Shown: positions 1-64,000 of the stretch, piece after piece
How positions within the stretch are numbered: position 1 is the stretch's first letter
Layout of the letters: the number at the start of each line of letters is the position of its first letter
Sequence record: PZ496580.1
Strand: one strand, 5' to 3'
Source: a phage
DNA length: 64,000 nucleotides
The notes under the pieces: model-generated
The model's input: the letters and a program-made list of their open reading frames with translations, nothing else
The model's database searches: none
What the model was told of the DNA's origin: nothing
Translations under genes and position numbers: made by a program

Positions 1-251
1 AACTTTTCTTCTGCTTCTTTGATCTGCGCGGTTAACGCCTTAATGACGTGAGGATATACCACATCACGATCTGACGGCGTGGAGTAGTCGACCACAATAC
101 CTTTAGTGTCTGGATCGTATTCAACATTATGAATATAGACAATATGATGTTCTCCCTCTTCATCAACAATTATCAATTCCTGAATAACTGTCTTCATTGC
201 TTCTTGAATCAAGCTGTGTGCTTCTTCTAAACTTGTTGGTTTCTTATCCAT
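1..251 (-). CDS. partial CDS (N-terminal ~83 codons), protein at the gene-40 position downstream of uvsX
   Basis: ATG at 251 preceded by GAGGATTATATT ribosome-binding cassette; ORF runs off the window start; identity by synteny only. Confidence 0.45.
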   Translation of the reverse strand, partial: MDKKPTSLEEAHSLIQEAMKTVIQELIIVDEEGEHHIVYIHNVEYDPDTKGIVVDYSTPSDRDVVYPHVIKALTAQIKEAEEK

Positions 252-306
252 AATATAATCCTCTCTAGATATGAAAAAGGGGCACGTAGCCCCTTTACTA
301 CCATTG

Positions 307-1377
307 TTATGCTAACATATCTTCGATTTCTTTGTCAACTGCTTCGTCGCTGATCACTTGCCCCAGCTTATAATGATCGTTGATTGCTTCGTTAAACTTA
401 TCGTTTGTCAGAAGTGGTTTCCAGAACTCAATGCTATTGGTTTCTTTAGCACGGAACTTGCGTTCTTCGGTTTCCATCTCTCCGGTCTCAGTATTCAGGA
501 TTGAACGAGAATACCAACCGTTTGACGGTTTCACTACCCAGCCTAACTCTACAGCCAACTCCAGCAAACCGGAATAAGGATCGATGCCACCGCTAAATGT
601 TACGCTAATCGGGAACTTAGATTTTTCTTTAACGGTTCGTGATTTTTCCGCATTCAGGATAAAATCATAACCAGTAATTTCGGTTCCTTCTTTCTGCTGA
701 CGACGACCAATAATGAAAACTTCATTGGCTGAATACATCGCGCCCGTGCCGCCGGACATAACGGTCTTACTAAACATTTCTTGCGTTTCGTAAGTGTGGT
801 TAATAGCGATGCACGGGATATCATTCATAGTCAGATACGGCGTAACCATACGGAACAAGCCTTTAAGTGCTTTAGCTCGCGTCATATCCTGTGCGGATTT
901 CTCATTAATCGCGTCTTCAACTTCTTTTTTACTTGCTAAGTTACCGATTGAGTCAATAAAGATGATCACTTTATCTTCACGGGTAATTTGCTCAAGCTGG
1001 TTCATGATTTCAAATTTAAGTTCTTCGATGTTCTTGATTGGAACATGCACCACGCGATCAGGATCTACACCCATAGATTCAAGATAAGCAGACGTAATAC
1101 CGAACTCAGAATCAAAGAACAAGCAAGCCGCATCTGGATTCTGTTTCATGTATGCACTAACGCAAGTTAATCCCATGTTTGATTTAAAGTGCTTAGACGG
1201 ACCAGCAAAGAAAATCAGACCAGATTGAAAGCCTTTTTTAAGATCACCGGAAAACGCAATATTCAGCATCGGGATCTTAGTGCGAGTATTTGTTTTTTCG
1301 TTAAAGAAGCTGGATTTAGACAGTACCGCAGTAGTTTTCAGGGTAGAGTTCTTTTTCAGTTTTTCCAGTACAGACAT
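307..1377 (-). CDS. uvsX: UvsX recombinase (RecA-like strand exchange protein)
   Basis: 356 aa; near-colinear with T4 UvsX (KIPMLNIAFSG, AGPSKHFKS P-loop, INHTYETQEMFSKTVM, KSRTVKEKSKF). Confidence 0.95.
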   Translation of the reverse strand: MSVLEKLKKNSTLKTTAVLSKSSFFNEKTNTRTKIPMLNIAFSGDLKKGFQSGLIFFAGPSKHFKSNMGLTCVSAYMKQNPDAACLFFDSEFGITSAYLESMGVDPDRVVHVPIKNIEELKFEIMNQLEQITREDKVIIFIDSIGNLASKKEVEDAINEKSAQDMTRAKALKGLFRMVTPYLTMNDIPCIAINHTYETQEMFSKTVMSGGTGAMYSANEVFIIGRRQQKEGTEITGYDFILNAEKSRTVKEKSKFPISVTFSGGIDPYSGLLELAVELGWVVKPSNGWYSRSILNTETGEMETEERKFRAKETNSIEFWKPLLTNDKFNEAINDHYKLGQVISDEAVDKEIEDMLA

Positions 1378-1388
1378 TATTAATACCT

Positions 1389-1616
1389 CTATTCAGTTAA
1401 TCCGTAATACTTTAATTGCTTCATTGTTATTCGATCTTTGTAGTGCTCTTGAATTAACTTTTTCATCGCATCAACATCGATCGTCACAAATACTTCGTTG
1501 CTGTGATTTCCGTGAACTTTCTTGAAATGCTCTATGCCTTCCTCACGTTCACGTTTAATCTTTTCAATGTCTCTCATAGTATATTTCTCACGTTGGCGGG
1601 TATCGTCACCCAACAC
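1389..1616 (-). CDS. hypothetical protein (sits where T4 has imm/42/beta-gt)
   Basis: 75-aa ORF between gene 43 and uvsX, co-directional; no motif recognised. Confidence 0.45.
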   Translation of the reverse strand: MLGDDTRQREKYTMRDIEKIKREREEGIEHFKKVHGNHSNEVFVTIDVDAMKKLIQEHYKDRITMKQLKYYGLTE

Positions 1617-1638
1617 CCGCCATTATACACACTTTATC

Positions 1639-4317
1639 TTAAATGTCAAACAGGTCAGTAAGCGATGCAACTTTTTCGTATTGCAGCTTTGCAGCCGTGG
1701 TAATGTTCTCCAGTGGTTTGACGAAAGTCTTATTGAACAACAAAGGCCAGTCCAACCACTTCAACACCTCTGATTCAATTTCTGGCGGAATACGAGTACC
1801 GGACAACCAACCAAAACAGATTTCTCCAAACGGATTTCGATCTTTAAGCGGTACAATCATAACCTTCTCGCCTTCACGAATCGGATCTAGTCCGAATTTT
1901 CTGGCATTACGATTATAACACAATACACTCTTAACCGCATACGGACAACCCTTAATCGGATACCCGTTTGAATCGCTGTATTTCTGTAGGTTGTTTGCAG
2001 ATGATACAGCAGCAACCTCAAGATAATCAAGTTTTCTAAATTCTTGCTCAAAAATACCGTAGTATTCCTGCAATGACTCTTCCCCTTCCTGCAACATACG
2101 GCGAATACATTCTTTCAGTGATTTCTGACATGCTTTAGGGGTAGAGCTACGTTGCGTTTCCAAGCCCATGATTTTTAGCTTAGGTTCAGCAAAGCGTGTT
2201 CCTTCCATATCCCAAACATTAAGAGCATAACGCTTTTTACCAGTCCAGAATCCACCGATACCCGCAGATTTCAACGGAGGACCAGCAATTGCCTCACGGT
2301 CCATAAACATCAAGTGCTCATAGTTGTTCATGTACTCGCATAACTCGCGATATCCTTTGTCGATAATCGGTTCCATTCGATGTTTACCGAAATTATCAAG
2401 GAAGTCAACAAGTTTTTCGGTATCGTCGAAACGATCTTCCCCGCCAACCTTATCAACAACATTGTTAACCAGCACATAAACGGAGTCAGTATCACAATAA
2501 CGAACATATGCAAAATCGGTTGTTCCGCAAAGCTCGTTTAAGTATTCGTTAATCTTACGTTCAATCCACTGAATTGCAAGCTGACCGAACAGTGTGATCG
2601 CACTAGCGTTACGGAGATCATAAAAACGGAATTTAGGATTCCCCAACGCACCATAGAGGGAGTTGATCAAAACTTTTCGAGAAAGCTGGTTTGTATTGCA
2701 CAAGATCGACTCGTCTTTACATTCTTCCAGCAATTTCTCTAAGGCATCTTTACTTAATTCAGAAAGCATCGATTTAAACGCTTCATCGAAGTCGTGACGC
2801 ACTTCAACGCTATAGCTAATGGTTCCCCCATAAACATGATTTTCATCGTGTAGAATCGCTTTACAGAGTTCAGCATTGCGATCACACGCCAACATCATGT
2901 TTTTGTACTGCTTACGCTGATCGAATACCTTTTTAATCTCAATCGGTACGATACCATGAATATCTTTTCGATACATCCACCCGTTAGGCGAGCAAGAATA
3001 CTCATCACTCGGACGTGGTGCAGTTTTATTGATATACTCGTGCATCGGTGCAGCATCAAAAGATCCAGCGATTGTTTCAGGCGAAATATTAACCTGTCGA
3101 ATAATAGATGGGTACAGACTTGTTAAGTCAAAGCTCATCATCCAACGGTAAGCATTCGGCACAGGTTCTTTTACAAATGCGCCCGGATACGTCTGCTTAG
3201 GCTGTATCTTATTTTCCGGTACTACTTTACCCTCAGCTTTCAGAGATCCGAAGATAATAGCATCCCATACTTTCATCGGGTTATAAACATGGTTAAATTT
3301 AATCTTTGCATAGAAACATAGGCTATACACCAGATCAATAAAGCCACGCTTTTTATCAATCGCCAGCACACGGTCAACGTCGCCGATGTTATAATCGATG
3401 TAAAGTTGATGGTTATCATCACGCAATTTCTTTAACGGACCATCATAATCAACCTTACCGATTCCTGTCTCATATTCAGCAACATAATCTAACGCATATG
3501 TTGGTTGAGTCGTAAAGCTAAATTTCTTGTACAAGTCAATGTAATCAAGGCTTTCGATCCCCATGATCGTAAATGCTTCACGCTCGTTGCCAAAATCATC
3601 CTGTGAGATTCGGGATTTAATCTTACCGCACGGGCTTAGACGGTTAGCGGTTCTACTTCCGAACTTATTACTGATACGTTTAATGATATATGGAATATCG
3701 AATGTTTCTGTGTTCCAGCCAGTGAAACCAACTGGTCGGTTTTCCTCAAAGAATCGGATGTATTCTAACAGCAATTCATCTTCTGTGTCATAGACGTTAT
3801 AAACAACGCGCTCTACAATATCAGGTCGAAGAATAGACTTGCTTGATTCCCAGATTTCACCGTTTTTTCCTTTCAAATCAAATACAAAGAAACGATCATG
3901 TACGGAATCATAATGCGTAATTGCATCGATGGGATATTTCGCTTCTTCTGGTTTAGGAAATTCCGGGGCAGTGACCTCAATATCAACCCATGCTACACGG
4001 ATTTTATTTCGGTCATATCGAATCTCGCCTTTATACGTATCGGACAGATAGGAGATGATAAAATCATCCATCCCTAATGCCTCTTGCCCCATTTCTCCCA
4101 TCTTTTTACGCCATTTGTTGGCCTCGTTCATAGATGGGAATTTTTTAGCAATGCAAGGCTTGCCATAGATATCTTTATAATTCGTAACCATACTCGGTGC
4201 GGCATGATGAAATAAAGTTGGCGTATATTCAACGTAACGCTCTTGTTCTTGTCCAGCATCATCAATATAACGCTCGTAGATCTTATCACCCACTCGCTCA
4301 CATGACAGAAAATACAT
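1639..4317 (-). CDS. 43: DNA polymerase gp43 (family B, with 3'-5' exonuclease)
   Basis: ~893 aa from ATG at 4317 (AAGGAG RBS 8 nt upstream); colinear with T4 gp43 (DIEV exo motif, SLYPSIIRQVNISPET, YCDTDS polymerase motif). Confidence 0.95.
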   Translation of the reverse strand: MYFLSCERVGDKIYERYIDDAGQEQERYVEYTPTLFHHAAPSMVTNYKDIYGKPCIAKKFPSMNEANKWRKKMGEMGQEALGMDDFIISYLSDTYKGEIRYDRNKIRVAWVDIEVTAPEFPKPEEAKYPIDAITHYDSVHDRFFVFDLKGKNGEIWESSKSILRPDIVERVVYNVYDTEDELLLEYIRFFEENRPVGFTGWNTETFDIPYIIKRISNKFGSRTANRLSPCGKIKSRISQDDFGNEREAFTIMGIESLDYIDLYKKFSFTTQPTYALDYVAEYETGIGKVDYDGPLKKLRDDNHQLYIDYNIGDVDRVLAIDKKRGFIDLVYSLCFYAKIKFNHVYNPMKVWDAIIFGSLKAEGKVVPENKIQPKQTYPGAFVKEPVPNAYRWMMSFDLTSLYPSIIRQVNISPETIAGSFDAAPMHEYINKTAPRPSDEYSCSPNGWMYRKDIHGIVPIEIKKVFDQRKQYKNMMLACDRNAELCKAILHDENHVYGGTISYSVEVRHDFDEAFKSMLSELSKDALEKLLEECKDESILCNTNQLSRKVLINSLYGALGNPKFRFYDLRNASAITLFGQLAIQWIERKINEYLNELCGTTDFAYVRYCDTDSVYVLVNNVVDKVGGEDRFDDTEKLVDFLDNFGKHRMEPIIDKGYRELCEYMNNYEHLMFMDREAIAGPPLKSAGIGGFWTGKKRYALNVWDMEGTRFAEPKLKIMGLETQRSSTPKACQKSLKECIRRMLQEGEESLQEYYGIFEQEFRKLDYLEVAAVSSANNLQKYSDSNGYPIKGCPYAVKSVLCYNRNARKFGLDPIREGEKVMIVPLKDRNPFGEICFGWLSGTRIPPEIESEVLKWLDWPLLFNKTFVKPLENITTAAKLQYEKVASLTDLFDI

Positions 4318-4349
4318 AATATAAACTCCTTCACTTACGAAAGACACTC

Positions 4350-4378
4350 ATTATAGGGGAATCGACTTAGTTTGTCAA
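4350..4378 (-). promoter_or_regulatory. sigma70-type promoter upstream of gene 43 (TTGACA-17-TATAAT), enclosed by a 7-bp inverted repeat ATAGGGG/CCCCTAT
   Basis: minus strand reads ggTATTGACAaactaagtcgattccccTATAATgagtg then AAGGAG RBS and ATG at 4317. Confidence 0.6.
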
Positions 4379-4399
4379 TACCCCTATCCCATCAGTATC

Positions 4400-4762
4400 T
4401 TAGCGTCCGATCTGATACTTTTCGATCAGTGTCCATTCTTCTTTCTGTTTGAAAGACAGTACACGGAAATTATTAACTTCGGTAGTTTCAAAATCACTAT
4501 CAATCAGGGTACACAGATTCCACTGCGCAAGAAGTTTTGCAATGTTATTACGGCGTAATTCATCTTCCCACGTCATTTTAACACTACGACCATCTAATTT
4601 CAACAACTCCTTGAAATGAACGATGTAATAGCGCCCCTTCTTCTGGAGAATATGACAAGACTGATACAGTGTCTTGTCTCGATTGTTGGTAATGCCGCAG
4701 CGGGTTAAAGTCTCCTTAATTTTAAGGAAGTTTTCAGGATTAATCAAATTAATTTCAATCAT
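4400..4762 (-). CDS. regA: RegA translational repressor of early genes
   Basis: 120 aa; recalled T4 RegA similarity (LYQSCHILQKKGRYYIVHFKE, NNFRVLSFKQK). Confidence 0.9.
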   Translation of the reverse strand: MIEINLINPENFLKIKETLTRCGITNNRDKTLYQSCHILQKKGRYYIVHFKELLKLDGRSVKMTWEDELRRNNIAKLLAQWNLCTLIDSDFETTEVNNFRVLSFKQKEEWTLIEKYQIGR

Positions 4763-4763
4763 T

Positions 4764-5342
4764 TTACCACCTTTCTATAATCTTTTTAAGTCGTTTCCTT
4801 TCTGTCTGATTCTTAGTAACACCCGCCAAAAGTTCATCGGTCGCATACGGTTTAATGTGCTTCAATAACTTGTCCATATATCCCTTTTCATTAGCCAAAT
4901 CGAGATAAAACCGGGCGTCATCCATATTTACACAATATGCTTTCGCCACTGCCATTAAAACCAATTTTTGGTCCAATTCTTCTGTTAGCTTAGCCCATTT
5001 ACCGTATCGTTTCCCCTTAGAAATACTCTGTAAGAGATAATCAAAATGCATTTGATCTGGGAGGCCATGACCGATTAAATTCATCACATACGCGCTATAT
5101 AGGCAATCTGCGTGCTGGGAAAGAGCGGTGTTAATCCATCTCTGATTGTATGCAGAATTGTTCCCAACATTAACGCGCTGTTTATCTAAGGTGATATGAT
5201 CCATCAGAGCAAACAATGCATTGTCGGTTTTCTCGGTGAATGTGTCCGCTAATTCAGACACCTTTTCCCAATCACGAGAGCGCCATGCAATTTCATGCTC
5301 GTTTAATTGTGTATCATCTTCACCGAAAAATTGACCTAACAT
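4764..5342 (-). CDS. 62: clamp loader small subunit gp62
   Basis: 192 aa; recalled T4 gp62 similarity (QLNEHEIAW, KGKRYGKWAKL, VTKN...LKK..ERW); directly upstream of regA. Confidence 0.85.
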   Translation of the reverse strand: MLGQFFGEDDTQLNEHEIAWRSRDWEKVSELADTFTEKTDNALFALMDHITLDKQRVNVGNNSAYNQRWINTALSQHADCLYSAYVMNLIGHGLPDQMHFDYLLQSISKGKRYGKWAKLTEELDQKLVLMAVAKAYCVNMDDARFYLDLANEKGYMDKLLKHIKPYATDELLAGVTKNQTERKRLKKIIERW

Positions 5343-6316
5343 TATACGAACTCCAATTCAACCATTAATTGCATTAACAAAAAGACAATGTGAATCTCTT
5401 TATCAGCCGCGTGCGCAAACATCTGATTATTTTCACCGATAATCTCGGTCAGACGGATAATCGACGCTGGCTTAACTTGAGTATACAACTCATTATAAAG
5501 TTTCTTGACAAATTGAGCGTATGTATTGGTATGGCGTGGTGCGAGTTTACGCACATTAGCAAACTGTTTAGTTTTAAGTGCTTCCACCACATCGGTTACT
5601 TCGGTATTGCTACTTTCGATAACCATGCTCAATACGCCAGCATCAATTTTACCATGTTTAGCGTAGCGGTCCAAAAGTTTCATTACGCGTCGGAAGTCTG
5701 GAAAGTTCTGCTTAACCAGTTCCGCTAATACGCGCATTTCTTCTACTGGCACACCTTCTTTATCAAGAATTGCTTTACACCGGACGATCATTTCTTTCAT
5801 CATGCGAAGCTGGTCATCTTTAGTCGGAGATCCAAACGTGATGGGGTCAAATCGAGACCGCAACGCTGGGATAATACCTTCTAGATCATTTGCTGTAATG
5901 ATGAATGTCACATTGTTTGAGTATGCCTCAGAGAAACTACGCAAGTGTCTTTGAGCATCAGCAAGCCCCGCTCGGTCATACTCATCGATAATAACAACTT
6001 TGCCTTTTTCTCGTTTTTCTTCATCAAGTGATACACTCTGCGCAAAGCGTGTAATCTCATCGCGGATAAAATCAATCTTACAATCTGCGCCGTTAACGAA
6101 CAGATAATCAACACCCACATCTTCGCAAAGCGCCTTAGCAACGGTTGTTTTACCAGTACCCGGCGATGGGCTATGCAGAATCATTGAAGGGATTCGGCCT
6201 TGCTTAACAATCTGCGCGAAGATCTTTTTATCTGCTTCCGGCAGAATACATTCAGAAATTGATTTCGGACGGTATTTCTGTTCCCACTGAAACTCATTTT
6301 CATTAACACTCAGCAT
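5342..6316 (-). CDS. 44: clamp loader large subunit gp44 (AAA+ ATPase)
   Basis: Walker A SPSPGTGKTTVAKAL, DEYDR Walker B, EQKYRP N-terminus as in T4 gp44; start taken at internal Met. Confidence 0.92.
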   Translation of the reverse strand: MLSVNENEFQWEQKYRPKSISECILPEADKKIFAQIVKQGRIPSMILHSPSPGTGKTTVAKALCEDVGVDYLFVNGADCKIDFIRDEITRFAQSVSLDEEKREKGKVVIIDEYDRAGLADAQRHLRSFSEAYSNNVTFIITANDLEGIIPALRSRFDPITFGSPTKDDQLRMMKEMIVRCKAILDKEGVPVEEMRVLAELVKQNFPDFRRVMKLLDRYAKHGKIDAGVLSMVIESSNTEVTDVVEALKTKQFANVRKLAPRHTNTYAQFVKKLYNELYTQVKPASIIRLTEIIGENNQMFAHAADKEIHIVFLLMQLMVELEFV

Positions 6317-6381
6317 ATAATCACCTCTCACAAATTACATCATTAAAATGGGGAGTATTTACACTCCCCGCAAATATTATA

Positions 6382-7068
6382 TTAGTCGGTGTAGCTGGAG
6401 TCAAGGTCACACGCGATCATATAAGATACGGTTTCACTTGCCAGCCATACAGCCTTACGGCGAGTGAAGCTCAGTTTGTAATCGCCGAAGTCAGTAGCAA
6501 CCAGTTTCATGTTATCTTTACGAATAAAGAAATGGAAGTCGGCGGTTCCGGCATATTCGCCCATGTCAAGACAAAACATCTCATTCGGATTATTTTTGTC
6601 AATCTCTTCCCAGCCTTTGATCATAAGACGACCATCAATCGGAAGAAATTCAAGGCGGTCCACTTTAAGCTGATTGCTCATTTTCATAAGCTGTTTCAGA
6701 TCGTCGTTGCTCAGTTCGTAATCTACATCGCTTGCAGGTGGAGTAACTCGGCCTTTCGGTGATACGATAGCAGCAGCACTAGCACCAGGATAATTAATTT
6801 TCAGACGATCGTTAGACACACGAATGTTACCAGTGCGGTTATCAACCGTAATATCTGCTTCATCACCTACCAGATTCAGAATACCCAGGAAAGAGTTAAG
6901 ATCATAGATCCCAATTTCGTGTTCCAGTTCTTGATTCAGAGTCGCTTCACCATATACAACGTTTGTCATGTTTTTGGTGATCAGGACGTTTCCTTTTTTC
7001 AGGATGATACCTGGGTTAATAGCGGAAAAGTTTTTCAGGGTAGCAATGGTTTCTTTAGTAAGTTTCAT
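6382..7068 (-). CDS. 45: sliding clamp gp45
   Basis: 228 aa; recalled T4 gp45 similarity (LKNFSAINPGIILK, IYDLNSFLGIL); synteny 44-45. Confidence 0.9.
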   Translation of the reverse strand: MKLTKETIATLKNFSAINPGIILKKGNVLITKNMTNVVYGEATLNQELEHEIGIYDLNSFLGILNLVGDEADITVDNRTGNIRVSNDRLKINYPGASAAAIVSPKGRVTPPASDVDYELSNDDLKQLMKMSNQLKVDRLEFLPIDGRLMIKGWEEIDKNNPNEMFCLDMGEYAGTADFHFFIRKDNMKLVATDFGDYKLSFTRRKAVWLASETVSYMIACDLDSSYTD

Positions 7069-7098
7069 CAAATCACCTTTATCATGTTAATCAATTAA

Positions 7099-7497
7099 TT
7101 ATGGGTTTACTTTGTGCTCATTTTGAATCTTTAGCATTCTTTCGATAAATTTTTTCTCGGCTTCCTTGTCGGATGAGTGAGTATACTTCAATCCAATGTA
7201 AGCTGTCAAGTATTGTTGCAGAGCATAGACAGTAACAGGATTCTTTGCGGTCTTTTTGCCGTCGAGATATACCAGATCACCACGAACATCAAACGCAAGT
7301 TTACGACGAATCACGTCATCAACAAATTTATCTAGGACAAAATACCACTCAATACATTCTATCCCGTGACGGTAGTTCATTACATCATTATCTTTGATAT
7401 AGTCAAACGGAATATGACATAATTTACGATTTTGTAGTATGAATAGCATTTGTTCTTTTAAGCTCATACGTTTCATTCTATCACTTCCCATCAGCAA
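7099..7497 (-). CDS. hypothetical protein at the rpbA position
   Basis: 132-aa ORF between 45 and 46; no diagnostic motif. Confidence 0.5.
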   Translation of the reverse strand: MLMGSDRMKRMSLKEQMLFILQNRKLCHIPFDYIKDNDVMNYRHGIECIEWYFVLDKFVDDVIRRKLAFDVRGDLVYLDGKKTAKNPVTVYALQQYLTAYIGLKYTHSSDKEAEKKFIERMLKIQNEHKVNP

Positions 7498-7873
7498 TTG
7501 CGATCAGACGAGTTACTACTACGCTAGCGGCTTCAATCAGCAGTTCATCAGTGTCAATCTGATAACCTTTTTCGAGAATATCTTTACCACGAATAGTTTT
7601 AGCGCCTTTAGCAATTGAATCATCGTAATACTTGCGCATTGCAGCGATCCATTCTTTTTGCACCATATCATCAATATGCGCGTACAGTTCAAAGCGTGCT
7701 TGCTGCGGGATAACCTTCATTTTAGCTTTCTCGCTTTCCGGCATTTGCAGTACCCACGCTTTACGGATCTTGTTCATTGCTCGGTCAAATTCGAGGCTGG
7801 TTTTCTTGTTCTGAATGTCTGCTACAGTAATTTTAGCCAGGTTTGCGGAAGTAGTCATAATATTAATCTCCAA
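7481..7873 (-). CDS. hypothetical protein
   Basis: 130-aa ORF, co-directional early array. Confidence 0.5.
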   Translation of the reverse strand: MEINIMTTSANLAKITVADIQNKKTSLEFDRAMNKIRKAWVLQMPESEKAKMKVIPQQARFELYAHIDDMVQKEWIAAMRKYYDDSIAKGAKTIRGKDILEKGYQIDTDELLIEAASVVVTRLIAIADGK

Positions 7874-7888
7874 AATAAAATCAGTATA

Positions 7889-8119
7889 TCACGTTCTAAA
7901 GTTTGTTGCAACCCCAGCATCAGGGTAATCAAGTTTATCAAAGTTGGGGACCAGCATAAACTCATGATGACGACAAGACAACATTTTTGTTATGTCTTCA
8001 TCGCTGTATATGCTGTTTTTCATATCCCCCATACTAACTACATATTCTTCACCGGAATATAGATTGATTAATGTATACAATTCTAACTCCGGCTGCGTTA
8101 CTCTGTCAAATGTTAACAT
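7889..8119 (-). CDS. hypothetical protein
   Basis: 76-aa ORF immediately upstream of gene 46. Confidence 0.4.
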   Translation of the reverse strand: MLTFDRVTQPELELYTLINLYSGEEYVVSMGDMKNSIYSDEDITKMLSCRHHEFMLVPNFDKLDYPDAGVATNFRT

Positions 8120-9788
8120 TCATTTCAGTGAATCGCCCACGTTTAACCATCTTGAGATGACGGCTAAAATCATCAGGGTTATGGTCACGATGGCTGATAA
8201 TATACACGTTATCATCTAACTTGTCAATGATGGAATCAAGTGCTTTTACGCCTTGAACGTCCGTAGCCCCATCATAAATTTCGTCGAGTACCAACAAAGA
8301 AATATTAGTACCAGATACTTTACCAGCAACATCACGCCATGTAAAGAGCATCGCAAGGTCAATACGTGCTTTTTCGCCTTGACTGAATGATGTATACGAA
8401 AACGATTCACGCCCCCGTGATTTAATTGTCTCGTTAAACTCTTCATCTAACGTAAAGATATAATCCGCTTCCATGATATCAAGATAATACGCAATCCGAT
8501 CATTGAAATATGGAATATATTTCTTGACGATAGACGCCTTAACACCGGAATCTTTCAACATTTCTGTTACAAATCCACGATGATATTTTTCAAGAACTAG
8601 CTTTGATTTTTCATTAGTAATCTCTACCAGTTCGTGTTCCAGTTTAGCAAGTTCTTCGGAATTGTCAACCCTTTCTTTTTGTAATTCCTGAATTGCTTTC
8701 TGGATCTGTTTAGCCCGACCTACAGATGCCGTTAAATTCGCTCTCTGTGACTCTATAGCGCGTTTAATTTCCAATACCTTAGTTTGTGCTGTCTGGAAAG
8801 AATTGGCCTTCTCTGCGTATTCTACGCGTTTCTCGTCAATCAGAGACAGTTTATGTTCTGCTTGTGCTTTTTGTTCTCGTACAGCCTGATCATTACCTTG
8901 AATGATCGGTTGTGTGCACGTAGGACAGACCCCGCCTTTCTCATGCATATGAATAACACGGTCAAAGTTCTGGATCTGCGCACCAATCTGTGCGATAGCC
9001 GTATTAATTTTAGCCAATGCCGCGCTAGGATCTTCCGGCATAACAACAGCCAATAGCTCATCGGTCAAGCGCGTTTCTTCGGCTTTAAATGCTTTAGCCG
9101 ACTCTACCTCTTTATCATACATATTCTGTAAACGCTGGAGATTCTCGGCACTCGCCTTGCTAGCGTCTTCTATGTACTTTTTATGAGTGTTGATTTGTTG
9201 CTGAACGTGATTAGCTTTCATTTCCTGCATTTGGATATTCTGGGTTATCTCGCGCACATACGCTTTATTCAGTTTATCCATTTCGCCTAGCGTAGCAATA
9301 TCAAGCAAATCCTCGACCAGTTTACGGCGACCCGCTGCCGGAAGACTCATAAACGGAACATAACCAGCAGTGCCTAAAACAACGATCTGTTTGAAGCTGG
9401 CTAGGTTCATGCCTATGATACCTTCAAAATATTCCTGAAAGTCTTTGGTGCTTGCGCTCTCATCGATCTTTTGACCGTCGCGATGCACTTCGAATACTTC
9501 CGGCTTTTGTCCACGTTTAATATAAAATTCTTTCCCGTCCAGTTCAAACCAGACTTCGACCAACAGTTTCTTTTTGTTGACGCTGTTAATCAATTGGCCT
9601 TTCTTGATACTACGAAACGGTTTACCGAACAACACAAAGCAAAGCGCCTCGATCATTGTTGATTTACCAGCACCGTTAACACCAGTGATTAGTGTCTTTT
9701 TGAATCCGTCTAGCTGAATCTCTACAGGTTCAGCACCCACGCTCATTATATTTTGATAGCGCAAGGTTTTAAAATTTAACTTTGCCAT
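8106..9788 (-). CDS. 46: recombination endonuclease subunit gp46 (SbcC/Rad50-like ATPase)
   Basis: Walker A ITGVNGAGKST, C-terminal LVLDEIYDG D-loop; colinear with T4 gp46 (KYQNIMSVG, RGQKP, EKYHRG, FNETIKSRGRE). Confidence 0.92.
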   Translation of the reverse strand: MAKLNFKTLRYQNIMSVGAEPVEIQLDGFKKTLITGVNGAGKSTMIEALCFVLFGKPFRSIKKGQLINSVNKKKLLVEVWFELDGKEFYIKRGQKPEVFEVHRDGQKIDESASTKDFQEYFEGIIGMNLASFKQIVVLGTAGYVPFMSLPAAGRRKLVEDLLDIATLGEMDKLNKAYVREITQNIQMQEMKANHVQQQINTHKKYIEDASKASAENLQRLQNMYDKEVESAKAFKAEETRLTDELLAVVMPEDPSAALAKINTAIAQIGAQIQNFDRVIHMHEKGGVCPTCTQPIIQGNDQAVREQKAQAEHKLSLIDEKRVEYAEKANSFQTAQTKVLEIKRAIESQRANLTASVGRAKQIQKAIQELQKERVDNSEELAKLEHELVEITNEKSKLVLEKYHRGFVTEMLKDSGVKASIVKKYIPYFNDRIAYYLDIMEADYIFTLDEEFNETIKSRGRESFSYTSFSQGEKARIDLAMLFTWRDVAGKVSGTNISLLVLDEIYDGATDVQGVKALDSIIDKLDDNVYIISHRDHNPDDFSRHLKMVKRGRFTEMNVNI

Positions 9789-10032
9789 TAATCCACTCCG
9801 CAATCACACATTCCATAATATTAAATGCTAACACATCTTCATCAATGTTGTAAACACTTGCCGCCTTCACTTTAACTAATGTGTCTCTGCGATCTGGCAA
9901 CATGATAACATAATCCAGTGTCGCCGGATCATATGTCATAAAGGGGTCAATATAAACCCCTTTATTCAATGCCAGATATTCGCGAAGACCTTCTATAACC
10001 CTGTGTCTAAGGTAGGTCATCGATAGAATCAT
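9769..10032 (-). CDS. hypothetical protein
   Basis: 87-aa ORF between 47 and 46. Confidence 0.45.
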   Translation of the reverse strand: MILSMTYLRHRVIEGLREYLALNKGVYIDPFMTYDPATLDYVIMLPDRRDTLVKVKAASVYNIDEDVLAFNIMECVIAEWINGKVKF

Positions 10033-10619
10033 TTTAGTTTATGTTCCTCTAAAAATTCTTCAATTTCACCTTGCAGGTCTTCCGCTTGCTGTTCCAGAAT
10101 ATCGCGAAATTCACCTACAGTCAAGCGGTAATCACATTTCACCAGTCGATGCGGGAGAATATACCCTTTATACATTGTCTCTGACGCTTCCAGGAATACC
10201 CCGCTATGCATGACGGAGATCCAACCTGTTAACGTCAATGGAGTATTCGGAAAATAATACTTGCTGGATTGTTTCCACTGGACGAAAGCACCATATACAA
10301 TCGGATTATATTCACCAACCACACTCTTAATAATGGATTCTACTTTGTCTTTTACAAATACGCCCATATCCATAGTGGTCATCAATTCTTGTGGATGAAT
10401 CACTTTAAGGTAACGACGATAGTCATCATCATAATACAGCTTAACTACTGGTTCACCCCACATAGACGAAATATTCGCTTTCAGATATCCATAAATCGGA
10501 TTCTTATCATAGGATTGTTTTAGCGTGTAGGTATGCAACAGCGTAATAAAATGTCGCATTACCAGTTTATCTGGATCAACCGCGCCCATAGTCGTATTCA
10601 TAATATGTTCCTTTCTCAA
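10029..10619 (-). CDS. hypothetical protein
   Basis: 196-aa ORF between 47 and 46. Confidence 0.5.
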   Translation of the reverse strand: MRKEHIMNTTMGAVDPDKLVMRHFITLLHTYTLKQSYDKNPIYGYLKANISSMWGEPVVKLYYDDDYRRYLKVIHPQELMTTMDMGVFVKDKVESIIKSVVGEYNPIVYGAFVQWKQSSKYYFPNTPLTLTGWISVMHSGVFLEASETMYKGYILPHRLVKCDYRLTVGEFRDILEQQAEDLQGEIEEFLEEHKLK

Positions 10620-10899
10620 TTGCTTCTTGTTTCAGGTCTTCTAACATTTCATCAATAGCTTGTTTCAGCATATGACGCAGAGTAAAGTAGTAGTGTTCAT
10701 CAAATTCTATTTCTCGACGGGGAATAGAACGGAACTTACATTTAACGACTGTATCAGTCATTCGTTTTTCGACCAACATACGCACTTCTTGATGTTCTTT
10801 AGAATACCAGACCATCACATGCATATCTTTACGGCGAGCGAACATAGGCAAAGACGCATTAAACCATATTACCTTTTGTGCAAGTGTAAGGGTTTTCAT
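10576..10899 (-). CDS. hypothetical protein
   Basis: 107-aa ORF. Confidence 0.45.
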   Translation of the reverse strand: MKTLTLAQKVIWFNASLPMFARRKDMHVMVWYSKEHQEVRMLVEKRMTDTVVKCKFRSIPRREIEFDEHYYFTLRHMLKQAIDEMLEDLKQEAIEKGTYYEYDYGRG

Positions 10900-11159
10900 A
10901 GTACAGACTCCATAGATCCACGCGCAATAACATTCTGGGTGATATCAGCAATCTTACGGGATACGATGTTTGTTAGCCCTTCTTTGGTGATATTTTCACG
11001 ATCAAATGGGATTTCGTCATGAGTCCACAAACCATAGTTAGATCGAAATGATAGCATATACTGACCATCTCGCACAACCTCAAATACATGGATCTTAGTG
11101 AATTTCGATAAACCTTCGTTGATTTCTTTCAGTGCATTAGTAATCATAACAACCTCCAA
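10896..11159 (-). CDS. hypothetical protein
   Basis: 87-aa ORF directly downstream of gene 47. Confidence 0.45.
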   Translation of the reverse strand: MEVVMITNALKEINEGLSKFTKIHVFEVVRDGQYMLSFRSNYGLWTHDEIPFDRENITKEGLTNIVSRKIADITQNVIARGSMESVL

Positions 11160-11200
11160 TCAATTTTAGAGAGTATAACGGGGATTTCTCCCCGCGTCAA

Positions 11201-12226
11201 CTAACTTTTTGCGCTATTTACTTCGGCTAAAAGTTCATCAGAAATACGCTTGACCGCCGCAAGTTCTTCCGGTTCTAGGTTTTGTTCTTCCAGATATTCA
11301 TAGACCATCTGAATAGTGCTTTTAACTTCAATAACACCTGTTTCCTGTGATGCGCTACTCTCCAGTTTATGGACCACTTTTAGCTTGTGTACAACGGCCT
11401 CTAACGCGCTTTCTAACTTAGTTAACCCATTATCAGCGACCGTTGCGATAAGACGCACACTAAGCCCCTTAAAGCGTTCTACATCGATTTTATCATCTGA
11501 CGGGTAAGTGATACGCACATGATAAGTTTTGTCATTCTGAATAAACTCTTTTTTGTGTGTATCGGTATCGAATACCCAAAAACCACGCGGATCGTTTTCG
11601 TCACCCGCCGTTAGTGTGTATGGTGTACCGATATACGTTACGTTACCCCCATCACTAATAGTATGAAAATGACCAGAAAACACTTCACGGTATTTCTTGA
11701 GGAAGTCCGCGCTATAACCTTCGGATTTTAGCCCTTTATAGAAATAGTAACCGGACAATTCCCAATGGCCTACACAATATTCGCTGAATGAGTTTTGAAT
11801 AAACTCTAAAATCTCTGATTTATTGTCATCACAAAACCACGGGAACAGATCAAATGATACACCATCAAAGGTAACTGTTTCTGGTTTATCAATAACCTTA
11901 ATACAATCATACTGGCTTAACACTTCACGCGGTGCGTTAGGCTGGATCTTGTTTCGTTTAAACATATCATGATTCCCGACCGTGATATAACAAGTAATAC
12001 CAGCCTCTTCCAGTAGCGGGATGATTTTCGTTCTATTAAAACGCATAGTTGCATGTGTGATTGCTTTTCGGCAATCAAACCAGTCCCCTGTCTGAATCCA
12101 TGCCTTAATATTATGTTTTTTTGAATAATCGACTGCCTTTTTAATAGTATCAAGAATATACTCATGTATCCACGGATCATCGTTGCCGATACCAGTATGC
12201 AGATCACCCAAAAGCAAAATTTTCAT
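11201..12226 (-). CDS. 47: recombination endonuclease subunit gp47 (SbcD/Mre11-like phosphoesterase)
   Basis: MKILLLGDLHTG and GNHD metallophosphatase motifs; colinear with T4 gp47. Confidence 0.9.
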   Translation of the reverse strand: MKILLLGDLHTGIGNDDPWIHEYILDTIKKAVDYSKKHNIKAWIQTGDWFDCRKAITHATMRFNRTKIIPLLEEAGITCYITVGNHDMFKRNKIQPNAPREVLSQYDCIKVIDKPETVTFDGVSFDLFPWFCDDNKSEILEFIQNSFSEYCVGHWELSGYYFYKGLKSEGYSADFLKKYREVFSGHFHTISDGGNVTYIGTPYTLTAGDENDPRGFWVFDTDTHKKEFIQNDKTYHVRITYPSDDKIDVERFKGLSVRLIATVADNGLTKLESALEAVVHKLKVVHKLESSASQETGVIEVKSTIQMVYEYLEEQNLEPEELAAVKRISDELLAEVNSAKS

Positions 12227-12241
12227 ATTATACATAATCTC

Positions 12242-12796
12242 CTAAAAATTTTTAACACCATATTCACCAAAATAAAGATCAACCGCTTTGTCATAAGCTC
12301 TGGCCGCATCTTCTTCGTTGACATAATACCCAAGAGATATTAGTTTATCATTATTTCGTATTCTTGCAACCCATTTCTTCGTATGTTTATGCCAGCTAAC
12401 CCCTTTATACTTGCTTGCTTTATTCTTGTACTTTCCAACGTTACAAGCATTTTTCTTTGCGTCGGACTCTCTAAGATTGCGCGGTGCGTTGTTTAAAGGA
12501 TTTCGGTCTATATGATCTATAATTTCTGGTTGTGTTCCATGCTCAAGAAACCATACAATACGATGTACATATGGCTTTAAAACCCTCCCATTATCCATAA
12601 CAATTGCAATTTGGAGATGATCCTGACTTTTAAAAGTTTTTACTTTATCTCCTGCCTTATAAAACTTTCCTTCGTAATTCTTTCCTCCGGCTCGGCTATT
12701 CTTTAAATGATAAAGAATACCATCGTCGTCATGTCTATATCTTTCTCGTATAATTCGTTGCGTTTCTTCATCCCACAATTTGGAACGTCTACTCAT
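12242..12796 (-). CDS. HNH homing endonuclease with C-terminal AP2 DNA-binding domain
   Basis: HNH core IDHIDRNPLNNAPRNLR; AP2-like YKGVSWHKHTKKWVARIRNNDKLISLGYYVNEEDAARAYDKA; free-standing 6 nt upstream of gene 47. Confidence 0.8.
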   Translation of the reverse strand: MSRRSKLWDEETQRIIRERYRHDDDGILYHLKNSRAGGKNYEGKFYKAGDKVKTFKSQDHLQIAIVMDNGRVLKPYVHRIVWFLEHGTQPEIIDHIDRNPLNNAPRNLRESDAKKNACNVGKYKNKASKYKGVSWHKHTKKWVARIRNNDKLISLGYYVNEEDAARAYDKAVDLYFGEYGVKNF

Positions 12797-12837
12797 AGTC
12801 TCTTCCTCTCTTCGTTTTCGATGCTCTCACTATATCA

Positions 12838-12864
12838 CAGAAAAATAAAAAGGGAAACCCCTTT
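12838..12864 (-). terminator. candidate intrinsic terminator (weak stem plus T-run)
   Basis: minus strand gaaagggGTTTccctttttattttt. Confidence 0.35.
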
Positions 12865-12886
12865 CAGAGTCTCCCTTATAAAGCCA

Positions 12887-13174
12887 TTACAGCATACTTA
12901 ATACCGTTTGCCGTGTACTAACCCACATAGCAGAAAGCAGTTCTGGCGTGTGTGGCTGTTTGTAGATATCACGTAATTTTCCGATAGCGTAGATATACGC
13001 ATCACGGTTATCATCGATGATAGCTTGTTCAGCCCACCTCTTAAGGCGTGCAATCTCTCGCGAGTTCTTACGCAAGATCTTTTCCGCTTTCTTAGCGGCT
13101 TTCGCCTCTAGTTCTGCTTGTACTTTGTCTACTTCATTCACTACAATCTGGTCATGTTGTTCATCGTAAGTCAT
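12887..13174 (-). CDS. hypothetical protein
   Basis: 95-aa ORF, lysine/alanine-rich helical segment. Confidence 0.5.
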   Translation of the reverse strand: MTYDEQHDQIVVNEVDKVQAELEAKAAKKAEKILRKNSREIARLKRWAEQAIIDDNRDAYIYAIGKLRDIYKQPHTPELLSAMWVSTRQTVLSML

Positions 13175-13175
13175 A

Positions 13176-13409
13176 TTATTTTCCTTCTGGGATATAGTCG
13201 ATGATTAAAGAAAATTCATCTTCTGATACATTATAGCTATGTGAGATTGTACCCGTAAAGACCTCAAGGTCCGGTGATTTGATATTGCACGGATCGATAA
13301 TCACCGGAACGCCGCAATCTCTCAAAAATAATTTGGCGAAATACGGCACAAGGTCAGTTTCAAACTCTGCTTCTTCCAGCAAACGGGAAATGTTAATTTT
13401 CAATCTCAT
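13176..13409 (-). CDS. hypothetical protein
   Basis: 77-aa ORF immediately downstream of gene 55. Confidence 0.45.
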
Positions 13410-13926
13410 AAAATTGGTCCAGGCTAGGCAATTCCTCGGTCAATACATCTTCAACCTTTGGCGCTTTCGGTTTATTGACCGATTCCTCGTAGTTGTTGAT
13501 TTTATCGTAAATGTCCTGTATGAATGCCTCATCCGCAATCTGGCACATATCAGCGTCGCGTTCGTCATATACATGATGCACAAAATATTTGTATTTTGCG
13601 GCGGTTGCTGTTCTTTCTTTTTTAATGCGCTGTACAAAGGCATTAAAGCACGCTTGCGTAATGTAAGCATGAGGATTTTTATACTTTGTCTCGTCAAAAT
13701 TAATCAAACCCTTGACCGCCGCTTCGATTCCATCGTCGATCATTTCTTCGCGCCACGTTTGACTATAGCCAGAAAAGTTAAAACGCCGTGATAGATTTTT
13801 AGAGATTTGCATAATTGCTAGGCCGATTTGGTCGCTCATTGGCACTTGTCGACCTTCGGCTGCAATTCGTTGTTTCCAACGGCAAATTTCTTCGTAAAGC
13901 TCTTTATTGTTTACATAATCAGACAC
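13393..13926 (-). CDS. 55: late-promoter sigma factor gp55
   Basis: 177 aa; recalled T4 gp55 similarity ([55 protein letters not shown]). Confidence 0.9.
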
Positions 13927-13966
13927 TTCGCACCCTCGCTATTATTTAGGAAATAACCCTTTCGGG

Positions 13967-15436
13967 CTATTCCCCATTACCATTATACTTTCTTTGCTTA
14001 GTTATCCACACTCTAACCATCTCTACAGATTCGCCGTCAGACGGATCAAGAGTTTTTCCTTTTTTCTTCATGCGGTACTTAAATCCGTTAAATCTTGCAT
14101 TCTCTTGCTCGTTAAAGTCGAACATCTTTTTAAATGATTTTCGCCCTTTACGCTCACCGCATTCTAGAGGAATCATTCGGTCTGTTATTACATTGGCATT
14201 AGGTAGAAACGTTTTTAGATAATCTACCAACGCCCAATCAGGAACATATAGATTAACATTCTCCTTGCTCTCGTTGTCTCTCAGGTTACAACGCAAACAT
14301 AATTGAAATGCTGGTTCCAGATAATCAGACACATGACGCGCTTTCAAAAACTCGTTTGTTGGGAGATCGCAACTATTAGCAAGACCTTTTAAAATATCAA
14401 TCTCCCATCGTTGAGGGTTAAAGCTGAACATCACAGCAACATTTTTATGATGAATGTAAGAGTTAAGACCATAAGATCCGTAAGGTATCCGCTCACCAAT
14501 ACCATTTGTGCACGCTTCTCGGTCCCGATTCACGGTATAAATGAAGTCATCACCACATTCATTTTTAACCATATCAACAAGACGTTCAAAGGTATTGTTT
14601 GTTTCTGACTGGTGACGCGACCATCGTTCAGAGTCCGTCATAAGGATGATATTAACTCTATCTGTATTTTTATACTCTTTGAAATATAGTCTGGATTCTA
14701 GCGCACTCGGAACAAAATCACAATTTGCATAGTATCGTAGATACTTCCCACTATATGTATCAAAGAGATTTGCACATGCTATCGTAACCTTTTTAAAGTC
14801 TCCCCACGTACCGTGTTTGTTATCGTTCAAGAAAACAATTTTCGACCCATTCTTCCGGTGGCCTTCGTTATGTTTTACCATAACGTTGATTTTCTTCTCT
14901 AATAACGCCTCATAAAGCCCTCTAAGAGAAGAATCGATCATATCAGTACCATCCTTTGCACTTTCTATCTTTTCTTTGATAGCGGCCTTCTCAGAGTCTT
15001 TTAGAACTAAGTTCTGTAGGCATTCCGATTCGTCGGCGATTGGTTCGCAATGCTTCGTGATAAGTTCAAGATTAGACTTAAACGGATACTCATTAAATTC
15101 AACCAGTTGAGGAACTTCATCAATGTAAAGAGCATAATCACCAAACATTTTTGAACGTTCCATATTAGATAACGCTGTATGTGTAATGAATATCACATCA
15201 GCACCATCTTTAACTGATTGCATTATCGACGCTTGCACTGTCTTAAGGCTTCTTAGTCTTGTGCTATCAATCAAGACAGCACGACCGCCCATTCTTTTAA
15301 ACTTATTGTAAGATTGTTCACTTAAAACACGAGATGGCGAAGCAATAACCGCTTTTTCTTTTGTCTCTAGGACGTGGGAAAGTATAGCATCAGTTTTCCC
15401 CGCCGCTGGCAATGCGATTAATGTTTCAATCTTCAT
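13967..15436 (-). CDS. P-loop NTPase of unknown function (N-terminal Walker A, helicase-like motifs)
   Basis: 489 aa; N-terminal ALPAAGKTDAIL Walker A, downstream LYIDEVPQ Walker-B-like; no confident family assignment. Confidence 0.6.
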   Translation of the reverse strand: MKIETLIALPAAGKTDAILSHVLETKEKAVIASPSRVLSEQSYNKFKRMGGRAVLIDSTRLRSLKTVQASIMQSVKDGADVIFITHTALSNMERSKMFGDYALYIDEVPQLVEFNEYPFKSNLELITKHCEPIADESECLQNLVLKDSEKAAIKEKIESAKDGTDMIDSSLRGLYEALLEKKINVMVKHNEGHRKNGSKIVFLNDNKHGTWGDFKKVTIACANLFDTYSGKYLRYYANCDFVPSALESRLYFKEYKNTDRVNIILMTDSERWSRHQSETNNTFERLVDMVKNECGDDFIYTVNRDREACTNGIGERIPYGSYGLNSYIHHKNVAVMFSFNPQRWEIDILKGLANSCDLPTNEFLKARHVSDYLEPAFQLCLRCNLRDNESKENVNLYVPDWALVDYLKTFLPNANVITDRMIPLECGERKGRKSFKKMFDFNEQENARFNGFKYRMKKKGKTLDPSDGESVEMVRVWITKQRKYNGNGE

Positions 15437-15741
15437 TAGAAACCCTTACGTCGTGCTTTCTGACATTTCTTGATCATTTTATCAGAAATTTCGCGCTTCG
15501 GTGCAATCTCTTTCACACCGAAAGCACTAATGCCAAATTCAGAGAGAATATATTCAACCAACAATTCACGCACACGCGCTTTACCGATATTCACGCCGTT
15601 ATTTTTCAGATATGTCTGGCCTTCGACTTGCATCAGATCTAAATCCGCGTCGGTAATATTGATTTCTTCCATGCGCCCAAATCGAGAATAAACCATGTGT
15701 GCGATTGCATTGTGTACTAACATAATATATTCCTCACTCAA
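15436..15741 (-). CDS. hypothetical protein
   Basis: 101-aa ORF. Confidence 0.5.
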   Translation of the reverse strand: MSEEYIMLVHNAIAHMVYSRFGRMEEINITDADLDLMQVEGQTYLKNNGVNIGKARVRELLVEYILSEFGISAFGVKEIAPKREISDKMIKKCQKARRKGF

Positions 15742-15744
15742 GAA

Positions 15745-15903
15745 TTACTTAATGATACTTACTTTACCAGATCCGTGACAATGAGCGCAACACCCATCAC
15801 CACGCAATCCTGTTCCGTTACAGTGTTTACACGTCTTCAACGGTAAAGCCATTATAGCAAATAAAGCAATAATGAACACCGAAACTAAATTCTCAATAAT
15901 CAT
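15745..15903 (-). CDS. small membrane-anchored protein with two CxxCxGxG zinc-finger motifs (not in ORF track, 52 aa)
   Basis: hand translation MIIENLVSVFIIALFAIMALPLKTCKHCNGTGLRGDGCCAHCHGSGKVSIIK. Confidence 0.4.
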   Translation of the reverse strand: MIIENLVSVFIIALFAIMALPLKTCKHCNGTGLRGDGCCAHCHGSGKVSIIK

Positions 15904-16162
15904 AAATCGCCCTCAGTTCTTTATAGCCTCCAATGTGCTCGTTGTCAATGAATATCTGGGGGTATACAAATCGGAGGCTCTTTGAGTTCAGCCTCCCCGC
16001 CAGTTCTTCAATCATATCACGGTCGGGAATAATGTCAACCCCAACCTGCTTGAATACTGGTTTAAGTGTATACGGAATACCCAGATCATCCAGTAGCTTC
16101 ATTGCACTAATACAACCATAACAATGATAAGCCTCTTTCGGTATACCGTATATCTCGATCAT
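15893..16162 (-). CDS. nrdH: glutaredoxin-like protein (NrdH-type redoxin)
   Basis: 89 aa; CYGC active site and YPQIFIDNEHIGGY glutaredoxin signature. Confidence 0.75.
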   Translation of the reverse strand: MIEIYGIPKEAYHCYGCISAMKLLDDLGIPYTLKPVFKQVGVDIIPDRDMIEELAGRLNSKSLRFVYPQIFIDNEHIGGYKELRAIYDY

Positions 16163-16665
16163 TTCTCAGCCTTTAATCTTTCTAGTTCTTCTTCCAGTTC
16201 CTTAATGCGCTTCTCGCGTTCAATATCACGTTGGATCTTAGTGGCGAATACTCGTTTAAACTGACTATAGTCATCAATTTTAAATACTTCCTCTTCACCA
16301 TATCGACGTACAGAAACTTCGTAGTTGTTGAAAAATTGTTCCAACATTGCATCAGTGGTCAGTTCTGCCGATACCACTTTAAAATGACGTTCTTCTGATT
16401 GCAAAAACCAGTTGTGCGCGTATTCCCGTACATCATCAACATTGCGGCAGGTGTATACCGTGCCATCAATTTCAATCGCAGAAACATAATCATCATCCGA
16501 TGCATGGTGATCAAATGCAATAACTTTAAATGGACGGTCGCCGATAAACTCTGCTATTGCATCATTTGCAACGCTAAAGTTTGCAAAATCTTTTCTCGTT
16601 TTCTTATCTTTCCACTGATAGGTCACGCCAGCAACAAACATATTACCATCCTCGCTCTTTACCAA
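16159..16665 (-). CDS. paralog-family protein (member A1), C-terminal coiled coil
   Basis: GVTYQWKDKKTRKDF ... RPFKVIAFD ... IEIDGTVYT module shared with neighbouring ORFs. Confidence 0.6.
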   Translation of the reverse strand: MVKSEDGNMFVAGVTYQWKDKKTRKDFANFSVANDAIAEFIGDRPFKVIAFDHHASDDDYVSAIEIDGTVYTCRNVDDVREYAHNWFLQSEERHFKVVSAELTTDAMLEQFFNNYEVSVRRYGEEEVFKIDDYSQFKRVFATKIQRDIEREKRIKELEEELERLKAEK

Positions 16666-17467
16666 TCAAAAATTCAACTTCACGACGTTTAATGTCTTCT
16701 TGAAGGTCTTTAATCTTCTGTCGATCTTGCATGATTTCGTCCATCTTGTCAAGTGCTGCAATGAAATCATCGAAACGTTCAAAGGTTTTACCTTCATTTG
16801 CTTCGCTAAATTTAACCATAGTCAGACCGTAACGACTACTAAACAGACGTTTCAACTGTCCAACGATCTTAGAATCAGTGGTTATAACTTCCAATTCTTC
16901 TACTTCTTGAAAGAATTTTCTATCAGAATCAATAAACCAGCTAGTTCCTTTATGGTCTCTATCTCCGGTTGCGCTCATTAGAGTATGGTCTTTACCATCA
17001 ATTTCAATTACATCAATTTGCCCACATGGACTAACATTTTTAACAGTAAAAGGTCTATAATTTATTGCTCGTGCAATAACATAATTAAGGTTAGATACGT
17101 TTTCAGCATAATGGCAGAAGTCGGTCATAGCCTTCGCATCTTTCCAAGTATAAGTTTTACCAACTTCCCATTTCTGGGGAACTTCTTCAACTTCACGAAA
17201 GAATTTTCTATCGAATGGACTAAAGAAATATGTTGCAGTCCAAATGTCTTTTCCTGTAGCAGTTTTCGCCGTATGATAAACACCGTCTAGCTCTATTGCA
17301 TTAATCCAACCGTTACCCTCGATCTCGATGATGGTAAATGGCTTGTCACCAATAGCTGCACTAATATCGCTGTTAAGTGGAGAAAGAACACCTTCTCCGT
17401 TAGTAATAAACTCAGTTTTAGCGTTTTCATCTTTCCAAGTGTAAGTTTTACCAATTTCCCATTTCAT
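16643..17467 (-). CDS. paralog-family protein (member A2, two tandem copies of the module)
   Basis: WEIGKTYTWKDENAKTEF and WEVGKTYTWKDAKAMTDF repeats each followed by ..PFT.. IEIDG .. DRKFF.EVEE. Confidence 0.6.
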   Translation of the reverse strand: MKWEIGKTYTWKDENAKTEFITNGEGVLSPLNSDISAAIGDKPFTIIEIEGNGWINAIELDGVYHTAKTATGKDIWTATYFFSPFDRKFFREVEEVPQKWEVGKTYTWKDAKAMTDFCHYAENVSNLNYVIARAINYRPFTVKNVSPCGQIDVIEIDGKDHTLMSATGDRDHKGTSWFIDSDRKFFQEVEELEVITTDSKIVGQLKRLFSSRYGLTMVKFSEANEGKTFERFDDFIAALDKMDEIMQDRQKIKDLQEDIKRREVEFLIGKERGW

Positions 17468-17479
17468 AATATATTCCCC

Positions 17480-17959
17480 TTAACCGATTTTATCAAGTTC
17501 GTTTAATGCTTTCTCTGCTTCCTGTATAGCTTGCACCCTTTCCGGCATTTTGTCAAGAAAATCTTTCAACTCTTCAAAACTGGAGATATGACGCAAGGCA
17601 TTAGCACCGATAGCCGCATGTGATTTGCATTCAAAGCGAATTTTATAATTATCCATCGCCAACTTGAGAAGATCAATTAGTTTAGATTCTTCTGGAATAA
17701 TAATTTCTTCAAATCTGCTACGGTCGTGATCCAGAAACCAACAAGATAGACCTACATCGGTTGAACTCATATAAGTTCCATCATGAAGATATACAGATCG
17801 CACGTATCCTTTTTTCGCATCAACCGACGCAACTTTAAACGGTAATCTCAGATATTTCAAATAATCAACATCATACCATTTAAAAAATTGGTTTGCATCT
17901 TTTACATCTTTCCACGCATAGGTCTTACCAGCTTCCCATTTCATAATATCATCTCTCAT
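17480..17959 (-). CDS. paralog-family protein (member A3)
   Basis: WEAGKTYAWKDVKDANQFF module, helical C-terminus. Confidence 0.6.
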   Translation of the reverse strand: MRDDIMKWEAGKTYAWKDVKDANQFFKWYDVDYLKYLRLPFKVASVDAKKGYVRSVYLHDGTYMSSTDVGLSCWFLDHDRSRFEEIIIPEESKLIDLLKLAMDNYKIRFECKSHAAIGANALRHISSFEELKDFLDKMPERVQAIQEAEKALNELDKIG

Positions 17960-18497
17960 TTTTGATACGTGATTCTAATTGGATCATACGGTCGCGCGTT
18001 TGCTTGTATTCGCGGATAGCACCGATACGGCTAGGCATACCATTTAGAACGCTCTTAATACCTTCTAGGGTAGTAATTTTAGCAATGCTATTATGTAACC
18101 CCATCTTATCGATTAACTGAATATCGTAGGCTTCCATAAGCAGACCCAGACGTTCTAAGGTTAAATCTTGTTCTTTATCTTCTTCCTTTTCTTCCGGTTC
18201 TGGGATTTCTTTGTTAATAGTAGCTTCGGTAAAGAAACGACGCTCACCTGCCCAAAACCACACACCGGAAAAGCCAATAGGGGATTCTTTTAACGTCATA
18301 GAGTCGTAACCACTGCCGATAATAGTAATTTCTCTAACATCACCATCATCGTCAATGTCTTCTACCCTAAACGGGCGACCAGCCAACAAGTCCACAATAC
18401 ATCTGTTAATAGACGACGAAAATTTAGTCAGTTCGGCTTTCGACGCTTCGCATTCAATCTTGTAAGTTTTACCAACTTCCCATTCCATAATAATCAC
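17949..18497 (-). CDS. paralog-family protein (member A4)
   Basis: WEVGKTYKIECEASKAELTKF ... RPFRVEDID module, acidic linker, helical C-terminus. Confidence 0.6.
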   Translation of the reverse strand: MIIMEWEVGKTYKIECEASKAELTKFSSSINRCIVDLLAGRPFRVEDIDDDGDVREITIIGSGYDSMTLKESPIGFSGVWFWAGERRFFTEATINKEIPEPEEKEEDKEQDLTLERLGLLMEAYDIQLIDKMGLHNSIAKITTLEGIKSVLNGMPSRIGAIREYKQTRDRMIQLESRIKNER

Positions 18498-18498
18498 C

Positions 18499-19008
18499 TC
18501 AAATAATTTTCACTGGAATACTATTAACAATCTTGTATTGTACTTGATTGTCGGACCCCCGCCACGGCTTCTTCGTTGGCATATCTTTAATATAACGCCC
18601 ATCGATGAACATGTCAACCGATTCTACAATTTTTCTTTGCTCATCATTCAATTGGTCAAGGGTATAACCAGACCATAGCCAAATATCTTTATTTGGCATC
18701 CATGATTTTACTTCATCGATGATCCGCTGTACACCCTTTAAATTGCGTTTATACAGTGGATCGCCACCTAAGAATGTTAGCCCCTGAATAAAATCAGGTC
18801 TAAGCAGATCCAGAATCAATCCCATTGTATCATCAGTGAATGGTTCCCCGTTCTTAGGATTGAGTAGGCTAGCATTAAAGCAACCATCACATGCGTGTGA
18901 ACATCCGGTAACGTAAAGGGAGACTCTCACTCCCTCACCGTTAACCATATCACAATCTTTAATATCGGCATAGCGTAGTTTGCCGTATGTATCAGAACTC
19001 ATATTCAA
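18499..19008 (-). CDS. nrdG: anaerobic ribonucleotide reductase activating protein NrdG (radical SAM)
   Basis: CSHACDGC radical-SAM cysteine triad, GGDPLY, WRGSDNQ; colinear with T4 NrdG. Confidence 0.9.
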   Translation of the reverse strand: MNMSSDTYGKLRYADIKDCDMVNGEGVRVSLYVTGCSHACDGCFNASLLNPKNGEPFTDDTMGLILDLLRPDFIQGLTFLGGDPLYKRNLKGVQRIIDEVKSWMPNKDIWLWSGYTLDQLNDEQRKIVESVDMFIDGRYIKDMPTKKPWRGSDNQVQYKIVNSIPVKII

Positions 19009-19219
19009 TTACCCCAAACTCGTTTACAATCTGCGCTTTATAGTATCCACCGCGAGATGCTAATAGATAAGCCGGGCTTAGGTATTCGTATTCACGGATT
19101 TCTACTTGTGCGTTTTCAGTTTCCCAAATCAGTAAAGTCCACATATTTGATTCTCCTGTAAAGTTGTATCTCGTCTTGATGAATATAGTATAGGGGATCT
19201 CTCGATCCCCGTCAAGCAT
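18992..19219 (-). CDS. hypothetical protein
   Basis: 75-aa ORF. Confidence 0.45.
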   Translation of the reverse strand: MLDGDREIPYTIFIKTRYNFTGESNMWTLLIWETENAQVEIREYEYLSPAYLLASRGGYYKAQIVNEFGVIEYEF

Positions 19220-19549
19220 TTATTTTAAATTTTTTCGAATGTATTCAGACCATTCCTTCCCTGTCAGTTCGGTCCCATTCTGGAAACTGAAATATTCATA
19301 CGGCATAGAGTCAAGATAAAACAGGATCATACATCGCGCCATATAATACCAATCACGATTAAAGTAAACTACGTTATCACCAGTACCATCAGCACCTTTA
19401 TCATAACCATCGCGGGTACGGGCGACCCATTGAATAGTATCATTTTTCTCACGGATAGTAACAGGTTCCCAATATCCAGCACCATCCAGCATGACCACAC
19501 GAACAAGTAAGGAAATATTGGCCTTTTGATTTGTTGTCATCCCATTCAC
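19220..19549 (-). CDS. hypothetical protein (overlaps upstream ORF by ~100 nt; possible frameshifted single gene)
   Basis: 109-aa ORF; track start codon is not ATG (first ATG a few codons in). Confidence 0.4.
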   Translation of the reverse strand: MNGMTTNQKANISLLVRVVMLDGAGYWEPVTIREKNDTIQWVARTRDGYDKGADGTGDNVVYFNRDWYYMARCMILFYLDSMPYEYFSFQNGTELTGKEWSEYIRKNLK

Positions 19550-19769
19550 GATGGATTGGTTCGATCTCGTGAAACAGTGCTAAACAATCATGATTATGCA
19601 ACACTGGCTTACCATCAATCAATGCATGGAATGTATACAAACGACCAGTAGACAAATAGCTGTCCTCACGCTCAACCAGTTCAATAGCAATCTTTTTAGC
19701 TCGTTCCTTGTGTCGTTGTGCTTTACGCTTACGGTTTAATGATTTCATATTCACCTCACACATTATCAA
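19449..19769 (-). CDS. hypothetical basic protein (C-terminal 30 aa look out-of-frame)
   Basis: 106-aa ORF; Cys/Trp-rich tail CSCGHAGWCWILGTCYYP overlaps the next ORF. Confidence 0.4.
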   Translation of the reverse strand: MIMCEVNMKSLNRKRKAQRHKERAKKIAIELVEREDSYLSTGRLYTFHALIDGKPVLHNHDCLALFHEIEPIHREWDDNKSKGQYFLTCSCGHAGWCWILGTCYYP

Positions 19770-20311
19770 AGGTCGCGATATAGTACATTATGAAAATGAG
19801 AACTTGCATTACCAATATTGTAGATAATAAATTCTTCATCCGGCGCTTGCGCTACAAATTGAGTATGAGCAACCGCTACAACCTTAAAAATACGATCCGT
19901 GATCTTGTGTTTAATTTCTGTTCCTACTTCCATAGGAACATATTCATGTGTTTCTGTTTCAGTCGCAAAACAGCCATCTTCTTCATAAGCACGAACAAAT
20001 CGATCGCAATCAGTACGCTTAACAAATTCAAGAGTATATAATTCTCGTGAATTGTCGGTATAAACCAACACAGAATTATTCTGATAGCGAATCACATACA
20101 GGTTATTATCATCGTCAATTACGCAAAAGCTACGGATTTGTGTTCCTTCGCCTTTACTCCAGCAGATATTAACCACCGTTCCTCTAATAAAAAAACTTTC
20201 CTTTAAATTAAAACTAGCCAATGTGCTAGCGTGCATTTTAACAACAACACCATCGCCAATTTCCAGTTTACGAAGTTTAACTTCTTTGCTCAGCACACAA
20301 AACATCATCAT
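19766..20311 (-). CDS. hypothetical protein
   Basis: 181-aa ORF downstream of a promoter cassette. Confidence 0.55.
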   Translation of the reverse strand: MMMFCVLSKEVKLRKLEIGDGVVVKMHASTLASFNLKESFFIRGTVVNICWSKGEGTQIRSFCVIDDDNNLYVIRYQNNSVLVYTDNSRELYTLEFVKRTDCDRFVRAYEEDGCFATETETHEYVPMEVGTEIKHKITDRIFKVVAVAHTQFVAQAPDEEFIIYNIGNASSHFHNVLYRDL

Positions 20312-20340
20312 GTTGTCCTCTCGTTGTTTTCGATGTGAGC

Positions 20341-20369
20341 ATTATACATTAGCTAATCAGGTTGTCAAC
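20341..20369 (-). promoter_or_regulatory. early sigma70-type promoter (TTGACA-17-TATAAT)
   Basis: minus strand TTGACAacctgattagctaatgTATAATgctcacatcgaaaacaacgagagg. Confidence 0.6.
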
Positions 20370-20373
20370 ACCT

Positions 20374-20406
20374 AAAAACGAAAAAGCCGACCCTTTCGGA
20401 TCGGCT
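20374..20406 (-). terminator. intrinsic terminator after nrdD
   Basis: minus strand agccgatccGAAAgggtcggc followed by tttttcgttttt. Confidence 0.7.
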
Positions 20407-20411
20407 GAAAA

Positions 20412-22274
20412 TTACATGTGCTTAACGCGGTTTACCATCTCGGAATGTTTCCCGTGGTTAAATGGACGCAGATCAACAGATCCAAGATATCCACTAACGC
20501 GACGGATAACATTCATTTTTTCCAGATTATCATTTCCGCAATCAGGGCAAACAAAACCAGACTCGGTCGCTCTCATTTCCTTAGTAGATCCGCATACATG
20601 ACACACATCAGAAGGGGTATTAACACCGAAGTAGTGCAATTTATCCATTGCATAGTCTACTACAGTTTCAAGCCCTTTAATGTTGTTTTTCATGTCTGGA
20701 AACTCAACATAAGAGATCATGCCACCGGACGCCAGCCAGTGATAGTCTTTCTCAAAGTCGATTTTCTCAAACGGTGTGACTTTCCGGTCTACGTCAAGGT
20801 GGAATGAGTTGGTGTACCAGTCTTTATCGGTAGCACCCTTAACAATACCAAATTGCTCTCGGTCCAGTCGATTAAATCGATAGCAAAGGCTTTCGGCTGG
20901 CGTACCGTAAAGACTAAACCCAAGTCCGGTTTCGTCCTTCCATTTTTCAGTATAATGACGCAAGATCTTAAGAATATGTTTACCGTATCGCTGCGCATCT
21001 TCCGAATCAAACGGATGAACACCAAACAGGACGCTCAATACCTCATGTAAACCAATATACCCAAGAGAGATACTAGCGCGACCATCTTTCAACACTTCCA
21101 AAATTTCATCGTTTTGATGAATACGGAAAAATGCACCTTCGGTATACAGTACAGGAGCAACATTGGCTTTAGCGCCTTTTAAAGCGTCTACGCGACTCAT
21201 GAGCGCATCAAAACAAATAGGCATACGATTAGCTAGCTCTTGTTCGAATAGCTCAATTCTGCGCATTACAGACGCTTTACCAGCACGACGCGCGGCAATA
21301 AGGGCAATACGCGGAAGATTCAGAGTAACAACACCTAAGTTATTACGTCCGTCTAATACTTCTTCGCCTTTCTCATTATGCCACACACCCAGGAAGCTAC
21401 GACAACCCATCGGGCTAACCGGAACACTAGATCCAGTGATACTACGGTTATTCTTCGCAGAGATATAATCAGGGTAAAGACGCTTACTAGAACATTCCAA
21501 TGCAAGTTGTTTAATGTCGTAGTTCGGATCTTCCGGTTTAAGGTTTAATCCTTCTTCTAAGAACATCACCAGCTTAGGAAACACCGGAGTTATACCATCT
21601 TTACCTAAACCTTTAGTTCGAACTTTCAGGATCGCTTTCTGAATCAGTTTTTCTTCCCAGCTAGTACCCATACCAAATGTTAAAGTCACAAAAGGTGTTT
21701 GACCGTTGGTGGAGAACAAAGTGTTGATTTCATATTCCAACGCCTGATACCCGTCTAGCGTTTCTTTTTCTGTCTTCTCTTGTGCATAGAGAGTATCAGC
21801 TTTGATTCCGTAGGTTTCGGCATCAGCAAGGTGTTTATGATATGTTTTCTCAACATACGGTGCTAACACCTGATCGATGTTTGCAATTGTGGTCCCGCCA
21901 TATTGATGACTTGCCACCTGTGCGATAATTTGAGCGGTTACAGCACAAGCAACGCCGATTGATTTCGGACTTTCGATTTGTGCGCTACCCAATTTAAAAC
22001 CATTCTCTAGCATGTCTTTTAGATTAACAAGACAGCAGTTAGTAAACGGCATAGCGGGTGCATAATCCATATCATGATAATGAATATCACCGTCTACATG
22101 CGCTTTATAGATGTGCTCAGGTAACACGGTTTTAGCAATCTGTTTAGACACAGCGCCAGCAATCAGATCTCGACGTGTCGGGAATGTTCGCGCGTCTTTG
22201 TTCGCGTTCTCTTTGCTTACTTCGTTTTCTTTACCCGTTGCGATCTCTGTAATGTCTTTGATTAGTTTTTCCAT
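20412..22274 (-). CDS. nrdD: anaerobic ribonucleoside-triphosphate reductase NrdD (glycyl radical enzyme)
   Basis: 620 aa; C-terminal Cys-rich zinc ribbon CHVCGS..CPDCG and glycyl-radical RVSGY motif; uninterrupted (no intron). Confidence 0.92.
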   Translation of the reverse strand: MEKLIKDITEIATGKENEVSKENANKDARTFPTRRDLIAGAVSKQIAKTVLPEHIYKAHVDGDIHYHDMDYAPAMPFTNCCLVNLKDMLENGFKLGSAQIESPKSIGVACAVTAQIIAQVASHQYGGTTIANIDQVLAPYVEKTYHKHLADAETYGIKADTLYAQEKTEKETLDGYQALEYEINTLFSTNGQTPFVTLTFGMGTSWEEKLIQKAILKVRTKGLGKDGITPVFPKLVMFLEEGLNLKPEDPNYDIKQLALECSSKRLYPDYISAKNNRSITGSSVPVSPMGCRSFLGVWHNEKGEEVLDGRNNLGVVTLNLPRIALIAARRAGKASVMRRIELFEQELANRMPICFDALMSRVDALKGAKANVAPVLYTEGAFFRIHQNDEILEVLKDGRASISLGYIGLHEVLSVLFGVHPFDSEDAQRYGKHILKILRHYTEKWKDETGLGFSLYGTPAESLCYRFNRLDREQFGIVKGATDKDWYTNSFHLDVDRKVTPFEKIDFEKDYHWLASGGMISYVEFPDMKNNIKGLETVVDYAMDKLHYFGVNTPSDVCHVCGSTKEMRATESGFVCPDCGNDNLEKMNVIRRVSGYLGSVDLRPFNHGKHSEMVNRVKHM

Positions 22275-22319
22275 TGTATCACCTATGAAAAAGCGGGATT
22301 TTCTCCCGCTCGTTGATAG

Positions 22320-22814
22320 TTATTTTACCAGTTCTGCTAATTCTTTTTCTTTAGCTTCTAGTTCAGCTTTAAGCTGTTTAATCTCTTGTCGCTTCTTATT
22401 AGCGGCTTCTTGCTTACTATTTCGGATAACCTGATCTAGATACAACTCCCAATCCTGAATATTTTTGATAATGTAACCGTCAACATTAATTGGTCGGAGA
22501 TTCAGTACAGCTTCCAGTTTAGTTGCAAAAACTTTAATTGCTGGGGTGAAGTATTCATATTCGTTATCTTCAAACCAATAACCTAGACTTGCATTATCAA
22601 TACGAAGACGAAGTTCAAGATCAAGGTCTTTATCTTCGGTGTATAGGTCTTTTACACCCCCCATCGAACCAACAACAACTTTAAAACGAATTTTATCAAC
22701 ACCACCAAACACATCAGTAAGGATACCAGCAATTGAGCTATTAGCGCAAGATTGGTCGCTGAATGCGTCAAGGTTTTCTTTAGTTACAGTATACCAAACA
22801 TCTTGTTTCCACAT
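22320..22814 (-). CDS. paralog-family protein (member B1), C-terminal coiled coil
   Basis: WKQDVWYTVTKENLDAFS module resembling the A-group; KQLKAELEAKEKELAELVK tail. Confidence 0.55.
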   Translation of the reverse strand: MWKQDVWYTVTKENLDAFSDQSCANSSIAGILTDVFGGVDKIRFKVVVGSMGGVKDLYTEDKDLDLELRLRIDNASLGYWFEDNEYEYFTPAIKVFATKLEAVLNLRPINVDGYIIKNIQDWELYLDQVIRNSKQEAANKKRQEIKQLKAELEAKEKELAELVK

Positions 22815-22844
22815 AATATAATCCTCTCGTTGTTAAGTGGGAGT

Positions 22845-22872
22845 ATTATAGCATACTCCCTTTGCATGTCAA
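22845..22872 (-). promoter_or_regulatory. early promoter (TTGACA-16-TATAAT) with -10 inside GGGAGTAT/ATACTCCC inverted repeat
   Basis: minus strand TTGACAtgcaaagggagtatgcTATAATactccc. Confidence 0.55.
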
Positions 22873-24047
22873 GCACGAACTTTTTTCTTTACTGCTTTCA
22901 CCTTCTGGCGAATTGCTCGAATCTCTTCGATCTCTTTTTCAGTCTCTTTAACAATTTCTTTGCGATTCTGAATATCTGTATCGAGATTATCATCAAGTTT
23001 AGGCAGCATGTCAATCAAGAACTTTTTAAAGTCTTTCAGGTTTCGGATAACAGCACCTTCACCCATTACCGCCACCCCTACACCATCCGGTAGATCACCA
23101 AACAGTTTAACCAGTTCAGACAGATGATCATGATCTTCTAGTGCTTCTTCCGGTTCAGATGGTAGTTCAACAAAGTAATAGCGTTCATCATTGCTGATCA
23201 GGTGATACCAGCAAAGCCCAAAAGATTTAGGAGTATATTCTACACCATCAACTTCAACCGCGTCAACACTTCCGAAAGAATCTACTTTAGTTACCTTAAA
23301 TCCGTGTTCCAGCTTTTGAACAATTTCAATAACATGACTGGATACGGTTTCAGTGTTAAACCAATGAGGCAAATTATGTGGATTTGGTTTGTAGCGTTCG
23401 CCCACTTTAAATCTCTGACCACGCTCTTGCATACGGACATATTCAACTCGCGTTATTTCCGCGAAGTATTCAAATTCGCTACCGTCAAACACACAAGCCC
23501 ATTGATCACAAAAACGATCCGCCTTAACAGTTTCACCTTTCGCGGTGATCATGGTAGCCGATCCGTGAAATTCTTCTTCAACTAAAAAGCCATATTCGAC
23601 AAAATCAACAAGTTTCATGGCTTCTTTGTGCTCTGGATCATGCTCTCCCCAGAATCGCTTAAATTCTTGCAAACCTTCCGGGGTAAACGAATAACATTTA
23701 CCTTTTTCAAAGTAAGTCGGCATTGCATCCTCTTTCTTGTTCATCGCTTCGTATGTCTCTTTTGAGATACGTTTAAAGTATTTGCGCTCATTGTGCATAA
23801 TCATAGTAGCCCAATAATCCACAATATCATTAGCGGAATAAACTACATCTCCAGCTTCAATAGTAATAACATGACCGTGGTCATCTTTTTCTAATACTTT
23901 AAAGCCCTTTTCTACGATTTCAGCAACCCGAATATGACCACGGCGCGAAGCATCAGTCAGAATAATTGAATAGCGAGAAAAGTCTAGAAACTCATCTTTA
24001 CCGCCTTCACGGAATGCATAGTAATGCCCTTCAAAGAATTTAGCCAT
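22869..24047 (-). CDS. paralog-family protein (member B2, several tandem copies of the module)
   Basis: 392 aa; repeated Y.F...GFKVL...G.V..IE..G..Y...ERKYFKRISK units. Confidence 0.6.
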   Translation of the reverse strand: MAKFFEGHYYAFREGGKDEFLDFSRYSIILTDASRRGHIRVAEIVEKGFKVLEKDDHGHVITIEAGDVVYSANDIVDYWATMIMHNERKYFKRISKETYEAMNKKEDAMPTYFEKGKCYSFTPEGLQEFKRFWGEHDPEHKEAMKLVDFVEYGFLVEEEFHGSATMITAKGETVKADRFCDQWACVFDGSEFEYFAEITRVEYVRMQERGQRFKVGERYKPNPHNLPHWFNTETVSSHVIEIVQKLEHGFKVTKVDSFGSVDAVEVDGVEYTPKSFGLCWYHLISNDERYYFVELPSEPEEALEDHDHLSELVKLFGDLPDGVGVAVMGEGAVIRNLKDFKKFLIDMLPKLDDNLDTDIQNRKEIVKETEKEIEEIRAIRQKVKAVKKKVRA

Positions 24048-24078
24048 AATATAATCCTCTCGTTGTTTAGATGGGAGT

Positions 24079-24107
24079 ATCTTACTACTCCCGTTTCATC
24101 ATGTCAA
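24079..24107 (-). promoter_or_regulatory. early promoter (TTGACA-17-TAAGAT) with -10 inside GGGAGTA/TACTCCC inverted repeat
   Basis: minus strand TTGACAtgatgaaacgggagtagTAAGATactccc. Confidence 0.5.
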
Positions 24108-24670
24108 GCGTTAAATGACTTTTGGATCTCTTTCAGTTCAGCTACTTTATCGGCGCTATACTTTGCTTGATGTTCCATGCGCTTAAGCTCACCTTTGATA
24201 TAGGTTTCTAGCTTAGGTTTATTCTCAATCAGAAAATCTTTCAAGTCATCGGCATTTTTAAAGTATAGCTGATTATCAAAGCTAAAATCTTCCAGCGTCA
24301 ATGATACCAAAGAAGACTTCGCAAACAAGTTAATCAGATCTTCCAGAGATTCTTCTTTCTTAACTGGTTTCATTTCTTCAAACTGCTTTTTAGTGATGCG
24401 TTTAAAGTATTTGCGCTCGCTTGCATCAATCAGAATCGATGCACCCTCATAATCATGAGTTTCTACCAAATACACATTACCCATAACATTAACGGTCAGA
24501 ACTTTAAAGCCATTGCGAAGCACATCATGCAGGAATTTGTTATGTTGCGGGTATAGTTTAACAAATTCAACAGCAGCATTAGCACTACGGAAAGTGTAGT
24601 AACGGCCTCTTTCAAAAACAGCATCATTGGAAGATTTAGCCGGATATACTTTGTATGTTTTCTGCACCAT
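24104..24670 (-). CDS. paralog-family protein (member B3)
   Basis: ATG at 24670 after GAGGATTATATT; contains GFKVLTV and SERKYFKRITKK. Confidence 0.6.
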   Translation of the reverse strand: MVQKTYKVYPAKSSNDAVFERGRYYTFRSANAAVEFVKLYPQHNKFLHDVLRNGFKVLTVNVMGNVYLVETHDYEGASILIDASERKYFKRITKKQFEEMKPVKKEESLEDLINLFAKSSLVSLTLEDFSFDNQLYFKNADDLKDFLIENKPKLETYIKGELKRMEHQAKYSADKVAELKEIQKSFNA

Positions 24671-24684
24671 AATATAATCCTCTA

Positions 24685-24957
24685 TCATTTCACTAATTGA
24701 ACAGCACGGAACAGAATGCGATCACATGGAAGTAGCATAAAGTTCCAGCTCGGATCAAAGTCTTTAGCGGTGTAGGGTTTCCCATCAACAGAGATTTCAC
24801 TTACATAACCAATGGGCGACACTTTAAGAACAGTAAATCCATTCTTGATGACTTCGTAGGTATCTTTCAGACCTTCGTAGTCGTCCTCTAAGAAGTCTTT
24901 ACGTGCTTGCTCAGATTTAAAAACATAGGCCACACCAGCTTTAAACATCTTACGCAT
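24685..24957 (-). CDS. paralog-family protein (member B4, single module)
   Basis: AGVAYVFKSEQARKDF ... GFTVLKV ... ISVDGKPYT. Confidence 0.55.
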   Translation of the reverse strand: MRKMFKAGVAYVFKSEQARKDFLEDDYEGLKDTYEVIKNGFTVLKVSPIGYVSEISVDGKPYTAKDFDPSWNFMLLPCDRILFRAVQLVK

Positions 24958-24988
24958 TGTTGATTCTCCTTCTTGATTAGATGGGAGT

Positions 24989-25018
24989 ATTTTACTACTC
25001 CCATTTCATGTTGTCAAC
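24989..25018 (-). promoter_or_regulatory. early promoter (TTGACA ... TAAAAT) with -10 inside GGGAGTA/TACTCCC inverted repeat
   Basis: minus strand TTGACAacatgaaatgggagtagTAAAATactccc. Confidence 0.5.
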
Positions 25019-25023
25019 TACTA

Positions 25024-25497
25024 CTATCTTAATTTTTGTATGAATTGTTTCTTATACTTCTTCGTGATTTCTTCTCGTGTATCAGCGTCGCAGTAATCGA
25101 AACCTTCTGCGTCCATAATAGCAACCATCTCCGCGCGTGTCAAGCGTGAAAATCGTTTTACTTTATCAACAGCATATTGAGGATGTAAATGATTGTTGGT
25201 GTAGTCTCCTTTGATGTAATTAACATAGTTTGTAGCCCAAACAACGAAATCAGCACCTAAAGCACCAACCCCAAACCGCTTAAAGTCTCCGGTCAGCGAT
25301 CCTTCTAGGCGGTTGCAACACGAATGAAGCAATCCCCTTACGCGGCCTTGCCCTTTCCCATCTAGATCGTGATCATGGTCAAGATGGTTTTTGCTCATAT
25401 CCTCAAAAAGTGGCAATTGACAAAGGGGGCAAATGCCCCCCTGTTTTTCGAATAGTTCTTGTTTGTACTCTTTAGCACTCTTAGCAGTCAGTAACAT
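25024..25497 (-). CDS. 49: endonuclease VII (Holliday junction resolvase) gp49
   Basis: Colinear with T4 endo VII: CPLCQ, NHLDHDHDLDG, VRGLL, CNRLEG zinc site. Confidence 0.9.
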   Translation of the reverse strand: MLLTAKSAKEYKQELFEKQGGICPLCQLPLFEDMSKNHLDHDHDLDGKGQGRVRGLLHSCCNRLEGSLTGDFKRFGVGALGADFVVWATNYVNYIKGDYTNNHLHPQYAVDKVKRFSRLTRAEMVAIMDAEGFDYCDADTREEITKKYKKQFIQKLR

Positions 25498-25521
25498 AAA
25501 TTCACCCTCCAAAGAAGGTAT

Positions 25522-25803
25522 TTAACCATTAATCTTGTTTTTGACTACAAAGGACCGGAACTCATCAAAGCCACCGATATAATCACCATTATAGAAAATC
25601 TGCGGCATGGTGGCAATAACTTCTACCCCTGCGCGATCCTGAATATCGGCAATGATAGAATCAATCTTTACCGGGCGACCGTTTTCGTCAACACCATCAT
25701 TAACCGGAATGTAGATGTAAGGGATCTTACGCGCTTCACAAAGGCGCTTTGCATTCTGGCAATACTTACAGTTGTAACCTTCAAAACCAAAAATTTCTAC
25801 CAT
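25522..25803 (-). CDS. nrdC: thioredoxin/glutaredoxin NrdC
   Basis: CKYCQNAKRL active site and TMPQIFYNGDYIGGFDEF as in T4 NrdC; ATG at 25803 with GAGGT RBS. Confidence 0.85.
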   Translation of the reverse strand: MVEIFGFEGYNCKYCQNAKRLCEARKIPYIYIPVNDGVDENGRPVKIDSIIADIQDRAGVEVIATMPQIFYNGDYIGGFDEFRSFVVKNKING

Positions 25804-25811
25804 GTTATACC

Positions 25812-26624
25812 TCAATCTACGTTAGTTACATAAACTTCTTGCGTATCAGAAGACTTGCCACCTGAACGATCTAGGCAATAGGTCTTATTCAACAGGACGC
25901 AGTTTAAATCGTTCCGCTTGATAAAGTCAAGAAGATGATCATTTACCTTTCCCTTATGATGTGTGACATTACTGATACCAAACTGAAAACCACGCGCCAT
26001 AATAGATTCTACCCACTGATAGAATTTAATCTCTTCCTCGTCACTCCAGAACTTATTATATTCCGCAGAAGTGATAAGGTACGGCGGGTCCAAATAAACG
26101 AAATCACCTGGCAAGATCTCGATCTCGTCATATCGTCCAGAAGTAAAATTGATTCGACCGTCTTTGTTTTCTTCTTTAAAATTCAGGACACGCTCTACCG
26201 CGTTTTCGTTAAAAGTCCGGCGACCAAAGTTAGCATTAAATTCGCCCTTCCGGTTATGGCGGTTAATGTTGCTAAAACTATGCTGAATCAACACAAACAG
26301 AGATAGCGGATCTGGATTCTCGTTATACTTCTTGCGGAATGCCATATAAGAATCTTTATCATCACGAGACAAACCATTCTCGGCAATAATCCGCTTGATC
26401 GTAGAAACCGGATCAGGACACTCGTCAATCGCTTTGTACGCGTCAATTAAGCGGTGATCATAGTCATTAGCCAGCACATCCCCTTCGACGTACAGAGACA
26501 CGCTCAAGCCGCCACAAAAGGCATCAACAAAGCGGTTATAGTGCTTAGGGAAATACTTACTAACACCAGGCAATAACTTTTCCTTATTGCCCGTATAGGG
26601 AATTAAACCTAATGCTTTCTTCAT
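25812..26624 (-). CDS. dam: DNA adenine methyltransferase (Dam family)
   Basis: YTGNKEKLLP, FVDAFCGGLSV SAM motif, DFVYLDPPYL catalytic motif; near-colinear with T4 Dam. Confidence 0.9.
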   Translation of the reverse strand: MKKALGLIPYTGNKEKLLPGVSKYFPKHYNRFVDAFCGGLSVSLYVEGDVLANDYDHRLIDAYKAIDECPDPVSTIKRIIAENGLSRDDKDSYMAFRKKYNENPDPLSLFVLIQHSFSNINRHNRKGEFNANFGRRTFNENAVERVLNFKEENKDGRINFTSGRYDEIEILPGDFVYLDPPYLITSAEYNKFWSDEEEIKFYQWVESIMARGFQFGISNVTHHKGKVNDHLLDFIKRNDLNCVLLNKTYCLDRSGGKSSDTQEVYVTNVD

Positions 26625-27055
26625 TATCCCTTCCTCAAATAAGTTCGCTCAATCTCTACCAGTTCGAAAAAATCTTGCCAACCGCAAGGAAAATTGCAGT
26701 TTCCGAAATGATCCTCTTTGTAAAGTTCTTTACCGGATGGCAGCTTAATATCTGTTACGCTGTAGTATCCGCAACAATCGCAATCACCCTCTGTATATTC
26801 TGTTTTAGTCGGAATATCCATCATTGCCAGATACAAAGGTACATCGTCTTGCTCAAAGTTCATGTAACCTTCATGGTCAAACGAAACAAAATTGTCATCA
26901 CCACCGAAAGGGATATAATGGTCATAGTCGGTTACAGGTTGACCGTGTAATTCCCATTCTACAATTTTAATATTACCGCTAAAATTGATACCCATAATTT
27001 CAACAAGAAAATGAGTATCGTCAATGTAAATCTTACTAGGAGTTGGATAAACCAT
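26624..27055 (-). CDS. hypothetical Cys-rich protein
   Basis: 143-aa ORF; CDCCG..C..C cluster. Confidence 0.5.
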   Translation of the reverse strand: MVYPTPSKIYIDDTHFLVEIMGINFSGNIKIVEWELHGQPVTDYDHYIPFGGDDNFVSFDHEGYMNFEQDDVPLYLAMMDIPTKTEYTEGDCDCCGYYSVTDIKLPSGKELYKEDHFGNCNFPCGWQDFFELVEIERTYLRKG

Positions 27056-27065
27056 TATATAATCC

Positions 27066-27362
27066 TCATATCTCAGAGAATAGAATCTCTGTTAGCTTCA
27101 CTGACTGCTCTCTGAATGTTAGCGTATACTCGAAAGGAAAGTCAACACCTAATTTCAGAAGAGAATAGCCTACCGCCTCTTTATGCTTATCGGTTAGGGC
27201 AATCCTAACCAATTCCCGTTGAATCTCTTTAGGCGGTGAATGGATAGTAACACTGGTATCATGCAATGTCCAGTCACCATTACGAATCAAGATTAACGGT
27301 TTATCGTCATTGAAGATCACCGACCCCTTTCCGGTCGGTGAGTGTTTTATACTAATCATCAA
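27066..27362 (-). CDS. hypothetical protein
   Basis: 98-aa ORF. Confidence 0.5.
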   Translation of the reverse strand: MMISIKHSPTGKGSVIFNDDKPLILIRNGDWTLHDTSVTIHSPPKEIQRELVRIALTDKHKEAVGYSLLKLGVDFPFEYTLTFREQSVKLTEILFSEI

Positions 27363-27573
27363 ATTCTAAGAAATATTCTGGAACGATATAACCGTTAAAG
27401 TCATTGCACTTATAAAAATGTGGTGCATTTAATGCTGGATGAGCGTTTGTAAACCTCACGTCAGCCAGAAACAGAACGTAATTAACAGGTCTGATACCGA
27501 CAGAATCAGGATCTAATCCCTTTTCTCTCAGTTCAGCCAGCGTTAAAACTCGTCCAGATCGTAACTTAGCCAT
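27352..27573 (-). CDS. hypothetical protein
   Basis: 73-aa ORF. Confidence 0.45.
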   Translation of the reverse strand: MAKLRSGRVLTLAELREKGLDPDSVGIRPVNYVLFLADVRFTNAHPALNAPHFYKCNDFNGYIVPEYFLEFDD

Positions 27574-27859
27574 GATTTACCCCCAATTCATCAAGATTAT
27601 GTCGCAGCATTTCAGAGTATTTTTCTACTTCCTTGATCTTAGTGTGGATCTCCACGATCTCATCTTCACTATCAGAAAGTTTAATGGCAATAGCGGTGCT
27701 GCTTTTACCCGCCTTGATCGCTTCTTTCAGTTCAACCAACATGTCCGCGTGTTTCAATAGTAATTCTTCACGTTGAACATAAGCGACGGTCAAAGCCTCA
27801 TCAGCGATTTCTAAAGCATTTTCAGCGACACCAACAACCATTTTACGAGTAGACAGCAT
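27566..27859 (-). CDS. hypothetical protein (helical)
   Basis: 97-aa ORF. Confidence 0.5.
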   Translation of the reverse strand: MLSTRKMVVGVAENALEIADEALTVAYVQREELLLKHADMLVELKEAIKAGKSSTAIAIKLSDSEDEIVEIHTKIKEVEKYSEMLRHNLDELGVNHG

Positions 27860-27873
27860 AAATTCACCTCACA

Positions 27874-28182
27874 TTATTTCACGTTAACGCCGTCATCAAT
27901 CCAGCCGACGCTATTTGGTTTAACAGTTTTACCATAGGATGCATACTTAATCAAGCATGGTTTAACATCATTATCAAATCTTCCTAAACGTACTCCAAAA
28001 TCAGGAATATCCATGTATGCGGCTTTATATCCCCATGTACCGTATTCAGAATCAATCTCAACCGGACGGCCTTTAAAAGCATACACGACACCGTGACGGT
28101 CAACGATAACATAGCAATAGCCAGCCGGAAGATACACAGTTTCGCCGTAAACTTTAACTGGAGTAGCAGAAGAGATAAACAT
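27874..28182 (-). CDS. hypothetical protein
   Basis: 102-aa ORF; ATG after GAGGATTATATT cassette. Confidence 0.55.
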   Translation of the reverse strand: MFISSATPVKVYGETVYLPAGYCYVIVDRHGVVYAFKGRPVEIDSEYGTWGYKAAYMDIPDFGVRLGRFDNDVKPCLIKYASYGKTVKPNSVGWIDDGVNVK

Positions 28183-28216
28183 AATATAATCCTCACATCG
28201 TTCATTTGATGCGGTT

Positions 28217-28245
28217 ATTATATGATAACCGCATTTTCATGTCAA
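28217..28245 (-). promoter_or_regulatory. early promoter (TTGACA-17-TATAAT) with -10 inside GCGGTTAT/ATAACCGC inverted repeat
   Basis: minus strand aaaaacTGTTGACAtgaaaatgcggttatcaTATAATaaccgc. Confidence 0.6.
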
Positions 28246-28251
28246 CAGTTT

Positions 28252-28626
28252 TTAAAAATCTTCTTCCGGTTTATATCGACCGTCGTCTTCTTGTTTTGGA
28301 GTAAATCCTTTATGCGTGCGCGGCTTCGCTTCCGGTTTACCAGCAATCATCAAACCAAAACATTTCAGCCCTTTATAACACATAACAATATTAACCACGG
28401 TCCACGTTATAGGCCATATAATAGAACAAATGGCATATGCTCCAGTATCGACCTCTTTGGTGTCCTTGTCGAATCTAGCATACAAGCAAATTATAAGATA
28501 GGTGATCATTGCACCAGTAGGCCAGATATAAAGTACATTAACAATATCTTGTGACGTCACGTTATCCTCCTTACATGTCTTGCAGTGCATAAAAGCATTT
28601 TTCTTCATAGTCATAGAAAATGTCAA
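28252..28626 (-). CDS. hypothetical membrane protein
   Basis: 124-aa ORF with two hydrophobic segments. Confidence 0.5.
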   Translation of the reverse strand: MTFSMTMKKNAFMHCKTCKEDNVTSQDIVNVLYIWPTGAMITYLIICLYARFDKDTKEVDTGAYAICSIIWPITWTVVNIVMCYKGLKCFGLMIAGKPEAKPRTHKGFTPKQEDDGRYKPEEDF

Positions 28627-28849
28627 AGTATGCTTTTTCTACATACTCGCCATTGATCCAAGCGGCAGTAACAATCAGAGTGGTCCAGTTAGATCCGCTC
28701 TCAACCGTAAAGGTTTTAATACCCAGCTTCGCTGCTAAGTCGAACGCAAACCGGACGCAACCACGGCAGGAAGTGATATTGGAAGTTTTGATTTTGATGC
28801 CACCGCGAGTTTTAGAAATTTCTACTTTAGCGAAAGACAGGTTGCTCAT
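28571..28849 (-). CDS. hypothetical protein
   Basis: 92-aa ORF; ATG after AGGAGAATCAAA cassette. Confidence 0.55.
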   Translation of the reverse strand: MSNLSFAKVEISKTRGGIKIKTSNITSCRGCVRFAFDLAAKLGIKTFTVESGSNWTTLIVTAAWINGEYVEKAYFDIFYDYEEKCFYALQDM

Positions 28850-28891
28850 TTTGATTCTCCTTAAGAAAGTGTGTTTCGTTTTGATGTGTTT

Positions 28892-28920
28892 AGTATAGGG
28901 GATACGTGATCCCCTGTCAA
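28892..28920 (-). promoter_or_regulatory. early promoter (TTGACA-17-TATACT) with AGGGGAT/ATCCCCT inverted repeat in spacer
   Basis: minus strand TTGACAggggatcacgtatccccTATACTaaacacatcaaaacgaaacacac. Confidence 0.5.
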
Positions 28921-28936
28921 CAACTTTTTTATGATT

Positions 28937-29257
28937 TTAGTGAATTAACTCTACACCAAAATGAGGCACAGAGAACGCCTTACGAAACACATATTCATCA
29001 TGTTTAGGGATCGCCCCTAACCTCTCTATTTCGCTCGCTAACACGATAAACTGTTTATCTGGTGCATATGCCTTGTGTGCTTCAACAACGCACGGAAAAC
29101 GCGTTTTAGAGAGTTCTGGATAGTTTTCTGAATCCAGAAGGACGATGAATACCCTATTACATTGATTGTAGAATCCTGTTTTTGATTTCATCAAGTTTTT
29201 TTCTATGTACATTTCGTGCAATCTTCCTTTCATGATTTCGTTGGTTCTTGTCTTCAC
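28937..29257 (-). CDS. hypothetical protein (5' end overlaps upstream ORF ~100 nt)
   Basis: 106-aa ORF. Confidence 0.4.
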   Translation of the reverse strand: MKTRTNEIMKGRLHEMYIEKNLMKSKTGFYNQCNRVFIVLLDSENYPELSKTRFPCVVEAHKAYAPDKQFIVLASEIERLGAIPKHDEYVFRKAFSVPHFGVELIH

Positions 29258-29498
29258 AGTTTACCCACTCAACAAGATCTTTACCTAACTCGAAAGCCCA
29301 TTCTCGGTCCTGCTTTACGTTTTGTAGGTATGGACTTTCCGACACTCTACGAAGTGATGTTGTCGTAACAAGAATGATCCCAGGAATGGTCGGATGTTCC
29401 TTGCCATAAACAATAGGACGCGAGTCACTATCAATACCTTGTAAGAAGGTGTATCCTGAATCACTTAGAATCATATACATTTTCATTTCACACATCAC
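29157..29498 (-). CDS. hypothetical protein
   Basis: 113-aa ORF. Confidence 0.45.
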   Translation of the reverse strand: MMCEMKMYMILSDSGYTFLQGIDSDSRPIVYGKEHPTIPGIILVTTTSLRRVSESPYLQNVKQDREWAFELGKDLVEWVNCEDKNQRNHERKIARNVHRKKLDEIKNRILQSM

Positions 29499-29752
29499 AG
29501 TTTCCTCAACCAGTTATTAAAGCGAGCAAACCATGATGCTTTTCGTGCTTCTTTTACTTTATGTGCACGAAAACCACTGAAACACCATTCATAATCATCA
29601 CCGAAACATGATTCAACAGGAACACCCGCATTTCGTAGTTCTCTGGTCTTTATCATGAATCCTTGACATAAGGGGCGACCTTCAACAATGATAGGAAGTT
29701 TAACTTTTTCCATGAAAGTATACCCAGCACGGTCAATAATTTCAATCTTCAT
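29495..29752 (-). CDS. KIEIID-family small protein (paralog 1)
   Basis: MKIEIIDRAGYTFMEKVKLPIIVEGR; ATG after GAGGATTATATT. Confidence 0.55.
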   Translation of the reverse strand: MKIEIIDRAGYTFMEKVKLPIIVEGRPLCQGFMIKTRELRNAGVPVESCFGDDYEWCFSGFRAHKVKEARKASWFARFNNWLRKL

Positions 29753-29770
29753 AATATAATCCTCAATTAG

Positions 29771-29968
29771 TTATACTGCCCATGCTTCATTTGCACGAAA
29801 ACACCATTCATACTCAGGAAAATAACCTTTAATTGGTACGCCAGCTTTTTGTAGTTCCTGCGTTTCTACAAGATAATCAAGCCCATAACGACGACCTTCC
29901 ACAATAATAGGAAGTTTAACGCCATTCATGAAAGAAAATCCACCATCATCAATAATTTCAATTTTCAT
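29771..29968 (-). CDS. KIEIID-family small protein (paralog 2)
   Basis: MKIEIIDDGGFSFMNGVKLPIIVEGR ... YEWCF. Confidence 0.55.
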   Translation of the reverse strand: MKIEIIDDGGFSFMNGVKLPIIVEGRRYGLDYLVETQELQKAGVPIKGYFPEYEWCFRANEAWAV

Positions 29969-30213
29969 TTTACATTGTCTCCATAGATCTTTCCATCAAT
30001 ACCAATTTCACCAGCACGAACATCTAGGATAAGATGCGGTAGGTGTATGCAGTTTTCCCACCCTACGCGCTTCATTTCTGAAACAGTGACGTAAGCCCAT
30101 CCGTTCGCTGTAATAAAGTCTACTTCAACCTTGAGAGGAAAGCAAGACTTTTCTATGTTTTCAAATCCGACAATGTGTTTTGTCGTTGAATATGGAATAT
30201 ATCCGGTGATCAT
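29965..30213 (-). CDS. hypothetical protein
   Basis: 82-aa ORF. Confidence 0.45.
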   Translation of the reverse strand: MITGYIPYSTTKHIVGFENIEKSCFPLKVEVDFITANGWAYVTVSEMKRVGWENCIHLPHLILDVRAGEIGIDGKIYGDNVK

Positions 30214-30671
30214 TTTGTGATCTCCTTATACTCAACACACCATAAACGGGTCGCCCATGATAAACGCTCATAACGCTGGCAGAAATCAGACCATAGATAT
30301 TGTGTACCGTCTTGCATAGTTGAAATATGCGTTTTCTCTCCTACTTTCACGAATGAAGTATTCGATTTTGTGATCTCGACCGGAGTATATCCGAAAGCTG
30401 GTTCCAAGTCAACATCTGAACTAAATGCTAATTTAACAGAATTTGTTTTTCTGACCGCTGTCCGGTTTCCTTCTGGGTATAGCACAGCAGGTTTAGCGCC
30501 TAAGCGGATAAACTCAGTGTTTTTAATGAACAGAATATCATGATAACCGTCATATTCCGACACTTCCATAGTAACAGGAAAATCGACATGTTCTAAACCT
30601 GGTAGATCTCGCATATCATGAAATGTAGCCATCAACTTTTTCATCTTGTATTCCTCACTCTTCTGTTTCAT
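30210..30671 (-). CDS. hypothetical protein
   Basis: 153-aa ORF. Confidence 0.5.
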   Translation of the reverse strand: MKQKSEEYKMKKLMATFHDMRDLPGLEHVDFPVTMEVSEYDGYHDILFIKNTEFIRLGAKPAVLYPEGNRTAVRKTNSVKLAFSSDVDLEPAFGYTPVEITKSNTSFVKVGEKTHISTMQDGTQYLWSDFCQRYERLSWATRLWCVEYKEITK

Positions 30672-30891
30672 TTCTTTTATATGGTACTATAACAGGATTA
30701 ATACAGCAAGCACCAATTACGTTATGAGCACCACAATTTAAGCATTTATAATCATGGAACTTATTAAGGAATCGACCAAACTCATAGCCGACTAACGCCG
30801 CGTGTACTTGAGTCTCGATCTCATCCATATCAGCCAATGTTTTAACCTTCATAATATAATCCTCAAATGGTAGTTTTGCGAAGATGGTCAT
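30655..30891 (-). CDS. hypothetical Cys-containing small protein
   Basis: 78-aa ORF; CLNCG...CC. Confidence 0.45.
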   Translation of the reverse strand: MTIFAKLPFEDYIMKVKTLADMDEIETQVHAALVGYEFGRFLNKFHDYKCLNCGAHNVIGACCINPVIVPYKRNETEE

Positions 30892-31153
30892 TACATGCTT
30901 TTAATGCATCAGTCGCGGTGTCATAGCGAGTATTATCATAGCACCAGTAACCATCTGTCAACTGATAAATCAATCCGTCCCTTTTAGCTTCGATGAAAGA
31001 TAACTCTTTGAAAGTTTCTACTTTCTTTGCTGATACTCCACGGTCACGGCGCTTATAGAGTTTAGCTAAAATGCGTTCAGCTTGTTCCTCTTTATCACCA
31101 GACAGATCCCAAATAATGTTGCGGATATGTTTGATTAATTGTTCAGTGGTCAT
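30863..31153 (-). CDS. hypothetical protein
   Basis: 96-aa ORF; ATG after AGGAGAATCAAAG cassette. Confidence 0.55.
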   Translation of the reverse strand: MTTEQLIKHIRNIIWDLSGDKEEQAERILAKLYKRRDRGVSAKKVETFKELSFIEAKRDGLIYQLTDGYWCYDNTRYDTATDALKACNDHLRKTTI

Positions 31154-31182
31154 CTTTGATTCTCCTTAGTTGGTATGTGTGC

Positions 31183-31210
31183 ATTATAGCATTGTGATTA
31201 TCTTTGTCAA
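31183..31210 (-). promoter_or_regulatory. early promoter (TTGACA-16-TATAAT)
   Basis: minus strand TTGACAaagataatcacaatgcTATAATgcacacatacc. Confidence 0.6.
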
Positions 31211-31214
31211 CACC

Positions 31215-31247
31215 CAAAAACAAAAAGGCTACCCCGAAGGATAGCCC
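31215..31247 (-). terminator. intrinsic terminator after glycine-rich protein gene
   Basis: minus strand gggctatccTTCGgggtagcc followed by tttttgttttt. Confidence 0.7.
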
Positions 31248-31253
31248 ATAAAA

Positions 31254-32039
31254 TTACACGCGAGCACCGTAGATCGTGCCTACTTTATCCCAGCGAGGGG
31301 CATTGCCAGTAACAGCCTTACCAGCTGCGCCACCCGAGTGAACAGTTCCTCCAGTACCACCTTGAATATATGAAGATTTGCCAGCAGACCCCAAATCTCC
31401 ACCATTTCCTCCATAGTGAACCCCAGAAACAGTGCCTTTACCTGGGGCAGAAATTGTACCAGCAGATGCTGCCGCTGCGCCGCCTCCTGCCTTACCAGCA
31501 GCACCAAATGGACGGCCTCCGCCGCCTCCAAATATCATATCCATTTGAGGGAAAGGATGGTATCTAGCACCAGCACCGCCACCACCGCCACCACCAATAA
31601 TACCATTATTGTTTATTCTTAAACGAGTTCCAATTCCGTTATTTATTGCATTTCCTCCTGCTCCACCAGCAGAGTTACTTCCGCCATTTCCTCCCCGACC
31701 TAATACATGAACACCAGAGTTAATGATTAGTGTCACATATTCATTTGTTAGTGAGCTAGGGAAATCAAGACAAGGAACGCCAGTAGATTGGGAAACAATA
31801 TTACCTGTGATAGTAATTACTACCGGAGTAGATCCTTGTGCTTTCATCCAGTTAATAAGAGTGTCTTTATTGTAAGAGTTACTAGCGCCAATGCTATAAT
31901 GAATCTCTTTAGAACGTCCGACCATCGCTGACATATACGCCGGACGACCTAAGCGTACAGCTTGCATTGCGGCGCTCATCCACCGTTGACCAGTCTCAGA
32001 CACAGCCGATGATCCGACCCAACCTGCTTTAATTGCCAT
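31254..32039 (-). CDS. glycine-rich low-complexity protein
   Basis: 261 aa; long GGNGG/GGGGGGGAGA/GGTGG tracts in C-terminal two thirds, non-repetitive N-terminal 100 aa. Confidence 0.6.
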   Translation of the reverse strand: MAIKAGWVGSSAVSETGQRWMSAAMQAVRLGRPAYMSAMVGRSKEIHYSIGASNSYNKDTLINWMKAQGSTPVVITITGNIVSQSTGVPCLDFPSSLTNEYVTLIINSGVHVLGRGGNGGSNSAGGAGGNAINNGIGTRLRINNNGIIGGGGGGGAGARYHPFPQMDMIFGGGGGRPFGAAGKAGGGAAAASAGTISAPGKGTVSGVHYGGNGGDLGSAGKSSYIQGGTGGTVHSGGAAGKAVTGNAPRWDKVGTIYGARV

Positions 32040-32093
32040 AAAGTTTCCTCACAAGAAAAGCCCCAATTAAGGGGCATTGATTAATAATATTAC

Positions 32094-32315
32094 TTAGATG
32101 ACCTCTGCTTCACCATTCAGGAAGAAAGACCATGTTTTGTTAGGATAGCGAAGCGCCCATGATTCAGCAGTTTTAACACCAGCTTCGAACAATTGACGGC
32201 TGGTCACTTTAGCCATGCCATCTTCGATGGCAACGTTTTCAATAATCATTGGGTACTTAGCGCCACGCATGAAACCGAAGCCAGCGGAAGATTTGATAAT
32301 TTTAACAGTTGCCAT
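32094..32315 (-). CDS. KIEIID-family-like small protein (paralog 3)
   Basis: MATVKIIKSSAGFGFMRGAKYPMIIEN; start at internal Met after AGGAGAATCAAA (upstream part of the track ORF is the promoter leader). Confidence 0.5.
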   Translation of the reverse strand: MATVKIIKSSAGFGFMRGAKYPMIIENVAIEDGMAKVTSRQLFEAGVKTAESWALRYPNKTWSFFLNGEAEVI

Positions 32316-32356
32316 TTTGATTCTCCTAGAAAGTGTATCTCGTTTCGATGTGTGTA

Positions 32357-32385
32357 TTATGCAATAACACCGGAACGCTGTCAAC
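32357..32385 (-). promoter_or_regulatory. early promoter (TTGACA-17-CATAAT) with conserved leader
   Basis: minus strand TTGACAgcgttccggtgttattgCATAATacacacatcgaaacgagatacac. Confidence 0.55.
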
Positions 32386-32402
32386 ACTTTCTAAGAAAAA
32401 TT

Positions 32403-32687
32403 TTAAATTAATCGAATATAGCCCAGAATTTCAGCACCTTTAGCCAGTCCTAAAACCTCCCATTCAAGGTCGCCGTAGTCATAATTTGCAACCATCAGTT
32501 CACCGTTTTTCATGCAGCAATCATGAGAGAAAATTTGCCCCGCATAAACTACGATAGTAATAAACTTTCCTGATTCTGGCGGTGTGGAAGACAAAGCGAC
32601 CATATGACCATTCAGCTTAGTCACCAGTGATGGAACAATAAAATTCGGGCTTACCTGAATACCGTTAAATTCGTTTGTGTCTTTCAT
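32403..32687 (-). CDS. hypothetical protein
   Basis: 94-aa ORF. Confidence 0.5.
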   Translation of the reverse strand: MKDTNEFNGIQVSPNFIVPSLVTKLNGHMVALSSTPPESGKFITIVVYAGQIFSHDCCMKNGELMVANYDYGDLEWEVLGLAKGAEILGYIRLI

Positions 32688-33034
32688 GCCAGACCTCGCA
32701 AAACACTAATAGCATAATCATGCTGGTTATTCATAATATCAATTGCATTGTGATAACGAGCTAAACCATCAAGGATAAATTCTTGTTTATCCTGTTTCAG
32801 TTTGGTATCACGCGCAGCCATAAGAGCATCAAGAACAGGTCCAAAGTGATTATCTAATTCATCTTCGGTTGCAATGTTTCCTATTGCCTCGTCGATCCGT
32901 GATTCTAATGCTTGCTTTTCGTTGATCGCTTGCTGGGTATATTCCAACACATCAAGAATATCGCGGGTAACGTCTCCGTGATAAGGTATTCCCGCATGAA
33001 GATGATCAATTAATCGCTGAATATCAATGTTCAA
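32684..33034 (-). CDS. hypothetical protein
   Basis: 116-aa ORF. Confidence 0.5.
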   Translation of the reverse strand: MNIDIQRLIDHLHAGIPYHGDVTRDILDVLEYTQQAINEKQALESRIDEAIGNIATEDELDNHFGPVLDALMAARDTKLKQDKQEFILDGLARYHNAIDIMNNQHDYAISVLRGLA

Positions 33035-33369
33035 TTGTAACCCTCCTCTGAAAGTACATCCCAGATAATCGGTTCAAGGTGCATTAAATTCCACATAATA
33101 GAGTCATAACTACCGGAGCCATAAGTAAAAATTACATCACACTGGCGATAGGTCTTATGAAAATCGGTAGCGGTCTTTGCGTTAATAGGCATATCGTCAC
33201 CGGAAAGCACCAGACATTTAAGAATCATGATTCGGTTAGCCGTTGGTGCTTCCTTAGTCGCTTCGGCGTATTTTTCGATGATCCGTTTTGCCTTTTCTTC
33301 TTTGATACGTCCAGAATAGACACGGTTTCTATATTGATTCATAATAATTTCAATCATATCATTTTGCAT
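33031..33369 (-). CDS. hypothetical protein
   Basis: 112-aa ORF. Confidence 0.5.
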   Translation of the reverse strand: MQNDMIEIIMNQYRNRVYSGRIKEEKAKRIIEKYAEATKEAPTANRIMILKCLVLSGDDMPINAKTATDFHKTYRQCDVIFTYGSGSYDSIMWNLMHLEPIIWDVLSEEGYN

Positions 33370-33568
33370 TCTTCACGGTCTCCATAATTGTTTTGTAAGC
33401 CAGTTTAAGATGATCACCGAAAAACTTTGCAGTGTTACCCTTCGGATCGCGGAGCATGGTTTCTACGATCTCATCGGCAGTAACAATTTCTCCTTTCTTT
33501 GCTGCATGTTCTACCATATACTTCAAAGTTTCTTCGGAAGCAAGTGCTGCGGCTACTGGATTAATCAT
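33359..33568 (-). CDS. hypothetical protein
   Basis: 69-aa ORF; ATG after AGGAGAATCAAA cassette. Confidence 0.5.
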   Translation of the reverse strand: MINPVAAALASEETLKYMVEHAAKKGEIVTADEIVETMLRDPKGNTAKFFGDHLKLAYKTIMETVKNAK

Positions 33569-33597
33569 TTTGATTCTCCTTTGTTGTCGATGTGTGC

Positions 33598-33626
33598 ATT
33601 ATGCTATACCCTATTCCGGTTGTCAA
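33598..33626 (-). promoter_or_regulatory. early promoter (TTGACA-17-CATAAT) with conserved leader
   Basis: minus strand TTGACAaccggaatagggtatagCATAATgcacacatcgacaacaaaggagaatcaaaATG. Confidence 0.6.
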
Positions 33627-33631
33627 CACCT

Positions 33632-33663
33632 AAAAACGAAAAAGCCACCCTTTCGGATGGCTT
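33632..33663 (-). terminator. intrinsic terminator after 715-aa gene
   Basis: minus strand agccatccGAAAgggtggct followed by ttttcgttttt. Confidence 0.7.
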
Positions 33664-33674
33664 TTGATTATATT

Positions 33675-35822
33675 TTATTCACGTCCATTTGTATAGTAGT
33701 GTTTGAATCGACCATAGCCAGTTTCAATAGACATATCCTTCTGGCGGACAATAGCCCAATAACCATTACACGAATCTTGAAGATACAAATCCTTACCTTT
33801 TAGGAACTCATTAAAGATAGTGATTTGCCAGTCATAGTAGACAGAATCTTCAAGTTTATCCATCCAACCATGCGGATCTTCCATCAATTCGACAAGCTCA
33901 TCAATCACCCAATACGGACACGGACTAAATCGACCTTTGCTAAACTCGTTAAACATAGTAACAATTTTAACTTCCGGTCTAGGTTCATCCGGTCGCACAG
34001 GACGTTTATTAACTACAACCTGAACATATTTTGTATACCCGACAATCTCGCCAGGATCTAGTTCATCGTTGCTGTTTTTATCAGCAAATGCAACAAATCG
34101 ATAAACACCAGCATCCTCTAGCGTAACGTTTGCTTTACGGTAAATCGGACTTCTTGAGTCTTCCATTTCCATTTTAACACCGTTTTTACTAAACTCATAA
34201 GTCGGAACATATGAGGCTGGCGGTTTTAGCATGGTTGCTTCTAGCGTCAGAGTATCACCTTCCGTAACCTGTACCGGATGAGGACCGTCAAACTCCATAT
34301 TCGGCACTACTTCAACATGATAGGTCGAACGACCAGCAATATCAAAATCAGTATGCGCACTAAATGGATCTTTACTCGGACTATCACGATATTCATGCGC
34401 CCAGATGCCGTTATGGTCTCGGTCCGCAGAGTCGGTGATCTTATATTCCTTAGTACCTAGCGGAAGTTCCGTTACTTTAACGTCGTTTTTGGTGATAACC
34501 AAAGTTCGCGTTTGTTCGGGATCATCACTAGCTGGCGGTTCAGGATCTACGATCTTGAGAACAATAGGTTCACCCACTTCAATATTACGATAATCATACT
34601 CTTTATCATAAATCTCAAGCATACGACGATCATAAAATAATGGGCGACCGTTAGGAATCACCTGTTCACCCGCTGGATTGGCAGGAGCAACCAACAATTG
34701 AAGCGCAACGCTGTTATCATATTGCAATCCAGATAGCGTTATCCGGTCATAACCCTCATCGCCATATTTTTTACTTTGTAGTTTCTTACCGCCAAGCATC
34801 CACGTAAAGTAAACGTTGTTAGTAAGCATACCATAATGACGATTCCATGAGCTATCGGCTTGCATCACTGGCATATCAAGGTTTACAGTAGATCCAGAAG
34901 GATAACGAAAATCAATAGCACTAAAATCACGGCTAAAAAATTCGTTTTCTTTTACGTTAACTGTAAATTGGTGTCGCTGTCCATCAATATATTGTTCACC
35001 AGATCCGGGTCCATTAACAACCTTATACGCACGAACAAAAGCAACATAAACCCCAGCATCTGACGGTTGAGCGTGTTTAGTCACGTATAGAGTCTTATCT
35101 TTAGACTCATAAACCAAGCTACCATCATTACGCTCTAGTCGATATCGGACAATAGTATATTCCGCCTGATTAGGTGCATCATCCTCTACAGTAAAATAAG
35201 CAGGTGCATATTTTTGTACGTTGAATACTTCCTTATTTTCAGTGATGTTTGCATAGAAAGGATATACAAATTTAACCTCACCATGTTCATCACTCAATTC
35301 CATTTTATATGTACCGGAAAATTCAGGCCACGCGAATTTTGCAATTTTAAATTCACGATGGTCCAACCCCAGATCACCATCAACGGAATCAACCAAACCA
35401 TCATTATAATAGAGGTCAACCGAAATATTAGGCTGGATATGACTACGAAAAACAATCTTTGCCTTGATTTCATCACCAATATTAAAAGACGTCGGCGGGT
35501 ATACATGTTCCACATATGGATTGTCAAAAAGTTCAAAGGTGAAGTTTTCCGTGCCGATATCTACGGATTCGCCAGAAAGATTTTCATCATCTTGAGCAAA
35601 ACCACGAACATTAACAGACCAACCTGTTTTATCTTCCTCTTTAACAGATTTTAGTGGAAAAGATGGACCATCTGTCATTGTGATCAACTTATCATTCTTT
35701 TTCCACAAATAACCTTTTCGTCTTTTCTCTGGGTCTTCCGACTCAGCAACAATAGAACATTCAAAAGTATGAGGAAGCCAAATTTGAGAGTTAATTGTAG
35801 TGTTTTTGATTTCTGCTGGCAT
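33675..35822 (-). CDS. large multi-domain protein with Ig-like (beta-sandwich) repeats
   Basis: 715 aa; repeated Ig-type signatures (SDAGVYVAFV, EDAGVYRFVAF); no signal peptide seen. Confidence 0.5.
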   Translation of the reverse strand: MPAEIKNTTINSQIWLPHTFECSIVAESEDPEKRRKGYLWKKNDKLITMTDGPSFPLKSVKEEDKTGWSVNVRGFAQDDENLSGESVDIGTENFTFELFDNPYVEHVYPPTSFNIGDEIKAKIVFRSHIQPNISVDLYYNDGLVDSVDGDLGLDHREFKIAKFAWPEFSGTYKMELSDEHGEVKFVYPFYANITENKEVFNVQKYAPAYFTVEDDAPNQAEYTIVRYRLERNDGSLVYESKDKTLYVTKHAQPSDAGVYVAFVRAYKVVNGPGSGEQYIDGQRHQFTVNVKENEFFSRDFSAIDFRYPSGSTVNLDMPVMQADSSWNRHYGMLTNNVYFTWMLGGKKLQSKKYGDEGYDRITLSGLQYDNSVALQLLVAPANPAGEQVIPNGRPLFYDRRMLEIYDKEYDYRNIEVGEPIVLKIVDPEPPASDDPEQTRTLVITKNDVKVTELPLGTKEYKITDSADRDHNGIWAHEYRDSPSKDPFSAHTDFDIAGRSTYHVEVVPNMEFDGPHPVQVTEGDTLTLEATMLKPPASYVPTYEFSKNGVKMEMEDSRSPIYRKANVTLEDAGVYRFVAFADKNSNDELDPGEIVGYTKYVQVVVNKRPVRPDEPRPEVKIVTMFNEFSKGRFSPCPYWVIDELVELMEDPHGWMDKLEDSVYYDWQITIFNEFLKGKDLYLQDSCNGYWAIVRQKDMSIETGYGRFKHYYTNGRE

Positions 35823-35843
35823 GTATCCCCCTTGTGACTGACA

Positions 35844-36242
35844 TTAAGCCAGTCGAGTGAGTTTATAAATTGTTTTAAAGCATAGAACTTTGATATCGTC
35901 TAAAACGCTCTGTAACGAGCTATCAACATCATTATAAATCTCACTAGCCATTTGCGTTAACTCTTGCAAATAGGCAATTTCGCTAATCTCCTTGCGGACG
36001 ACCAACGTTGGCTGATAACGACCAGTGATCCCAATATTGGTTTCAGTGAAATTATCAACCAATTCTTGCATTTCAAGATAGAACTCTTCTAAAGCCTTAT
36101 GTTTTGCATAAGATCCTGGACCAGTTACCCCAAAATGCGCAGAATGCATATAAGTAACACTCATCAGACATTCACCGATAAAGCGGTCAACTTTATTAGC
36201 TTTCCCCTCTTCGGACGTCTTTCGAAAATCACTGAATTTCAT
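35844..36242 (-). CDS. Dps-like ferritin-superfamily protein
   Basis: YMHSAHFGVTGPGSYAKHKALEEFYLEMQELVDNFTE matches the Dps ferroxidase-site pattern H..H..VTGP.....H...EEFY.E.....D...E; start at internal Met. Confidence 0.7.
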   Translation of the reverse strand: MKFSDFRKTSEEGKANKVDRFIGECLMSVTYMHSAHFGVTGPGSYAKHKALEEFYLEMQELVDNFTETNIGITGRYQPTLVVRKEISEIAYLQELTQMASEIYNDVDSSLQSVLDDIKVLCFKTIYKLTRLA

Positions 36243-36531
36243 GTTCTCGATTCTCCACATTATGCAACATAACAAATTGTTGTGCGGCATATTCCCCCAT
36301 AATAAAACACTGCTTAGAATCCATACATTTACTACGAGCATACATCTTCATAATATGGGCATGAAATTTCTGGCTGGTTTCAATGGAAGGAGATATTTTG
36401 TTTACATATACTATCATTGCACCGTCGAAATAATCAGTAAAGTCACCAGTTGGATCATATTGATCAGCACTGACGCTTCCGACCGCAGTCAAGCATATTG
36501 CCGCTGTTAGAGTTTTACGAATAAATGACAT
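36229..36531 (-). CDS. secreted small protein (signal peptide)
   Basis: N-terminal MSFIRKTLTAAICLTAVGSVSA signal-like segment. Confidence 0.55.
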   Translation of the reverse strand: MSFIRKTLTAAICLTAVGSVSADQYDPTGDFTDYFDGAMIVYVNKISPSIETSQKFHAHIMKMYARSKCMDSKQCFIMGEYAAQQFVMLHNVENREHEIQ

Positions 36532-36564
36532 AAGTCATTCCCCCAGATTGAAAATATTCAGTTA

Positions 36565-36572
36565 TATTTATA
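36565..36572 (-). promoter_or_regulatory. candidate T4-type late promoter (TATAAATA) inside a 9-bp inverted repeat
   Basis: minus strand ccccagattATAAATAtaactgaatattttcaatctgggg, ~35 nt upstream of ATG at 36531. Confidence 0.3.
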
Positions 36573-36599
36573 ATCTGGGGCTTTATTTATGATTAACTC

Positions 36600-44987: not shown

Positions 44988-45170
44988 TTAACAATCCTCG
45001 CGGCTTAAGTCAACAGCAATTGCATACAGCATAATGAATATGCTAGCCGATCCGAGAATCAACGCACCGTCACATTTTGAAACTCGCTCATCAAAATGTA
45101 ACATTATCCATCCGAGGATGTTAAAGGCGCATACCGCGCCTATGTTCGCTAGCCAATTAATCTTTTTCAT
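44988..45170 (-). CDS. small membrane protein
   Basis: 60-aa hydrophobic ORF. Confidence 0.5.
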   Translation of the reverse strand: MKKINWLANIGAVCAFNILGWIMLHFDERVSKCDGALILGSASIFIMLYAIAVDLSREDC

Positions 45171-45178
45171 AATATACC

Positions 45179-45505
45179 TTAGAAAGAAACCGTTTTCAAG
45201 AAATCCAGATTTTCAGTACCGAATACAGAAAAGTAGTGTTTTCCTTTTTCGGTTTTAGAGAAAGCGATTGTCTTCTCTACATGGTGACGGAAGCCAGACA
45301 GACGATCACCCAGGTCAAGGCGGCAAGCGTAAGTAGTGCCGTTTTCGAAAGTAACCTCGATTTGAGTTTTGTCATATTCGCTTTCATAGGCTTTTGCTGC
45401 CGCGTCCTGTGCTTTACGCTCGAAGTCTTCGAAGTGGAATACTTCGTTTGCGTTAGCGAATACAGAAGATTCAGAGAAGATAACTTTAACAGATACTGGT
45501 TTCAT
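45179..45505 (-). CDS. hypothetical protein
   Basis: start at internal Met 45505 after AGGAGTATCAAA; upstream part of the track ORF is promoter leader. Confidence 0.55.
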   Translation of the reverse strand: MKPVSVKVIFSESSVFANANEVFHFEDFERKAQDAAAKAYESEYDKTQIEVTFENGTTYACRLDLGDRLSGFRHHVEKTIAFSKTEKGKHYFSVFGTENLDFLKTVSF

Positions 45506-45541
45506 TTTGATACTCCTTAGTGTGTTTCGTTTCGATGGGTG

Positions 45542-45570
45542 TATTATGCTATACACCCTCTCGTATGTCA
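45542..45570 (-). promoter_or_regulatory. early promoter (TTGACA-17-CATAAT) with conserved leader
   Basis: minus strand TTGACAtacgagagggtgtatagCATAATacacccatcgaaacgaaacacac. Confidence 0.6.
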
Positions 45571-45578
45571 ACAACTTT

Positions 45579-45779
45579 TTAGTCTTTTTTCAAAATTTTT
45601 AAGGCAGTATCTACCGCACCTTTCCAACCCTCCCACATAATGGACATAGCCAAATAGTTAAAAGTAGAATTTGGGCTTGGATTGAATTTGTTATCAATAA
45701 ACCATTCAACAAATCCTTCGCTCATGCCGTGGTCTTTAGCCGATTCTCGAACTAATACAAGTTGCTCTTTAATATCCAT
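45579..45779 (-). CDS. hypothetical protein
   Basis: 66-aa ORF. Confidence 0.45.
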   Translation of the reverse strand: MDIKEQLVLVRESAKDHGMSEGFVEWFIDNKFNPSPNSTFNYLAMSIMWEGWKGAVDTALKILKKD

Positions 45780-45788
45780 AGTATCACC

Positions 45789-45977
45789 TCAACACTTAAC
45801 GTTATTCAAACGATTTTGAAAGTACATATAGCAAGCATAATTTTGCTTTGGCTGTACCGTATCAGACAGACACGCTTTTACAGCCTCTCGATCAGATGGA
45901 TCTACACCCTCAGCTTTAAGTAATGCTAAAATCTGGTTATAGCGTACTCTTAGTTGCACTAATGGTTTCTCTCCCAT
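45789..45977 (-). CDS. hypothetical protein
   Basis: 62-aa ORF. Confidence 0.45.
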   Translation of the reverse strand: MGEKPLVQLRVRYNQILALLKAEGVDPSDREAVKACLSDTVQPKQNYACYMYFQNRLNNVKC

Positions 45978-45986
45978 ATTACCCCC

Positions 45987-46208
45987 TCACAGTTGATCAG
46001 CGATGTAAGCGTGACAAGCGCGGAGTTTCATTAATGCACTACCTTTCACTTCGCCTACGATGTTCATAACTTCTAAGCGATCAGATGGATTCATTTTAGA
46101 GCACCAGATCTGGTTAGCCAATTCCAGTTTGCTCATATTTGGTTCCATCTCAAACAGTTCGCGCTCAAAGTCGATAATTTCTTTTGCTGCGTCTTTAAAG
46201 TTAATCAT
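45987..46208 (-). CDS. hypothetical protein
   Basis: 73-aa ORF. Confidence 0.5.
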   Translation of the reverse strand: MINFKDAAKEIIDFERELFEMEPNMSKLELANQIWCSKMNPSDRLEVMNIVGEVKGSALMKLRACHAYIADQL

Positions 46209-46237
46209 TTTGGTCCTCCCGTTTCGTTGATGGTTGT

Positions 46238-46266
46238 ATTGTAGGGGAGTTATCCTCCCCTGTCAA
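46238..46266 (-). promoter_or_regulatory. early promoter (TTGACA-17-TACAAT) with AGGGGAG/CTCCCCT inverted repeat in spacer
   Basis: minus strand TTGACAggggaggataactccccTACAATacaacc. Confidence 0.5.
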
Positions 46267-46274
46267 CACTTTTA

Positions 46275-46460
46275 TCAGAAATATGCAATATAGTTTGCCA
46301 GTCCTACAGAGTCATCATTCGGCATTGCTTTTACTGCCAGTTCAAACCCTGCTTCAACTTTCTGTTTAGCGGATTCTTCGTTATAACCCCAGATAACCAG
46401 AATAGCTACTACGTTTTCTTTGCTTACTGCTTTCAGTGCTTTAGTGATGCGACGTGCCAT
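46275..46460 (-). CDS. hypothetical protein
   Basis: 61-aa ORF; ATG after GGAGAATCAAATT. Confidence 0.5.
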   Translation of the reverse strand: MARRITKALKAVSKENVVAILVIWGYNEESAKQKVEAGFELAVKAMPNDDSVGLANYIAYF

Positions 46461-46506
46461 AATTTGATTCTCCGTTTAAGAAAGTGTGTTTCGTTTCGAT
46501 GGGTGT

Positions 46507-46535
46507 ATTATGCTATAGGCCGGATCTGGTGTCAA
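46507..46535 (-). promoter_or_regulatory. early promoter (TTGACA-17-CATAAT) with conserved leader
   Basis: minus strand TTGACAccagatccggcctatagCATAATacacccatcgaaacgaaacacac. Confidence 0.6.
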
Positions 46536-46559
46536 CAACTTTTTTAAAAAATTTAGGCA

Positions 46560-46586
46560 ATAAAAAAGCCACTCCGAAGAGTGGCT
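46560..46586 (-). terminator. intrinsic terminator
   Basis: minus strand gccactcTTCGgagtggc followed by ttttttatt. Confidence 0.7.
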
Positions 46587-46590
46587 TATA

Positions 46591-46735
46591 GGGAAGGTAG
46601 CGAATCTTCCTTGTCTCCAACCTGCTAGCGGCCTAGCAAGTGAATGCTTTAGCGTACCGGATCACCCCATACGCTGTAATAAATGCGGCTAGGTGACGTC
46701 CAAATCATTCTAACCGCGCTGTCTTTAGTTCATTA
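46591..46735 (-). ncRNA. candidate structured non-coding segment (3' UTR or small RNA) upstream of the terminator
   Basis: 145 nt without ORF on either strand; perfect hairpins tgctag-cggc-ctagca and agcgta-N13-tacgct; no tRNA cloverleaf recognisable. Confidence 0.2.
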
Positions 46736-46954
46736 TTATTTATATCGCTTTCTCTCGCGACGTTTTTGATCTTCTTCCTTGATAGAGTTAAATGCATCAA
46801 AAAGACACATGACACTGATAATAAACATAACCGTATTTTCTACGATATCCCACGGCTTCGCATCAGTACAGATCCCCCAAACGGTAAGAAATGCAAATAA
46901 GGCAGAAGAGATCACAAGCATGATACTTGCTAAGATATAAAAAGTCATTTTCAT
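46736..46954 (-). CDS. small membrane protein with basic C-terminus
   Basis: 72 aa; ends EEDQKRRERKRYK. Confidence 0.5.
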   Translation of the reverse strand: MKMTFYILASIMLVISSALFAFLTVWGICTDAKPWDIVENTVMFIISVMCLFDAFNSIKEEDQKRRERKRYK

Positions 46955-47145
46955 GGTTTTACCTCAATTCTTCGATATTCATCACACATCCACGCAGTAA
47001 GCAAGAATCCCAACACATAAGCAACAAAATACGTTAATGCTTCTTCTGGTTCGGTGCTATGCGCCATCATCAGACCAGCGAGAAAGGTCTTAACAATTAC
47101 ATTTAAAATAATTAGCCACGCAAATAATTTCATCGTTTGCCCCAT
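46951..47145 (-). CDS. small membrane protein
   Basis: 64-aa hydrophobic ORF. Confidence 0.5.
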   Translation of the reverse strand: MGQTMKLFAWLIILNVIVKTFLAGLMMAHSTEPEEALTYFVAYVLGFLLTAWMCDEYRRIEVKP

Positions 47146-47369
47146 TTCGGACGAGTCTTTTCAAACTTATACATTCCGTAACAATCTCGAATCATCCACG
47201 TAACAAGAGCACCAGTCAACACAGACAATACACAGAAGAAGTAAAACGGTCCGGTTGCATTATCAACATGAGCAAGCCATGTAAAGAAAACACATGCAAG
47301 GAATGTAAAGAACATCATAAAGCACAAGAAAGCGAAATATTTTATACTACTCATAGCGCCACCATACAA
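47130..47369 (-). CDS. small membrane protein
   Basis: 79-aa hydrophobic ORF. Confidence 0.5.
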   Translation of the reverse strand: MYGGAMSSIKYFAFLCFMMFFTFLACVFFTWLAHVDNATGPFYFFCVLSVLTGALVTWMIRDCYGMYKFEKTRPKWGKR

Positions 47370-47457
47370 CAGATCATAAGAAACCCCAACGCAATAAGAA
47401 TTGCATCAAATTTAGTGAACTCCGGTCCACCTATCAACATCATTCGTTCCTGTTCAG

Positions 47458-47703
47458 TCATAGATCACAGATCCATCTTAAAGCACCACATAAAGCGATC
47501 AGAAGACTAGGTATAAACGAGACTAAAACAAGATTACAAAAATCATCTAAGGTAACGCCGGAATAGCTACCAACTGTAACAACACCGATCATCAGACACA
47601 GAAAGAAAACAAATGCAATCAGAAACAAAGTATTGCTAAACAGTTTAGTGATCATTAGACACCCCACGACGGTCAATTTCAAAAACTTTCTTATCACCAA
47701 CAA
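47458..47703 (-). CDS. small membrane protein
   Basis: 81-aa hydrophobic ORF. Confidence 0.45.
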   Translation of the reverse strand: MLVIRKFLKLTVVGCLMITKLFSNTLFLIAFVFFLCLMIGVVTVGSYSGVTLDDFCNLVLVSFIPSLLIALCGALRWICDL

Positions 47704-47848
47704 AGCAGGTCACTACCGCCTCGTTGACTTCCGCAAATTGTTGTGTTACCCACTTAAGGTCAGATCGAAACAATGTTCTATTAATAACAAAACTTTTGCC
47801 GCTCTTATCCTTACCCATAAATTTTGCTTTAACCATATCCAATTCCAT
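47645..47848 (-). CDS. hypothetical protein
   Basis: 67-aa ORF. Confidence 0.4.
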   Translation of the reverse strand: MELDMVKAKFMGKDKSGKSFVINRTLFRSDLKWVTQQFAEVNEAVVTCFVGDKKVFEIDRRGVSNDH

Positions 47849-47857
47849 ATTATCACC

Positions 47858-48016
47858 TTATTTGCTAATCGCTAAACCTAATCCGAAGAGAGCACCCGAC
47901 GCTACAGTATACCCGAAAGTTTCAAAGGCAGTAAAGATATCTAAGCCACCAGCTAACAGAGTTGCAGTAAACAGAGTACCAGCTACGAACATAAAAGTTT
48001 TACCGATAAATTTCAT
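47858..48016 (-). CDS. small membrane protein (52 aa, not in ORF track)
   Basis: hand translation MKFIGKTFMFVAGTLFTATLLAGGLDIFTAFETFGYTVASGALFGLGLAISK; ATG after AGGAGAATCAAA. Confidence 0.45.
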   Translation of the reverse strand: MKFIGKTFMFVAGTLFTATLLAGGLDIFTAFETFGYTVASGALFGLGLAISK

Positions 48017-48047
48017 TTTGATTCTCCTTTCGTTTGTTTGTGGGGGT

Positions 48048-48076
48048 ATCTTACTACCCCCGTTTCATGTTGTCAA
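48048..48076 (-). promoter_or_regulatory. early promoter (TTGACA-17-TAAGAT) with GGGGGTA/TACCCCC inverted repeat
   Basis: minus strand TTGACAacatgaaacgggggtagTAAGATaccccc. Confidence 0.5.
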
Positions 48077-48082
48077 CTGTTT

Positions 48083-48460
48083 TTAAGAATATTTTACTTC
48101 GTCTACAATGTCTTTCATGACATTGATTTCCATTCCGGTCAGAACACGTTGGAACATGTGCTGAACATACGCTTTCAGGTATTCATTTGACGGCTTGCTA
48201 TCAAAAGTCTTTTTAGTGTAGTAGTCATCACCGAACGCTACTGTAATTACATTTTCGTCGTCATTCCAAGCGATATAAGCAAATTTGCCGTTATCCCAGA
48301 AGCGAGCACTAATTGCTACTTTTGTTGAATCGAATCCTACTTCGCTGTGAGATTCAAGAACTACTTGCGTGCCAGTTTCTTTATGAATGTAGTAGCGGGA
48401 TACTAAGTCAAAGTTACGGGTGTAGTGACATTCGAATTTATCTTTAAACATCATCATCAT
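48083..48460 (-). CDS. hypothetical protein
   Basis: start at ATG run (MMMM) at 48460 after AGGAGAATCAAA; upstream part of the track ORF is promoter leader. Confidence 0.55.
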   Translation of the reverse strand: MMMMFKDKFECHYTRNFDLVSRYYIHKETGTQVVLESHSEVGFDSTKVAISARFWDNGKFAYIAWNDDENVITVAFGDDYYTKKTFDSKPSNEYLKAYVQHMFQRVLTGMEINVMKDIVDEVKYS

Positions 48461-48497
48461 TTTGATTCTCCTAAGTGTGTTTCGTTTCGATGTGTGC

Positions 48498-48526
48498 ATT
48501 ATGCTATAGTCGTTTATGGTTGTCAA
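48498..48526 (-). promoter_or_regulatory. early promoter (TTGACA-17-CATAAT) with conserved leader
   Basis: minus strand TTGACAaccataaacgactatagCATAATgcacacatcgaaacgaaacacac. Confidence 0.6.
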
Positions 48527-48530
48527 CACA

Positions 48531-48564
48531 TAAAAACAAAAAAACCCCGAAAAATTTTCGGGGT
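48531..48564 (-). terminator. intrinsic terminator after 57B-like gene
   Basis: minus strand ccccgaaaatttttcgggg followed by tttttttgttttt. Confidence 0.7.
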
Positions 48565-48570
48565 ATAGAA

Positions 48571-49041
48571 TTACAGTTTGGTCGTCCACTCCAGATCTAG
48601 ATCTTCGACATACTCATGAGATCGGACAATCTCTAAATCGAACTCTAGGTCAGTGCCAAATTTACGCGCACCAACATCATAAGAAAGCGTGATATGCGGT
48701 ACATATTCAGGATAATCCCACGTCGCACCTAAAGCAGTTCCGATATCGTGTCTGAATTGCATGTAGTCGCTTTCAAATGCCAGCACCAGTGCATTAGTAC
48801 CGGATTGAGTTTCAAACACTTTCAGGTGGCATAGAGAGCCTAAAAACTTTTCACCCTCTTCTGGGATAAACGGAACATAGACACGAGAATATAAGATAGT
48901 GCTATGCAGTTTATCACGAGGAACGGCATTAGGCAGATCGTAGAACTCCTGCAATTTTTCAATGCGGTCTAGTGTATCCTCAGTGAATTTAACCGCCGCA
49001 TATGTACCTTTAACGGATTCTCGAAACGGGGTCATAATCAA
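48571..49041 (-). CDS. 57B: 2H phosphoesterase (T4 57B / Acb1-like cyclic-oligonucleotide phosphodiesterase candidate)
   Basis: two H-x-T/S-x motifs (HSTIL, HITLS) typical of 2H/LigT fold; position immediately before 57A-1-3 as in T4. Confidence 0.65.
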   Translation of the reverse strand: MIMTPFRESVKGTYAAVKFTEDTLDRIEKLQEFYDLPNAVPRDKLHSTILYSRVYVPFIPEEGEKFLGSLCHLKVFETQSGTNALVLAFESDYMQFRHDIGTALGATWDYPEYVPHITLSYDVGARKFGTDLEFDLEIVRSHEYVEDLDLEWTTKL

Positions 49042-49295
49042 GCCTCCGTGATCAGTTCTACTTCCTCTTCTGCTTCTTCGTCTTTAGGGAGAAGTGCTTT
49101 TACTTCTTCGACGATAGCATCAAGGGAAACAGTGCCATTTTCATCTGGCTGAATACCCAGAATGCGTACCAGTTCCATCAATACACGCTCACGATCTTTC
49201 AGTTGGCCTTCTAAGAATGCGGCCTTTTCTTGAGTGTCAAACAGACGGACTTTCAGGACATTAATCATTTGTTCATGCTGATTGGACATATTCAC
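49038..49295 (-). CDS. 57A: small acidic coiled-coil protein at the 57A position (tail-fibre chaperone candidate)
   Basis: 85 aa, helical/acidic; assignment by synteny. Confidence 0.45.
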   Translation of the reverse strand: MNMSNQHEQMINVLKVRLFDTQEKAAFLEGQLKDRERVLMELVRILGIQPDENGTVSLDAIVEEVKALLPKDEEAEEEVELITEA

Positions 49296-49321
49296 ATCTC
49301 CTACTTGTTGATAACTTTTTA

Positions 49322-49978
49322 TTAAATGTTCGCGAGAATCGCGCTTTCAAATTCTTCTAATGTACCATTATTTATGATAATGGTTTCACCGTCAATAGGC
49401 ACAATTCCTTTTTCGGTGGAGTGAGTCGATACAATACCAGTATCACGCTGAATATGCAGCACCTTAGCACCCATAGAACGCATGAGAGCAATTTCAATAG
49501 GCTGACGCACATCAACCACTACAAAATACCCTTCTTCATTTTTTCGCTTCATAAACTCATTCACGAAGAGATTACACCAATAAAGCGGATTGATCAAGTT
49601 AACCATTATATCAGTACCGAGAGTGGTTAACATGAGACGAATGGACCAGACGTTATTATGTTTTTCGCCGATCTCATTAACGACCTTGTAAATCTCAGCC
49701 AGACGATCACAAGTAAAGGAACTACCGCCATACTTCGAATCTAGCATAAGCAGACACTGAATAAACCACTTATGCGCGGTATAGGTATCAATACCTAGAT
49801 CGGCTTCTCTGTCACGCCCTAACCCGTCAAAGTCAAGATAAGTCAGACCTAAGTCTGGTTGACATTCGCATAAGATTTCTTTGATCGGTGCTGCCAGTTG
49901 ATAACTATGTCCATCAATGATTAACGCGGCAGTGTCTTTTCCTACTCGCTTTTTACCACAAAGTGCAATCAATTTCAT
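49322..49978 (-). CDS. 1: deoxynucleoside monophosphate kinase gp1
   Basis: MKLIALCGKKRVGKDT P-loop; colinear with T4 gp1 (LMRSMGAKVLHIQR, TH.TE.G). Confidence 0.85.
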   Translation of the reverse strand: MKLIALCGKKRVGKDTAALIIDGHSYQLAAPIKEILCECQPDLGLTYLDFDGLGRDREADLGIDTYTAHKWFIQCLLMLDSKYGGSSFTCDRLAEIYKVVNEIGEKHNNVWSIRLMLTTLGTDIMVNLINPLYWCNLFVNEFMKRKNEEGYFVVVDVRQPIEIALMRSMGAKVLHIQRDTGIVSTHSTEKGIVPIDGETIIINNGTLEEFESAILANI

Positions 49979-49993
49979 TATATAAGCCTCTTA

Positions 49994-50584
49994 TTACTTT
50001 CTAAAAGCAGGGTGCATAGCTTTAATACCTTCCACCCGCTGACGATCCGCCGCCTGAATTGCAGGGCGAGGAACGATCAGTTGACCATCACGTTCAATGC
50101 TCATTGTTTTAAATGGAAGAATTGCAGTACATACCAGAGATTCATGCATATCATCGGTGTATGTTAACTCAAGTTCCCCCAATTGTGAACACCAACAACC
50201 ATAAAAGTTAAAAGTGCATACAATGTTACGGCGTTCATTGTCCATCATGTGAACTTGAACGGCTTCCGGCATTGAATCCTTCCACGCTGTGGAGTTACCG
50301 TTATTGTAGTCTACTATAGAAAGCATCCATGTGTAAAGGTTTAGATAGCTTTCTAGATGTTCATCGACAATAAACCGAACTACCAACGGGTCAAACTCCA
50401 CATGACTAGACGGATAATCAGCAACCGCCAAACCATATTGACCAGCAACTTGCTTAGTCGGTGGAATGGTTATAGCAGGAAGTGTAACACCTTGAGCATT
50501 TAAAGTAAAGCCTTTTGTTAGTTGACCATCTGGAATGGCAATCTGCCAGTTGCTAGGGTTAGCATAGTTAAAGAGATTGGACAT
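49994..50584 (-). CDS. 3: putative tail completion/sheath stabiliser protein at the gene 3 position
   Basis: 196-aa ORF upstream of gene 1; assignment by synteny; TAATAAATA late-promoter-like element ~25 nt upstream. Confidence 0.4.
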   Translation of the reverse strand: MSNLFNYANPSNWQIAIPDGQLTKGFTLNAQGVTLPAITIPPTKQVAGQYGLAVADYPSSHVEFDPLVVRFIVDEHLESYLNLYTWMLSIVDYNNGNSTAWKDSMPEAVQVHMMDNERRNIVCTFNFYGCWCSQLGELELTYTDDMHESLVCTAILPFKTMSIERDGQLIVPRPAIQAADRQRVEGIKAMHPAFRK

Positions 50585-50773
50585 TTTCGATTCCTCAAAT
50601 GAAAATATTTATTAACAATTGTCGCTTTGCGACGTGCCGTAGGCACTGACTACTTTTTAACCGAAACAAATTTTTATTATTCTAAAGATCTTTCTTCGTT
50701 TTGGTTATGTTTTAACCAATAACTATATTTTTATACAGTAATAAATAAAACGGGTACTATACGAGGACTTCTT

Positions 50774-51028
50774 ATGACAGAAGACATTTTGTTAAAACTC
50801 TATGATCGTTTGGATAACGAATTAGCAACATTGCGGGGTGAAGTTCTCTATTTGTCTAAATGCAATACAGATCTGCTTAAGCAGATTGCAGAAAGGGATG
50901 ACCAAATAAAATCCCTTTCAGGTGCATTACGTGATCGCGACAAGGCATTAGAGATTTTACAGCGTGTTACCAATAAGGAAGAATTAAAAGACTTCTTACA
51001 TGGTTATGCTCATGCTATCGATCTATAA
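50774..51028 (+). CDS. small coiled-coil protein (plus strand) in the gene 3 / gene 2 intergenic gap
   Basis: 84 aa with GAGGA RBS; heptad-like LxxL pattern. Confidence 0.5.
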   Translation: MTEDILLKLYDRLDNELATLRGEVLYLSKCNTDLLKQIAERDDQIKSLSGALRDRDKALEILQRVTNKEELKDFLHGYAHAIDL

Positions 51029-51054
51029 TAAAAAAGCCCGTCAATGACGGGCTT
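51027..51054 (-). terminator. intrinsic terminator after gene 2 (hairpin shared with plus-strand ORF end)
   Basis: perfect 7-bp stem gcccgtc-aat-gacgggc with T-run on minus strand. Confidence 0.6.
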
Positions 51055-51058
51055 AATC

Positions 51059-51880
51059 TTATGCATCCTTCCAAACTTTCCTTGCGTCGTATTTCTTGCC
51101 TTTTGACATAAACTGATATGTAGGCATATAGATAATATTGCTCCAGTCTTTCGGGCTAATCTCAACAAGTTTTGTTTTAATGTGTCCCGGTAGATATGCT
51201 TTGATCATGTGATCACTTCCACGCATACCTTTTACATCGCTCCATTTGATTTTTAAGCGTGTTTTATTGCTCAATGTAGGAGTAGATGCATATTGCTTTA
51301 AAAGTGCTTCCAGAAACTGCTGACGGGCTTTAGGCGTTACATAGTGTAAGTTAAGACCCAACATTACAGTATTACCCGCCTTTGTCTTAGAATCACCCAG
51401 ACAAATGATCAGCGGGAAAACATCCCAATATGGCAAAGTGTCTTTATACTTCGCATCATACATAAAGGTATAGATTCGCCCTACTTGCGGTTTTACAATC
51501 TGGTGTCCCTTTATTCCCGTTTTTATTGTTTTAGTAAACCATTCCTGTGATTTTTCTTTAGGACGACTTTTGGATACAGCACGCATAGACGCACGAAAAT
51601 CATTAATCATCATCATTGCGCGTTGCTGCTTATTGAGACCCTTTGCACTTTTCCCTTTTAGTTTTTCAACTTCTATTGCTGTTTTAATTTCGCTGGCATA
51701 ACGAGACATACTTTTAGTGAAAGTCGCATAGGCTATTCCCTTAGAATCTGCAAATACTTTAGCTGTCATGCCTTTGGCTTTTGCTTTCGCAAATTCTACA
51801 CCCAATTCGACCCACTGTTTAGACTTTCGTTTTTGGGGAGACGGCTTTTCGTCTTCTGTGATTATTTCAAATACGCTCAT
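51059..51880 (-). CDS. 2: DNA end-protector protein gp2 (candidate)
   Basis: 273 aa, basic; position and orientation match T4 gene 2; no motif verified. Confidence 0.5.
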   Translation of the reverse strand: MSVFEIITEDEKPSPQKRKSKQWVELGVEFAKAKAKGMTAKVFADSKGIAYATFTKSMSRYASEIKTAIEVEKLKGKSAKGLNKQQRAMMMINDFRASMRAVSKSRPKEKSQEWFTKTIKTGIKGHQIVKPQVGRIYTFMYDAKYKDTLPYWDVFPLIICLGDSKTKAGNTVMLGLNLHYVTPKARQQFLEALLKQYASTPTLSNKTRLKIKWSDVKGMRGSDHMIKAYLPGHIKTKLVEISPKDWSNIIYMPTYQFMSKGKKYDARKVWKDA

Positions 51881-51891
51881 AATATTATCCT

Positions 51892-52368
51892 CTATTTGTT
51901 AAGCCCTTTAAAGCCAAACACTTTCTTTAATGCATGTTCGGTTATGATCTTAAACTCCATGTTATGCTTTTGGCACAAATCAACCGCAGCTTTCCACTTT
52001 TCCGTGTTTACAGTATATGTGTAACACTCTTGCATATATCTTTGCTTAGTCTTAGTGGTTATTCTTTTTGGCCTTTCCGGTGGCCTTGTCTCTTTTGCTG
52101 GTTTTATTTCCCATAAATGCTCTTTACCATCATCAAACTTAACGTATATATCCATGTAGTAGCGCCTTTTTTTGTTATCGGCGCTGGACCAGTATGGAAT
52201 CACTACGGTCTCTGACCCCCATTTAGCGACTCTAGGGTTACGGTCTAGCCACTTAAAAATGTGCAACTCCCAGCTTGACCTATACGTTATTTTATGCAAG
52301 TTATTCCCTTTGTACTTCTCAGGATTTTCCGGTCTATACTTGCCCTTATAAGTGTTAGATCCTCCCAT
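51892..52368 (-). CDS. 4: head completion protein gp4 (candidate)
   Basis: ATG at 52368 with AGGGTGCTAAA upstream; size ~158 aa and divergent arrangement with gene 53 as in T4. Confidence 0.5.
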   Translation of the reverse strand: MGGSNTYKGKYRPENPEKYKGNNLHKITYRSSWELHIFKWLDRNPRVAKWGSETVVIPYWSSADNKKRRYYMDIYVKFDDGKEHLWEIKPAKETRPPERPKRITTKTKQRYMQECYTYTVNTEKWKAAVDLCQKHNMEFKIITEHALKKVFGFKGLNK

Positions 52369-52383
52369 TTTAGCACCCTTTAT

Positions 52384-52391
52384 TATAAATA
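52384..52391 (+). promoter_or_regulatory. T4-type late promoter TATAAATA upstream of gene 53
   Basis: exact TATAAATA ~32 nt before ATG 52424. Confidence 0.65.
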
Positions 52392-52423
52392 CATAATAAT
52401 ATTTATCAATTGAGGGTGCTAAA

Positions 52424-52978
52424 ATGCTCTTTTCTTTCTTCCCTGCCATTGAATACAACGGCAAGATGATTACTGACATTGTGCGCAATTACCGCGCATA
52501 TTTCAACGCAATAATTTCTGATTATAACATACAAACATATTACATTCAAGGTAGTCCACGACCGGAACAAGTTGCATATGAAGTATACGGAAACCAACAA
52601 CTTTACTGGATCTTGCTGATGCTTAATGACGTATACGATCCGTTCCATGACTGGATCACCGATCAAGAGACAGCATATGAATCAGCCGAACAGCGATATG
52701 CAAATGTAGGAGGAAATCAAGTATTATACCACGTTGATATTGACGGAAACAAGTATTGGAATCTTACCGAATATCCTAAAGGATCAAGCAATTGGTATGA
52801 TAAAGGGGATATTCATCACCGTCATTTGCAGTTTCATGGTGCATTATCGGCAGTAGACACACTGGAAGATGCGATCCTCCGTAATGAGGAACGACGCAAG
52901 ATCAAGATCATAGATCCTACACAAATTAAACAATTTATTAACGCATTCATTCGAGAAATGGAAAAGGCTGATGTGTAA
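52424..52978 (+). CDS. 53: baseplate wedge protein gp53 (candidate)
   Basis: 184 aa directly upstream of gene 5 behind a late promoter. Confidence 0.55.
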   Translation: MLFSFFPAIEYNGKMITDIVRNYRAYFNAIISDYNIQTYYIQGSPRPEQVAYEVYGNQQLYWILLMLNDVYDPFHDWITDQETAYESAEQRYANVGGNQVLYHVDIDGNKYWNLTEYPKGSSNWYDKGDIHHRHLQFHGALSAVDTLEDAILRNEERRKIKIIDPTQIKQFINAFIREMEKADV

Positions 52979-52989
52979 GGTGATTAATT

Positions 52990-54789
52990 ATGCTAATGTT
53001 TAATAACTCCGTTAAATGGTTTACCGGAATTGTAGAAAACAGGGAAGACCCATTAATGCTGGGGCGTGTTCAGGTTAGGATTCATGGTATACATCCCTCG
53101 CTATCCGCGCACGGTGACATTCAAGGTCTTCCAACCGAAGATCTATTATGGATTACGCCAGTACAAGATATTACAAGCGCGGCGATCTCCGGTATAGGTC
53201 AAAGCCCTACTGGTATTGTTGAAGGTTCAATGGTATTTGGTTTGGCTTTAGATGAACGTTATTTAAACTGCGTTATTCTGGGTACTATTGCCGGACAATA
53301 TACAGAGAAACCACTCACTACAGAAGGTTTTTGCGACCCTTCTGGTGCATATCCTCGTTATATTGGTAATGATGTTAATATTCTTGCTCGTGGCGGTATT
53401 AACCCAGAAACCGGGCAAACAACAAAACCTGATAGTGTCTATATTCGAGATGAAAACACTGGAGTTGCAGTAAATCCAGACGACGAGCCATTAGATCAAA
53501 TTCCGGTTGATGATAATCCTGATTTTACAATAGAAAAAATGCTGCGTGGCGATGAGGGATATCGCGAGAAATGGTATCTTGATTCAGAAGGATATCCGAC
53601 AATAGGCATCGGGCATTTGATCATTTATAAGAAAACCAGTGATCTGGGTATTATCAATAATGAACTTTCTAAGCTGGTAGGGCGCGAAGTTACAAACGGA
53701 AGACTTACTGCCGAAGAAGTTAGCAAAGTATTTGCTGACGATATAGAAAAAACTCGTCGTGATATGCGCAAACATCCACGAATTGCACCTGTCTATAATA
53801 AATGTAATGCTTCTCGTCGTATGGCATTAGAAAATATGGCGTTTCAAATGGGTGTTGGTGGCTTAGGGAAATTTAAGAATAGTCTTGCTGCAATGCTGGC
53901 GGAAGAATGGAAACAAGCCTATGATGGATTACGTCAATCGGTATGGGCTAACCAAACTCCAGGACGTTCAAGCCGTGTATCTAAAATTATTCTGACTGGT
54001 AACTTAGAATCATATGGCGTAATTGCTCCAAAGAAAGAGGAATCAATTTCTGATGACCCGCGAGCACGTTTGAGAAATGCCCGTATTGCTGCCTATAAGA
54101 CGCAGAGAGCAGAAGAAGACCCAGAAGCACCGTTTACCCCACAAGACACACGAATCATGTTTAAAGAGCCTAAGAGTTCGTATTCTGCAAGGTATCCATA
54201 TAACCATGTATACGAGTCAGAGAGCGGTCATATTATCGAGATTGATGATACTCCTTCTCACGAACGTTATCATCGTAAACATCCTTCTGGTACATTTGAA
54301 GAAACCAGACCGGACGGAACGAGGGTAGAAAAGATTGAAGGCGATGACTATTTGATCGTTAAACAAGGCCGGAAAGTAAACGTTAAGGGTAATTTGCAAG
54401 TTGTTGTTGAAGGTGACGCGCAAGTTTATTATATGGGTAATGTGATGCAAACCGTTGATGGTAACGTCACTGAATTTATTCGTGGCAATGTTAATCAGAC
54501 CGTTGAGGGTACTGCAAATATGCATGTTGTAGGTGATGTTATCGCACAGCTTGACGCTAATTTGACGGCTAATGTCAAGGGTAATGCTGAATTAATGATC
54601 GAGGGTAACACTACAGAGACAATTAAAGGTAACTATGATTTAACCGTTGAGGGTAATTTTAATATGACCGTCAATGGCACTAAATCAGATCAGGTTAATG
54701 GTGACTGGTCCCGTAATTGTGGTGCAAGCGTTAAAGATATTGCATCTGGCACAGTTAAAATTGATGGTAGCCGTATTGATCTTGGGTGA
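52990..54789 (+). CDS. 5: baseplate hub / tail-associated lysozyme gp5
   Basis: central T4-lysozyme-like domain (DSEGYPTIGIGHLI, MAFQMGVGGLGKF, WANQTPGRSSRVSKII); C-terminal VxGxxxxx beta-helix repeats. Confidence 0.92.
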   Translation: MLMFNNSVKWFTGIVENREDPLMLGRVQVRIHGIHPSLSAHGDIQGLPTEDLLWITPVQDITSAAISGIGQSPTGIVEGSMVFGLALDERYLNCVILGTIAGQYTEKPLTTEGFCDPSGAYPRYIGNDVNILARGGINPETGQTTKPDSVYIRDENTGVAVNPDDEPLDQIPVDDNPDFTIEKMLRGDEGYREKWYLDSEGYPTIGIGHLIIYKKTSDLGIINNELSKLVGREVTNGRLTAEEVSKVFADDIEKTRRDMRKHPRIAPVYNKCNASRRMALENMAFQMGVGGLGKFKNSLAAMLAEEWKQAYDGLRQSVWANQTPGRSSRVSKIILTGNLESYGVIAPKKEESISDDPRARLRNARIAAYKTQRAEEDPEAPFTPQDTRIMFKEPKSSYSARYPYNHVYESESGHIIEIDDTPSHERYHRKHPSGTFEETRPDGTRVEKIEGDDYLIVKQGRKVNVKGNLQVVVEGDAQVYYMGNVMQTVDGNVTEFIRGNVNQTVEGTANMHVVGDVIAQLDANLTANVKGNAELMIEGNTTETIKGNYDLTVEGNFNMTVNGTKSDQVNGDWSRNCGASVKDIASGTVKIDGSRIDLG

Positions 54790-54797
54790 GGTAACTA

Positions 54798-55364
54798 ATG
54801 GTTGAAATTCTTCCTGTGAGTTCAAAATTGGAGGATATCAGCGAGCGAGAAATCTTTGAGGTGGTGTTCTCTTATAAAGCAACGCCACCTGATGCAAACA
54901 CCACATACACGATTAAAGAGTTTAAGATCAGCGAGTATCGCCCTAATAAGGGCGTTACCGTTGAAGAAACTAAAATATCTGGTGAGTATCGGGATAGTTT
55001 TTCGCTTGGCGCGGATTCTCTTAAATATATAACGAAAGATCGAATTAAAAAATCTGCCGGAAGTTTTGATGATTTACCAGATCCAACTACCGCAGATCTA
55101 TATTATTTTAACGCTCCTACACGTCTACAGGAGGTTTATACTTATAAAGTAACCCTAACCTATATCCAATCTGTTTCAGAGTCTTCTGGTGGTTCCGGTG
55201 AAGGAAATAGTGGTGGTTCTAATAGCCGAGAGGGTGCTGGTGAAACTAATCCGCCTCCGGTAGTAACCGAACACACAATAGAGAAAGTTTATACTCAAAC
55301 CGTTTTTGGAAATTGGGATGTGTGGAGTAAACAGTTAAGAGATTATGTACATAGGGGTGTTTAA
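54798..55364 (+). CDS. hypothetical protein (gene 5.1 position)
   Basis: 188-aa ORF between 5 and 5.4; Gly/Ser-rich segment. Confidence 0.55.
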
Positions 55365-55657
55365 TGGCTGGATTATCCTACGATAAAGCTAAAACTACAG
55401 GGCACGGAAACTACCCACCTACGGTAATTAATGCAACTCAATCTAAGGTATTTGTTGAGGGTATCCCTGTATTAGTCGAAGGAGACCCAATTACACCACA
55501 TACAAAAACAACAAAACCTTATGATACACACGGGGGAACTACGGTCGCCAGTACCCCGAAAGTATTTGTTACCGGAAAGAAAGCAATTCAAATGGCAGAT
55601 CGTATTAGCTGTGGCGATACCGTCGCTATGGCATCACCGAAGGTATTCATAAAATGA
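55364..55657 (+). CDS. 5.4: PAAR-repeat spike-tip protein gp5.4
   Basis: 97 aa, same size/position as T4 gp5.4; repeated PKVFV(E/T)[17 protein letters not shown]. Confidence 0.8.
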
Positions 55658-57558
55658 CAAAGCAAAAGATTACACAAATTCCTGATATTTTTAATGCTGC
55701 TACATTCGATGAAATTAAAAGCGCATTAACAGACTGGATGAGAAACCAGGAAGAATTTAAAGATTTTGATTTTAATGGTGCTGGTATTAACGTATTGATG
55801 GACTTGCTCGCATATAACACTCTGTATATTCAGCAATTCGCTAACGCCGCTCTATATGAATCTTTTATCAGAACTGCAATTAAACGTAGTTCAGTGGTTC
55901 AAGCCGCGCAAGATTTAGGATATTTGCCAGCAAGTAAAACTAGTGCATCAACTACAATTATGTTGCATGTATCACATCCGCGAAATCCGGCAAGTATTCG
56001 AATCCCACGAGGAACTAAATTTATTGCAAGTGTGGATCGCCAGACGTCTTATCCGTTTGTGACTACAGAAGACGTTGTGAGCGTTTTAGGTTCAAATGGT
56101 TTATATACGCCTATGCTTAAAGTCGCACAAGGTCGTATTGTTCGTACAGAAATGTTATTTGATCCGAAGAAACAAATTCTGATCCGTGACCCTGATATTG
56201 ACCGCGCTCAGGTTAAGTTGTGGGTAGACGGTGCTGAATGGAAAGACTGGACGCGAGAAAGTATTGTTAATGCAACTGGCGCTAGTAATATTTTCTATAT
56301 GCGTGAAACCGTAGACGGACATACAGAAATCTTCTTTGGTGAAGGTGAATCAACTTTATCTGCTGCTGGCGGTGCACTGGAAGCAAATTATATTGGTGGA
56401 CTTAAGCCGTCAACTGGTGCTAATATTGTTATTGAATATATCAGCACTAAGGGCGCGGAAGCAAACGGTTCAGTTAATTTTACATATGCGGATACATTGG
56501 CATCAATTTCTATTGTTAAAATTATTGAGAATCCGACAAATGATCGTGATTATGTCGGTGCAGATGGTGGTGGTGATCCTGAATCAATCGAACGTATTCG
56601 TGAACTTGCTCCGGTAATGCGTGAATCTCAGCGTCGTTGTGTAACTGCTTCCGACTATGAGGCTTTTGTGTCTAGCCGTTTTGGTAGTATTGTTCAGGCT
56701 GTACAATGTTTCACCGACCGAGAAAAACCGGGTTATGCTTTTGTTGCTGTTAAGCCTAAATCTGGCTTGCGTTTGACAACTGTTCAAAAAGAAGATATGC
56801 GGGATTATCTGGCAAAATATAATCTTGCCCCTATCACGCCGAGCATAATTGACCCTAACTATCTGTATATTAAACAGAATATTAAAGTTTCCTATTCAAT
56901 CAACGACTTGTCAGAATCAGAGCAGTGGTTGCGCGGTGCGGTTATTGATCAGATTGATGCATATTATACCGACGAAGTGGAAATTTTTAACCAGACATTT
57001 AGTAAGTCTAAAATGCTTGCTCGTATTGACAAAGCTGACGTGTCTGTGATAGGTTCTAGTGCAGAAATCGAGATGGTGCGAGAGATCGACAACTTCTATA
57101 AAGCACCTATGGCTGGAATCAAGTTTTTAAACCAGTATAAGAGCGGAATTAAGTCTAGTTCATTCAACTTCGAAAAGGACGACAAGCAATATCCGATCCA
57201 TTATGTAAGTACAGAAATGAACAAAGAATCCGGTTTAGCTAAATTGCTGGTTGGACCTTTCCCTGTTGGTTCTACAATCGCTTTACCGCACTATTCCGGC
57301 ACTGATTTTGATAAAGAGGTTATCGACGGTGCGGACCTATACTTTGAGGTTGGAGAGGTTCAGCATTATGAAGACCTTATTTCATGGGATCTGGGTAAAC
57401 TGAATATCAATAGCGATCGCTTTACTGGTTCATATATTGAGTTGACAGCTAAACCGATTGCTGATAACATCTTTACTAAAGACGGTTCTTTGATCGTGTT
57501 TGAAAACGATCTCCGTCCTCAGTACACAACTATTAGTCTGGAGGCAATTGCTCAATGA
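55654..57558 (+). CDS. 6: baseplate wedge protein gp6
   Basis: 634 aa; size and order as T4 gp6. Confidence 0.7.
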
Positions 57559-60500
57559 TTAAAGCGCCTAGTGTAACTAGCTTGACAATAGAAAAATTGT
57601 CTGCTAATCAGGCGTATATCACATGGGATGACGTAGGCGAAAACTTCTTTTATTTTGTGGAGTTAGCCGAAACCAGAACACGAGACGGGGAGATCATCCC
57701 CGTCGATGAGTTAAGCTGGGTAAACCTGGGATATACTGCCGACCAAAACTGGTTTGAGGACAAAAACCTTTTTCCAGAATATTATTACAAGTTTCGTGTA
57801 GCAGTAGCCGCAGAAGGATTTGAACAAAGTAAATGGGTTGAGACAGAAGAGTTTCAGACATTTAAAACAAACGCATATAATTTTTCTATGATGCGAGAGT
57901 TCAACCTTGCAAACGAGTTTATAAAGGAAAAATTTACATACGATAATAGAGAGTATGTCAAGTTTAACACTGACCTGATTCAAGCATCCTTGATGAAGGA
58001 AGATTTTGTCTTTAGTCCTGAATATGCAAACATGACAAATATCTCAAACTACATTGTAGTTGACGAGAACTTTCATGAAATACAGGACCACATAGAAAAA
58101 GTTTGTACTGATATAAACCGCACGATGTTAGCGGAAATGAACGGTGTTTTATACCTTTTCGAAAGGTTCCAGCCGATCGTGAAAGTGTCAAATGATAAAG
58201 GTCAATCATGGAAAGCATACAAGGCTTTTAATGATCGTGTAGGCAATCCGGTTTCCCGTACATGCGTTTATCAGTCTAAAACCACTACTTACGTTTTAGG
58301 ATATGACCGAATCTTTTACGGACGACAAGCTAGCGATACTCGATGGAGCGCGGACGATGTTCGATTTAGTGATGATACGATCACTTTTGCAAAGGTTGGT
58401 GACGAAAACGACTTAGGGTTTGATGTTGAGGTCTTTGGTGTATTTTCCAGATTAACAGGGGACACCACAAAATACGCCGAAGCTATGGCGTGCAGTGATG
58501 ACTATTTGTGGGTTGGAGCTAAAGATGTTATTCGCCGGATTCGTCTTAAGAATACTCCTGTTGATACCGTACAGGGTTCTCCTACGTTTGGAGAAAAAAT
58601 ATTCGATCCTGATGTTATCCGAGTAACAGGAAATGATAAAGCTGTCATTCAGAAAATGGATGTGATCGACGGTAAATTGCTTGTGTTTGTTACTGGTGAA
58701 GTTAAACAGCGTTATCAAGATCCAACCAAACCAGAAAACGTTGTTCCGTCAGATGATGCGGGTGTATACTTAATAGGGAGTGATGGTCTGTCTTTTCAGA
58801 GAGTATTTGGCAACACTCCACAGGAAAGGGAATATATTCAGCATGGGTTCAGTAATATGTCAACCAATGGTGATGAGGTGTTCATAAGCCATTATAATCA
58901 TCACTTCGAAAGCATTTTACCTGATCCAGAAACTGCCGCGAAATATGAATTAAGCGAAGCTGTAAAATATTCTCAGGAGCCAACTTATCTAACTGATAAG
59001 AAAATACATCAAACTACTTTCAGAGCAAGTTATGATGATTTGCGTATTTGGGAGCTAGGTCCACAAGCATATTATAACGAGGCTGATTATACATGGATGC
59101 GTCGAAACGGTGTCCGTGTGTGGATCACAAATGATAATCGCCCGTTGGTTGTTTATCCAGAGGTTATCTATACTCAAGAAGTTGATACGTCTGGCATTCT
59201 TGACCAAAATAGGGTCAACCGAGAAGTTTATGATAAAGGGACCGTGACCTGTTATCTTAACAATGTTAAATTTGAAGGATTCAAACAATATGCATCCGGT
59301 GTAATGTTCCATAAAAACACGGGAGAGATCATTGGATTCTATCAATTTAATTATCGTGTTCGTGATCAAGTTGGTGTATATTGGAAACCTACAAATGTAG
59401 CATTTGTTGCTGAATTGCAAAATCAGGTTCGAGAGGTTCCCTGGGTTCCTGTTCATTATGACAGAGAGCAAGATCCAGATTTGCGACCTTTACTGAATAA
59501 GATGACACCGGATAGCTTTTTACTTGAGAACGAAAATTTCAGAAAATTCTCTGAATATTATCTGCAATTCTTAAGTGATGGTTCAGGAACATATTATAAT
59601 AAACTAAAAAATCTGATTAAAAACAAATATCCACGCGAGCAAGATGCATATGAGTATCTTTGGTCAGAGATGAACAAACGAAACATCTATGCAGATAAAA
59701 ACAAGCGAGATGCGGTAGTAAGATTCTTTGAATCCCGCAAATCAGATTTTTATTCCACTAAGGGCGTGGAGGCTTCTTATAAGTTCTTGTTTAAGTTACT
59801 TTATAATGAAGATGTGGAAATTGAGGTTGAATCACAAGCCGGACTAGAGTATGATATTGTTGTTAGTTCAACGAACATTGACGAGGATATCGTAGGTCGC
59901 ACGATTTATACTCAAACCGGACGGGCTAACGTGACGTATCTTGAAAGGGAATATGAAGGTGGTCGCCTACGCTGGCGAGTAACCATTCATAACCTGATCG
60001 GGCGGTTCGAAGAAGGTCAAGTGATCAAATCAGAGAAAACAGCGTTTGAAGGGATGATCCTTGTTGGTGTACGTGGTAAAGAGTTGTTGAGTAGTTCAAT
60101 CGACTATATCAACCGCTCACGAAGCCAATACACCATGAAGATTAAAAGCGCATTGCCAGTTTCGCGCTATGCAAATGATGTAATGCGATTCGTTCATCCT
60201 GTCGGCTTTGGGTTTATCGGTGTTACCCTGCTTACGATGTTCATTAACAGCGGGTTAAGCATGAAACACACAGAGACGATAATTCAATCTCTAAAAAATT
60301 ATAAGTTTGACAGCGGATTGCCTAGCGTGTATCCTGATCGGGTGGCAGACCTTGACGTTGACGGAAACATTAAGAAAGACCCGCTTACCGGAAAAGCATT
60401 ATATTTGACTTCACCTTTAATTGGCGATGAATTTCCGGTTCCTCCTGAATATGATCAGGAGAACAGCGAATTGTTCCACGGACTTAAAGCAAGTGAACGA

Positions 60501-60641
60501 AGATTTGCAATGAGTCCACTGTTTGACCAGTCGGCGGTAACATTCTCTATGTTCCGTGAACTTGTAGATAAACGGTTGAAGGATAATATAGGGAATCCAC
60601 GCGATCCGAAGAATCCGACACAGAGGAAAATTAATGGCTAA
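57555..60641 (+). CDS. 7: baseplate wedge protein gp7
   Basis: 1028 aa (T4 gp7 ~1032 aa); synteny. Confidence 0.7.
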   Translation: MIKAPSVTSLTIEKLSANQAYITWDDVGENFFYFVELAETRTRDGEIIPVDELSWVNLGYTADQNWFEDKNLFPEYYYKFRVAVAAEGFEQSKWVETEEFQTFKTNAYNFSMMREFNLANEFIKEKFTYDNREYVKFNTDLIQASLMKEDFVFSPEYANMTNISNYIVVDENFHEIQDHIEKVCTDINRTMLAEMNGVLYLFERFQPIVKVSNDKGQSWKAYKAFNDRVGNPVSRTCVYQSKTTTYVLGYDRIFYGRQASDTRWSADDVRFSDDTITFAKVGDENDLGFDVEVFGVFSRLTGDTTKYAEAMACSDDYLWVGAKDVIRRIRLKNTPVDTVQGSPTFGEKIFDPDVIRVTGNDKAVIQKMDVIDGKLLVFVTGEVKQRYQDPTKPENVVPSDDAGVYLIGSDGLSFQRVFGNTPQEREYIQHGFSNMSTNGDEVFISHYNHHFESILPDPETAAKYELSEAVKYSQEPTYLTDKKIHQTTFRASYDDLRIWELGPQAYYNEADYTWMRRNGVRVWITNDNRPLVVYPEVIYTQEVDTSGILDQNRVNREVYDKGTVTCYLNNVKFEGFKQYASGVMFHKNTGEIIGFYQFNYRVRDQVGVYWKPTNVAFVAELQNQVREVPWVPVHYDREQDPDLRPLLNKMTPDSFLLENENFRKFSEYYLQFLSDGSGTYYNKLKNLIKNKYPREQDAYEYLWSEMNKRNIYADKNKRDAVVRFFESRKSDFYSTKGVEASYKFLFKLLYNEDVEIEVESQAGLEYDIVVSSTNIDEDIVGRTIYTQTGRANVTYLEREYEGGRLRWRVTIHNLIGRFEEGQVIKSEKTAFEGMILVGVRGKELLSSSIDYINRSRSQYTMKIKSALPVSRYANDVMRFVHPVGFGFIGVTLLTMFINSGLSMKHTETIIQSLKNYKFDSGLPSVYPDRVADLDVDGNIKKDPLTGKALYLTSPLIGDEFPVPPEYDQENSELFHGLKASERRFAMSPLFDQSAVTFSMFRELVDKRLKDNIGNPRDPKNPTQRKING

Positions 60642-61629
60642 TGAAAATAGTGTGATCTATCGCTCAATCATTACTAGTAAATTCAGAACGGAAAAACTTC
60701 TGAATTTCTATAATTCTGTAGGCGATGGGGCAAATCAAATTACAATTTATGGAACGTTTGGACGTTCGGAGCCGTGGTCAGAAAACGAAAAAGAGGTGGG
60801 CTTTGCCCCACCTTATCCAACCGACTCAACGGCTGGCGTTGTTGATATGTGGACCCATATGATGGGGGCGGTTAAGATTAACAAATCACTTCTTGATGCG
60901 GTTATCCCTCGTAAAGATTGGGGTGATACCGGACAGGATAACCCGCGCACGTTCTTTATCAATGACATTGTTGTCGTAAACTCAGCACCATATAACCGTA
61001 CAGATGTTGGTAGCGGCTGGATGGTGTATCGCGTAACCGATGTTCCTGATCGCGGTTACTGCTCGATTTCAAGCATTGACGCTAAAGTAGAGTGTTTGAA
61101 GCTGGGCGGAAAGTGGACACCTACTCATGAATCAATCGCGCCACCTGTAGGAAAGGGCGATTCTATTGATATGGGTGATGGGTATCGTTGGGAATATCTG
61201 TACACAATTCCACCTGATGCGGCGATCAACCGTTGCACCAATGAACATATTGTTGTTCCATTCCCAGATGAATTGAGACAAGATCCGGCGCGTTGGGGAT
61301 ATGATAATGTGATCACCTGGTATAATGACTATAATCTGCTTTATCGGCTGAAAGTAGTAACTTTGCGTTTTCAGGCTTATATGGACTCAGCGCAATTCCC
61401 AACTACCGCGTTAGTGGGTAATACTGGCTTCCGTCAGTTAAGCATTATCCTTAACCCATTGGAAAAGAAAGCACGCCCTAGCGATCCAGATGTTAAAGCG
61501 GTTAAAGATAAGTACCGTCCGCAAGACTTAGAGCCACACTCAGGAGAAATGATCTACATGGAAAACCGACAACCTATCGTTCGGTCATTAGATCAAACAG
61601 AACTTGTTTCTGTATTGTTTGAGTTCTAA
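60634..61629 (+). CDS. 8: baseplate wedge protein gp8
   Basis: 331 aa (T4 gp8 ~334 aa); synteny. Confidence 0.7.
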   Translation: MANENSVIYRSIITSKFRTEKLLNFYNSVGDGANQITIYGTFGRSEPWSENEKEVGFAPPYPTDSTAGVVDMWTHMMGAVKINKSLLDAVIPRKDWGDTGQDNPRTFFINDIVVVNSAPYNRTDVGSGWMVYRVTDVPDRGYCSISSIDAKVECLKLGGKWTPTHESIAPPVGKGDSIDMGDGYRWEYLYTIPPDAAINRCTNEHIVVPFPDELRQDPARWGYDNVITWYNDYNLLYRLKVVTLRFQAYMDSAQFPTTALVGNTGFRQLSIILNPLEKKARPSDPDVKAVKDKYRPQDLEPHSGEMIYMENRQPIVRSLDQTELVSVLFEF

Positions 61630-61642
61630 GTGTATGATTTAA

Positions 61643-61670
61643 AAGCCAATTCGAGAGAGTTGGCTTTTTC
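61643..61670 (+). terminator. intrinsic terminator after gene 8
   Basis: aagccaa-ttcgagagag-ttggctt then ttttt. Confidence 0.55.
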
Positions 61671-61681
61671 CATTTTGGGGG

Positions 61682-61709
61682 TTGACAATCTTGTCTGATA
61701 AGGTATAAT
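61682..61709 (+). promoter_or_regulatory. sigma70-type early promoter (TTGACA-16-TATAAT) inside the late baseplate cluster
   Basis: gggggTTGACAatcttgtctgataaggTATAATgctcacatctaaacaacggaggataaattATG. Confidence 0.6.
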
Positions 61710-61738
61710 GCTCACATCTAAACAACGGAGGATAAATT

Positions 61739-61996
61739 ATGGCACGTCGTAAATTTACAGATAATTGTGAAGCAATTCAGGTATCCCCTTGCGGTTGGGA
61801 TGTGATCGCGAACGGTGAAAAGATCGGAGAGATCATCGATCATACTCATTCATCACTAGCCGATTACACCGATGAACTATGGGAGGGTATTAATTGCGCT
61901 AACGTAACCAAACGATTCAAGACTATTGATGAAGCTATACATTTTGTGTATAATCCAACTTTCGGTATGTGGAGTGATAGAAAATGGCACGCGTAA
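61739..61996 (+). CDS. hypothetical protein (first gene of inserted cassette)
   Basis: 85-aa ORF with GGAGG RBS. Confidence 0.55.
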   Translation: MARRKFTDNCEAIQVSPCGWDVIANGEKIGEIIDHTHSSLADYTDELWEGINCANVTKRFKTIDEAIHFVYNPTFGMWSDRKWHA

Positions 61997-62313
61997 ATAT
62001 TAAACTGCATTATACAATGGGTAAACCAAAACATCCAATGTATAAAGTGTTTTGGGGCTTGCATCTTCAAGAAAAATGGCACGATAACTATTGGTTTTGT
62101 GACCATGATAAGAAGTGGCATTCTCAAGATGAAGTTAATGCGATGATGGAACAGGGTATCAAATTTAATTACTCTAATTATGACCATAGCATTACTTGTA
62201 TTCGAAAATTAAAACGGTTTATTCGAAAGAATCCGCAATTTAAAAACTTTGTGTTCTTTATGTCTCATGTTTATTTGGGGCATAGCGTTACCGTAACAGC
62301 AAAGGTTAAATAA
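61984..62313 (+). CDS. hypothetical protein (His/Trp-rich)
   Basis: 109-aa ORF. Confidence 0.5.
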   Translation: MARVNIKLHYTMGKPKHPMYKVFWGLHLQEKWHDNYWFCDHDKKWHSQDEVNAMMEQGIKFNYSNYDHSITCIRKLKRFIRKNPQFKNFVFFMSHVYLGHSVTVTAKVK

Positions 62314-63152
62314 TGGCACGACTTTCTAAACAAGAACAAAAATTACACGATCGAGCAATGGAGTTGATTAATTCAGATCGTCCATTGACCTATGAAGAAA
62401 AAGAATTTTGCTATAACAACTATCAGGGCGATGGTCTAGGTGGTTCCGGTGCATTCTTTACCCCAGAAGGTCTTGCATGGGATTTTACCATCGATGCACA
62501 TTGCACAGGAAAAGTATTAGATCTTTGTGCTGGGATCGGTCGCTTATCTTTTTGTATGTTACATCGTTGTAAGCCAGAAAAGATCGTATGCGTCGAACTC
62601 AATCCAGAATTTGCGCGTATAGGTAAACGACTATTACCGGAAGCAGAATGGATCACCAGCGATGTATTCGAATTTGAGTCAAACGAAAAATTCGATGTGG
62701 TGATCAGCAATCCACCTTTCGGGAAAATCAATACAACCGACACAAAGGATGTATTTGAGTACACTGGCGGCGAATTTGAATTTAAGGTTATGACATTAGG
62801 CCAGAAGTTTGCCGATGTAGGTTATTTTATTGTTCCTGTTGGTTCCGCTGGTTTTGCCTATTCCGGTAGACCTTATTATGACGGGACCATGAAGTCTAAT
62901 AAATATCTAAAATGGAGCAAACAAACTGGTTTGGTGACTTATGCCGGATGTGGGATCGATACATCAATCTATCGCGATGAATGGCATAGTACCAACGTTT
63001 TAACAGAAGTGGTTGAGGTTCGGTATTACGAGAAAGAAGCCGTAGAAGCGCCTAAATCGCGTCCTAACGAACAAATAGAAGAAAGTAAGGAGATTACCTT
63101 ACCGAAACAGGAAAGCGAGTCTGGGACACTCTCAGATTTGTTTGACATTTAA
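62313..63152 (+). CDS. SAM-dependent amino-methyltransferase (N6-adenine/N4-cytosine type or HemK-like), gamma-type motif order
   Basis: motif I VLDLCAGIGRLSF followed by motif IV VISNPPFG. Confidence 0.7.
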   Translation: MARLSKQEQKLHDRAMELINSDRPLTYEEKEFCYNNYQGDGLGGSGAFFTPEGLAWDFTIDAHCTGKVLDLCAGIGRLSFCMLHRCKPEKIVCVELNPEFARIGKRLLPEAEWITSDVFEFESNEKFDVVISNPPFGKINTTDTKDVFEYTGGEFEFKVMTLGQKFADVGYFIVPVGSAGFAYSGRPYYDGTMKSNKYLKWSKQTGLVTYAGCGIDTSIYRDEWHSTNVLTEVVEVRYYEKEAVEAPKSRPNEQIEESKEITLPKQESESGTLSDLFDI

Positions 63153-63156
63153 TTAT

Positions 63157-63184
63157 AAGCCGTCCTTGTGGGCGGCTTTTTTGT
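63157..63184 (+). terminator. intrinsic terminator after methyltransferase cassette
   Basis: agccgtcc-ttgtg-ggcggct then tttttt. Confidence 0.6.
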
Positions 63185-63192
63185 ATGTATTT

Positions 63193-63200
63193 TATAAATA
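63193..63200 (+). promoter_or_regulatory. T4-type late promoter TATAAATA upstream of gene 9
   Basis: exact TATAAATA 27 nt before ATG 63228. Confidence 0.65.
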
Positions 63201-63227
63201 ATACACCATAACATGAGGAATTAAACA

Positions 63228-64000
63228 ATGGCACAAGTTCCAAAGAAAAGAATAGACACAGGTACTGTCGGCAATCCATCGACTGGCGATATCTTATATG
63301 ATGGCGGTAATAAAATTAACGATAACTTTGATTCAATATATGACGCATTTGCTGATCAGCGGTTTAAAGACGTAGACCACGGCGTAGGAAGAATGGTTAT
63401 TCATGCAACCGGATACTATCAGAAACATCCACGTCAAAGCTACGCTGGTTCCGCTGTTGAGATTGGGAGTCTACACGATATCGATACAACTCAAGGCGCA
63501 CTTATTGCTATTCTACCTAAAGCAAAGGTTGGTGAGGGTGTTGTATTCATAAATAGTAACGGTAGCCTTTCAACGACGACACCGCTCAATATTCGAACTC
63601 AAGCAGGTGATTCTATTAGCGGGTATTCCGGTGATGCTACAATAACACAACCATTTTCAAAAGTCACTGTTTGGTGTACTGCCGTTGAAGGTAGTCGCGT
63701 AACATGGCGATTGGGTATCGAAAGTATGTTTACCGATACAACAACGCCATTAGATAAAACAGTTAACGTAACTGGAGTAGCAACAAACGTTGCTATTGCC
63801 GCAAAAACAGAATACGTTTCCATCAAATTATTAACTACCGCTAGCAATACATCCGGTTCAAAAATGCGTTCAAGTGAAACGCTACTGATGATTGATTCTA
63901 AAGCCGGAAAAGTTTATGCGACGGAATATGCAGTTTTGCAGAAGACAGAAGATGAACTATACACGGTTCGTTATTTCATCGGTTCCGGCGATAAAGTATA
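63228..64000 (+). CDS. 9: baseplate wedge / tail-fibre connector gp9 (partial, runs off window end)
   Basis: colinear with T4 gp9 (KKRIDTGTVGNPSTGDILYDGGNKIN, IHATGYYQKH, FINSNGS, EYAV). Confidence 0.85.
   Translation, partial: MAQVPKKRIDTGTVGNPSTGDILYDGGNKINDNFDSIYDAFADQRFKDVDHGVGRMVIHATGYYQKHPRQSYAGSAVEIGSLHDIDTTQGALIAILPKAKVGEGVVFINSNGSLSTTTPLNIRTQAGDSISGYSGDATITQPFSKVTVWCTAVEGSRVTWRLGIESMFTDTTTPLDKTVNVTGVATNVAIAAKTEYVSIKLLTTASNTSGSKMRSSETLLMIDSKAGKVYATEYAVLQKTEDELYTVRYFIGSGDKV

Follow-up and report, generated by a model that had tools for sequence, protein, structure and literature searches.

The window analyzed here (the whole 64,000-nt stretch of DNA) comes from an RB49-like (Krischvirus) T4-type phage and contains an unannotated gene for a 715-aa protein, ORF715, on its minus strand (Table 1). 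An initial annotation had delimited the frame, and the ORF listing bears out its extent and shows an ATG start. It was also described there as the largest noncore ORF of the early region. Consistent with this, only DNA polymerase (902 aa) exceeds it on the minus strand of the window, and NrdD (620 aa) and a gp46/SbcC-like protein (565 aa) are smaller. The product is acidic (82 kDa, pI 4.87). By inspection, the N terminus (MPAEIKNTTINSQIWLPHTFECSIVAESEDPEKRRKG...) has no hydrophobic signal-like stretch, in agreement with the earlier view that a signal peptide is absent.

Full-length homologues fall into 15 clusters with 58-98% identity, plus the more distant P0016, and some clusters contain tens of metagenome-derived sequences. 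When the full-length profile was used in an exhaustive HMM search, no intermediate relatives were recovered; the search returned only two representative ORF715 clusters, one remnant, and generic Ig-repeat proteins, which match at aa ~34-76 and ~514-578. The dN/dS ratio is 0.11 versus the G2248 orthologue (dS 1.3, all domains) and 0.05 versus SSG23. ORF715 is a real gene, and it is under purifying selection.

Table 1. Features at the ORF715 locus, in window positions
Feature	Position	Strand	Basis or remark
T4 late-promoter consensus TATAAATA	36565..36572	minus	34 nt before rI start, 750 nt before ORF715 start
RNA hairpin enclosing the late-promoter motif	36541..36580	minus	3' arm overlaps the rI ribosome-binding site
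rI antiholin	36229..36531	minus	Phi1/RB49 annotation; Pfam Antiholin
rI.-1 / DUF5856, Dps-like	35844..36242	minus	Phi1/RB49 annotation; Pfam DUF5856
Shine-Dalgarno AAGGGGGA of ORF715	35826..35833	minus	3 nt before ATG; conserved in SSG23, G2248, L007
ORF715 CDS (715 aa), predicted Hoc-family paralogue	33675..35822	minus	ATG start; stop codon 33675-33677
D1, predicted distal Ig-like domain, aa 1-99	35526..35822	minus	pLDDT ~90, all-beta; Ig-repeat matches aa 34-76
D2, predicted beta-sandwich, aa 100-195	35238..35525	minus	Strands 104-191, pLDDT 80-91; no sequence signature
D3, predicted Ig-like domain, aa 196-292	34947..35237	minus	AF2 model, Foldseek; carries SDAGVYVAFV (aa 254-263)
D4, predicted beta-sandwich with short helix, aa 293-405	34608..34946	minus	Lower confidence, pLDDT 60-84
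D5, predicted beta-sandwich, aa 406-506	34305..34607	minus	AF2 model, Foldseek
D6, predicted anchor-adjacent Ig-like domain, aa 507-607	34002..34304	minus	Ig_3, PHROG, AF2; carries EDAGVYRFVAF (aa 569-579)
Pro-rich linker (aa 608-620) and predicted Hoc-type capsid-binding domain (aa ~621-709)	33678..34001	minus	
Intrinsic terminator closing the rI / rI.-1 / ORF715 unit	33640..33665	minus	11-bp stem, 4-nt loop, T-run
Near-consensus sigma70-type early promoter, TTGACA-17-CATAAT	33598..33626	minus	Starts the next unit; 3' boundary of the ORF715 unit

Transcription unit

ORF715 is not part of the head module; it follows tk-rI-rI.-1 on the early strand, an order kept in all family members examined, P0016 included. 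The genes downstream vary. The upstream rI / rI.-1 pair also has a match to phrog_858. Only 21 nt separate the rI.-1 stop from ORF715, which is therefore expected to be cotranscribed with rI.-1. The ORF715 Shine-Dalgarno sequence is not sequestered in the centroid fold. Downstream, a strong intrinsic terminator 10 nt past the stop codon substantiates the earlier claim that the gene has its own terminator. Such a site follows ORF715 in all four loci with downstream flank read (the window, SSG23, G2248, and L007); it is annotated in G2248, and in L007, a 59%-identical locus, a different hairpin sequence occupies the same position.

The unit opens with the T4 late-promoter consensus TATAAATA. Exact copies number four in the 64 kb, this being the single one on the minus strand within ~10 kb, and the motif with its variants is depleted (85 versus 137+-12). 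The copy before rI is conserved in every lineage examined, among them SSG23, G2248, L007, and L009 (P0016/L009 is the most divergent member found). The hairpin around it has a dG of -22.5 kcal/mol (z -4.55), and its L007 counterpart (z -4.34) shows compensatory changes in the arms. The motif primarily serves rI. Directly upstream of ORF715 there is no TATAAATA, and the best promoter candidate is a 10/12 sigma70-like match inside rI.-1. From tk to ORF715's own terminator, no terminator-like site was found except one weak internal match, so early read-through is likely. Another gene with a late function, encoding the gp38 adhesin, also lies on the minus strand. Overall, the initial assignment to the early region holds for position, in that ORF715 sits among early-strand genes; early expression is not established by it, given that the unit opens with a late-promoter motif. 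Late transcription of ORF715 from the TATAAATA before rI is plausible on these sequence features.

Ig-like domains and the C-terminal anchor

The AF2 model of ORF715 contains six all-beta domains of ~100 aa each within aa 1-607. In Foldseek searches, six-Ig contactins match the whole model (E 7e-19, ~690 aligned columns), and the matches also include phage multi-Ig proteins, among them an 846-aa Hoc paralogue in G2248. The multidomain Ig-like protein of the initial annotation is thereby modeled as six tandem Ig-like beta-sandwich domains. Domain and structure prediction, proposed there as a check, were both run: Ig-like folds are predicted, and the Pfam Ig_3 match is below threshold. Specifically, D6 (aa 514-578) scores 22.8 bits (E 1.3e-4) against a gathering cut-off of 30 bits; this is the only match in a Pfam scan of ORF715, which gave nothing at the C terminus.

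The two motifs that had suggested beta-sandwiches, SDAGVYVAFV and EDAGVYRFVAF, are both present, and the signature is real but weak at the level of sequence, where the Ig signal is confined to D1 and D6. D1 has an I-set-type signature (KGYLWKK...SVKEEDKTGWSV) and varies more than any other domain of ORF715 (62% mean identity, omega 0.21). D6 has PHROG matches to Hoc-like and tail Ig families. D2, D4, and D5 are called Ig-like from the model. When the six domains were compared by hhalign with each other and with the Ig domains of Hoc and the 846-aa paralogue, nothing was significant (best P 1.3e-3). Weak similarities link D5 with D6 (P 0.0013) and D3 with an Ig domain of the 846-aa paralogue (P 0.004), and D2 has no profile similarity to the other domains. 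The hhalign comparisons between domains thus lend no support to a history of internal duplication.

The C-terminal anchor is the best-conserved part of ORF715 (87% mean identity, omega 0.055; pI 4.69). Of 38,880 PHROG families searched with the last 108 aa, phrog_1149 ("Hoc-like head decoration") alone is matched (E 1.3e-6), and the match falls at its C-terminal end (positions 1076-1145 of 1150); the full-length protein matches phrog_1149 with an E of 8.9e-10. The last 112 aa of the family align by hhalign with 15 canonical Hoc C-domains (96%, P 4.4e-9, 66 columns), and in a search of the family profile against PDB sequences, query residues 629-688 match T4 Hoc 302-361 (E 0.014). Capsid-bound Hoc is the sole structural neighbor of the predicted anchor model. 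At ~20-27% identity to Hoc, the similarity went undetected in BLAST-level searches in both directions. BLASTP of ORF715 against Phi1 Hoc gives a colinear match with an E of 0.017, unconvincing by itself, and a reciprocal word-indexed search with a three-sequence Hoc C-domain profile, from which diverse Hoc C-domains were harvested, did not return the 715-aa family among the only 93 candidates examined.

The anchor keeps the motifs PYWVIDEL (aa 636-643) and QDSCNGY (aa 682-688). Capsid-contact or structural residues named for Hoc include W309, W310, D313, and the Q354-Y360 loop (PMC10385173). Between T4 Hoc and ORF715, W310 and D313 are identical (W638 and D641), as are Q354, S356, N358, G359, and Y360 (Q682, S684, N686, G687, and Y688); W309 and E355 are conservatively replaced (Y637 and D683). 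Y637-W638 and D641 are invariant in a 16-sequence family alignment (A1). In T4 Hoc, R357 pairs with D313, and the E355-G359 loop touches the capsomer center. The counterpart of this E-S-R-N-G loop is D683-S-C-N-G687, with S, N, and G unchanged but Cys (Lys in P0016) in place of R357. Missing from ORF715 is the beta1 motif YVHP[LI]P (Y293 and H295); the aligned segment, EVKIVTMFNEFSKGR, has no Tyr or His equivalents. The counterpart of R300 is ambiguous (K629 or R631). Because YVHP[LI]P is missing, R300 is unclear, and R357 is replaced, binding to the gp23* groove used by Hoc is not assured.

From the profile matches and the predicted structure, four largely independent tests in all, we assign the C-terminal ~95 aa, which the initial annotation had not recognized, to the capsid-binding domain found at the C terminus of Hoc, in diverged form. 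The Hoc-type domain at this end marks ORF715 as a paralogue within the Hoc family rather than an early Ig protein that lacks an explanation. The initial annotation had set it apart from virion decoration proteins; the Hoc-type C terminus places it within that class, so that it would be atypical in location and divergence only. Nor does the word "copy," used there with reference to genes of late clusters, describe it well, as it is a very diverged paralogue with ~27% identity, in the anchor only. Its pI fits the range of 4.2-5.2 for Hoc (Table S1, PMC10385173), and the gradient from a most conserved anchor to a least conserved distal D1 is a Hoc-like evolutionary pattern.

Distribution and interpretation

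The genes for the 715-aa and the 846-aa proteins are found together, in an identical set of 6 out of 59 Krischvirus records, ~55 kb apart and with different divergence patterns. These phages also keep canonical hoc, whose product has 408 aa in SSG23; canonical hoc is placed between 24.3 and inh. The remaining 53 records have only scars of ORF715, in the form of several different deletion derivatives. RB49 and Phi1 carry both N- and C-terminal scars and still have rI and rI.-1. Insertion in the carriers was rejected on the basis of these paired scars, and most Krischvirus genomes sequenced so far have lost ORF715 by deletion in steps. In papers on Brandy49, SSG23, and Krischvirus we found no virion proteomics, cryo-EM of carriers, or mention of ORF715.

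ORF715 is probably a third, strongly diverged member of the Hoc (highly immunogenic outer capsid protein) family, an extra head-decoration fiber in a subclade of RB49-like Krischvirus. The protein would be made at least late in infection from TATAAATA transcripts, and early read-through transcripts probably carry the gene as well. After capsid expansion, the protein would bind gp23* capsomers through its C-terminal domain in the manner of Hoc, and a fiber of six Ig-like domains would project from the head, proportionally longer than that of T4 Hoc since it has twice the three Ig-like domains. Canonical Hoc and the 846-aa paralogue would be present beside it or compete with it. Its distal domains, which are variable, may adhere weakly to cell surfaces or glycans (the bacterial envelope or mucus) or alter virion dispersal, and the protein would be dispensable for plaque formation.

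A rather unlikely alternative is that ORF715 is a virion protein bound elsewhere, on a subset of capsomers, the gp24 vertices, the neck or collar, or the tail, or on the 846-aa paralogue. The anchor has lost Y293 and H295 and has a changed R357, whereas in the same phages both the 846-aa paralogue and canonical Hoc keep all three. The anchor nevertheless still has the central Q-D-S-x-N-G-Y capsomer-contact loop and the helix-1 motif YWVIDEL, neither of which varies in A1, and its only structural neighbor is Hoc in its capsid-bound state. The perfect co-occurrence of the two long genes, despite their distance and different divergence, could point to a partnership; shared ancestry can also explain it, as the RB49/Phi1 lineage still has stubs of both deleted genes. 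Some PHROG matches of the Ig domains are labeled "tail protein," but these touch only the generic Ig domain D6.

We consider it unlikely that ORF715 is a nonstructural accessory factor, intracellular or released, tied to rI / rI.-1 lysis inhibition or to host takeover or defense. Here the Ig-like and Hoc-derived domains would merely be reused. Its place on the early strand, with probable early read-through, and the tk-rI-rI.-1-ORF715 order with its ~20-nt gap, kept even in P0016, are in keeping with such a role. Against it, the protein has neither a signal peptide nor a membrane segment and therefore cannot reach the periplasm, where rI acts. RB49 and Phi1 deleted ORF715 yet keep rI and rI.-1, and rI function is therefore independent of it. 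Moreover, the best-conserved part is the Hoc-type anchor, for which no role beyond capsid binding is known (PMC10385173).

It is quite improbable that binding to a capsid site or capsomer subset other than that of Hoc, a defined, noncompeting pattern of three paralogues on one head, and a functional partnership with the 846-aa protein all hold jointly. This combination takes its basis from the anchor without YVHPxP and with R357 replaced, and from the fact that ORF715 and the 846-aa gene always occur together although the two loci have diverged in a mosaic fashion. If true, it would describe a multifiber adhesion coat that natural or animal-associated settings preserve and that the RB49 lineage has lost. 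That ORF715 is a decaying or functionless remnant still open in few genomes, as the scars in 53/59 records and their varied deletions might suggest, is highly improbable: the pseudogene idea is effectively refuted by the dN/dS of 0.11 at a dS of 1.3 in all domains, full length is conserved in 16 clusters down to P0016 (some with tens of metagenome members), and the ribosome-binding site and terminator are conserved.

If ORF715 is indeed an additional head-decoration fiber, a Krischvirus of the Brandy49/SSG23/JK32 type would have three different Hoc-family fibers on one capsid, one of which escapes BLAST-based Hoc censuses. This would widen the known sequence space of the Hoc anchor, to the benefit of T4-type capsid display engineering. 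Isogenic-like relatives, some having and some lacking the two long fibers, would form a natural test system for Hoc-type Ig fibers, in which functions such as host finding, mucus adherence, and virion dispersal are testable. The carriers SSG23, UPWr_E1, and JK32 are under phage-therapy development, and an unannotated, probably highly immunogenic surface protein would bear on their pharmacokinetics.

Comparison with known Hoc and Ig-bearing decoration proteins

The closest system is Hoc of T4 and RB49 (8t1x, C-domain on the gp23* hexamer; 3SHS, RB49 Ig domains 1-3; PHROG 1149). Both proteins combine an N-terminal string of Ig-like domains with a C-terminal alpha/beta capsid-binding domain of ~90 aa, predicted in ORF715, and share the motifs [WY]WV.DE[IL] and Q-[ED]-S-x-N-G-Y and an acidic pI. 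They also have in common a conserved anchor, variable distal domains, and dispensability, which for ORF715 is presumed. ORF715 differs in having six predicted Ig-like domains versus three in T4 Hoc, and in an anchor of low identity (~20-27%) without YVHP[LI]P and with R357 changed to C or K. Further, hoc is a late gene between gene 24 and inh/uvsW, whereas ORF715 follows rI.-1 on the early strand and is present alongside canonical hoc.

T5 pb10 and other Ig-bearing decoration proteins (5lxk, 8zvi) resemble the predicted ORF715 fiber in displaying an Ig-like domain from the hexamer center, and D6 has weak sequence similarity to these pb10-type Ig domains when the family profile is compared with PDB sequences. 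Unlike ORF715, pb10 has a single Ig domain and an unrelated N-terminal capsid-binding domain.

The 846-aa Hoc paralogue (SSG23 XHY52999.1; annotated in JK32 as "head outer capsid protein") is a long multi-Ig protein like ORF715, found in the same six phage records and reduced to an N-terminal stub in Phi1. Its anchor is canonical, with 49% identity to Hoc, YVHPIPWRR and ESRNG intact, and a PHROG 1149 match at E 8.6e-50. The 846-aa gene adjoins hoc, whereas ORF715 is unlinked and far more diverged.

Two Hoc-like proteins per phage have been reported for Serratia phage Muldoon (1174 aa and 314 aa) and Enterobacter phage PG7 (PMC10385173). Like the ORF715 carriers, these phages encode more than one Hoc-domain protein per genome, with very long Ig strings and an anchor that "functionalises" the capsid surface. 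Their Hocs came from BLAST searches in which the T4 Hoc C-domain was the query (PMC10385173), so that they must be much closer to Hoc. The ORF715 carriers, in contrast, would have three paralogues, one of them too diverged for BLAST to detect and encoded away from the head module. With long Hocs and two-Hoc phages already published, ORF715 is an interesting, though not unprecedented, variant of Hoc.

Gene and predicted domain structure

By tblastn, the window was assigned to the genus Krischvirus (RB49-like Straboviridae). The initial annotation described ORF715 as a large Ig-like protein with no signal peptide and its own terminator, and its basic features were confirmed (see table). The ORF has an ATG start and encodes 715 aa, both reported motifs are present (SDAGVYVAFV, aa 254-263; EDAGVYRFVAF, aa 569-579), the N-terminus lacks a hydrophobic signal-like segment, and a strong intrinsic terminator lies 10 nt past the stop codon. 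Among early-strand products in the window, ORF715 is exceeded in length only by DNA polymerase (902 aa), and NrdD and the gp46-like protein are shorter.

Counterparts in Shigella phages SSG23 and SFHK24, Escherichia phage UPWr_E1, and phage Brandy share 98% identity with the protein, and those in G2248 and JK32 share 78%; all six GenBank records label the product "hypothetical protein." The gene is not mentioned in the literature searched for ORF715 and its carrier phages. Among 5.8 billion clustered proteins we found 15 clusters, every one full length, with 58-98% identity. Searching 1.84 billion representatives exhaustively with an HMM added one more divergent full-length member (P0016) and one remnant, and otherwise returned only generic Ig-repeat proteins (aa ~35-75 and ~514-578). 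dN/dS is 0.11 versus G2248 (dS 1.3) and 0.05 versus SSG23, and all domains are under constraint. ORF715 is a real, selected gene of narrow distribution.

The Ig-like assignment is upheld by structure prediction. AlphaFold2 with the family alignment (mean pLDDT 77) yields six successive all-beta domains of ~100 aa each (D1-D6, aa 1-607), followed by a small, low-confidence alpha/beta domain at the C-terminus. Via Foldseek, the chain resembles six-Ig-domain proteins such as contactins and sidekick (E down to 7e-19, ~690 columns); matches in a viral structure library are the G2248 orthologue, other multi-Ig phage proteins, and an 846-aa G2248 protein. Sequence-level Ig signatures are limited to D1 and D6 (Pfam Ig_3, PHROG Ig families), and the Ig_3 match scores 22.8 bits, under the 30-bit cut-off. 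D3 bears a DAGVY motif, and D2, D4, and D5 are predicted to be Ig-like from modelled structure only. Profile comparisons detected no significant similarity among the six domains.

Features in the window and in related loci (L006, SSG23 inh/hoc/gp24 region; L007, metagenomic locus with a 59%-identical ORF715 relative)
Feature	Location	Strand	Remark
gp38 long-tail-fibre adhesin gene	window 31254..32039	minus	early strand
Terminator hairpin	window 32060..32075	minus	ahead of gp38 gene
Near-consensus sigma70 promoter	window 33626..33598	minus	downstream of ORF715 terminator
ORF715 terminator	window 33665..33640	minus
ORF715	window 33675..35822	minus	715 aa
Segment compared with P0017	window 33675..33870		within ORF715
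RNA hairpin enclosing TATAAATA	window 36541..36580	minus	tk-rI intergenic region
Tk.4 homologue	window 37881..38336	minus	macro-domain protein
846-aa ORF, SSG23	L006:3411-5951	plus	between inh and hoc; outside window
Two extra ORFs, SSG23	L006:10871-13224	minus	beside gp24
Cytosine DNA methylase (PF00145)	L007:10246-11214	plus	downstream of ORF715 relative

A divergent Hoc-type C-terminal domain

The last ~95 residues are the best-conserved segment of the ORF715 family (87% mean pairwise identity, omega 0.055), and distal D1 is the most variable (62% identity, omega 0.21). Searched alone, the last 108 aa match one of 38,880 PHROG families, phrog_1149 ("Hoc-like head decoration," E 1.3e-6), at the extreme C-terminal end of the profile; the full-length protein matches it with E 8.9e-10. 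Using hhalign, the family's last 112 aa align to 15 canonical C-domains of Hoc (highly immunogenic outer capsid protein), including those of T4, Phi1, and relatives from Shewanella and Aeromonas phages, with 96% probability (P 4.4e-9, 66 columns). Within the PDB sequence set, the family profile matches T4 Hoc residues 302-361 (E 0.014). BLAST links the anchor and Hoc in neither direction.

A focused AlphaFold2 model of aa 600-715 (pLDDT 78, pTM 0.70) has the order beta-beta-alpha1-alpha2-alpha3-beta-beta-beta. The structural match to Hoc is specific because the authors of the Hoc structure found no other PDB neighbour for this fold (PMC10385173). As a caveat, canonical Hocs supplied 13 of the 23 alignment rows behind the model; a family-only model has the same order at pLDDT 40-70. 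They also list conserved and contact residues (PMC10385173), of which W310, D313, Q354, S356, N358, G359, and Y360 are identical in the ORF715 family (W638, D641, Q682, S684, N686, G687, and Y688). Conservative replacements occur at W309 (Y637) and E355 (D683), and the R357 position is Cys in the family and Lys in P0016. In the same comparison, the beta1 motif YVHP[LI]P (Y293, H295) is missing and R300 lacks a clear counterpart. Judged by these residues, the domain is a genuine but strongly remodelled Hoc anchor, and we consider ORF715 very probably a Hoc-family homologue. Its acidity (pI 4.87) is typical of Hocs.

Transcription unit and timing

ORF715 follows tk, rI (antiholin), and rI.-1 (DUF5856, Dps-like) and precedes a block of small ORFs and the gp38 gene. 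The order vs - tk.4 (macro) - tk - rI - rI.-1 - ORF715 is kept in metagenomic L007 (59% identity) and in L009, the locus of P0016, the most divergent member; ORF715 is separated from the preceding gene by ~20 nt in three loci (SSG23, G2248, and L007) and by 12 nt in L009. The Tk.4 homologue is a macro-domain protein, with a weak Pfam Macro match in L009 and the annotation "phosphatase" in SSG23; it is conserved within this gene string, upstream of tk. Genes downstream of ORF715 vary between loci. The position of its terminator is kept in L007 and the terminator sequence is not. Since L007 has a methylase in place of the window's small ORFs, the terminator/early-promoter junction after ORF715 is a probable recombination boundary.

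A promoter and motif scan found no promoter directly upstream of ORF715. An exact copy of TATAAATA, the T4 late-promoter consensus, stands 34 nt ahead of rI. The 64 kb contain just four exact copies, and this one is kept in SSG23, G2248, L007, and L009. Across the window, TATAAATA and variants with one mismatch show strong depletion (85 observed versus 137+-12 expected from shuffles), consistent with selection against spurious late promoters. The copy ahead of rI is enclosed by a significantly stable hairpin (z -4.55; L007, z -4.34), whose pairing is preserved in L007 by compensatory arm changes, with similar pairing in L009, and whose 3' arm overlaps the rI Shine-Dalgarno sequence. In T4 genes e and soc, the ribosome-binding site is masked in early read-through RNA, and late RNA starts inside the hairpin. 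The tk-rI hairpin looks like a switch of this type, in which case rI translation would be late-specific in these phages. By analogy, the TATAAATA promoter is probably functional, and rI, rI.-1, and ORF715 would be transcribed late, up to the terminator. RNA folding does not sequester the ribosome-binding site of ORF715, and expression from early read-through RNA may therefore occur as well. Thus "early-region" is correct as map position and unproven as timing.

The gp38 gene (Gly-rich motifs), a late-function gene, has a terminator hairpin only ~20 nt ahead of it and no upstream TATAAATA in the window.

Hoc paralogues and proposed role

A canonical hoc of full length is present in all 59 Krischvirus records, located between gene 24.3 and inh, and ORF715 is an additional Hoc, not a substitute. 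Six (SSG23, SFHK24, Brandy, JK32, UPWr_E1, and G2248) have both the 715-aa gene and a second long gene, encoding the 846-aa paralogue; the remaining 53 have neither. Shared ancestry may simply be sufficient to account for this co-occurrence. The 846-aa protein matches phrog_1149 with E 8.6e-50, and its anchor is 49% identical to Hoc with YVHPIPWRR and ESRNG intact, features that mark it as an unambiguous Hoc-family protein. It has about eight Ig-like repeats plus the canonical anchor.

What remains of the 715-aa gene in Phi1 is its first ~31-41 codons together with codons ~648-715; in RB49 the same 5' stub persists alongside a 40-nt island (codons ~620-632) and the final ~12 codons. The gene was lost by deletion. 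Phi1 ORF168.1 (54 aa) is an N-terminal stub of the 846-aa gene. These stubs and scars indicate an ancestor with three Hoc-family genes, the two long ones being lost in the RB49/Phi1 lineage. In the metagenomic protein P0017 (118 aa), an unrelated N-terminus is fused to the C-terminal ~64 residues of ORF715; after the RB49 and Phi1 scars, this makes a third, independent kind of deletion derivative. Beside gp24, two extra SSG23 ORFs (310 aa and at least 467 aa) adjoin the vertex-protein gene where Phi1 has two tiny ORFs only. Apart from a weak tail-fibre-like region in the 310-aa ORF, neither has a functional PHROG match; they may be additional accessory genes of the head module or a mobile element.

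The analysis establishes the domain architecture, anchor homology, pattern of selection, acidity, operon organization, and distribution of ORF715. As to its role, we favor a capsid decoration protein acting like Hoc, a reading we regard as reasonably probable. The protein would assemble on expanded capsids through its C-terminal domain and project a fibre of six Ig-like domains, either alongside Hoc and the 846-aa paralogue or in competition with them. The variable domains at the distal end may adhere weakly to bacterial or mucosal glycans or affect virion dispersal, roles proposed for Hoc (PMC10385173). That it is a virion protein attached at a site other than Hoc's seems unlikely. A non-structural function tied to the rI unit is rather doubtful: no export signal is present, conservation is highest in the anchor, and both rI and rI.-1 persist in RB49 and Phi1, which lack ORF715. 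Gene decay is contradicted by dN/dS and is highly improbable. The initial interpretation is supported in part and stands as to an Ig-like protein; anchor homology recasts it as a probable Hoc-type decoration protein, for which "early" is unproven.

Published Hoc proteins carry anywhere from one to ten or more Ig domains; also on record are phages encoding two Hoc-like proteins (Muldoon, PG7) and the concept of the anchor as a portable capsid-display module (PMC10385173). Compared with Muldoon and PG7, ORF715 is a third paralogue in one genome. Unlike described Hocs, it has an anchor diverged beyond BLAST connection, is displaced into the rI transcription unit, and strictly co-occurs with a second long paralogue.

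Follow-up and report, generated by a model that had tools for sequence, protein, structure and literature searches.

The anti-CBASS protein Acb1, the product of gene 57B in phage T4, is a small metal-independent 2H phosphoesterase that blocks the activation of CBASS effectors (PMC9117128). Cleavage of 3′3′-cGAMP and cAAA was shown for the T4 enzyme and for all nine of the further homologues that were cloned, and 273 phage copies of Acb1 were reported, along with a list of nine catalytic or nucleotide-contacting residues in T4 numbering (PMC9117128). The same study included a lysate infected with phage G2494, labelled as RB49 type, in a screen of 57 phages (PMC9117128). The T4 protein is 152 amino acids (aa) long (Hobbs et al. 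2022, PMC9117128), and its gene follows genes 3, 1, and 57A, overlapping the stop region of 57A. Right after it come an early promoter, PE2, and a stem-loop, and then ipI, an anti-restriction gene; in T4 and its close relatives, a tRNA cluster lies just beyond ipI and 57B.

Three other described enzymes serve as points of comparison. The Acb1 of Erwinia phage FBB1, from another phage lineage, has been solved as the apo form (7T26) and with 3′3′-cGAMP (7T27). Cellular 2H phosphoesterases such as Escherichia coli LigT (PDB 5LDI and others) share the superfamily fold and the two HxT/S motifs, but they are about 170-185 aa long and are without the C-terminal lid and stacking residues of Acb1. The 2H PDE-9 of Burkholderia phage BCSR5 (PDB 9Q2G/9Q2Y) is a viral 2H phosphodiesterase of the same structural group and also degrades 3′3′-cGAMP, but its lid is N-terminal and it is poor on 2′3′-c-di-AMP.

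The window analyzed here is a stretch of 64,000 nucleotides (nt) of phage DNA (sequence record PZ496580.1), assigned by DNA identity to Krischvirus as an RB49-type coliphage. Across the 10 kb around 57B, its identity is 96-97% with Escherichia phages vB_EcoM_G2494 and RB49 and at least 95.5% with the remaining listed Krischvirus (Straboviridae) records. The protein of interest is 100% identical in amino acid sequence to the gene 57B product of RB49 (NP_891697.1) and to the proteins of Skers and SAP, and it matches that of G2494 at 153 of 154 residues. At the nucleotide level, window and RB49 genes differ at six positions, all synonymous, and copies at least 99% identical were found in 56 phage records. 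Because the differences from RB49 are synonymous only and near-identical copies are so many, the pattern indicates a functional gene under purifying selection and excludes one that has decayed or lost its activity. The flanks, terminator, and promoter-like site are likewise the same in RB49 and the other Krischvirus copies, and nothing of substance separates these from the window copy except that their database names are out of date. The protein is thus already catalogued and belongs to an anti-CBASS family that has been described and characterized structurally, and its biology is not new. A candidate Acb1-like gene was what the earlier note had proposed; the identity holds, and the word candidate understated it, as the identical protein has been deposited as RB49 57B.

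The minus-strand open reading frame (ORF) at 48571..49041 was borne out as real, with one correction at its start. The TTG at 49041, from which the frame had been read, is only 1 nt past a GGAGG (49047-49043) and overlaps the 57A stop, and it was rejected in favor of the ATG at 49035, which is 7 nt past the GGAGG and follows the stop codon of 57A (TGA, 49040-49038) by 2 nt. A 465-nt coding sequence from this ATG is annotated in RB49, Skers, and G2494. Given this spacing and these three annotations, ATG 49035 is the likely start, and the product would be 154 aa rather than 156 (Table 1). The position of the GGAGG inside the end of 57A suggests translational coupling of 57B to 57A.

Table 1. Features of the acb1 (gene 57B) locus, with residues of the T4 and window proteins paired by alignment
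Feature	Position	Strand	T4 57B residues	Window protein residues	Support and remarks
Intrinsic-terminator-like hairpin ACCCCGAAA-ATT-TTTCGGGGT with T-run TTTTTTTGTTT	48534..48564	-			hairpin 48564..48544
Sigma-70-type promoter-like TTGACA-17-CATAAT	48498..48526	-			11/12 consensus; placed to serve the 125-aa ORF 48086-48460
acb1 / gene 57B coding sequence	48571..49035	-			154 aa plus stop TAA 48573-48571; 2H phosphoesterase, Acb1 family
C-terminal segment with adenine-contacting Glu and lid Trp	48574..48606	-		E144-L154, lid Trp W150	alignment to T4
Second catalytic motif (HxT)	48682..48696	-	H113/T115	H114-I-T116-L-S	aligns with T4
First catalytic motif (HxT)	48892..48906	-	H44/T46	H44-S-T46-I-L	aligns with T4
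HxT/HxT tetrad			H44, T46, H113, T115	H44, T46, H114, T116	
Base-stacking aromatics			Y12, W74, F107, W147	Y12, F74, Y108, W150	
Adenine N6-contacting Glu			E141	E144	
Shine-Dalgarno GGAGG	49043..49047	-			7 nt before ATG 49035; within the 57A 3′ end
Gene 57A, tail-fiber assembly chaperone	49038..49295	-			Pfam GP57, E 3e-06, 27.3 bits (cut-off 27); Skers and RB49 annotate it
Gene 1, dNMP kinase	49322..49978	-			Pfam DNMK, E 5.9e-68; synteny anchor
Gene 3, tail completion / sheath stabilizer	49994..50584	-			gp19-like, E 1.9e-07; RB49 annotation; synteny anchor

Both 2H motifs claimed for this frame can be read in its translation; a pair of motifs of four residues each could be a chance occurrence, and it is the whole-protein Pfam match that carries the identification. 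The protein matches PF23474, "Anti-CBASS protein Acb1," with an E-value of 1.5e-51 and 174.4 bits, above the curated threshold of 27, and residues 9-152 align with profile positions 1-143 of 144. Searched against the PDB with phmmer, it matched Acb1 alone (7T26/7T27, E 1.8e-43), and its alignment with T4 57B (NP_049750.1) is full-length, with 47% identity (E 3e-47). A search of 5.8 billion proteins yielded 64 homologues, each of them with PF23474, and matches occur in 1,476 phage records, the majority from T4-like phages of Escherichia, Klebsiella, Shigella, Acinetobacter, Aeromonas, and Vibrio. An NCBIfam scan of the protein gave no family, a result of no weight against membership because that library is without an Acb1 model. 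The similarity to Acb1 that had been claimed is therefore strong, and the ORF is very probably the Krischvirus orthologue of T4 57B, with an activity against CBASS signals that would follow by homology, predicted fold, and analogy to the characterized enzymes.

The predicted structure points the same way. An AlphaFold2 model built on a 62-sequence alignment has a mean pLDDT of 91.6, and Foldseek ranked 7T26 and 7T27 first among PDB entries, with the predicted model superposing at a TM-score of 0.86 (query) or 0.97 (target), an rmsd of 0.9 Å over 138 columns, and 52% identity (52-54% across the comparisons), making FBB1 Acb1 the closest solved structure. Next came the Burkholderia phage 2H phosphodiesterase at a TM-score of about 0.7, followed at some distance by cellular 2H enzymes, E. 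coli LigT among them, with TM-scores of only about 0.5, rmsd of 6-7 Å, and 11-12% identity. Model confidence is low solely at the N-terminus and at the C-terminal lid, where it falls below 50 at residues 151-154; low confidence there fits a lid that orders only upon ligand binding. Relative to T4 57B, the window protein has two residues inserted in the 123-133 loop and a single additional one at 80-81, and FBB1 Acb1 is two residues shorter than the window protein in the loop that precedes the last strand.

The nucleotide-handling residues of Acb1 are likewise retained. With T4 numbering verified by translating T4 from position 1377, all nine of the listed residues are represented in the window protein, two of them as aromatic-for-aromatic swaps: T4 W74 is replaced by phenylalanine and T4 F107 by tyrosine, and the resulting F74 and Y108 are identical to the residues of the crystallized FBB1 enzyme. 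Among 62 homologues, H44, T46, H114, and T116 are invariant, and conservation is at least 90% for Y12 and E144. The window protein also has the lid segment, L148-L154 with W150, as the counterpart of T4 lid residues 145-152. Shared with T4 57B are thus the Pfam family, a similar length, the HxT/HxT tetrad, the adenine-reading glutamate, and the lid tryptophan. The earlier note had named a lack of Acb1 similarity, or of the catalytic histidines on structural alignment, as grounds for dropping the assignment; every such check was run and came out in favor of the assignment: the model superposes on the FBB1 crystal structure, and both histidines align with those of T4 and FBB1.

What was shown for this locus is homology, a predicted fold, the conservation of key residues, synteny, and purifying selection, and the substrates, chemistry, and anti-CBASS effect described next are those inferred by analogy with the T4 and FBB1 enzymes. 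Because the catalytic and binding apparatus is wholly conserved, the same activity as T4 Acb1 is the best-supported reading. Cyclic di- and trinucleotide signals of CBASS, among them 3′3′-cGAMP, cUA, cAAA, and cAAG, would be bound in a U-shaped pocket, their bases stacked by Y12, F74, Y108, and W150 and the adenine N6 read by E144, with the closing C-terminal lid covering the ligand. The tetrad H44/T46/H114/T116 would then promote attack of the adenosine 2′-OH on the 3′-5′ bond, giving a 2′,3′-cyclic phosphate intermediate and finally a linear product unable to activate CBASS effectors, so that the infected cell would be spared abortive death. The G2494 phage of the published screen carries a near-identical 57B (153/154 aa, 99%). 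A literature search found no publication joining RB49 to Acb1 or Krischvirus to CBASS.

At 47% identity to the T4 enzyme and 52-54% to that of FBB1, the substrate range could differ in detail. A larger shift, by which this Acb1-family enzyme would spare 2′3′-c-di-AMP (the Panoptes decoy) as the phage 2H PDE-9 does, or would prefer signals outside CBASS, is highly improbable. In its favor are the low identity to T4 Acb1, the sharp separation of the Krischvirus clade (56 records at 99% identity or more, then almost none until below 60%), and the finding that related viral 2H phosphodiesterases differ in their substrates, as determined by the enzyme core (2025 preprint, 10.1101/2025.08.21.671373). 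Yet every listed contact residue is either conserved or equal to that of the FBB1 enzyme, which was crystallized with 3′3′-cGAMP; all ten tested Acb1 homologues cleaved cGAMP and cAAA (PMC9117128); and PDE-9 is merely 16-18% identical to the window protein, with its lid at the N-terminus rather than the C-terminus. The least probable reading is that of a generic LigT-like 2′-5′ RNA ligase, or a 2′,3′-cyclic phosphodiesterase acting on RNA ends in RNA repair or tRNA processing instead of degrading signals: PHROG 755 is named RNA ligase, as are RB49 RefSeq and many other records, a weak match to Pfam 2_5_RNA_ligase2 (PF13563, E 0.0011) was found, and the fold search returned LigT structures, but that match is partial (residues 70-126) and reaches 19.4 bits, under the cut-off of 27, against 174 bits for Acb1, the LigT superposition is poor beside the Acb1 one (TM-scores of 0.86-0.97), the Acb1-specific stacking aromatics, adenine-reading glutamate, and lid tryptophan are all retained, and the label is older than the 2022 characterization of T4 57B. 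The ligase reading is a matter of legacy names alone, and it fails on the Pfam cut-off as well as on the comparison of structures.

The surroundings of this Acb1 gene follow those of T4 on one side and depart from them on the other. On the minus strand, the genes run 4, 2, 3, 1, 57A, 57B, which matches T4 and agrees with the 57B position that had been claimed, and as in T4 the gene is placed after 3-1-57A and overlaps the 57A stop region. The T4 arrangement of stem-loop and promoter right after 57B also has its likeness here, in line with the terminator and promoter cassette of the earlier note. The hairpin begins seven bases past the 57B stop and has a 9-bp stem with five GC pairs, a 3-nt loop, and a folding energy of -12.8 kcal/mol (z -2.7 against shuffles); the G2494 record independently annotates the same terminator (ARNOLD, -12.3). 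Behind the terminator lies the promoter-like site, and past this the 125-aa ORF begins with its ATG, preceded by a ribosome-binding site, AGGAG. RB49 and Skers have the identical hairpin and the identical two promoter hexamers, with differences limited to a few substitutions in flanking bases and a longer T-run in Skers. Unlike T4, the window has the 125-aa orphan in place of ipI as the downstream neighbor, and the tRNA cluster is absent; ARAGORN found no tRNA genes in the window (1-64000).

Because no strong terminator was found from the end of gene 2, which has one at 51054..51034, to that of 57B, 57B would close a putative 3-1-57A-57B unit, delimited by consensus-type signals. Within this unit, 57B is probably translationally coupled to 57A, and the next gene appears to have a separate promoter-like site. 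The T4 late-promoter motif TATAAATA does not occur within the 3-1-57A-57B unit, and the window total of four lies below the 6.25 expected by chance, so no statement on late expression is made. Two upstream sigma-70-like sites, at 49395..49367 and 50005..49977, match 10 of 12 consensus positions, and as such matches are common there (17 found against 10 expected), they are not claimed as promoters.

The 125-aa ORF (48086-48460, minus strand) lies directly past the Acb1 terminator, in the T4 ipI slot, with its own promoter-like site and ribosome-binding site. It belongs to phrog_15253, of unknown function, and is represented by only three clusters among 5.8 billion proteins and by one representative among 1.84 billion, its occurrence being confined to this group of phages. 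Its AlphaFold2 model is poor (pLDDT 66), and a BFVD fold search returned its own RB49 orthologue alone, with no informative fold match. Assignment to Pfam Gp30.7 was rejected as sub-threshold (17.3 bits against 27). From its position, this orphan is a possible lineage-specific anti-defense gene.

About 0.7 kb downstream of Acb1 lies a homolog of Dmd (47648-47848, minus strand; Pfam Dmd, 8e-15; phrog_2102, 1.8e-30), the discriminator of mRNA degradation, an antitoxin against RnlA/LsoA; RB49 annotates it as dmd, for which T4 61.5 is a synonym. Dmd and Acb1 together make up a small anti-defense neighborhood. Downstream of dmd, at 46739-47703 on the minus strand, is a run of ORFs of 64-81 aa that are hydrophobic and membrane-like; the three that were scanned belong to PHROGs 15168, 15717, and 17225, all of unknown function, and their RB49 counterparts are annotated as hypothetical. 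The Krischvirus Acb1 clade is more than 99% conserved inside and less than 60% identical to nearly all other copies, and one could picture its substrate range as retuned, for example to spare the 2′3′-c-di-AMP decoy, and the gene as forming, with the 125-aa orphan and Dmd, a lineage-specific anti-defense islet that holds one uncharacterized inhibitor; this combination is unlikely, and an orthologue of T4 Acb1 with the activity of T4 Acb1 is the reading retained.

Several other small genes of the window were recorded. Searches by tblastn with T4 vs.3, vs.4, and vs.5 found no homolog of Acb2 (T4 vs.4, a cyclic-nucleotide sponge) in the 64,000 nt (best E 1.7), and Acb1 is the sole recognizable anti-CBASS gene within the window. 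Just past regB, where T4 has vs.3, vs.4 (Acb2), and vs.5, there are three small tandem ORFs on the minus strand (39822-40157, 40221-40478, and 40463-40654) that are mutual paralogues with 36-42% identity; they share an ITPGKxY...GYIKDD...C-x-x-L...W pattern and match no Pfam family. A 232-aa protein at 40679-41374 (minus strand), the RB49 nrdC.11 "nucleotidyltransferase," matches Pfam RlaP (E 3.4e-14), a DNA polymerase beta family of the RNA-repair pathway. Genes 3 and 2 are separated by a gap in which an 84-aa ORF (50774-51028, plus strand) lies on the strand opposite to all of its neighbors and adjoins the terminator-like hairpin of gene 2 (51054-51034); RB49 (RB49p130) and G2494 conserve this ORF, and its family is phrog_17832, of unknown function.

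The wide distribution of Acb1 among T4-like phages was already known, and the useful outcome for this gene is a corrected name and a corrected start codon: RB49 RefSeq and many Krischvirus and other GenBank records still read "RNA ligase" or "hypothetical," and the proper name is anti-CBASS protein Acb1. RB49-type coliphages would be expected to resist CBASS systems with adenine-containing signals, which may matter for phage therapy and for host-range prediction, and at high Acb1 expression decoy-nucleotide systems, for example Panoptes, may be able to detect them (PMC12657218).

Follow-up and report, generated by a model that had tools for sequence, protein, structure and literature searches.

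The window, by which we mean the whole 64,000-nt stretch of phage DNA analysed (PZ496580.1), comes from a Krischvirus (RB49-like) genome. Within it, a compact unit on the plus strand separates the baseplate genes 8 and 9. Gene 8 (Pfam Phage-Gp8, E = 1e-143) stops at 61629 and is followed by an intrinsic terminator, located by a terminator scan at 61641–61668, which doubles as the stem-loop half of a PeSL-type element; its hairpin folds as RNA with −17.1 kcal/mol (z = −4.3), and 0 of 200 shuffled sequences were equally stable. Next come a sigma-70 consensus early promoter at 61682–61709 (TTGACA at 61682–61687, a 16-nt spacer and TATAAT at 61704–61709; a 12/12 match) and a leader at 61710–61738, which runs GCTCACATC..AAACAACG and carries a GGAGG Shine-Dalgarno sequence at 61727–61731. 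The leader opens onto three ORFs that share the start ATGGCACG (M-A-R): ORF1 (61739–61996, 85 aa), ORF2 (61984–62313, 109 aa) and a methyltransferase (MTase) gene (62313–63152, 279 aa). A second intrinsic terminator at 63157–63178 (−15.9 kcal/mol, z = −4.1) closes the unit. Beyond it lie the T4-type late promoter of gene 9, recognised by its sequence TATAAATA at 63193–63200, and gene 9 itself (Pfam T4_gp9_10_N), which starts at 63228. The promoter equivalent to that at 61682–61709 and both terminators are already annotated in the GEC-3S record.

A preliminary description of this locus had listed the end of gene 8, the terminators, the promoter, the three MAR ORFs, the late promoter and gene 9, and every one of these elements lies where it had been placed. 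Its view of the interval as an autonomous unit of early type (sigma-70), set among late baseplate genes, is likewise supported. The window contains seven perfect TTGACA-N15-18-TATAAT sites against 0.08 expected by chance, and the site at 61682–61709 is the sole one on the plus strand. The proposed likeness of the leader to those of minus-strand early cassettes is borne out by the cassette at 20368, which has a perfect promoter and the same leader and is an exact match to the 37-nt pattern of promoter plus leader. A Dam-type (D12 class) MTase is indeed encoded elsewhere, at ~25812–26624 on the minus strand; it has no clamp-type tail.

PeSL architecture and the age of the unit

The regulatory architecture of the unit is that of an already published PeSL (promoter-early stem-loop) cassette (PMC2839356). 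The promoter is fully consensus and has a stable stem-loop attached, the hairpin lying 13 nt upstream of the −35 box; such upstream placement characterises one PeSL subclass (PMC2839356). The element sits between an upstream stop codon and the Shine-Dalgarno sequence and start of an ORFan, and is linked to modular exchange by the replacement of ORF2 alleles and by the discrete ORF1–ORF2 module. For PeSLs other than the window cassette, promoter and terminator activity has been demonstrated experimentally in vivo, and those of RB49 and phi1 are documented recombination hot spots (PMC2839356). A few PeSLs lie within virion modules (Arbiol et al. 2010, PMC2839356; Comeau et al. 2014, PMC4122927), and neither paper discusses the window cassette, its MTase or the MTase tail. 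Like the PeSL cassettes of RB49 and phi1 treated in those papers, the window element combines a sigma-70 consensus promoter with a stem-loop terminator, sits between an upstream stop and a Shine-Dalgarno/ATG, drives ORFan-type genes and is tied to modular exchange. Unlike them, it is stable across the genus and a sister lineage and is not a site of recent flux; only ORF1 and ORF2 vary.

This stability refutes the suggestion, made in the preliminary description, that the unit was recently acquired; conservation at this site in relatives was the counter-evidence that the description itself had named. In T4, genes 8 and 9 adjoin, 63 bp apart. The whole unit occupies the same site in ~58 Krischvirus records at 95–98% identity, and an uncultured sister lineage (L097), at ~72% nucleotide identity, also has an MTase unit between genes 8 and 9. 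There the order is terminator, promoter, MTase, terminator and TATAAATA, with the promoter architecture of the window cassette and with the MTase alone, lacking ORF1 and ORF2; the late promoter of gene 9 is kept in both lineages.

ORF1 and ORF2 have a history of their own. Both are ORFans without a match in Pfam, NCBIfam or PADLOC. ORF1 (phrog_16603) is ~70% identical at the amino acid level to its counterpart in FV3, while ORF2 (phrog_12630) has only five clusters among 5.8 billion proteins, and its AF2 model (pLDDT 55) was too poor for a fold search. The pair forms a two-gene module that is also present in rV5-like coliphages, and the homology with FV3 stops exactly at the ORF2 stop codon. 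Within Krischvirus, ORF2 exists as two alleles, at ~98% and ~73% identity. The small ORFs upstream of the MTase gene in RB43, KP15 and Aeromonas phage 65 are not homologs of ORF1 or ORF2. Since the distributions of ORF1–ORF2 and of the MTase differ, and the homology breakpoints are exact, the three genes of the cassette do not constitute one module; ORF1–ORF2 is a separate ORFan module, which would have been inserted later between the leader and the MTase start. These separate evolutionary origins, and the clamp-binding-type C-terminal tail of the MTase described below, were absent from the preliminary description.

The 279-aa methyltransferase and its C-terminal tail

The catalytic core of the MTase spans residues 1–244 (62313–63044, plus strand) and contains, in order, motif X (GAFFTP, 62448–62465), motif I (LDLCAGIG, 62517–62540) and motif IV (NPPF, 62709–62720). 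A class I SAM-binding fold with the motif order X, I, IV and a (D/N)PP(Y/F) motif is the mark of the gamma class, and the protein has both. The order VLDLCAGIGRLSF (motif I) followed by ISNPPFG (motif IV), noted in the preliminary description, is present, and the assignment to SAM-dependent amino-MTases holds, motif order and fold both being gamma-class. All catalytic motifs and at least 50 core positions are invariant across the MTase family (>1,000 members).

Profile searches, which the preliminary description had called for, returned matches to SAM-binding and DNA MTase models, whilst membership of the PrmC, RsmC and TrmN families failed and no NCBIfam cut-off was reached. The only Pfam cut-offs passed were those of MTS, Methyltransf_25 and, barely, Eco57I (27.4 against a cut-off of 25.3); N6_Mtase fell below (16.8 against 20.4). 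In PADLOC, which holds DNA MTases only, MAD2 matched with E = 1e-16 over residues 44–139 only. Sequence searches of Pfam, NCBIfam and the PDB gave generic SAM/NPPF matches only. The score was 37.6 bits against a cut-off of 199.1 for the PrmC/HemK release-factor glutamine MTase (TIGR03534) and 29.2 bits against 295 for the RsmC 16S rRNA m2G MTase (NF007023), and TrmN was rejected on its NCBIfam cut-off. In GenBank this gene is labelled 'release factor glutamine methyltransferase' or 'rRNA methyltransferase', and neither name is supported. In a fold search with the MTase model the longest structural alignments were with DNA MTases, and the compact rRNA m6A enzymes (METTL5, PH1948, KsgA/Erm) scored nearly equally by fold.

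The structure model has no evident target-recognition domain beyond the ~244-aa core. There is no S-subunit gene near the cassette, and no cognate restriction endonuclease was found beside the MTase, where ORF1 and ORF2 lie. Nor does any nuclease immediately adjoin the MTase in the Pfam-annotated prophage contexts. In a Citrobacter island, an HNH protein is encoded ~5 kb upstream of the MTase gene.

Following the core, the protein continues into an acidic, proline-rich linker (residues 245–271, 63045–63125) and ends with TLSDLFDI and the stop codon (63126–63152), a putative gp45 sliding-clamp-binding peptide. Residues 245–279 have pLDDT below 50 and are predicted to be disordered. The terminus, GTLSDLFDI, closely resembles that of the phage's own DNA polymerase, ASLTDLFDI. 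This polymerase, gp43, is encoded on the minus strand at 1639–4347 (Pfam DNA_pol_B and an exonuclease domain; 58% identical to RB43 gp43), and its last eight residues, SLTDLFDI (1642–1665), served as the reference, putatively clamp-binding terminus; they stand where T4/RB69 gp43 has its gp45-binding peptide. In an unbiased scan of C-termini in the window, gp43 and the MTase were the only two among 315 ORFs of at least 60 aa to end in DLFDI.

The motif is kept while the linker drifts. TLSDLFDI is invariant in the six Krischvirus copies compared. Within the genus, identity is 98% in the core, 92.5% in the linker and 100% in the motif; among divergent orthologs the values are 68, 17 and 58%, and the linker ranges from ~8 to 41 aa. 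The shared L, D and L of the tail use different codons in the gp43 and MTase genes, which, with the retention of the motif against a drifting linker, argues for selection on the tail at the protein level. The last 14 nt of the two genes are identical, and the last 12 (TTT GAC ATT TAA) contain TTGACA, so part of the terminal identity could stem from PeSL recombination. At the gp43 locus, this TTGACA serves as −35 box for the PeSL promoter that follows, a perfect one (1649–1622, minus strand); in the MTase gene, no −10 box follows it.

The putative docking partner, the gp45 sliding clamp, was located by tblastn with RB43 gp45 at 6382–7071 on the minus strand and is 34% identical to T4 gp45. Compared with the RB69 pocket, it has R32K, Y39 retained and I107V, the rest being uncertain in an alignment that was bridged through T4 numbering and is unreliable in the C-terminal region; at several RB69 pocket positions the residue differs or cannot be aligned. 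The tail itself has the attributes of known gp45 ligands, namely a motif of hydrophobic and acidic residues at the very end of the chain, like those of the phage's other clamp ligands, and before it a flexible linker that is free to vary in sequence. The C-terminal peptide of RB69 gp43 has been co-crystallised with gp45 (PMC3012046), and the clamp-binding terminus of gp55 is attached through a linker that diverges both in sequence and in length (PMC2988020). The T4 termini, taken from the record, are SLDFLFG, SLDFLYEAND and TLDFLL, with the consensus (S/T)LDFL; the MTase of the sister lineage ends in TLDFVDFSEI.

Tails and gene contexts across the family

Homologs in other phages and prophages carry tails of other types. 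Those of RB43/KP15-type phages have a conserved, different tail, (D/N)LFTF(T/R)IE, and in RB43 and KP15 the MTase tail (LFTFTIE) differs from that of gp43 (LFGDDW). Among prophage and temperate-phage homologs the endings are QLSLFDAA, QxSLFGDAA, QADLFGxAA, QLTLF or QLGLF. These fit the beta-clamp consensus QLxLF (PMC4549789), with the tail type tracking host taxonomy; the beta-clamp motifs QLSLFDAA and QxSLFGDAA close the prophage homologs of Pseudomonas, Rhizobiales, Burkholderiales and Actinobacteria. QxxLF was present in the last 12 residues of 23/56 tailed representatives (41%) versus 4/1,801 control ORFs (0.22%; Fisher p ~1e-33), and 28 of the 34 ORFs with a QxxLF-type terminus in 38 loci are the MTase. 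The window MTase lacks the Gln of QLxLF and has a gp45-type motif instead. Aeromonas phages 65 and AS-zj are among the T4-type phages with tail-less homologs, and all enterobacterial prophage copies are tail-less; tethering is thus optional for the family.

Several copies lie among replication genes. In RB43 and KP15, the MTase gene is placed between the helicase gene 41 and the primase genes 61.1/61; at one locus (L072) its start coincides with the end of a DnaB helicase gene; and at another (L087) it belongs to a module that also encodes the phage's own DnaN beta clamp and a Prim-Pol. The balance tips slightly towards a family of >1,000 orphan DNA adenine MTases linked to the replisome by an exchangeable clamp-binding peptide at the C-terminus. 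Phages that replicate with the host beta clamp or their own DnaN would carry QLxLF-type tails, and in T4-type phages the tails would be of gp45 type, copied from the end of the phage's own polymerase.

A candidate clamp-tethered methyltransferase

In our best explanation, which taken as a whole we hold to be reasonably probable, genes 8 and 9 are separated by an early transcription unit of PeSL type that is old and was inherited vertically. Its founding gene would be that of the 279-aa MTase, and the protein would be an orphan N6-adenine DNA MTase of gamma type, anchored on the replication clamp. The evidence comes from sequence and comprises the anatomy and conservation of the unit, the motif identity, the clamp-type tails across the family, the fold and the neighbouring replication genes; binding to gp45, DNA as substrate, adenine N6 as target and the benefit to the phage are inferred. 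The enzyme would be made early by host RNA polymerase, its tail would dock on gp45 clamps loaded on replicating phage DNA, and the docked enzyme would methylate nascent DNA at or behind the fork. Phage DNA with unmodified cytosine could in this way be marked quickly, giving protection from restriction or a distinction between self and host DNA. RB49-type phages replicate very fast with ordinary cytosine, and hence without T4's hydroxymethyl-cytosine shield. A modification or anti-restriction role for the cassette, as the preliminary description proposed, is plausible. In Krischvirus TB34, which carries the cassette, no modified DNA was detectable by nucleoside HPLC/MS (PMC13390438). This excludes bulk or non-specific methylation; sparse, site-specific m6A is probably compatible with the result, because the m6A expected at Dam level also goes unmentioned in that report.

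Other readings of the same protein must be weighed. The tail might bind the clamp chiefly for regulatory or competitive ends, acting on late transcription, polymerase exchange or, for beta-clamp versions, host replication, with methylation secondary. Few gp45 sites are available, divided among gp43, gp33, gp55 and the clamp loader (PMC2988020), and early expression from a promoter of consensus strength would suit such competition, as would the lack of detected modification in TB34 DNA. We nevertheless judge this unlikely, given that the invariance of the catalytic motifs and core positions across the family argues for selection on catalysis and that the common tail-less members indicate a core that works alone. 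Similarly improbable is an RNA or protein MTase (PrmC/HemK-, RsmC- or METTL5-like) that retunes host translation and whose tail is unrelated to DNA: the near-equal fold scores of the compact rRNA enzymes notwithstanding, all NCBIfam scores are far under cut-off with matches confined to the generic SAM/NPPF segment, MAD2 and the longest structural alignments favour DNA MTases, and clamp-type tails and replication-module contexts are to be expected only of an enzyme working on DNA.

The identity with the gp43 terminus might instead be chance or a by-product of PeSL recombination, the shared TTTGACATTTAA being promoter-derived and without a clamp-binding role. The gp43 codons F-D-I do encode the −35 box of a perfect promoter, the terminal 14 nt are the same in both genes, and PeSLs in RB49 and phi1 are recombination hot spots (PMC2839356). 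Yet the match runs five residues further upstream, (S/T)-L-(T/S)-D-L, in different codons, the MTase gene has no −10 box after TTGACA, the motif is invariant whereas the linker drifts, and ortholog tails unrelated to the promoter stretch (TLDFVDFSEI, LSMFDI, LFTFTIE, QLSLFDAA) are still of clamp type; we give this account little credence. Less probable still is a modification or anti-restriction module recently inserted between genes 8 and 9. The adjacency of these genes in T4, the flanking terminators and own promoter, and the different locus of the MTase in RB43 and KP15 would all accord with insertion, but the shared site in ~58 Krischvirus genomes and the sister lineage refutes 'recent', and ORF1–ORF2 and the MTase are not one module.

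What is new here is the MTase tail that matches the gp43 terminus, which suggests that the enzyme rides the replication fork. If so, a clamp-riding MTase would account for marking of nascent DNA at the pace of its synthesis, and would join the short, well-studied list of gp45 clients. The exchange of tails to match the available clamp across the family would then form a clean natural experiment. To our knowledge, the mechanism of replication-coupled methylation has so far been documented mainly in eukaryotes, and the family to which the window MTase belongs would be a prokaryotic/viral counterpart of Dnmt1-PCNA. A search of the open-access literature turned up no bacterial or phage MTase already described as clamp-binding, which is not proof of absence.

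Each part of the proposal has known relatives. Compared with known gamma-class DNA MTases (M.TaqI, M.BseCI, type I HsdM, MmeI, lmo1582 and the MADS protein MAD2), the window MTase is small, at ~240 residues, and has neither a separate target-recognition domain nor a partner S or R subunit. It resembles the T4 Dam-like orphan MTases as a putative phage-encoded adenine MTase with no cognate nuclease, but those are alpha-type D12 enzymes with DPPY, whereas it is gamma-type with NPPF. With the gp45-binding epitopes of T4/RB69 gp43, gp55 and gp33 (PMC2988020, PMC3012046; PDB 1b8h) it shares a hydrophobic/acidic peptide that closes the chain behind a variable, flexible linker, a peptide almost the same as that of the phage's own gp43; the carrier differs, being a candidate DNA MTase where the described clients are the polymerase, the late sigma factor and its co-activator, the clamp loader, RNase H and ligase. 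Short, often C-terminal QLxLF motifs likewise give mobile-element proteins (IS transposases, Tn7 TnsE, Tn3 TnpA and group II intron proteins; PMC4549789) access to replicating DNA through the beta clamp, though these are transposases or reverse transcriptases and the prophage homologs are MTases. The eukaryotic Dnmt1-PCNA pair (PMC9690074) offers the parallel of a DNA MTase brought to newly replicated DNA by a short clamp-binding motif. Dnmt1, however, is a maintenance enzyme for C5-cytosine methylation, and its PIP box is internal; the window protein is an amino-MTase with a C-terminal motif, its family's clamps would be gp45 or bacterial beta, and the two enzymes are not homologous.

Anatomy and age of the gene 8-9 cassette

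The window belongs to Krischvirus, the RB49-like 'pseudo-T-even' coliphages, and its gene 8-9 interval is 97.7% identical to that of GEC-3S and 97.4% identical to that of RB49. Downstream of gene 8 (Pfam Phage-Gp8, E = 1e-143), whose end is at 61629 (+), the same strand carries a hairpin terminator (61641-61668), a perfect TTGACA-16-TATAAT promoter (61682-61709), a leader (GCTCACATC..AAACAACGGAGG) and three ORFs of 85, 109 and 279 aa, which start at 61739, 61984 and 62313 and all begin ATGGCACG (M-A-R). The third (62313-63152) encodes a SAM-dependent methyltransferase (MTase). A second terminator (63157-63178) and TATAAATA (63193) precede gene 9, which starts at 63228 with ATGGCACAA (M-A-Q). 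All of the genes, terminators, promoter, leader, M-A-R ORFs and TATAAATA that the preliminary description had listed were found in place. Chance does not account for these features: the window has seven perfect TTGACA-N15-18-TATAAT sites where 0.08 would be expected; both cassette hairpins have z ~ -4.2, with 0 of 200 shuffles folding equally well; and the promoter and leader are repeated at minus-strand site 20368. The cassette promoter is the only perfect sigma-70 site on the plus strand of the window. An MA(K/R) start is conserved through the MTase family, including distant phages and prophages.

The architecture is that of a PeSL (promoter-early stem-loop), known from RB49 and phi1. Strong promoter and terminator activity has been demonstrated for other PeSLs, a few of which sit within virion modules beside genes of unknown function (PMC2839356). 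The cassette promoter and both terminators were previously annotated in the GEC-3S record, and the cassette as such is known. In T4, genes 8 and 9 are adjacent, with 63 bp between them, and the cassette is therefore an insertion relative to T4. The earlier suggestion that it was recently acquired is refuted: the complete interval is kept in ~58 phage records at 95-98% identity, and an MTase unit occupies the same site in a metagenomic sister lineage, an uncultured relative whose DNA is only ~72% identical to any Krischvirus. There, genes 8 and 9 are separated by a terminator, TTGACA-17-TATAAT, an MTase that begins M-A-R, a second terminator and TATAAATA, in that order, and ORF1 and ORF2 are absent from the interval. 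In the RB49 reference (L002, NC_005066), ORF1 is divided into RB49p140 and RB49p141 (2606-2852) and the interval has 11 bp fewer than its window counterpart; the split is a frameshift, deletion or sequencing error in the type strain.

The ORF1-ORF2 pair is ~74% identical in nucleotide sequence to some rV5-like (Vequintavirus) coliphages, an unrelated myovirus lineage. In the rV5-like phage FV3, the two genes occur together (L006, 3001-3575) with an identical overlapping junction and ~70% aa identity, starting MSL and MAH, respectively. FFH2 has ORF2 (L007, 3001-3330) without ORF1, and no MTase is present near the homologs in either phage. This distribution is evidence that phage families infecting the same host have exchanged genes. 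The DNA homology to FV3 begins within the leader (window 61712) and extends to the stop of ORF2 (62314), and that to the sister lineage starts at 62311 (the MTase start). From these breakpoints, ORF1-ORF2 is a discrete module inserted at a TAATG junction, and the cassette is a mosaic. ORF2 (61984-62313) also has two Krischvirus alleles, ~98% and ~73% identical in aa to the window copy (phages Phi1, JSE, ECD7 and others), and the flanking ORF1 and MTase remain >92% identical; this indicates a single-gene replacement within the cassette. The ORF2 family comprises only 5 clusters among 5.8 billion proteins, and neither ORF1 nor ORF2 has a profile match in Pfam, NCBIfam or PADLOC.

Catalytic core and genomic context of the MTase

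The MTase matches Pfam MTS (E = 1e-9), Methyltransf_25 and, barely above cut-off, Eco57I. In PADLOC, MAD2, a DNA MTase of MADS, scores best (E = 1e-16, residues 44-139), ahead of type II DNA MTases. Motifs X (GAFFTP), I (LCAGIG) and IV (NPPF) do not vary across the family. The original reading of an early cassette with a gamma-type amino-MTase is supported. The GenBank labels 'release factor glutamine methyltransferase' and 'rRNA guanine-N2 methyltransferase' are unsupported, because the best NCBIfam matches, PrmC and RsmC, score 5- to 10-fold under their cut-offs. The AlphaFold2 model (28-sequence alignment; mean pLDDT 83) is confident for residues 1-244, with the core mostly >90, and disordered for 245-279; a separate target-recognition domain was not seen in it.

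In RB43 and KP15, the MTase gene is flanked by helicase gene 41 and primase genes 61.1/61, whilst in contig L072 its start is the end of a DnaB-type helicase gene. In the replication module of L087, it is accompanied by a phage-encoded DnaN beta clamp, a Prim-Pol/helicase and, immediately upstream, an MT-A70 MTase. The tail-less MTases of Enterobacter and Citrobacter are at the outer edge of a prophage or prophage remnant; in the precomputed Pfam annotation of these loci a nuclease directly beside the MTase was not seen, and in the Citrobacter island an HNH protein lies ~5 kb upstream. From these contexts, the family is one of orphan MTases that mobile elements carry, usually beside replication genes. 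L087 is a ~63-kb viral contig with its own DnaN (all three Pfam domains) and MT-A70 MTase at 4129-5184 and 9408-10001.

The C-terminal tail and the sliding clamp

In an alignment of homologs, the T4-type phage copies have a variable acidic/Pro-rich extension with a conserved motif at the C-terminus, and enterobacterial prophage homologs end directly after the catalytic domain. A scan of the C-termini of the 315 window ORFs of at least 60 aa returned the MTase (..ESGTLSDLFDI), a 902-aa ORF (..KVASLTDLFDI) that encodes the family-B DNA polymerase gp43, and otherwise only two weak pattern matches. As read from the sequences, T4 gp43, gp55 and gp33 end in SLDFLFG, SLDFLYEAND and TLDFLL, the window gp43 and MTase in SLTDLFDI and TLSDLFDI, and the sister-lineage MTase in TLDFVDFSEI. 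The T4-type clamp gp45 has been co-crystallized with the RB69 gp43 C-terminal peptide (PMC3012046), and the clamp epitope of gp55 is carried on a linker divergent in sequence and length (PMC2988020). On balance, we favour a model in which a polymerase-like C-terminal peptide tethers the MTase to the sliding clamp, as a member of a large family with clamp-matched tails. Window and T4 gp45 are 34% identical, and the mapping of the pocket is low-confidence. RB43 gp45 as annotated (L015, NC_007023, 6395-7036; 213 aa, ending ..CKILFRKWRCLRGCT) fails to align with the C-terminal region of either; this points to a frameshift or an annotation problem there. The Dam-type MTase of the window (Pfam D12 class, DPPY; ~25812-26624, -) ends ..QEVYVTNVD, without a clamp-type tail.

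It is conceivable that the match between MTase and gp43 is instead a PeSL-derived scar, because the final 12 nt of both genes (TTT GAC ATT TAA) include TTGACA, which at the gp43 locus doubles as the -35 element of the perfect promoter that follows. However, the match reaches five residues further upstream, where the shared L, D and L codons differ between the genes (CTT/CTC, GAC/GAT and CTG/TTG), and the TTGACA of the MTase gene is not followed by a -10 box. Moreover, orthologs that occupy the gene 8-9 site share 68% identity over the core and 58% over the motif but 17% over the linker, whose length is ~8-41 aa; the corresponding within-genus values are 98.3% (core), 100% (motif) and 92.5% (linker). 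Such a pattern is characteristic of a tethered short linear motif, and the evidence as a whole points away from a scar and towards selection. At the end of gp43 (1622-1665, -), the F-D-I-stop codons, part of the clamp-binding terminus, hold the -35 of a perfect promoter (1649-1622) driving the next downstream gene, so that a protein-binding motif and a promoter element lie on the same bases.

Were the tail a clamp handle, its sequence should differ in homologs from phages that rely on different clamps, and it does. The 80 IMG/VR loci gave ~40 homologs (40-46% identity, contigs of 15-67 kb) with a Pro/Ala-rich linker and a clamp-type end: QLDLFGxAA, QLSLFDAA, QADLFGVAA, QxSLFGDAA or QLDIFEQIA. 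Such ends fit QLxLF, the consensus for beta-clamp binding, often found at the C-terminus (PMC4549789). Across 38 of these loci, 34 of 2,465 ORFs have a clamp-type terminus; 28 are the MTase itself and 2 are the ORF adjoining the DnaB helicase gene. A 223/224-aa ORF in L072 (7891-8562) and L073 (9098-9772) likewise has a clamp-like C-terminus (RQGEMFA, RQGELFSGEAA) and has no Pfam match. It ends at the DnaB helicase ORF start in L072 and lies directly 5' of the MTase in L073, and is a candidate helicase loader or initiator that would have a beta-clamp handle of its own.

An exhaustive profile search gave 1,031 family members and 143 representatives with a complete domain, 56 of them with a tail of at least 12 aa. 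QxxLF occurs within the last 12 residues of 41% of these 56, against 0.22% of 1,801 control ORFs (Fisher p ~1e-33), and [LIM]F within the last 10 residues of 66% against 4.9% (p ~3e-32). In a scan of bacterial genomes, tail type tracks host taxonomy: QLSLFDAA in Pseudomonas; Q(A/P/H)SLFG(D/E)AA, QADLFGxAA and QLSLF in Rhizobiales/Brucella; RQLVLL in Labrys; RQAALFA and RQLDMFESM in Betaproteobacteria; ..(A/T)LF and EQLDLFTA in Actinobacteria; and none in Enterobacterales and most Bacteroidota. A third conserved tail, (D/N)LFTF(T/R)IE, is found in T4 relatives of the RB43/KP15 type; it is similar in type but non-identical to their own gp43 (SLN(T/D)LFG(D)DW) and to RB43 gp33 (TLDDFM) and gp55 (TLEMFL), and some T4-type copies, in Aeromonas phages, are tail-less. 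An RB43-type MTase with the tail AQNLFTFTIE in an assembly labelled Flagellimonas marina (L116, NZ_JBHSCL010000010.1, 178,077 bp) is probably from a T4-type phage genome within that assembly rather than Bacteroidota DNA. Most proteobacterial tails (L060-L096, L117-L182) add two alanines past the clamp motif (..LFDAA, ..LFGDAA, ..LFGVAA). ClpX-type C-terminal degrons, e.g. the ssrA tag, resemble such ends, which may therefore add proteolytic control.

DNA modification and the proposed clamp coupling

In the cassette-bearing Krischvirus TB34, HPLC/MS detects zero modified nucleosides (PMC13390438). Bulk methylation is excluded in this phage; sparse site-specific m6A would be compatible with the result, because Dam-level m6A, expected from host and phage Dam, is likewise unreported in that study. 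The cytosines of Krischvirus SAP are heavily modified and those of TB34, 99.96% identical, are not (PMC13390438, 2026). A third annotated 'DNA methyltransferase', RB49p189 (RB49 locus L016, 1791-2507, outside the window; 238 aa), has FDGSG and FPPC motifs like those of C5-cytosine MTases and no Pfam match, and may be relevant to this difference.

The cassette itself is already known; the new element is the proposed clamp tethering of the MTase. Searches of the open-access literature gave no account of a bacterial or phage MTase that binds a clamp. Clamp-coupled methylation, if true, would be quickly testable in a phage system. The principle of clamp-coupled DNA methylation is known from Dnmt1-PCNA, of which the MTase tether would be a new variant.
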